From positions 1,550,001 through 1,614,000 of the forward strand of contig NW_027271581.1 of the NCBI RefSeq assembly GCF_040938485.1: DNA of 64,000 nucleotides, read 5' to 3'. Position 1 is the first letter of the stretch; every line of letters starts with the position of its first letter. Under the pieces are notes generated by a model. It saw only the letters and a program-made list of their open reading frames with translations, was not told the origin of the DNA and searched no databases. The position numbers and the translations under genes are program-made. Below are positions 1 through 64,000 of the stretch, one piece after another. This stretch comes from Diadema antillarum. Lineage: Eukaryota.

Positions 1-3000
1 CTCTCTTTCATCAACTGAGGAAAACCAAGCTCAAGGCCCTCAGATTCTCATTTCACCAGGATAATTACAGATTCTACTCCCTTAACCGCATGATACCCAC
101 AGGCCTCCAACTCCACTGCACTCCAGCTCTTGGAACACTCTCACCTGAACTACGGAAACGCTGGAACCAGACTCTACGTGGAGCTTCCATCCGTTTGATT
201 AACATTCTCTCTGAACAGTGTGCCGCCTCTCTCACTTCCTTTTCAGCTGACATCGACAGACTGGAGAGTGAACTTCGCTCTTGCTGCACCGACACCCAAT
301 GGCTCAAATACAATGATGAAATTGAATCTGGTCTCTCAAAACATGTGTCTGACCTCACTGCTCGCAGGAACAAGAAAATAGGCAACATCACGAAGAAACA
401 TCAAGGGTCTAACAGATTCAGGCGACACACCACACCCACTGATGTATCCGCCACTTCTGTCATTAACCTTTCTTCTTCTCCCCTTTCTCAAGCAGAAACG
501 TCTCTTCTCTCAAAAGGTCTCAAGTTTTGCCCCACTCCACCCAAGGTTGATCAGATAGCACTCAGCCAAGACCTCTCTACTTTCTACTGCAGGTTACGCC
601 TCAAAGAATTTTTTCTTGATGAACCCAATTCTGCTCCTGAGCCCTTTCATCAAAAAAGCTCATGGATTCCCCCCAAGAATAGAGTTCCCTCCCTGGAAAC
701 GTACATCGAAGCTGTCTCATCTCAAGTTCACTCCGCAGATACCCTCGACATTGCATCACATGACAATCTCCCAAAGGAAGAACGCCAGGCTCTCTCATCT
801 CTCAAAAACAGGTCTGACATCATCATCAAGCCCGCAGACAAAGGATCAGCTGTTGTAGTAATGGACCGCCAGCAGTACATCGATGAAGCCATGAAACATC
901 TCCGCAATCCTTCCCACTACACACTTCTTGACTTTGATCCCACCAATAATTTCTCCCAACAGATCCAGTCGACACTCGATGACATGAAGGAACATGAACA
1001 CCTCACCAAGAAGGCTCACAAATTTCTTTCCCCCGTTAATGCCAAACCTGCCCGATTCTATCTGCTCCCCAAGATCCACAAACCTAGCAATCCCGGTCGT
1101 CCCATCCTCTCTGGAAATGGTTCCCCAACAGAGAACATCTCCCTCTTTGTTGATCACCACATTAAACCCCTTGTCTCACTCGACCCTCCTACATTCATGA
1201 CACACCAGACTTTCTCAGGAAACTCGATGACATCAAGGACCAGATACCCGAGACAGCAATCATCGGTACTTTCGACGTCTCCTCTCTCTACACCAACATT
1301 CCCCACGATGAAGGTATTCTAGCCTCCTGTGAGGCTTTGACTTGCAGCGGCCATTCCAACCCCCCCCCCCCCCCCCCCCATATCTCACATCAAATCCCTC
1401 ATGTCACATGTACTGATGAAAAACAACTTCACATTCATGGACAAGCACTACCTACAGGTATCTGGCACAGCTATGGGTACCAGGATGGCTCCCTCCTTCG
1501 CCTGTCTCTTCATGACCAAGCTAGAGCAGCAGATGCTAGATTCAGCCCCCTGTCGTCCATGGATTTGGTGGCGCTACATCGATGACATCTTCTTCATCTG
1601 GACCAGGGAGGAAGAAAGCCTCCATCATTTCATTGACCACATCAATTATTTCCACCGAACCATCAAATTCACTTCTGATTTCTCCCAAGAAGAGACCAAC
1701 TTCCTTGATGTCACCGTTAGGAAGGAGTCTAACCATGTCACCACCATTCTCTACACTAAACCCACAGTTACCCATCAGTACCTTCACTCAGCCAGCTGCC
1801 ATCCCCGCCACTGCAAAACCAGTATCCCCTACAGCCAAGCCCTCAGACTTCGCCGTATCTGCTCTGAGGATTCTGAGTTTTCTTTCCATGCCAGGAACCT
1901 GAAGAGACATCTCGCAGCCAGGGGCTACGGTACCAGGAGACTTCAACAAGCCATCAACAAAGTTCGTTCTCTCCCCAGATCTGAAGTTCTCAAACCGAAA
2001 TCCAACAAGCAGGACATCAGTGACAGAATACCCCTGGTGACCACTTTCCATCCCAATCTACCCTCTCTCCACAATATCCTTCGTGATAACCACCATATCC
2101 TTCATGCTGTACCTCTGATCGTCTCTTACAGGCCGTCCCAGATACTCCCATCCTGGCATACCGACGCCCCCATAACCTCAAGGATCTCATCGACCGTGCT
2201 GAAGTACCCTCCCTCACTGACAATTCTTCTCCTTTACAGCATGGCACATTCAAATGTTCAGCCAGTAGGTGCATCATTTGTAGCATACACATCCACCAGA
2301 GTGACTCTTTCACCAGCAACTCTACCGGCCTCTCTCACCACACAAAGGGAAACATCACTTGTACTACCACTAATGTTGTGTATCTCATCACTTGCAGAGT
2401 TTGCAGAATCCAGTATGTTGGGGAAACCAAGACAACACTCAAAAGACGCTTCTATGGACACAGATCTACTGTCAACACAGCCAAGCTCGACACTCCAGTG
2501 GGCCACCATTTCAATCTACCTGATCATTCCATCACTGATATGACTCTACAGGGCATTGAATCTTTAGGCACTCGTCCAGACACAGTCAGAACCAGCAGAG
2601 AGAAGCTCTGGATGAGACGTCTTCACACTATCCAACCCCATGGCCTCAACATCCAGGAGGGAAATGACTAACCACCTTTTATTCCTTTTTATTTTTATTA
2701 TTATTGTTATTCTCTTTTTCATTTTTGAATTTCATTTTGTTCTTTCTTTGCGCTTTTTCTATTTGCAGACCTGTTTATTCCCAATTAATCCCTTCCTCTA
2801 GTCCGAGTCTCTTTTATACAGCCCTTTTCTACCTACAATGGTACTGTAAACATACACGCACTTGGTTTTGTTGGTTTATACTTACTTGTGCTTACTATGC
2901 CTTGCCTGCCTATCCACATACAGTGTACATTGTATACAATCTTCTTTCCCCCAATTTTTTCATATGTATTTTATTTCATTTCTTTTATCAATATCTTTTT

Positions 3001-3600
3001 CATTATTGTTACTTCAATTATCATTATCATTACTGTGTGTATATATACTTTGATTTATTTGATTACTTCCTTTTGCTGCCTCCTCCTGGTACTCCTTTCA
3101 GGGTTCACTGTTTGCTCAGCCCCCCCCCCCCCCCCCCCCCTTCCCCTTGGTGTTGGCTTTTTCACTCTTTCCCTTTCTTTATCCCTCTAGTGTTCCTTAT
3201 CTTCTTTGATGTTGCCTCCCTATTCATCCTTTTCCTACATTGGTTGCCCCCTTGATCCTCTTGATCACCACTGACCCTCCTCTGCCTTTTGTCTGTCCAC
3301 TCTCCTCTGCCCCTTGTCTGTCCACCCTCCTGCTCTAATCCCCCCTCTCTTTACCTGTTGGGCTCCTTGCCCATGAACGCCCACCCTCTCCTTTGTTTTC
3401 TTTGTTCTGTGTAACCAGCCTGTACCTGTCTGTTCTTGCGTGAAGTCCTTATATGTGATTGCTTTCCCTGCTTGTTTGTCATTTTGCCTCTGACGAAGAT
3501 TCTGCTAGGATCGAAAGCTCAGGCCCCTTTTGACTCCATTTTACTCCATTGGCTCGCCTTTATTGGATAAGCAGTTTTCAACAGGTTTTTTTTTGCCACA
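1..3600 (+). mobile_element. Penelope-like retroelement (Neptune-type), 5' end outside window, ORF frameshifted
   Basis: RT pieces in ORFs 90-1322 and 1401-2543 (KPADKGSAVV, FYLLPKIHK, GTAMGTRMAPS, WWRYIDDIFFIW). A Cys-rich linker (KCSASRCIIC) is followed by a GIY-YIG endonuclease (VVYLITCRVCRIQYVGETK, ORF 2378-2671). Frame changes occur near 1180, at the poly-C tract ~1357-1378, and near 2108. A pyrimidine-rich 3' region with a hammerhead motif follows. Confidence 0.93.
3486..3524 (+). ncRNA. Minimal type I hammerhead ribozyme of the Penelope-like element
   Basis: Stem I GCCT(3486-3489)/AGGC(3521-3524); core CTGACGA (3490-3496); stem II GATTCT-gct-AGGATC (3498-3512); GAAA (3513-3516); palindromic AGCT in place of stem III; UC cleavage site after 3520. 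Confidence 0.85.
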
Positions 3601-3766
3601 TTTTCCTGAGTGTGTGCTTTCTTTCCAATATTTAGATAGGTTAGGAGAGTCCATTTGATTTGAGTTATACATCATTTTAAAGCTTAAAGTCTGCTCTTTC
3701 AGAGTATGGTCTTAACTAAAAATTCATGTCTGGCGACTTTTTGTTTCTTTTGAGGTGCAGGGTCAC
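3601..3766 (+). mobile_element. Right-end fragment of the ~690-bp AWWT-target MITE (family A), abutting the PLE
   Basis: Near-identical to 21250-21413. Ends ...GAGGTGCAGGGTCAC followed by AATT. Confidence 0.85.
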
Positions 3767-4605
3767 AATTAAAGTAATTTACCCAATTATTAGTTCATTT
3801 CCCCAATTTTGTGTATTGATTTTGAATACTAAAAACTTTAAGTGATGATATCTTAAAAACATGATTTCGGCAATATGGCCGAGCCTCCACAAACATATCT
3901 CAAATAACTACAGGGGCTAGAATCTTGGAACTTGGCCAAAGTGATTCTTATGTTATGTCCTGTGAAGTGAACCAAAATCTTGCTTAAACTATGATTCTTT
4001 GTATTTTTTTGATTTTTTTAAAGTCATAATTATGAGTTTCATTAAATCATTCATCATTTCATACTTCATCTATTATAGGGTGTTCAAATTACCTGATTTT
4101 GGTTCATTTCATAGAGAAAGTATCAAGCTTTAATATACTTTTTATTCCAACAGTTTATCATTAACAGTTTTTGAGATATTTGATTTTCAAATTCTCTATG
4201 TACCAAAATTGACCATCCAAGATGGCCGCCATTACCATAGCAACGGGTCATGTGACCATCGTAATTTAGACTTTGTATGGATTACTTAGTTATAAGGTAA
4301 TATGTTATGCCAGGCTTGGGTGGTCAATTGTTGTAAAAAATGCATTAAAAAATGATTTTATTTTGATACATGCTCAAGGGGGTATTGCTACCTTAACATG
4401 AACTTTATCTAAAGGAGCAGGATACGTGTATAATCTATTTCTAAAATCAAAGATCTAACTTAGACATAATAAAATAACATGACTCACAGAAGTTCAAGGC
4501 ATCCCCATGGAAAGGCAAACTGAAAACCACAAATACAGGGACATTTACAATTAAAACAGATTACAATATCTGGCTTGACAACAGAGGGTCAGCACCGCAG
4601 CTCAC

Positions 4606-7600
4606 CTTTGGGACCTTGTGACCCTCCCCGTTGACCTCGGTAGGACCGGCACAAAGGAGTGGTAGGATGGCCAGGGGGAGGAGGAAGAGGAACATGTCGA
4701 TGATGGACGCCTCATGGCTGATCCAGTATAACAGGTACACCACGCTCCAGAAGATGAGAAGCACTATCCAACTCAGGAGCCAGCGCTGGATGCAGTGCGA
4801 GGTGGTTCGCAGCCGGCACTGACATGATATGAGGGGGTCAGAGTTCACAGGTAAAAGGTTAACTAACATTCACGCAGAGGATACCCAATCCCCCAATCCC
4901 CAATCATGCAGAGGATACCCCAGGTTCGCCACGCTCCAGAAGATGAGAAGCACAATCCAACTCAGTAGCCGGTGCTGGATGCAGTGCAAGGTGGTTCGAA
5001 GCCGGCACTGGAATCATATAAAGAGGTCAAGAGTTCACAGGTGAAAGGTTAACTAACATTCACGCAGAGGATAGCCAATCCCCCAATCCCCCCAATCCCC
5101 CATTACGTAGAGGATACCCCAGGTACACCACGCTCCAGAAGATGAGGAGCACACTCCAACTCAGGAGCCAGCGCTGGATGCAGTGCGAGGTGTTTCGCAG
5201 TTGGCACTGGAATTATATATGGGGGGTCAGAGTTCACAGGTGAAAGGTTAACTAACATTCACGCAGAGGATACCCAATCCATGCGAACAGTCATGCATTT
5301 TTTTCATTCAGGGTATTATTGAGAATCCTGCTTTTCCTAAATAAGTCTCAAAAAGTAATGCCTGACTGGTATGAAACTACATTGTATGTGTATTTAAAAT
5401 AAGACTGGAATTGACAAATTATGTAATCAGAGGTGACCAGCAAATCTTCACCCCATTTAACTGTAAAAAAAAAAATTAAAAAAAAATCATTCTTTATATA
5501 CTAGGCTTTCAGAAACTAACAAAGCATTGATGGAGACTTATAGTTAAACAGAGGAATCCAACTGAGAAATTAAGTATGTGTGTGAGTGTGTGTGATGGTC
5601 CATGGTGAGTACTGCATGGTCAGGTGATACATCCCATGTTTTAAAGTAAATCTGGTGTCTCTTCAAATCCTCTTATTTTCCACAAATTTCTCAATTTAAG
5701 CACTAGTGATAAAACATAACTATGTCTCATCATGAAAAAAAAAAATTGTCATACATATATGTGTATATGGTGGCCTATATCATTAAAGTACACTGCATTA
5801 CTAACATGTCTCATGGCTGAACGTGCCTCACATATGAATTCCAAAAGTAAAAGATAAACATTGTATCAAAGTAAAAAATATTCAACTAGAGAAGCACTCT
5901 GAGAGCACAGACCTCCGCCAAGCATGCAGCTCATTTCCACCACTGATCTTGTTCTTCCATAGTGATATCAGTGATTTCCACCCATACGTACTAGACACCA
6001 TGCTGAAAGTGTTTATAGTGTGCTGAAAGTCGCCCGATTTCCCATTATAGAAGCCTTTGTTACATCATAAACCCTCAGCTGCACGGCGCGCCTCGCCCTA
6101 GCAGAAACTAGAGCATGCACTTTAGTGCGCGCATGCAAACCTCAAATACTGTACATGCAGCCTGAACTCCCAAGTTCATTGACCCTACCTGCCAAAATAT
6201 AAAAAATCCTTCATAAATTCCCCCAAAATTCTCGGATCACTACCAAAAGTTAATCGTTTGGTACTTGTGTCATTCTCAACCTTTCCTGCAAGTTCATCCC
6301 AATCCGTTGACTACTTTTTGAGTTATTTTGCACACGGACAAACTACACTGTAACTATCTAATGAACGAACGAATGAACACACAAACCAACGGTAACGAAA
6401 ACATACTTGGCGGTGGTAATTATCAATGAAAACTAAGATTGTACATCCTTGGCTAGGTAAAAATTACTGAAGTACCGCACATACAATATGTCCATTGAAA
6501 CTAGACCAGACTGATTGTATACACTGCTATCACTGACACATTATGACAACTAATACACGCATCTATATTTGCATGCTTTCTTGGGTCACTTGTAACCATC
6601 AACTTCAGCAAGTGAGATTTACAATATGTAGTGAATTCTTTCTGAAACACGGATTATTTTGCCATACTTTCTTTGTTCATTTTTTTTTTCAGTGTATGTT
6701 TTTCTGGCACATCTTTGTTCAACTGTTTCACAAGAAGATTGGACACGGTTGTACTCTGTTTTTGACAAATTTAGACATGAAAAACAAACAGGCAAACAAA
6801 TAACCACGACTAAGCTCGATCACATGATACACAGCACAGGTCACATGTGTGCTTTAGTAAAAAAACAACAAACAAGAGATACAGTACAGCTGTAGTGGCA
6901 ATGCATAGGCCAACATAGTTGATCCTACATGATGCCATACTGAGATGAAATAATAAATGATAATTTATAATATTAAAAATAGTATAGAGCAAAAACAAAA
7001 ACAACAAATACAACATCTAAACACAAAGTCACAGCCAATTTTATGAAAGTGAAAGAGTGACAAAAAGGCTTACTAATGCCAAACACACAGTTTCAATGTG
7101 AATGCCAATTAAATTCATTATAAGAATCTATCTTGAATTTTCAAGAAGTAAATGATGTCAGATTTCTAATAATACAGTGCAAAAGGTCACAGGCATCATC
7201 CATTACTCTTCTTTTAGAAATATATGTTGATGACTTTCTAAAGACCTGTGTATTTATAAGCTGTATGTAGCAGTGTGGTAATTATGTTGATTGGAGCATT
7301 ACAAATATCACTACAAAATTATTTTTGCACCAAACTTGTCTAATAAGATCACATGTCCACAAATGACTATAATATATACATTTTATATGTCCTGTGTGTG
7401 GTTTTTGTAGCAAAATTTGACTGTATACATTATTAATCATTACTAATCATAGGAATACCTCAATTCCAGCAAATCACTATGGCAGAATTTACCTGTAGTC
7501 TCCAGTACTTCTCCAGAATATCTTTGTTTTCCAAGATTTTGACACCATCAGCATTGGCGATCCGGGACTGAAACTCACTGCGTGCCTGAAGTTAGGATGA

Positions 7601-10600
7601 TGATGAAATAATGTATAAGGTTTAGGCGTTGCATCAAAATTATACCTTGCAGGATCCTGCAGGATCCACTACCCAAATGTTCATTTTGATTATAATCAGT
7701 CATTTGGCATGTCTGCCACAATTCACTCAAAATATTAACAGATTGATAAATATGAGTGTGACTTTTCTTAAACCGTTGAGGATGGACAGATTTCACTACA
7801 ATACCCATTTCCCTTTAATGCACTTGCCCGAGTACATGTATACTCAGGACTCGTCCTCAATGGGTTGAAAGATAATGCATACACTGTGACATCTTATACG
7901 GTATGTCGATTTACAGTATTCTATTGTAAGCCATCCACATAATATTCGTAGATTTAAGAAATTCTTATTTCAAGATAGATTTGCCATCATCGCTGTAATC
8001 ATACAAACTTAAGGTTATTTCCATGCTTCAAACATTTTTTTTTTTTTGGACAAACCCTGCAGATATTAAAGGACAAGTCCACCTTCATATACACAAGGAT
8101 TGAGAGAATGCAGCAATATTAGTAGAACACATCAGTGAAAGTTTGAGGAAAATTGGACAATCCATTCAAAAGTTACGAATATTTTAAGTATCTGCGCAGT
8201 CACTGCTGGAAGAGAAGACTACTACAGTGTATGATGTCACATGCGTACAACTATATAAGGAAAATAAAAAGAGAATTTCACAAAACTTTACTTTTTGAAT
8301 AAAGTGCACATTTCTTCGACTTGTTTTTGACGTATGTTAAGGGTAATATTATTCCCCCTGCCTTCTGAAAGAGAGAAGTCGAGTGTTCTTTTGTTATGCG
8401 AGAAAAATGGAAATATGTTGAATTTTCTTTATTTTTTCTTTATATCGTTGTACTCATGTGACATCACAAGCTATAGTAGTCTTTTCATCTAGCCGTGACT
8501 GAGCAGAAACTTCAAAAATTCATAACTTTTTAACGGATTGTCCGATTTTGCTCAAACTCTCACTGATGTGTTCTACTAATATTGCTGCATTCACTCAACC
8601 CACATGTCTATGAAGGTGAACTTGTCCTTTAATGGACTAGACTTTGACACAGCAATACATCAACCTCAAACCTGACAAGTTGCACTGTGTTACCAGGATT
8701 TGTCCTAAGGTAAACTCTAAATCTCCTTTTATCACATGACTGATTTATTACTTTGAATAGATTTGCTCTTAAGTTATCTTGCTGTGCACTAGATCCTCTG
8801 CATTTGTGACTCGTGATCTACTCACTCCATTGCGGAATGGTGTAGTCACTAAACTATTGAATGGTGCAGCATCCATCATCAATTTTTACAACAGTGCTTT
8901 AAACCATTTCACACTTTTTTTTTCGCTCTCTCTCTTTTGTGGTAACAAAGAAATCAATGTAATGTTACTCAATTGGCACACTGAAAACTTTAAAGCCTTC
9001 AAGTGCAATTGTGTTGTGAAGTCTTGATGTTTGCTGACATTAAATTTATGGACATGTTCCTACACCACAAAAGGATGGAATTTAGTACAGAGTTTCTGAG
9101 CAAGTTTATGATGGGAGAGGAAATGACTTCCACACCCAGCTGATTGTAAAAACTGCATCACAAAGCCCAAAAAGAATTTTAGTGGGTTCTTGGTTTTCTG
9201 GCACGTAGGTCTGGAAATATTTCACAGATGCATCAACTCCTAGAGTTTGGGTGTTTTTCAAAAGTTGTTTGTGATGGCTTATGGACTTGTGGAATAAGCT
9301 TCAATTCTAATAATTGTGACAGTCCATTACAAAACCAACTAAAAGTCACATCAATTGATTTAATGAGAGGACTCAAAAAAAGATGAAACAGGGCAACCGA
9401 ATCAATCTTGATTTTATAATGTTTTATGAAAGAGCTGTTCGTTTTCTAGTATATTTAAGTTTGGGATCATAAAATGAATGGGAAAGTGTGTTTTCAGCAG
9501 TTTTTCTACAACCCTTTTCAGAAGAATAGTGTGATTAGGTATGTCTTACTTTAGAGGCTGCTTTTCTTTTGTTAGAAATCCTTTACACTCTTCACTTTCA
9601 GCTCTAATAGCTTTTGAAATGATAAATGCTACTGCCTTGAATGTTGGCATTGATAACAGGACAGAATGTGGTTTTCCCTCATTGTTGTTGGTATGGTGGT
9701 CTACATCCTGTTTTTGTCCAATTCATCACATGGCTAGCACGGCCTGTTAAAGATAAGTGCTCAACTTGACCCTGTACTTCAGAGCCTTTTTTTTTTCTCA
9801 GTTCACACTTATCCAGTATGAGTGTGTGTGTGTGTTTTTAAACTTAGTTAGGGTAGGGGAGTCCATTTGAATTGAGTAATCAATGGGTCATTTTAAATCT
9901 TAGAGTCTGGTCCTTCAGAATATGCACTTTAATAACTAAAAATCCATGTTTGGTGACTTTTTGTTGGTTTTCTGATGCAGGGTCGCATACATGTAAATTT
10001 GTATCCATGAAGAGAAATATATTATGAAAATTGCAGAATCTCACATTTGTGCTATTTCCTTGTCTACCGCCATCATAGCCTGAGGCGAGGAGATGAGCCC
10101 AGACGTCGTGGTTGGAATGATCAGCATCGACAGAATCAAATCCAACACTGGTATGATGCAGCCGAGACACGGATATGCGCCTTCTTTCATGCTCATTCAT
10201 ATCCCACTCATCTGCAAACATTTGGAAAAGGGTTACAATGGAATGTCTTTCAGAGAAGCCTGTTGTGCACATAGAGGTTAGACAGTGTTGAGTGGAAATT
10301 AAAACAATGTTGAGTACAACTTTTCACTTGTGTTCATACCCTACTACATCTTTCGTATCCATTAACACTTCATATCACTTCGAAACTTGAAATATCACAA
10401 CTTTTGAGTAAATTGTCTACGAGTATTCTTTCTCAAACTTTTACTAAGTGCATCACCAATCTTCCAGCATTTGCTCAATTCACATTTCATACATGGTATG
10501 CATAGGGAAATTCCCCCATCATTGATGTATTCTATTCAACTGAACATCAGAGTTTGTGGAAAGGTTTCTAGGAAGTGGGTGTGGGATAGTTCTCAAGGTT

Positions 10601-13600
10601 GGAGACATGCAACTGAGAAAATGCAGTTTCTCCATGAATAGTGGGTATGTAAGGATGTCAAAGGGCCAGAGCCTGATCATAAGATCTCAGCTGTTAGGAG
10701 GGTGTCTATCGATATGGTGTAATGAGCTAATGGAGACAAGAAGGAGCTGTGAATGGCAGAGCATAATAGATTAGAAGAATTGTCACAAGAGGGAAGTGCA
10801 GTAGTGTAAGTTTGCACACACTTCATCAGGAACCATACATCATGTATGTGGAGCATCAATCTTACAGTGAGTAATGGTGATATGTGGGATGAGGAGAGGG
10901 AAGTTTGGGAGGTCAAATGCAGTTTTGATACTTGGAACAATCCAAACTAAAAATTGTTGATGAGGAAACATACCAAGTGTTATGTCTATCTAGTAATTAC
11001 TTCATAATGGTGGCCTATGGTGACTATCTGTTTATTCTACACAAAAGTTAGACTCAGTGCATTTGAATAAGAACATGACTTTAAAGTTTCTTTTTTTTTG
11101 TGGGAGAATTGCTAAATGTTTTTTTTTTTCATCACTCCATTTCTTAACAGTTGGCTTGGTGCATTCAATTATTCCAAGTTACACATCATTACAGTGATGA
11201 ACTAGAAAAGCACTCTGAGAGCGCAGACCTCCACCACGCAGCTACTTTCCACCGGTGATCTTGCTCTTCCCAAAGAGATTTGTCTCCTCTCCATCACTGG
11301 GGAAGAGCTCTTTGGGCTCTTCCATAGAGAGCAGTGATTTCCACCCACAGGTATACATGCTGAAAATCGCCTGATTTTCCAATATTATATAGAAGCCTTT
11401 GGTACATCATAAACCCTCAGCTGCGCGGCGCGCCTCGCCCTGGCAGAAACAAGAGCATGCACTTTAGTGCGCATTTAAAAACCTCAAAAATGCGCAGCTT
11501 GAACTCCCAAGTTCATTGACCCTACCTGTCAAAATATCAAAAATCATGAATTCCCCCAAAATTCTCAGATCACTAAAATCATTTGTTACTTGTGTCATTC
11601 TCAACCTTTCCTGTAAGTTTCATCCAAATCTGTTAACTTTTGCACATGGACAAACAAACCAATGGTAACAAAAATAACCTCCTCCTTGGCGGAGGTAGTT
11701 AAGTGCAGAATCTACCCTTTCAGATCATGAAATTATTCCACATAAAATATATCTTATCTGGTGACTTTTCAGTGGCTTTTAGTGAAGCAGAGTCATATAC
11801 AGTGGACTCCCATTATAACACAATCCTCAGGACCAGCAGTTTTCTTTCACTATATCGAAATATATTATAACTGAACAAATAAACAATGAAAAGATATAGA
11901 ACGAATAATGTTGGGACATGAATTTTTACTCTGTTGTAACCAATTTTTGTTATAACTGTGTTCGTTATAATGGGAGTGCACTGTATGTAGCTAACCATAG
12001 TACACTGCTGCCTCAAAATTCTCTGAAGATGCTATATTTGGCAATCAGTGATTAAAAGTCAAAGAGGACAAACATTTGATCCTGTTGAAATATACTTTAC
12101 TTCTTCTTGTATTTTAAACAATTTCTATCTTTCAACTCAAAATCATTAACCTTGTATGGAAGACACACAAAGTATATCACTTCAATATCTATATTTCTGG
12201 CAGTGTACCTTCAAGACTTTGCATGACTTCTTCAGATGTGGGTGAAGGGGCAATCTGTTGGTGCCTGGCCGCACCAAGGCTGTCGTTGAGGATGGCACTG
12301 GCAGTCCCGTCCACCTGATCCTCAGCGATGCTGATGGTAGGATGCCGTCTGGTGCGATGCCGGTGGTAGTTACTGATGTGGCAGATCATCGCATCCTCGT
12401 CAAGCTCCAAGAGAAAGTGGCGAACACCTAGAGAAAAGTGAGCGTAATTCTGATAGCTTGCTGTCCACCCAGACTTTCTACATGAAATAAATTTGCGTTC
12501 TCTGTGTATCCTTTAAGATGTGAGCAAAATTAATTATGGTAGTGTGTAATTCTGCTGTAGTAAACAGTACAAATTGTACATCTCTCAAAATTTTGAAGTC
12601 ATCTTTTATTGTGGTTTATGTGTCAAAATAATAAAACTGATATACAACATTTCTAATGTTAACATTTACAATCATAATGACAACAAAAAGTAAACAAAAC
12701 AAAACAAAACAAAACAAAACAATGCGTGAACCAGTATTATACTCAAGGAGTAATTAGATATCACAGCAGTCTTCAACCTGCTAATTCAAAATGGCAGACC
12801 AATATACCGGTACTTGTACGGTTCATGTAATAAGCAATGACTGCATTCTAAATCTCATTTGAATTCTACAGAGAGTTTTGAAGACTGAGATTTTGACATT
12901 AAAAAAAAAAGGTACTATGAAACAAATGTACTCACTGATTGTGTGGGTGCGGCACACAGAAAGACAAGCCACAGCCACCAGCATGTTCCAGAGGAAAGAA
13001 AATGCAGTTAAACCCACTAGACAAGGGTACTGAATGAAGCAGATCCAGGGTGAAATGGCGACTGAGTGACATGTGTCGTCATGGAAAAGGTGCCTGTTCT
13101 CATAGTTGTACAGACCAATAAAGGTCAGTCCAAGGAAGCCTATCACAACAGCGGAATTCATCTTCAGAAAGGTCTTGGTGTGAAGGCGAACGCTCTGCAC
13201 AAACAGGCGGTTGGTGAAGAGTCGGAAGGCAAGGTTGTTTGCGTAGACAGTCACTGAGCAGAACATGAGCGCCATCAGGATATTGACAGTGCCGTTGAGC
13301 GAATCAAATGTTGTATTCTGCGAGACGATGTCGCTGACAGTGTACCACGTGCTGGCAATGACGTAGCCTACAGTGCTCAAGAGAGTGAGAAGGTATAGGA
13401 ACAGGGCAAATATGGGCCTGTCCTTCGGGTGTGTTTTGATACCGAGGGATTTGGCAATGATGTACCAGAGCCATGGGGGGAGGGGACGAGACTGCTTTAT
13501 CCTGACAGGGCGGGCCTCCTGCTCTCCAAGGGACTGAAAGCCCTGGGCCTGGATAGAACCTGGTCGGAGGACCACCTGGGGTTGGCCACGGAAGCAGTCC

Positions 13601-24100: not shown

Positions 24101-25262
24101 TAGGTGTGTCTTTAGAATCCCTTTTTCATTTCTGAAAAACCTTGTCCACACTCTTCACTTTCAACTCTAATAACTTTTGAAAGGATAGGGCTACTGCTTT
24201 GAAAGTTGACATTAATTATGGACAGAATGTGTTAATGAGGCATGCTTAATTTCACTTTAATCTGATAATCTCTTCATTGTTTTTACTCTGGTGGTTTACT
24301 TCCTGTTTTTTGTCCCATTCACTGCACAGCCAGCACGGTTTGGTAAGGATTAAGCGCTTGAATAGACACTGTACTTCAGAGCCTCTTTTCTCAGTTCACA
24401 CTTTTCCTGAGTTTGTGCTTTCTTTCCAATATTTAGATAGGTTAGGAGAGTCCATTTGATTTAAGTTATACATCATTTTAAAGCTTAAAGTCTGCTCTTT
24501 CGGAATATGGTCTTAACTAAAAATTCATGTCTGGCGACTTTTTGTTTGTTTTGAGGTGCAGAGTCACAAATGCCTATTAAAGTTGAAAGTCTTTTCAAGT
24601 CCTCTTCTCTTTATATACTGATCTTATCCTTAATTCATAAGTCAAATTTTCTCTAATTCAAAGCCAGATTTCTTGACTGTATCTCCCCATTTAAAAGTGT
24701 TGTGTGATCACTGAACTTTGAACCGCTTAGCCATGCACAGCATTGTATTAGGTGAAGCATAATATGGGATTTTACAAATTATTTGCCTTTTTACACAGTC
24801 TCATTTGTTCATCTTTGCTTGCATTCCAAAAGGGCAACTGATTGCAATCCTCACCATAATGGCACAAACAGTATTCTTATTTCTTTCAGTGAGCTTCATT
24901 TGTATCCATTGAGCAATATCAAGTCATCACTTGATTTCCCTCCCCCGCCCCCCCCCCCCCCCCCCCCCCGAGTAGTGTTCACAGTCCTTTCTGATGAAGA
25001 AATACATGTAGATTGTTTGTTGTTTATATTGCCAGTAAGACTCCATGACATAACTAAGATCTCATATCCACAGCTATTGAGTGAACGTTGATAGAGTCCT
25101 CAGCCAGATTGTTTGATGTTTGATGTTGAACAGCTCATGGACCCTCACTTCAGTGTGGAAGAGATTCCAAGAGGAGAACTGCATCCAGTGTACAACAGCG
25201 AGGAAATTCACGTCAAGCAGTACAGGAGGAAAACAGATGTATCGGAGGACACTCTGAGCTGA
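18174..25262 (+). CDS. VCPKMT: Protein-lysine methyltransferase METTL21D / VCP lysine methyltransferase
   Basis: Exons 18174-18412, 21594-21704, 22616-22688, 23650-23769 and 25134-25262, all GT-AG and phase-consistent, give 223 aa. Motifs: DVGCVVWDAALVLAKYL, LELGAGTG, VILTDL, DLILMSDCVYYPE, CCYEERTIG. AATAAA at 25322-25327. Confidence 0.93.
18589..19217. mobile_element. Compound foldback element with 64-bp TIRs, two internal hairpins and a TTAGGG tract
   Basis: TIRs 18589-18652 and 19154-19217 differ at 2 positions. Inner inverted arms 18675-18716 / 18874-18913 enclose (TTAGGG)n at 18754-18852. A ~100-bp-arm palindrome spans 18949-19163. Confidence 0.85.
18754..18852 (+). repeat. Interstitial telomeric-type (TTAGGG)n tract
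   Basis: Ten perfect TTAGGG units plus variants (TTGGGG, TTAGGA, TTAGGT, ATAGGG). Confidence 0.9.
19253..19641. mobile_element. TTAA-flanked MITE (AGGGACTGTACA family), copy 2
   Basis: TTAA|AGGGACTGTACAGCACTGGTTGAGA ... TCTCAACCAAAAC..TTGTATCCCT|TTAA. Confidence 0.8.
19745..19993. repeat. MITE-like segment built from TTCGGA(A/T)TAACGAAC sub-repeats in both orientations
   Basis: GTTATTCCGAAG repeats on the left and TTCGGAATAACGAAC repeats on the right. Confidence 0.65.
20261..21512 (-). mobile_element. Tc1/mariner-type MITE interrupted by an AWWT-target MITE
   Basis: TA|TAGTGCACTCCCGTTACAAC ... GTTATAATGGGAGTGCACTG|TA. Reverse-colinear with 16318-16858 once 20727-21413 is removed. Confidence 0.88.
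20727..21413 (+). mobile_element. ~690-bp MITE with ATAT TSD (Sola1-like), family A
   Basis: ATAT|GTGACCGTGCACCTCAAAACGAACATAAAGTCGC ... GCGACTTTTTGTTTGTTTTGAGGTGCACTGTCAC|ATAT. Confidence 0.92.
21803..21966. mobile_element. Small MITE (GGCCCGTTGCATAAAAC termini)
   Basis: GCCCGTTGCATAAAAC ... GTTTTATGCAACAGGGC with internal TTACCG/CGGTAA repeats. Confidence 0.7.
23879..24567 (+). mobile_element. ~690-bp MITE with AAAT TSD (Sola1-like), family A
   Basis: AAAT|GTGACCGTGCACC ... GGTGCAGAGTCAC|AAAT. Nearly identical to 20727-21413. Confidence 0.92.
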
Positions 25263-25424
25263 TGCAGTACAACTTTTTGAGCATGGAATGGACTCTGATG
25301 GGTAGTGGAAAATTAAAAGCTAATAAAAGGGTTGCTTCCAGTGTATCAGCAGAAAAATACTTTATCTGGAATTTACAAGTAAATGAAGACAGTTTGATGA
25401 ATGCTGGTTACATTCTAGCTTTAA

Positions 25425-26181
25425 ACCTATTCTAACTGGGCTATTTGAGACCAAGTTTTTACTGGGGGGGTCAATTTGACCCCCCCCTTCAGATCTCGGC
25501 CACCGATCGCGCGATCGCCACAAAATTTTGCGTGAACATAAAGCCGGATGTCAAGTACAAGATTACGTGGTCACACAATAGAACAATTGGGATTTTATAT
25601 TTTTTAATAAATTAATTATGCAAATTTATGCATGAAATCATATTTTCACCTATAACTCCATCAAAAAGACTGAAGGATTGCTAAATTTTTGTGTCATAGT
25701 TCCTTAAGACACATCAAACAATTTTCTTGTAAAAGAATAGCGCAATCAAAATCAGTTTCTTTTGTTTTTTATTGTTTTGTTAATTTCTTATGTATTTCAT
25801 TGTTTTTTTCAACCTTTTGTTTTCTATTGTTTTTTGCCAAAATTTGTTGCAGGCACTTTTCCAAGCTTATCTACATTACAATTGATTAATTTCAATGGTT
25901 AAAAGTTGAAATAATCTAATTTATATCAATGAAACAAAAAAACACAATTTGCATTGGATTTGCACACAAAATCATGAATTTGAGCTGTTTTCGGGTTGAC
26001 ATGCATGTGCAAAACACTGCGTAACTTCAGAACGGTGTACCCGGACGTCGCAAATTTGGTCTCAAAATATGCAGGAGACTTTAATGAAAAAAGGCGAAAT
26101 CTTGGCGCGTTGCGGAATCGTGGCGCGAAATGTCGAGGGGGGGTCAAATTGACCTCCCCCCCCCCCCCAGTTAGAATAGGG
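25425..26181. mobile_element. piggyBac-like MITE (TTAA TSD) downstream of VCPKMT
   Basis: TTAA|ACCTATTCTAACTGGG ... CCAGTTAGAATAGGG|TTAA, with subterminal GGGGGGTCAA(T/A)TTGACC(C/T)CCCC palindromes at both ends. Confidence 0.8.
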
Positions 26182-26952
26182 TTAATTGTGACATAAGTTG
26201 TCAGTGACACAAGTTGTCACTTCCCAAGTGACCTCTTGCTAATGGGGTTCTTGTACGTGTAGATCTATACAAGACAAAGGCTATGGAAACTGTAGAATTT
26301 TTAAGGAAGGGGTTCAGCATTGTACTGGGGCAGCTGTCTAACCGGTTGTAAAACCATGTAAGTGACACATTCAAATTTAATGCCTCTTTCCATTTCCACC
26401 TTGTTGCTAGGAATTTATATTCATATTTGTACATAGATAAATATGAGTTGGGAGGAACCTGATGAAAGCAGGGCGATTGTCACGGTTGTAGGTCCTTGTA
26501 ACTACGGTGCCCTGCACACATTGGAAATGTATACTGTACAGTCACATGTACTTGTATCAGTGTGTTTGTATACCCAGGCATGTGTGCAGGTCCTATAGAT
26601 GCTCGTTCCGGATCTGCAGTGTGTAAAAGATTGTGCTACAATTTTATACATGTATTTATATCTTTTCTGCTTCTCCCATCTCTGCTGTAATTTCATCTCC
26701 ACAAATCAATGACCAACTTGTCTGCAACTGTGCAATATAGTGTGACATCAATCAGAGCTACCTTCAGTGACAAAAAAAAAAATGATATAACATGTACAAG
26801 AACAAAAACAAAAACAACAAAAAAAGTTATACCAGTATTGTCCTAAAGCTCTACCTCTGGGGAAGGAAGCACAGAAAGAATGAGAAATCAAAGATGTTAA
26901 AAAGAGAATTTGATTAGCTGACACTTTGCCATAGCTGCACTTAATAGGCCTA

Positions 26953-27120
26953 CAGTGCACTGAAGTATAACTAAATTCCAGTTACAACAAAGTAAAAATT
27001 CAGGCTCCAACATTATACGCTCTATGTTCTTTATTGTTTATTTATTTGGTTGTAATGAAATTTCCACATAACGAAAGAAACTGCCTGTCCCAGGCACTTT
27101 GTTATAACAGGAGTCCACTG
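26953..27120. mobile_element. Decayed short copy of the Tc1/mariner-type MITE
   Basis: TA|CAGTGCACTG..TATAAC ... GTTATAACAGGAGTCCACTG. Confidence 0.6.
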
Positions 27121-27877
27121 TGTTGACATTTCAATTCAATCAATTCAACTAAATGGCTATTTTGTTATATCTTCATCGTATTGGACAAATACCATGATGG
27201 GATTCCCATCATTCTTTTGTGTGCATATTTATGTATGATGCAGTTATAGTGCAAAGTGTATACCTGTATAAATATTTTTTTTTTCCTCTCTCAATTGAGA
27301 TTTTCTCAACAATAAAAAAAGTCTATGTGTCAATATCTGTTGTATTTCAAAACATTTCAGGCTAATTTCATTTGTCTTTGGCTGTTTTTATCTCTCTCAC
27401 GCTCTCTCTGGGAGTATGCACTGACAAACAAATACAAACACATACACTGTACATGAATTTCACAGAAATGCATGTACATGTACACTGTACTGTATTTGTT
27501 TCTCATGCCATGTAGATCTCTTTGTATTAGACTCATAACATAGTGGAATCTACCTGGTAATAATATTAGACTTTATTAGACTATATACAGAACTGTACAA
27601 TAGATGAACTTACATATCTTTATACAAGTATTCTTGCACTAATCTACACGTTCAGTATGTCCAAAGGAAATTTCATTGTAAAGTTTGAGTTTGTGACCAG
27701 ATATGACCTCTGACCATGGCTCTCTTTGGGCAGTGATTATTTCCATGGATGCCACATAATTAGCTCACATTCCATAATGCCTGCTCAAAGTTGCCTTAGT
27801 TGTGTGTCATAAACAATTTGCATTTTTGTTTTATTTTTTTTTTTACTTTTTTTTTTTTTACAGCATCATCGCTTTAA

Positions 27878-28271
27878 AAGGGATGGTACAAAGTTGTACA
27901 GTTTGGGTTGAGATAGGGCTTCAGGTTTCCAAAGTTTTTTATGATCATTTTTTTGAGATAATGAGAAAACTCTTCTGAAATATGAAAGAGCATGGGAGGA
28001 ATCCAGAGTTTATTTGATGAACATTAGTTTTGAAATGGCTGAGATATAAAAAAAAAAGTAAAACAAAGTAATCCCGGCAAAAGGATCTCTTTGAAATAAA
28101 TTTGAATTCCTCTTAGAATTGTACGCTCTTTAACATTTTATGAAGTGTTTTCTAAGTACTGTATCTCACAGTGTGCGAGTATACTCTTAGGAGGTTCTGC
28201 ACAGTATAGGAAGAAGAATAAGTGAAAAGCTGAATCCTCATCTCAACCAATACTACACGTATACAGTCCCT
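27878..28271. mobile_element. TTAA-type MITE (AGGGACTGTACA family), copy 3
   Basis: Interior is homologous to 14420-14809 and 19253-19641. Ends ATACAGTCCCT. Confidence 0.7.
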
Positions 28272-29155
28272 CTAAGGTGTAAATAAAGGAAATGCCGACA
28301 GGAACAGGAAAAAAATCAAGAAACAAAGTACAGTGTAGGTTTGTGGACAATGAACACTGTAACACATTTGCTGTTTCAATGCTGACGTAATATGGATTGT
28401 GGTAACTGTCTGGAATATATGTTATAGAAGTACAATGTATGTACTTTGATAGCAAGTCTAAATTTCATGAATCGGACTTTCAGACAATTTTGGCGGTGGT
28501 GTAATTCTGTAAAATGTACTCCATACAAGTCACCTTCATGTTGGGATCAAACTGAACATTTTCACATGCTCGTAAAATATGCGAAAAATAAAAACCTGGG
28601 GGGGGGGGGGGGAAGAGGGAGGAGAGGAGGAATATAGCAACGTACTTCTCCAAGATAATGGTCAGGGCAGCACTGCCTATTAACACCTGTTTGTTTGTTT
28701 GTTTTTTAACAATGATGGTCTATTGGTAATCTTCCCTTCCACGTCATGCTGCAAACACTGCAGGCTGAAAATGACCAAGCTCAAAAAATGGAGCAAAGTG
28801 GCACTGAAAGAGTGCAGAAAAGCCTTCACTGTAGTAATCCAAACACAGGTCATAGCCTATAAAATACATTTTTATGACTTCAGATGCATAGTTGTGACTT
28901 TTGTGTACAGTGTGCCATGAGAGGGGTACATGAGAGCCTGTACAGTGTATTCAACCAATGTCTGTGAAGACTTTATGTGCTATGACTTGAAAGATCAAAG
29001 CATTACACAAACAAAACAAACAGCTTCTGATAACTCCATACATGTATCCTGAAGGCTAAATGTCCCAGTCGTGCGCACCAGCACTCTTAGCTTCAAAAAC
29101 GCATAATTTAGTCCATTGAAAAGGTCTCATTCCTCTTGTGTTTGTCTCGTAATGA

Positions 29156-32511
<3,356 letters not shown>

Positions 32512-32869
32512 TTTCAATTGCAATAGCAAGAATTCCGACCTTTACGACTCACTTCGCAGCAGCGTTTCTCGATCTCCAATAGAAACCGTCGTAGATGGCG
32601 CAAAACAAAATACTAATTCGGTATGCAACCCGCAGGGCCAAGGATCATGAGTCGCATCGGGATCAACGAGTGCGGACCATTTTGAAGTTGACAAAGATAA
32701 TACAGTGTATATATTTTTTTTTCGTTTTGGCGTACTATTTTCCGTTGTCCGCGGGGGATTCAATGCATTGTGCTGACCCAAGCTTACATATTTTCCGTCA
32801 CCTGAACCCTGAATTCCTCTCACCTCAAAGAAAAATAATAAATCGTGTTAGTAACACTAGATAAAGATA

Positions 32870-35797
32870 TACCTCAAACGAATAAATCAAAAGGTATATG
32901 ATTATCTGAGTATGGTCATGATGGTAGAGAGTAGTGCAACAGATTACTTAGTATATCGTCACCCACTTAGGGTGACAGACTCTACGTCGTCTGTTATTGA
33001 TCATATTTATACTAATGTGTATAGTCATACAATTCATTCAGGTGTCATTGAGACAGATGTGTCAGATCATTTTTCCAATTTTTTTGTCTTTTTTGAAAAT
33101 GGGAATAAAAATACGAATGCTTTTGTGCGGAAATTTGCCCGATCCTACAAGTCATTTAATGCCCAGTCATTTCACGAGGATCTATATAGGAAAAATTGAA
33201 TGGGCACATGTATCTAGATACGAAAATGTAAACACAGCTTATAAAATCTTTCATGATATGTTTGAGAAAATATGTGATAAGCATGCCCCTACATGTATCC
33301 CAGAAAAAGAACAGCCCAAAGAAACCTTGGATCTCATCAGCGATTCTTAAATCCATCAAGAAGAAGCACATCTTTAATATACAAAAACTATAGGTCATCA
33401 AATTTTAGTGACGAATACGGAAACAAGTATAAAAGGTATCGAAACACTTTGGTAACAGTTATTGAAAATGCAAAGAGATTGTATTATTGCAATTCTTTTA
33501 ATCGTAACAAAAGTAACATGACAAAGACCTGGGATATCATTAATGAGTTAATTGGTAGAAAGGTTAAAGATAAGCATTTGGATATAGAAGAGTTAACTAT
33601 TAATCAAGGTGGGATTGAAAAAAAGTTATATCTTCTAACAATGAAATAGCCCAAGAACTCAATAACTACTTTGTCACTGTTGGGTCAACAATTGGCAGAA
33701 CGAATACCAAATGGGCCTCCTAATAGTTGTTTTCAAGATTATTTGGGTGTAAGAAATACTAAGTCTTTGGCTTGGAAACCTATAAGAGAAGAAGAAATTA
33801 TGGATATTATATGCTCTTGATGATACAAAGTCTCGTGGTTATGATAATTTGTCAATAAGATTGATGAAGGACGCAGCACAATATATATTGTTTCCCCATT
33901 GACTTATATCTTTAATCTGTCATTAGAAATGGGCTAATTCCCTGATGCACTTAAGATTACAAAAGTGACGCCTTTGTTCAAGAAAGGTTCGAAAGATGAC
34001 CCAGGTAATTACAGACTTATTTCAGTTCTGCCAGTAATTGCAAAAATTTTCGAGAAATTAGTCAATGGTCGTCTAATGGACTTTTTAGAGTCCACTAAAA
34101 TTTTGTACAGACACCAGTATGGATTTCGTAAGACATACAGTACAAAATTATCATTAATCAATTTGTTTAATACATTAATACACTCAAATGATAAAGGTGA
34201 AATAACCCTTGGTATATAGATTTCAAAAAGACGTTTGACACAAGCAATCATCGCATCCTTTCAGCGAAATTAGAATATTATGGCATAAGAGGCATTGTGT
34301 TGCAGTGGTTCCTAAATTATCTCTCAAACCGATCGCAGGTATTGTGCTACAAGAATGAAATATCCAGTAGTGGAACGATCACATGTGGAGTACCACAAGG
34401 ATCAGTGCTGGGACCCACACTGTTCCTATTATACATCAATGATTTACCTACCTCATCGAACTATTTTCAGTTCAGACTATTCGCTGACGATTCAAACATT
34501 TTTCATACATTTCCCAAAGGTACAAAAGAAATTGATATGAATGACGTAAATAGAAAATTGAATGAGGTACAGGAATGGTGTATTGTAAATAAATTAACTA
34601 TTAATTTGAAGAAAACAATGATTATTAAAGGACCAAGACAACCAATTGCAATTAAAGGTGTGTTAACAGACTCTGAAACGGTTATAGAAAGAGTACATGT
34701 AGCATCTTTTGTAGGAATCCAAATTAATGAGACCTTGATGTGGAAGGATCAGATTCAGTATATCAACAAATGCATTAGGCGCAAAATTGGCTTAATTTTT
34801 AAGTTAAGATACTTTATTCCAAGGCATGTTCTCATGCTTTTATAAAAATTCTTTATACAATCACATATACTTTTGGGAATTGAAGTATGGGGAAGTACCT
34901 ACAGAAGCCACTTAAATTGTATATTTTTAGCACAAAAAATGGCCGTGAGAGCAATTACATTTCCCCCTTAAGAACAAGTTCTAGGCCATTATTCACCAGT
35001 CTAGGGGTGTTAGATGTTTTTGACCTGCATAAGCTTGCAGTGTCAACCTTTGTATATGATCTACACAAGGCACATTTACCACATTCTGTAACGCAATATT
35101 ATGAGCCAATGAATCATGCATACAGGACTAGAGGCAAAGATCATTCCATGCTTTGACTTCCGAAATGTAAAACGACACATGGTACATTTTCTATATCTTT
35201 TGTCGGGTCAAAGTTTTGGAATAGTTTGCCCAAAAATGTTCAAGAGGGTAGAACAAGATCTTCATTTCGAAGAAACCTAAAAAATCAATTGTTAAATGAA
35301 GTTTAGTGATGAAAAGAATATTCAGTGTTTAGTTTAATGTACTTTTATAGTACAGTTACTTTAAAAGAGTAGACCTTGCAATAAGCAGCTTAAATATACA
35401 TGTAGCTATAACGGGAGAACCATTCTCGACTAGCACTTGTGCTAACTTTTGGTTCCCCCTTTAACAACATTATCTTCTGTTTTTCTATATCTTTTTCTAT
35501 ATTTTTTTTCAGAACCTTTGTCTATGCGTATGTCTACATTACATACTTATTCATACTCTTTGCCTTTTTAGTGATAAATGTATCACGACGAAACTAAATC
35601 TATCATACCACATGTATTCTTATGTAAGATAAATATAAGTATGTAAAATATATGCTTGCATAGCTGTAAGAACCTTGTACAAAATCATTGTATTCTCATT
35701 AAAAAAAAAATCATGTTATTGTATCTTACCCTATGGAATTTCATGTTATCATGTTATCATATTCACATGTATGTTGTAAATAAACTCAACTCAACTC
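32870..35797 (+). mobile_element. 5'-truncated, decayed L2/Crack/CR1-group LINE
   Basis: APE fragment (SSVIDHIYTN, TDVSDH) and RT fragments (PLFKKGSKDDPGNYRLISVLPV, GVPQGSVLGPTLFLLYINDL, LFADD) in several frames. Ends in an AATAAA(CTCAA)n tail at ~35779-35797. Start is approximate. Confidence 0.9.
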
Positions 35798-35849
35798 CAA
35801 AAAAAAAAAAAAGTTACAAGAACGGGTCATTCGAATAATATCTCGGTTC

Positions 35850-36488
35850 CGCAGCACACCAAGTCCTCTGTTTTTACAAACAAAAATATTGCCAATTGAT
35901 GACTGATGTCTTTGGAAATTGCTAAGCTTATGTTTCTATTATCATGCAACAATTATTTACCCAAAAGTATTCAATGAGTATTCTATTTTGAATTGTTCAT
36001 TTCTTGATTACAATAGGCCTACTAGTAAATTTTTTAATGTTCGTAACATTCATTCTCCCTTCAATCGTTATAAAATTTCACAGTTTTCCTTTTTTTTTCA
36101 TAACAGTTCAATTCTTTCGAAAAAAATTAATTTGTCAAATTCTTTTAAGTATAAATGCAAGTCTCTAAATCAATACAAGAGAATTTACAAAAAGCAATAT
36201 TGTTTGATGAACATGTAGCTCAGTGTAATTTATGAAATATTTCCTTCTTTCCTTCTTCTATTTTCTATATCCTTATTATTATTTTGTGTGTGTGTGGTTT
36301 TTTTTTTAATAAAACGAAACGATATACTTTTTCTAGGGCATCACAATGAACAAGCCTATTTTGTGTGCTTTTTACTCCTCCATTATCATTAGTTGTATGT
36401 TGATGTTTTTTTGTGCGTGTATTACCAAGGCACTGCTGTTGTTAATGCCTGATGTGAAATGTGGAAATAAACACAATTCAATTCAATT
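35850..36488 (+). mobile_element. 3' fragment of a second LINE
   Basis: ORF2-end-like peptide (...FKYKCKSLNQYKRIYKKQYCL) then a 3' UTR ending AATAAACACAATTCAATTCAATT. Confidence 0.5.
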
Positions 36489-36612
36489 ATAGGACGTAAG
36501 TGTGTACTGTATAGGACCTATAAATGACCAAAATCAGTGTGCAATTGCATCACAAGTTCAGAGTGGTTACTAATTTCCATTGTACAACAAAATCTCAGAT
36601 CAGTAATAAATG

Positions 36613-36613
<1 letters not shown>

Positions 36614-36671
<58 letters not shown>

Positions 36672-36672
36672 T
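36614..36672. repeat. (CTTT)n microsatellite
   Basis: Direct reading. Confidence 0.95.
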
Positions 36673-38558
36673 CAATCTGTCTTTTTAATCAGTCTAGATC
36701 AGGTCTAGTATATCTAATACTTTTATCACTGAGGGTTGCTGAGTTTGGTATACACTTCATATGGGTTAGTTTGCTATTCTTGGGACGGAATCAAAAATGT
36801 ATAGTATAGACTTTAACAATACATCTTGTTTCGTTTTCGATTTCCATTACATAATACCAACATCTACGTCCTCTCTTTGATTAGTGCTCTGTCGTTTTCA
36901 TTCATCCAGCTTGTCTCAGTAGGAATGCCTAATTTACTTTCCATTATCTCAAGTATCTCCTCGTATATTGAAATAATTTTGGTTCAGCTATAGGCTCTTG
37001 CCTCGATCCTTTCTTCTTTATCTTTCAGAGGCTGCCTTCTCTCGTTGGCCTTGGGGACCATCACTGTCCCGAATCCATCGTGTCTAATAGGTTGCATTCT
37101 TTTTTTTTTATTGGAAGTGTTTTCTCGTTAGAAACGTACATTGTTTCAAAACCAGGTTTTATGGTTAGAATATTACCAAAAACGCAACTGCGATTTGCAC
37201 ACGGTTTATAATGATTTATGATTCAATCATTGCCATTGATTTTTGATCCCCAAACATGTCAATTACAAGTCTTTTTTTTTCACGATCAAAATAAATTGCA
37301 TACGTTTTGAAATGCCTCCCGCCCCACAAAATCTTCCTTCTTAATGGGAGATTTTGACGTTGACATTGGTTTCTTTCTATTCATTCTGCTTTTAAATCAA
37401 TCACCATTGCTCACATTTTTGATATTCTGTACTTTCTTTTGCATTGCCCGGCGGATTTTTTTTTTTTTTCAATTCAGATTTTATCAGTTCTGATTAGGGA
37501 TCATTTTCTAATCGTGTCATAACTATCTTTCGGTTAATGCTCATTATTCCAAAAGTACACTATCTTGAATGTTCTTAGATACTCAATACATATTAAGAAT
37601 CATAAACAGGAGGTCAAAAATGGGGGTTCGTTATTATAGGATCTTAAGTGTGTTGTGTGTGTGTGTGTGTGTGTGTGCAGGAAGAGAGCACTTCCCAGTC
37701 TGGTTTTAACTAATATAATCAAATAGGGGGGGGGGGGGGTAGGTTGATAGGTTAAAAATAATCAATTTCTTCAAGTTAATTCAAGTATGAGTTTTTTTTT
37801 AATAGTTTTGTTTACTGCAGGTTTTGGGAAATGATGTATTCAAAGGGAGTGTGAGGGAGTTTATGTAATGAGGCAGATATTGATTAATTTGATCACGATC
37901 ATCAAGATTTCATTTATTTTATGTCCATGAAATATAGATTTCTCATGAATCAAGTGAAATGAATAATTTCGCATCCATAGAGCACACATTTCAAAACGAA
38001 ACACAGAAGATAATTAATTTTAACAACACACATGTCATTAATGCATTCATAAATAACACTGAAATCTTAACACTCAATAGCAAAAAAAAAAAAAAAATCT
38101 ACGACCTGAAATGCTTCCACTAAATAAAACCTACATGTATAAGCCTAAATAGATATGGAAAATGGATCCAACAGTGTATTTGCCGTATATACCTGTATAC
38201 TATTTTGTATTATGTTTATGCTCATAAAAAGATATGAGAATCTACAAGGTAGAAAATGCCAGTGCCTTATACCACCATAACTGAATTCCAAACTCAATAG
38301 AAGCAACAATGATTCACAGCCATCCCTCAGATGTAGTGTTTCTCTATTTAAGAGTTATGCAGAATTTCCTATAATTTTTGTATGTAGGGTATGCTCTACA
38401 AAAGAAAAGTATGTTAAAAAAAAAGTGATCAACCTGACACCACACGTGTTTGTGTAATGAGGCAGATGTATAATTGGCTTGATTAAGTAGATCAAGATTG
38501 CTTTTTCTGAGAGTCATGCAGAATTTTATCTCATTTTTCTTATACATGGTGTGTGGAG

Positions 38559-38689
38559 CCGGGAAATGTGCAAACGCCGGGAAATGTGCACATTTCATCA
38601 ACGGGATATGTGCAAACATGATGCCGGGAAATGTGCAAAAGTTCAATTTTGACGGGAAATATGCAAACGTCGCCGGGAAATGTGCAAAC
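38559..38689. repeat. Array of CGGGAAATGTGCAAAC motifs (6 copies)
   Basis: Motif repeated with short variable spacers. Confidence 0.85.
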
Positions 38690-38890
38690 AATTTACTTTA
38701 GCAATTCTGTGTATAAAGATGGTAGATAAACTCCGTGTCAAAACTGCGCATGAACCTCCGCCTTTAATATTTTCTTAATAAGATCCTTGACAGATTTTCA
38801 ACAAAATTGGCAGGTAGCACCTTTGTGGTGATGGGATCTCAATTTATTTAGATTAGTCATACCCCCCCCCCCCCAAAAAAAAAAAAAAAA

Positions 38891-39720
38891 GGGGGGGGGG
38901 ATGAACCTCAAAGTCCCGGAACTATACGGTTTTATCAAAATTCTTCTTATATTCTATAACCAAATGAAATAGAGCTTGGTTGGTGCTATAAAGACATTGA
39001 TGACAGTACTTCGAGTTTACTGGCATATCCAGGGAGCAGGGCATGAGGCCATGGGATGGGGAGGCTTCAACTCTCCTCCCTAGCCCCCTTTCGGGGGGGG
39101 GGGGGGGGAGTTGAAGCTTAAGATTCCTAATGTCTGGAATGTTTAATCTTCTTATGTCAAACCGAAAAAGATAGAACTATACGTTAATGCAGCTATAATG
39201 CACACACCGTAGTTATTGAAATTTCAGATTTGATGATGACGGATCGAGGGGTGCCCTGATAGGGGGTGTGAGGGGGAGGAGGAAGATTTTCCACATTTTC
39301 TGTATGTTCTTGAAAAATCGTAACGGATTTTCACCTAACCTGATTTTGATTTATTAGAATGATCCCCCTCCCCTCCGAAGAGGAGGGGATGGGGGGGGGG
39401 GGGGGAGTTGAAGCCTCAAAGTCCCTAAACTCTGATTTTTTTAAATCTCCTGTAGAACCGAAAAAGATAGAACTAAGTTAGTGCTATGAAGACATTAATG
39501 ACTGAAATATCCTGTTTAATTATGGCGGGTGCAGGCTGGGGTACCCTGATCGGGGATGGGTTGGGTGAGGGGGAGGAGGGAGATTTTCAAAATGTTCTCC
39601 ATCTTCTTAAAAAAGAAAAATCTGTGACGAATTTTCACCGCCCCAACCCCAAAGGTTGGAAGAGGTGGAGCCGGAGCCGGAGCCCCCCCCCCCCCCCCCA
39701 TCTCAGTACCTCGAAAAGGA
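38891..39720. repeat. Diverged 200-300 bp tandem repeat punctuated by G-runs
   Basis: G-run + AGTTGAAGC/ATGAACC at ~38900, 39108 and 39405. AACCGAAAAAGATAGAACTA at 39160 and 39456, with a variant at 38958. Confidence 0.7.
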
Positions 39721-39878
39721 CCGAGACGAGGAGGTGGGGTCGTTCGGGCGGACTTCAGAATTTCAGGTATTTCTTGCAAAAACCCTACGCATGACAAAAG
39801 GAATAGGCCTATATATTTCAAGAAAATTTTGGGACATCTAAGAGTAATAGAACACAATTCTATCACATTTTTGGAAGG

Positions 39879-53747: not shown

Positions 53748-56368
53748 GCACTGTAGGCACTGTCCCGACCGCGATCGGATGGAAAGATGAAAACACGCGT
53801 TTGCCGTGCATGTTTGAAGGAACACCGCAAGCTGTGTACTGGGCGAAGGAGAACATGACGAATCCAGGACAGACGCTGACCTTAGCTTCATTCTTTGAGC
53901 AGAAATTTACGAGCAAGATAGAAAGGTTCCACATGGACGAGGATTTCGGCCTCATAATTACCAATCTAGAAGTGCCAGATGAGGGTTACTACCAATGCCA
54001 AGTGGTGCTTCTAGATTTTAGTGATTTCTCAAATTCAACCTTTCTTACCGTGAATGGTGCGTTCAGAGTACAGTATAAAAGTGTTATTATAATCAGATTT
54101 ATGATAAAGCGATATCATGCTAACACAATTAATCTGTTTGAAAAAAAGGAAAATGACTTCAGCAACTATTATATGACCCTCCTTGGCCAATCAATTTGAC
54201 GCAATCTCTTGGTCTTTTTTTTAAAACTCAAGCATAACCCTGGAGCCTGATGTACGTTCTTAGTACTTTCTAAATGTCTTTCCTGTAAAAAGTGCTCATT
54301 ATGTTGAGACATGTCAGTGAAGGTCAAGACTGGTTTCACTGGTTGGTTATGAATATAATGAGTCAATTATTGTAATCAGTAAACACAATCAAATCACTAC
54401 TAGACTATCAAGGGATTATGCGACCATTTACAACGGTCAGTTGTGTTTGATCTTTGTTAATCAAAATGGGTGTTTTGATCTCAATAAAAGAAGGATAAAT
54501 GGTTCACTATTTTAAAGCATTCGGCCGATGATGCAGATATCCTGTGCCTGAGTTGGTATGGTGTGGTATGATATGGTACGGTTTATTAGATAAAAGATAC
54601 TCTCGCTGCCAAGCGGCTGAATTGCAACATGTGCTCACAAAATAATAATACAATACACAGTGTCTGTGAATACAATACACAGTATCTGTGAACACAAATG
54701 AAGATCATATTCGTTTTAAAATGCTAAAACAAATACCTACACTAATTTTATCTATTTCATGGGGGTTGAAACAATCACTATATCTAAGTGCGCATGGATA
54801 TGTCAGGTGCGTAACTTGGTACCAATTATGTCCACGCAAAACGAAATAGGTGTTGTTATTCTAGTTCATTTAATATTCTAAAACTTTTTTTTTTGTCGAA
54901 TAAATCTCCTTAAGTTAAGTGCCCATGCCTGCCCAAGTGCACTCGGGACTAGTCTTCGATGAGTTTTATTGATATCGTCACGGTTGTGAGTTTTACTGGC
55001 TTTATTATTCTTAATGCTGTCTTCGTTAATGTAGTCTAAATAATTATTGCAATTCTCATTAAAATTACTCTCAGCCATGGCTAAGGAGCATATCATCGAA
55101 CAATGTGTCGAAGAGGTTCATGGTTTGAGTCCTTGCACTATTCAAACGTCGAAGGAAGCCCCAACTTTTCATCTTGACTGTCGGCTCACGGGTTTCAAGC
55201 CAAACGTGTCGCTCGTGTGGAGCAAATCGGGTCGAGCACTGCCTCCAGTGAGGTCCAGCCAGCACACTTCTCCAGACGGGACTTTCGAGAGATTTGAGAC
55301 AATAACTGTTACAGCCAGTCACGACACGGAACAAAACTTCACCTGTACGACATCAGGTCATTCCGTGAACGGAACCTCGTCAAAGGTTATCACTGTTTTA
55401 CCTTTGAAAGGTGGGCAGTTAAGAAATATTTACTTCTATTAGTCACGTTAGTACTTAATAATGATTATACTAAGAATCTTTTCTTTATTGTACATTATAC
55501 GATACATTATCATACTGTTAGTACAATACTGTACTATAAAATACTATGCAACAATACTTACATGCATATAACATGATTAATATAATCATATAAATATATG
55601 TGTAGGCCTATATATATGGTATACTTAATCACGTATATTGTATATATATCAACATAGACAAACATATCAATACATTATATGAATATGATATAACATTGTA
55701 TGCTACATACGTGTGTGTTGGCAAGACTGTGCAATTGCTTATCAGGTTTATGTTTTCTTTTCCTTGTTTTTTTTTCCCTTGCACAGAGTGAGGTTAAAGA
55801 CAACTGAATAATAGTTTTCTAAAAGGTAGTGTTGTCAATTCTATTTCTGACATTAAAAGTGCACTTCTGGTAAATAATGTTATCATTCAAAATCATAAAA
55901 ACCATATTTTAGACACATGGATACTCGTTGTTCCAAAAGGGAATTTATCTATGTAACGTCATCTATCTGAATGTGATATTGGTTTAACCGTTTCTTGCTT
56001 AAGTTCGTTCAAATCTACAATTTTATATCATATCATAGCAACAAGATCACACCAGCTCATTGCATATAATTATAGGCTTACATTATAGTGCATCAACTTG
56101 CATTTGACTCTCTCGACAGGATACAGAAATTAAGACATTTGAAAATAGTAATGTGACATTTGATTGTGTGAACAATGCATATGCTTGTCTGTGTGGAAAA
56201 AAAAAGAAAAAAATCTGTTTATGACTAATTACTTGTCCCCCCCCCCCTCGAAAAAAGAAATAACAACTTTGCCTAAGGTACAACAGAGGAAAACTATAAA
56301 GAAATGCAAATGCAGCGATCTAGATTGAAATGTGCCATTTCAGCAAAAGAAATACAAAATATGTATAC

Positions 56369-56429
<61 letters not shown>

Positions 56430-59400
56430 CATACATATGTTGAAGAAGAGAAGAAAAAACCCAGAAAATTAGCAATTTCAATTCTCAAACGGGATTATAA
56501 TGGTTCTGCATGGGTTTAGAAATCATATAAATATCATAATTTATATTCGCAGTTAAAATATGTGACCCTGCACCTCAAAACAAACAAAAAGTCGCCAGAC
56601 ATGAATTTTTAGTTAAGACCATATTCTGAAAGAGCAGACTTTAAGCTTTAAAATGATGTATAACTCAAATCAAATGAACTCTCCTAACCTATCTAAATAT
56701 TGGAAAGAAAGCACAAACTCAGGAAAAGTGTGAACTGAGAAAAGACGCTCTGAAGTACAGTGTCTATTCAAGCGCTTAATCTTTACCAAACCGTGCTGGC
56801 TGTGCGATGAATGGGACAAAAAAACAGGAAGTAAACCACCAGATTAACAACAATAAAGGGATTATCAGATTAGACTGAAATTAAGCATGCCTCATTAACA
56901 CATTCTGTCCATAATTAATGCCAACTTTCAAAGCAGTAGCCCTATCCTTTCAAGAGTTATTAGAGTCGAAAGTGAAGAGTGTGGACAAGATTTTTTCAGA
57001 AATGAAAAAGGGATTCTAAAGACACACCTAATCACACTATTCTACCAAAAATGTTCGAGATAAACTGCTAAAAAAACACACTTTCCTGCCCGTTTTATGT
57101 TACCAAATTTTAGCATAATGTAACAGAAGACCCGCTCTTTCAGAAAATATGAAAAAGTCAAGTTCGGCTAGGTTGACCCATTTCACTAATTTTCAGTCAT
57201 CACGCAAAATCAGTGTGTGCGACTTTATGTTCGCTTTGAGGTGCACGGTCACATATGTATATCATAATACCTTATCGGTTTTTCCACACATTATTTCTGT
57301 GTGTTGCTTACCTTTCAATTTGTAAATGCTCAGTTTACCTGTCCGTTTATGAGATTCCTTCCTCTTTCATGTACTTTAACCCTTCACTATACACAACGGG
57401 ATTGGATATTGCTTTAATGGGGGATTCTTCATCCTAAAAATTACAAGTTCATTAATATCAATCGTTTATTGTGGTCTTTGTTACGTTTACAGAAGAAAAG
57501 GACAGTCCATCAGGTCAAAACAGAATGGGGCTCGGAATCGGACTGACGTTGTTCATTCTGGTCCTAGTAATAATAGTACTCTTTCTGGTAACTGGAAAGC
57601 TTTTGCAGAAGTACAGACCAGAAATCATGCCTGAAGGTAAATAATTATGTCATATTTGAGAATATGCTATGTCAATTTGCTTGTTTCTTTTTTTTAGTTT
57701 TCTTTTTTTATACTTCATTGTGCTTTTGCCGATTTCGAGATTTCAGGTGAATTACTCTTAATTTCTTTGTAAAATAGGTGGTATGCATTTACCTGCATAA
57801 TCATTTCTATTTTTTTAATTGGCAGAATCCTTATATTAATTTGTTATTTCTGTACAAAGTTCGGACCCTTTTTCACTGAGACCAATGTATCATTCTTCAT
57901 AGTGTCTTTATCACATCCTTAAGAATAGCGCCGAGTAGTATAGTTGTCGTACAATATCTCGACTGTGACGTCATAAAGGCGTCATATCATCTGTATTCAA
58001 ACAACTATTAAGCATCACAAATCGACGAAATTTTGTTTAAAAAAAGATAAGTCATGGGTTAACTTCTGCGAGATTGTGGTCCGCACACGGGAAAATTAAA
58101 ATGGTAAACACAAGCTCTTATCAAACCATATGCACGGCCTTGTTGAAGAACAGCCTGTGACTGAAACAAGTGACCGAGTGGAAATGAAATAAATGAATGA
58201 ATGAATGAATGATTTAAGTTTCAATCCCCTGTCACATCGTAAACATAATAGAATGGCCTAGAACGGGGATCTTGTAAGACCTACAAAACGAGTCCATCGA
58301 CCTCAAAACAGAGCCCCGTTTTATCAAAAGATATAATCGATTATGAATTTCTTTACCACACATGCTGCTATAGACTAACCATGGAAATCAATGCAAATCA
58401 ATTACGTAATATGTCTTTGCATGACTTTGAACTGTACTTATGATGTCATATTCTGTGCATTTTTATGTCAGAACGTGGGAAGTGTAACTTACTGCAACAT
58501 TTGACTATACATTTTGTACACTTAACGATGTTCATTATTTGAATTGTATCTTCGTGTATCTGGATTCAATTTCTCGCAATTTGATCAGATTAAGTTTCAA
58601 ATTTTGAAGTATAATTGACGGCATTGTTGTAAGAATCCTTTATGAAACTTAAAGAGTGCATAGTCGACATCTGGCCAGAAAATACTCCTCTGTACAAGTC
58701 TGAGGGAAATCAATTATTTCAGACATCAAAGTATACCTATTCTTTAACCAAAATCAAATTAAAAAAGTATCGGTAGTCTCATGTTAAGACGTCATTTTTC
58801 TTATCTTATCTATGCCCAAAGTAGCATTACACTGTAGGAGCCTATACGAGCTGACACACTTTGCAAGAGACTGTTCCTTCAATGAGCTACGGTGCGGATG
58901 ATGATATAGGGACTACTGGTTGATTCTTCATAGTGACTACTCCAATAGCATCATTTTGTCATAGATTTAATCTAAAGTATTTGATAACATAACTCTTGGT
59001 CAGTTACAGGGTGTTTTCTTGTCACAATGTATTTCATATGTGTAAGAGGGGTGTACTGATAAAGACAAAAAAAAACAAAAACAAAAGAAAACATACAAAA
59101 GTTTTGCGACGCATGTTATGATGGTTTCCAGAAACCATTAAACTTAAACCGGATTCCATTCAGATCTGTTAACATTGCCCATGGCTGTACTGAATATTCT
59201 CTGTTATACTATGTAGCCTCGAATTATTGCAAGATTGCACAGTCCCCAAGCGCTCCTAAAACAAACAAACAATCAAACAAACTAAAAGAATTTTGACTAT
59301 TTCATATCGTGTTATTTCTCTTTCTCTACATTTCTGACAAACTGTATAGGATTGACATGGATTCCATGCTGGAAGAAGCCATCAGAGAAGGACATTCCAC

Positions 59401-59439
59401 TCATAAAGCGGAGGGGTAATTTGACATCATGTACCGTCT

Positions 59440-59474
<35 letters not shown>

Positions 59475-61187
59475 ACAAAAACCACACACACACACAAAAC
59501 AACAACAACAACAACAAATATAAATACATAAAGTACAAAAACCTCGGGAATAATAACTTTAAAAATAATGTATCAATCCATGCATGGAACCATTACTTAT
59601 TACCCACATCTTACAGCAAACACCATCCGATTTGCTTCAGCGGTTAAAGAAAAATGGGGATCTTTGTAGAGTATGTCAGGAATCACTTCTCTCCGAGTTC
59701 TGCCCATTGTGTTCACACATTGATATGAAGTTCCAAGAGCTGCATCCAATTTGCTAAGCTTGGAAGAATCACAGACCAACATGCATGACATGCTTTACAA
59801 TGATCCACATTTCTCTGTGAGCACTTGACCAAATTGAATGGGATATTCTGCAAAATAAAGGTGAGATGTTATATTTTGAGACCCTGAAATAACATTTGGA
59901 CAGCTTAACAATATTGACAGTTATCAATGCGGAAATCCGATTGTATTTCTTTTTTTTGGGGGGGGGGGGGGAGGGGGACATATACTGTATATTGCACGAG
60001 GGCGTGTGTGGGCAATAGACATGCTGTATTTTTCTCTTTATCTCAAGATAAAAAATATCGAAACTAATTACTCCAGTCCAGGTGCTCATAGAATGTTTAC
60101 AATAGCATCGTAATTAATCAGGTTTTCTGTTTAACTGCACTTTTTGTTTATTATTTTTAAGCTATCTAGTATGCATCATTTTAGTGTTAAGACAAGTATC
60201 TCAGCTTCCACGGAGTCTGACAAAAATATCGTAACGTGATTTTACATAAGATCGCAGAGAAGATCTCACAGCTTGTTAGATGTTTGTATACTCTTTAAAA
60301 TGTACACAAGTTTGTGTTCATGAAACTAATCTAATTAATACCAAGCCATCAAAGTTCATTTGCCTTTCTCTATTCTCTATTCTTAATCCAATGGATTTTA
60401 TTTCAATCAAGTCAAATCGAAAGTTCAGAGAGTAGAATATAAGCTGTCGTGAAGGTGGTTGGTTTTGTCATATTATAATGTATTTAGTTCCCTGTGAGTA
60501 CATGATTGATACTATACACCAAATTACCAAACTGTTCTACTAATTTCCTTTAATAGTACGTATCTTTTCAATAATTATTGCTTTCAGATCTGTGAGATTT
60601 AATGTCTTGTAGACAAAGACGGACCACATAAATCCAGTAAGCTGTATTAGTCCTTTTTATGTTTATTTTTTTTTTTTTTACATAGAACGACTTCGAGAGG
60701 AGCTTCGAGAAAAAATTCGTAGCTACAAACCGGGAAGTGCCAGGGAAATTAACCTTGGCGACCTGAAGCTAGTCAACATCAATCTATTCGGGCAGATGAG
60801 CGCAGGAAAATCGGCCTTCATTAACTCTCTCTTCTTTGCTTTTAAAGGTAAGTCTTCATCAATTATTTGTGTTGTATGGAGCTGTCGTTGATGAATTCAT
60901 GCACGATCATTCCTCTTCAATTCATAAGTACATTGTATTTATCATAAGGTAAGATGTTGAGATAATTCATGATATTGTATGGAAGAATAGTCCTGAGCAT
61001 GCCTATGTGTTACGTTTCCAGCGAAACATTGTTTTTCCAGCGAAACATTGTTTTTCCAGCGAAAAATATTTCTACAACACATACCGTTAATCAATACACA
61101 TTCCTCTTTGTGCAAAGCAATTCTCTCCGAACATTTCGAACTGATTTGTTTGTTATAAGCCTGCAAAAAAAGCACCGGCATAGCCAA

Positions 61188-61225
<38 letters not shown>

Positions 61226-63391
61226 GATGGAGGCGGTCGTCCCCCCCCCCCTCAAAAAAAGAAATTGACCGGGGATTTGTAAGGCGGAAAAGAAGGAAAA
61301 ATTGCTTGTATACTGTATGCAAGTGCATGAAGCGGATCTCCCTTTCAACCTTTTATCAAGTAAGATCATAATTTCTTCAATATTTCACTCAGAGTGTGTG
61401 CCAGGTCGGTGAATTTCAATTCTAAAATTGCAAAATCTCTATCGCTAGGGAAGGGGATACCCCCTCGCAAACCCGTTCTCTCTGTACCCCTTTCCATAGC
61501 CTTAATACACTTGTGAGGTTTACAAAAACATCTAAATAATTCTGAGTGCACAAGACTTATCACTTATATTACAAAACTCAAAAGTTCCCTCATGCAAAAG
61601 GGGTAGGCTCTATATGCCACCTTCCCAATTCTCGGTCCCCTCTATTAGACTTATAGACTTAGTACACTTTGGGGAATGACAGTTTCCGAATTTCACACAA
61701 AAAGTGTACTTAAGATCGCTTTATTTCAATTCTAAAAAGTAAAAGCTCCGTCGAGTGGGAGGGGCATCCCCCTCCCACACCCCCTCTACCTCACTACAAT
61801 AGACTTTGTACATACGCAGAGATGATTGCACACGTGGAATAAGAGCTAAATTCTGTGATTGAGCTATTAACACTTCCCTGAATAAACCCTAATTATTTTC
61901 ATTATTTTTGTGTGAATGAGGGGGGGGGGGGAGAAAAAAGCACCAAAAAGCACCAAAAGTTTGCACCAGATCGCTTAATATCAGGCCTGAAAATGCAAAA
62001 TCACCTTCGTGTAGAAGGAAAGATACCCCTTATCTACACTCTCGTGTGCATGCTTTTTCTGTTTGATTGCTTAGTAGCGATTATGATATTCCTTGTAAAT
62101 ATTAATACAAGTAGTTTATTCAAATGATACAATTTTATAGGCAACTGTATTTTTCAATAGTAATCTACTTCAAAACATACTATTAACTTAAACAAGTGGG
62201 ACTGTTTCATGCAAAAACATGCATCAAATTGCACCTTTTACAACATCAAAAGGCAAAAAGTTCTGACCGTGGGGGGACACCCCGCTCTCTCGCATACTAG
62301 CCGCCCCCTCCCCATCCAAGATCAAATCCTGGCTACGCCGATGAGGAGCCGTCAGTAATGCTTTCAACGCACCCGTCAGGCGGAATCACGCTTAAAAGTA
62401 AAAGACAAAAGGTTTTTACAGGCGAACTAAGAAATGCATTTGCAGGTTCTAAGTACCCACGGATGTCGAATACTGATTATTTGACTAATGAGAAGAGAGT
62501 TGTGGTTTGTATATAATTCATATATGCTCATATATATGTATATAATCAAAAGCGCATCAGTTCGTGAGTCCCTTGAATACGTACAAACGATTTTTTTTTT
62601 GGTCCAACTTGAGCATTATCTACGTCACTTCACCAGAAATTTCATGTGAATAATATTTATCTCTGTTGTAAGAATTTAAAGGGCAATCGAGAATATGAAT
62701 GATAATTGTTACTCGGACCAGGAAGAGAAACACTTTAGATATGGCTTACATGCAATAATGAAATACTTATGATTTTTTTTTTTTTTTTGTGTGATGATGT
62801 TTCAGTGGTTATTGTATAGTCATGACCAACGGCCATTGCATGCACTCTCCTGGCCACATGCACGTTCATTGTATTGACTTTCTTTCCCTTTGGCCCATCA
62901 TGCATTACGAATTTAGATAGATTGTTTCATGAACATACAGCTTTCTAAATTGTTATTTCTCTGTCTTCTCATGTTATTGTTTCACTACTTTCATTGTTAG
63001 CTAATTTTTCACCTAGTCCTACTTATATTTCCTTCATTATTCAAAGTTTGTTTGTTTCCGTTGTGGGTATGATTGTTAGCAATTAAAGGGTGTCAACAAG
63101 TGGCCGCAATTACCTGTTTCTTTGTCTTTCAAAAGAAGTCTGTTATTCCGATCACTAACTCGTCTAGAATATCTTGCTGACATATTAACCATCAATGTTT
63201 GTTGTTTGAACGTGCCTTTCCTACAGGAGGAATCTTTGACAATGTAGCAGCTGAAGGAACTGCTGAGAGCGGGGGAGGTCACACCAAACAGCGTGACCAT
63301 CACCCGTTGACTGACTACATCACAGTGCAGGACAACCGGGGAATGCAGAACTTTGACTTAGATGAACTAGACCGGATTAAAGATGAAATCA
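53748..63391 (+). CDS. Type I membrane protein: IgV + IgC-like + TM + cytoplasmic IFI44-like P-loop NTPase domain (5' exon not found, 3' exons beyond window)
   Basis: GT-AG exons, all phase 1-1 and open: 53748-54056 (LPC..VYW..DEGYYQC), 55075-55410 (LDCRLTGFKPNVSLVW..FTC), 57493-57636 (TM MGLGIGLTLFILVLVIIVLFLVTG), 59350-59415, 60686-60847 (LREKIRSYKP..NINLFGQMSAGKSAFINSL) and 63227-63391 (GGHT..VQDNRGM). Confidence 0.82.
56372..56428. repeat. (TA)n microsatellite
   Basis: Direct reading. Confidence 0.9.
56562..57252 (-). mobile_element. ~690-bp MITE with ATAT TSD (Sola1-like), family A, intronic
   Basis: ATAT|GTGACCCTGCACCTCAAAAC ... TTTGAGGTGCACGGTCAC|ATAT. Reverse complement of 23879-24567. 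Confidence 0.92.
58100..58212 (+). mobile_element. Probable 3' tail of a LINE/SINE
   Basis: Short stem-loop (CAGCC-TGT-GACTG) then AATAAA and a (TGAA)n tail. Confidence 0.4.
61173..62343. mobile_element. MITE-like element with GGC(A/G)TAGCCA termini and G/C runs
   Basis: CACCGGCATAGCCAAGGGGG ... CCTGGCTACGCCGATG inverted ends. No clear TSD. Confidence 0.55.
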
Positions 63392-64000
63392 GTAAGTTCT
63401 ACGTCCAACGTCATATTCTTACTCAAGGGGAACACGAGGATGTAGATAGGAGGAGAAAGGGGAGCGATTAATGAAGTTATTTTTTCTCCCCTTTCCATCG
63501 TCATTTCTAGAATTAGTTTCCTTATCACGACATTAACATTGTTTTTAAACCACTGTCTATGATTCAGTTGTACTTAGTAATAAGATACTAGCAATCGAAG
63601 CGTTATATTTTTAGAGTTCATGTATGTCACACTGTGGATTATTAAAAAAAAAAGTTTTCATGCTTTTCAACCTTTTTACCATAGGTGTCAGCTGATACTT
63701 TACCATTTGCCCTGCTGGGAGAATCAATTAAAGCATGTATATAGGGCTTGTACATACCGTCTATGCAATTTTAAGATAATCCTCATGAGAGTAGATGCGT
63801 GCAATTAAGATGATGACTGGCGGGGGAGGGAATATAGCGAATGTTACACCCGAAGGGTTTGAAATGCTATTGAGGGAGGTTATAAGTCCTAAGACTTAGT
63901 CGAAGGACTTATATCCTCCCGCACAAAAGTCATCATCTGTTTATTATATGGGTTAGTCAAATATGTCAACGTCAGCCACCAGCAAAACACACTCGATCGC

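Follow-up and report, generated by a model that had tools for sequence, protein, structure and literature searches.

Among the most strongly induced interferon-stimulated genes are IFI44 and IFI44L, the biochemical role of which is unsettled. IFI44-like genes are greatly expanded in invertebrates, where to our knowledge no function has been assigned to them. Butyrophilins and B7 proteins share an IgV-IgC plan with a single transmembrane (TM) helix, the output domain of butyrophilins being B30.2/PRYSPRY. GIMAPs, Toc34/159 and the prenylated GBPs hold a probably dimerisation-activated G domain at a membrane, as would the protein described here, but they are attached by a tail or a lipid to the cytosolic side of organelles and possess no extracellular domain for binding a ligand.

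The stretch of DNA analysed here (the window, 64 kb) corresponds to Diadema antillarum contig JBFRCO010000693.1, with 100% identity. As read from the sequence, the locus within it is probably one gene for a 588-aa type I membrane glycoprotein, composed of a signal peptide, an IgV and an IgC domain, a stalk, a TM helix, a linker and an IFI44-type G domain, with a polybasic tail at its end.

With IFI44 and IFI44L this protein shares the motifs and, by prediction, the fold of the G domain, as well as a presumed link to innate immunity. It differs in lacking a TLDc domain, and its G domain is not soluble but forms the tail of a type I Ig receptor which, in this subfamily, has a CaaX-like end. With butyrophilins and B7 proteins it shares the IgV-IgC and single-TM plan and its fold, with one Ig domain per phase-1 exon, while a P-loop G domain replaces B30.2/PRYSPRY, which would be a new type of output for this receptor plan. 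Hard-wiring an IFI44-type domain to an Ig receptor and to the membrane would fix the topology and the input of this domain and yield a switch model that can be tested. A first-pass annotation of the window had considered the architecture undescribed. This holds for the searchable literature (subscription journals lie outside that search), in which we found no Ig-TM-IFI44 protein, but public databases already contain the architecture, unnamed, as gene predictions of three urchin species labelled 'uncharacterized protein'.

Gene structure

The first-pass annotation had placed six consecutive plus-strand exons at 53748-63391. These are real: all are flanked by an AG acceptor and a GT donor, all introns are in phase 1, and the joined CDS of 1182 nt contains zero stops. 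The model was nevertheless incomplete, as the signal-peptide exon lies 11.4 kb further upstream and beyond exon 6 the gene runs past the end of the window. We located the upstream exon (exon 0, 42272..42359, plus strand) by scanning for an ATG with a hydrophobic stretch and a phase-1 donor; it encodes the signal peptide (MNENRNLPVFTQRLILATGLLVICFSEVH) and ends in the phase-1 donor G/GTAAGT. The RefSeq model P0036 also takes it as first coding exon, and in D. setosum the 88-nt ORF, the ATG and the donor are kept gap-free, with indels in both flanks.

The complete gene has 10 coding exons on the plus strand, of which 7 are inside the window. The remaining three lie 0.35-4.5 kb beyond its end on the same contig and complete the ORF (exons 7, 8 and 9, at 14048-14135, 17003-17070 and 17848-18188 of L004). 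Joining exons 0-9 yields an intact ORF of 588 aa without internal stop, and since this ORF is intact on the window haplotype, we rejected the possibility of a pseudogene. The product terminates in the CaaX-like sequence WCSVM after a polybasic tail; CaaX-type C-termini are also found in GBP1, 2 and 5, and within the present family the box is confined to one subfamily. A tBLASTn search with all family members against the window revealed no second copy of the gene in the 64 kb.

The partial model P0024 hinted at an additional exon at 53192-53266, which we dropped. Its possible acceptors are in phase 0 or 2, so that it could not follow the signal-peptide exon with its phase-1 donor, and it is no better conserved than intron background. 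Intron 2 contains a dispersed repeat of ~700 bp (56555..57260) that is missing from the allelic contig, with further copies at 20723-21418 and 23873-24568.

Extracellular region and membrane topology

Exons 1 to 4 are all of phase 1-1 and on the plus strand. Exon 1 (53748..54056) encodes the IgV domain (Pfam V-set, 5e-10, 40 bits with a cut-off of 26) and exon 2 (55075..55410) an IgC domain of the CD80/butyrophilin-like C2-set type (C2-set_2, CD80-like, 4e-6, 27.2 bits with a cut-off of 21; C2-set_3, BTN3A2-like, 9e-5). Pfam thus agrees with the V-set and C-type Ig domains of the first-pass annotation, and the motifs on which these were based (DEGYYQC and CRLTGFKP) are all present. In some paralogues the IgC domain is scored as C1-set.

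Exon 3 (57493..57636) contributes an acidic stalk and the TM helix (GLGIGLTLFILVLVIIVLFLVTG), followed by a basic stop-transfer stretch. Kyte-Doolittle windows of 19 residues exceed 1.6 only in this exon and at the signal peptide, and the single TM helix reported previously is indeed the sole hydrophobic segment besides the latter. The N-glycosylation sequons (5/5) are N-terminal of the helix. The Cys/basic juxtamembrane stretch is encoded by exon 4 (59350..59415), which provides the linker LTWIPCWKKPSEKDIPLIKRR with its Cys beside basic residues (CWKK), a motif that recurs in paralogues and in sister genes with a NACHT tail (CGWNPCWRRP).

The ectodomain was modelled by AlphaFold with a pLDDT of 91. 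The two-domain model superimposes on BTN3A1, B7-H6, PD-L1 and nectins with TM-scores of 0.68-0.73, those for the first three being 0.68-0.71, so that the likeness to butyrophilins noted earlier holds for the ectodomain. With butyrophilin/B7 proteins the sequence identity amounts to 15-19%, and the match to nectins and CD166 is just as good; we therefore regard this as a shared plan and not as demonstrated orthology. One fragment carries the RefSeq name 'butyrophilin-like protein 1'.

One gene or two

RefSeq treats the locus in two ways. On JBFRCO010000693.1 it is split into two genes, P0036 (352 aa) and P0020 (142 aa), whereas on the allelic contig it is fused (XP_071503124.1). The allelic-contig model P0016 (538 aa) is 99.2% identical to our spliced model over 373 aa and has identical joins, and the same joins are made in the fused models P0001, P0017, P0018, P0019, P0024, P0012, P0014 and P0021. 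The single transcript assumed in the first-pass annotation is thus matched by fused RefSeq models in three species but not by the annotation of the window contig itself. We consider a single gene much likelier than two, the join between exons 4 and 5 being supported, short of proof, by gene predictions and comparative conservation.

The two gene calls could be taken at face value, with an Ig-Ig-TM gene with a short tail (P0036) adjacent to a small P-loop gene (P0020), the fused models being read-through chimeras of the annotation pipeline. P0036 begins with a proper signal peptide and is closed by a stop at 59531, and, as all exons are of phase 1-1, automated chimeras would stay in frame, so that in-frame joining alone is no evidence for one transcript. 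Several features nevertheless make two genes improbable. Both models terminate through intron read-through. P0036 runs from exon 4 into a C33/(CA)n/(CAA)n microsatellite at the start of intron 4 (59416..59531, plus strand), and its last 37 residues are this poly-C/CA microsatellite, which differs in length and in sequence/frame among the two haplotigs and D. setosum, while the GT donor of intron 4 is kept in all three. P0020 begins with a 10-nt 'MYTK' mini-exon (60300..60309, plus strand) that is probably not a real start; the conservation of this mini-exon is uninformative, with 5 critical bases set against a background identity of 84%. The reading frame of P0020 ends at a TGA immediately past the exon-7 donor, while exons 8 and 9 are intact downstream, so that G4 and all later parts of the G domain are missing; without everything past the exon-7 strand, a G-domain fold would be impossible. 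The reading of the split models into introns and the truncated G domain of P0020 make one gene the likelier solution. Furthermore, no fewer than 9 models contain the fusion, with identities as low as 28%, and it is also present in S. purpuratus, the intron between TM exon and P-loop exon is <1 kb in the paralogue P0012, and exon 5 (60686..60847) has a strong acceptor of the internal-exon type behind a 14-T polypyrimidine tract.

A single gene might also give rise to two products, the full receptor-GTPase and a short, decoy-like Ig-Ig-TM isoform generated by intron-4 retention or early polyadenylation, which would be compatible with our main explanation and not opposed to it. Among Ig receptors, isoforms with short and with long tails are common, several isoforms (X2, X3) exist at S. 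purpuratus loci, and the 352-aa RefSeq model presumably has some alignment support. The tail from the retained intron is not conserved, however, and we think it unlikely that such an isoform is produced.

The cytoplasmic G domain

In the single-gene model, the linker is followed by exon 5 (plus strand, phase 1-1), which encodes the helix at the N-terminus of the G domain (RLREELREKIRSYKPGS) together with the P-loop of G1, GQMSAGKS. Exon 6 (63227..63391, plus strand, with the phase-1 donor A/GTAAGT) encodes the G2 Thr (GGGHT) and the G3 motif DNRG followed by a hydrophobic Met. All the motifs from which an IFI44-like P-loop domain had initially been proposed (LREKIRSYKP, GQMSAGKS, GGHT and DNRG) are present. 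Invariant across the family are the P-loop residues G, K and S, the Thr of G2, and D, R and G in G3, and exons 5 and 6 show a dN/dS of 0.12 against D. setosum. The combination of GxxxxGKS with DxxG and a hydrophobic residue (GQMSAGKS, DNRGM) corresponds to IFI44, for which DxxG followed by a hydrophobic residue, with no catalytic Gln, has been described (bioRxiv 10.1101/2020.02.24.963900). At the G4 position the family has THxD/E, and as the Asp is not invariant, guanine specificity is uncertain.

The fold was assessed by a Foldseek search with the AlphaFold model of the cytoplasmic domain against Swiss-Prot AlphaFold models, query and targets all being predicted. Ranks 1-5 are occupied by IFI44/IFI44L from mouse, chimpanzee and human (E 1.8e-10 to 8.6e-10, TM-score by query 0.66-0.71). 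At 19-20% identity, the structural alignment covers hit residues about 163-437, the whole G domain, with both the helix preceding the P-loop and the long helix at the C-terminal end. The next-best neighbours give weaker fold matches, with E-values of 3e-6 or weaker and TM-scores of 0.39-0.49 for Toc, EngB and GIMAP (2e-5 to 4e-5 and 0.39-0.42 for GIMAP4 and GIMAP7). A search of AFDB clusters returned 'interferon-induced protein 44-like' clusters from molluscs, fish and algae, and in a protein-language-model atlas IFI44-like clusters are neighbours at 0.96. The predicted fold therefore supports an IFI44-type domain, in line with the original assignment.

Sequence comparison did not extend as far. 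No significant IFI44 match was obtained in word-seeded profile searches, which reached only sea urchin proteins, staying within Diadema with the G domain alone and extending to S. purpuratus with a full-length family profile. Phmmer with exon 5 (53 aa, too short to reach further) found Ig-TM-GTPase proteins. Pfam, applied to exon 5 and to separate exons, cannot name the G domain, as it gave only weak sub-threshold P-loop matches (Dynamin_N, MMR_HSR1, IIGP), and a profile of the cytoplasmic domain produced nothing significant against PDB sequences. Neither the window exons nor any paralogue matched Pfam TLD, SPRY/PRY (B30.2) or AIG1; the N-terminus consists of signal peptide, IgV, IgC and TM helix, and the tail is the G domain. 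Many AFDB and atlas proteins named IFI44-like are also devoid of TLDc.

It is very improbable that the domain is some other divergent TRAFAC GTPase (GIMAP/AIG1, Toc, septin or IRG) which AlphaFold models like IFI44. In favour of this reading, the PDB-sequence profile search picked up Lsg1, Irgb10 and septin-9, all marginally (E about 0.05), GIMAP7 comes first among solved structures (3e-5), and Pfam offers only MMR_HSR1 or Dynamin_N at the P-loop. Against it, IFI44/IFI44L lead by 4 orders of magnitude with an alignment that takes in both terminal helices, the cluster and language-model neighbours are IFI44-like, and Pfam AIG1 or Septin never rises above threshold.

Possible mode of action

The following mechanism can be envisaged. 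The butyrophilin/B7/nectin-like ectodomain would bind an extracellular ligand, while the G domain would be held at the inner leaflet by the TM helix (perhaps with a palmitoylated Cys) on one side and by a farnesylated C-terminus on the other. The G domain may act as a nucleotide-dependent switch. As there is no catalytic Gln after DxxG, the same as in its nearest structural kin (IFI44, then Toc, GIMAP and septin), activation would be by dimerisation, such that clustering of ectodomains by the ligand would pair the G domains and so start or stop a cytoplasmic, probably immune, signal. In human IFI44 the antiviral effect survives deletion of G1 (bioRxiv 10.1101/2020.02.24.963900), so that even in the archetype a GTP switch is not an established mechanism.

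Paralogues and related receptors in sea urchins

The first-pass annotation had suggested looking for paralogues with the same architecture, and these exist among the RefSeq models of both Diadema and S. purpuratus. The Ig-TM-IFI44-type architecture is fused in many Diadema paralogues, and XP_011669205.1 of S. purpuratus is collinear from the IgV domain through the whole G domain at 34% identity (E 6e-77), which shows that the architecture is deeply conserved within sea urchins.

Diadema also has Ig-TM-NACHT genes, known only as predictions (P0042, P0046-P0050), which occur in the same genomes and likewise have a cytoplasmic P-loop NTPase as output, but of the STAND NACHT and not the IFI44 type. 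Their ectodomains are 44-50% identical to those described here, with the same IgV-IgC-TM-CW(K/R)(K/R)P cassette. The cassette, from IgV to the juxtamembrane stretch, is a phase-1 module that is joined to NACHT in these sister genes, and the two sets together suggest that echinoids build receptors by exchanging NTPase modules behind one ectodomain cassette. We tentatively raise the possibility, which we do not hold to be the probable one, that sea urchins possess a class of one-chain sensors in which an exchangeable IgV-IgC-TM cassette is wired to an oligomerising NTPase (IFI44-type or NACHT); this would include movement of the cassette by phase-1 exon shuffling and paralogue recombination, and, in the IFI44 version, fastening of the G domain to the membrane at either end. 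An extracellular ligand would then directly trigger a nucleotide-driven assembly that other animals start only from the cytosol.

D. antillarum has suffered mass die-offs, which gives candidate immune receptors that evolve fast and lie in clusters a practical interest in this species. The clustering is illustrated by the paralogue P0018, which is located 11.8 kb downstream on the same strand and has the same exon plan, forming a tandem cluster.

Gene structure

The six plus-strand exons proposed in the first-pass annotation were recovered with exact agreement of coordinates by three-frame translation and junction inspection, and the features ascribed to them, a V-set and a C-type Ig domain, a transmembrane (TM) helix and the G1, G2 and G3 motifs of a P-loop domain, are all present. 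Exon 1 (53748-54056) encodes the V-set domain (Pfam, 5e-10) and exon 2 (55075-55410) a CD80-like C2-set domain (4e-6), both above the curated cut-off, the latter with a weaker butyrophilin-type C2-set_3 match. Exon 3 (57493-57636) supplies the sole internal hydrophobic segment of the protein, with all five N-glycosylation sequons on its Ig side. Exon 4 (59350-59415) encodes LTWIPCWKKPSEKDIPLIKRR, exon 5 (60686-60847) the G1 motif GQMSAGKS, and exon 6 (63227-63391) GGGHT and DNRGM. AG acceptors and GT donors are found throughout, the introns are all of phase 1, and the joined exons form an open coding sequence of 1182 nt.

This exon set was correct but incomplete, as the signal-peptide exon and those beyond the window end had been missed. 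The former (42272-42359, plus strand) was located by scanning for an ATG, a hydrophobic stretch and a phase-1 donor. Its 88-nt ORF, ATG and GTAAGT donor align gap-free with D. setosum, in contrast to the flanks, both of which contain indels, and the RefSeq model P0036 uses exactly this exon. The gene is cut by the window end, exons 7-9 being situated 0.35-4.5 kb beyond position 64000 on the same contig. In the window haplotype, all ten exons join to an ORF of 588 aa without internal stops, ending in ...SKSKDDSWCSVM. An additional N-terminal exon (53192-53266, plus strand), which is translated in the partial D. setosum model P0024, is probably non-coding, because its acceptor phases clash with the signal-peptide exon.

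One gene or two

Locus L004 matches window positions 50300-64000 at 100% identity, which places the window on Diadema antillarum contig JBFRCO010000693.1 (GCA_040938485.1) at ca. 1550001-1614000. On the window's own contig, RefSeq splits the locus into two models, which would place the Ig-TM exons and the G-domain exons in separate genes. P0036 (352 aa) comprises the signal peptide and exons 1-4 and then reads through the exon 4 donor; P0020 (142 aa) comprises a 10-nt "MYTK" mini-exon and exons 5-7 and continues past the exon 7 donor straight to a TGA. The tail that P0036 gains by reading through is a microsatellite (ca. 59442-59520; a C33 run, then (CA)n and (CAA)n) that starts 26 nt past the exon 4 donor, coincides with the break point of the RefSeq models, and varies in length and frame among the two haplotigs and D. 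setosum, all three of which keep the donor itself. P0020 would correspond to a G domain which ends after the third strand region, lacking G4 and the C-terminal half, and exons 8 and 9 are intact downstream of its stop.

Contig JBFRCO010000664.1 is collinear with the window contig (97-99.6% identity, with indels) and looks like the other haplotype. There the locus has a single RefSeq model, XP_071503124.1 (P0016, 538 aa), which reaches from an internal Met of exon 1 as far as exon 9 and agrees with the window model at 99.2% identity. The window haplotype has two additional repeat insertions of ca. 700 bp (introns 2 and 7) and a long poly-C tract, and we suspect that these caused the RefSeq pipeline to break the model. 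Copies of this dispersed repeat, 95-96% alike, occur at 20723-21418, 23873-24568 and 56555-57260, and at 14863-15567 of the locus extracted from the same contig (L004). Both intronic copies are missing from the allelic contig, which marks them as recent, polymorphic insertions.

The fusion recurs in the models P0001, P0017, P0018, P0019, P0024, P0012, P0014 and P0021 (28-93% identity), and the Ig and G domains of the fused models have diverged in parallel, giving identical subfamilies from either part. In P0012, less than 1 kb separates the TM exon from the P-loop exon. A S. purpuratus protein (XP_011669205.1, 593 aa) aligns collinearly in a single alignment from the IgV domain to the end of the G domain (34% identity, E 6e-77), so the architecture arose before the two urchin lineages diverged. 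Exon 5 is preceded by a polypyrimidine tract of 14 T, as is typical for an internal exon, and dN/dS over exons 5 and 6 is 0.12. From this comparative evidence, we consider it very probable that the Ig-TM and G-domain exons belong to one gene; a short isoform might possibly be produced besides the full-length product.

A G domain of predicted IFI44-type fold

The claim that the P-loop domain is related to IFI44 is borne out by the predicted fold and by motifs. An AlphaFold model (P0016 residues 262-520, 10-sequence alignment; pLDDT 78, pTM 0.80) was compared by Foldseek with Swiss-Prot models, and IFI44 (mouse, chimpanzee, human) and IFI44L (human, mouse) ranked at the top (E 1.8e-10 to 8.6e-10, TM by query 0.66-0.71). 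The alignment spans model residues 2-248 and hit residues ca. 163-437, the entire post-TLDc part; the urchin protein has no TLDc domain. A Dictyostelium vWA protein follows (3e-9), and Toc, EngB, GIMAP, Ras-like and EF-Tu proteins match at 3e-6 or weaker with TM <0.5. AFDB fold clusters include scallop, oyster, fish and haptophyte entries labelled "interferon-induced protein 44-like", as well as amphioxus, Nematostella, protist and plant G-domain proteins with various N-terminal domains; the language-model atlas returned chordate IFI44-like clusters (0.96-0.97). Among solved structures the best match is GIMAP7 (3e-5), and a sequence profile search of the PDB gave no significant match.

G1, the G2 Thr and the D, R and G of G3 are invariant across the urchin family, while at G4 the family shows (V/I)(I/V)THxD/E, in which the Asp varies. 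A DxxG followed by a hydrophobic residue has been described for IFI44/IFI44L (bioRxiv 10.1101/2020.02.24.963900), and the urchin pattern is consistent with this. By predicted fold and motifs, the domain is thus of the IFI44 type.

Ectodomain and novelty

The modelled ectodomain (P0036 residues 30-245, pLDDT 91), taken as a rigid two-domain body, matches nectin-1, nectin-3, CD166, B7-H6, PD-L1, BTN3A1 and bovine butyrophilin (TM 0.68-0.73, 15-19% identity). The likeness to butyrophilins drawn in the first-pass annotation is therefore fair at the level of architecture, but orthology is not implied. That the architecture is undescribed holds for the literature searched, since no account of an Ig-TM-IFI44 protein turned up in full-text searches, but the protein is already present in RefSeq and UniProt as an "uncharacterized protein", with one fragment named "butyrophilin-like protein 1". 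Both the G-domain family and the receptor plan are known, but the former occurs here in a new domain architecture and the latter with a new output.

Family members and NACHT-tailed relatives

The gene is followed after 11.8 kb by a same-strand paralogue (P0018) with identical exon plan; another family member, P0012, is situated ca. 45 kb downstream of P0016 on the allelic contig. Between the window and the syntenic D. setosum copy, synonymous divergence is 0.04 in the Ig exons vs 0.31 in the G-domain exons, whereas in a second D. setosum copy (P0024) the G domain is 99% identical and the Ig domains just 88-92%. These values suggest that the gene is a mosaic or has undergone gene conversion, the break falling between exons 4 and 5.

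The full-length family profile also retrieved the IgV-IgC-TM-CW(K/R)(K/R)P cassette ahead of a NACHT domain (Diadema RefSeq models P0042 and P0046-P0050; Pfam NACHT 1e-21 to 1e-23). Such proteins would be NLR-like receptors that span the membrane; the P0049 model is without the TM exon.

A CaaX-like ending after a basic stretch (WCSVM, WCTVI, WCNVM) is confined to one subfamily (P0016, P0017, P0018, P0019, P0024) and absent from P0012, P0014 and P0021; the S. purpuratus homologue ends in CCCS. P0041 was grouped with these C-termini.

Proposed mechanism

The protein would have type I topology, with a signal peptide that is cleaved off, extracellular Ig domains that carry glycans, and basic residues past the TM helix. 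The G domain may be tethered on both sides, by the TM helix and juxtamembrane Cys before it and by the polybasic stretch and WCSVM after it. As WCSVM is of the CaaX type and has Met in the X position, the CaaX rules predict that it is farnesylated. IFI44-type domains, like their structural neighbours, have no catalytic Gln and, where this is known, act via nucleotide-dependent dimerisation, so that ligand-induced clustering of the ectodomains would be the simplest link between the extracellular and cytoplasmic parts. GTP-independent scaffold functions are also possible, as human IFI44 without G1 is still antiviral (bioRxiv 10.1101/2020.02.24.963900).

Other features of the window

Retroelement ORFs occur at 90-2543 and 34297-34845 (plus strand) and at 44613-45242 (minus strand). 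The last has no Pfam match; the other two match reverse transcriptase (RVT_1, 1.6e-4 and 4e-13). A minus-strand ORF of 260 aa (12823-13605) has several hydrophobic segments and zero Pfam matches; it may either form one exon of a multi-pass membrane protein or have arisen by chance.
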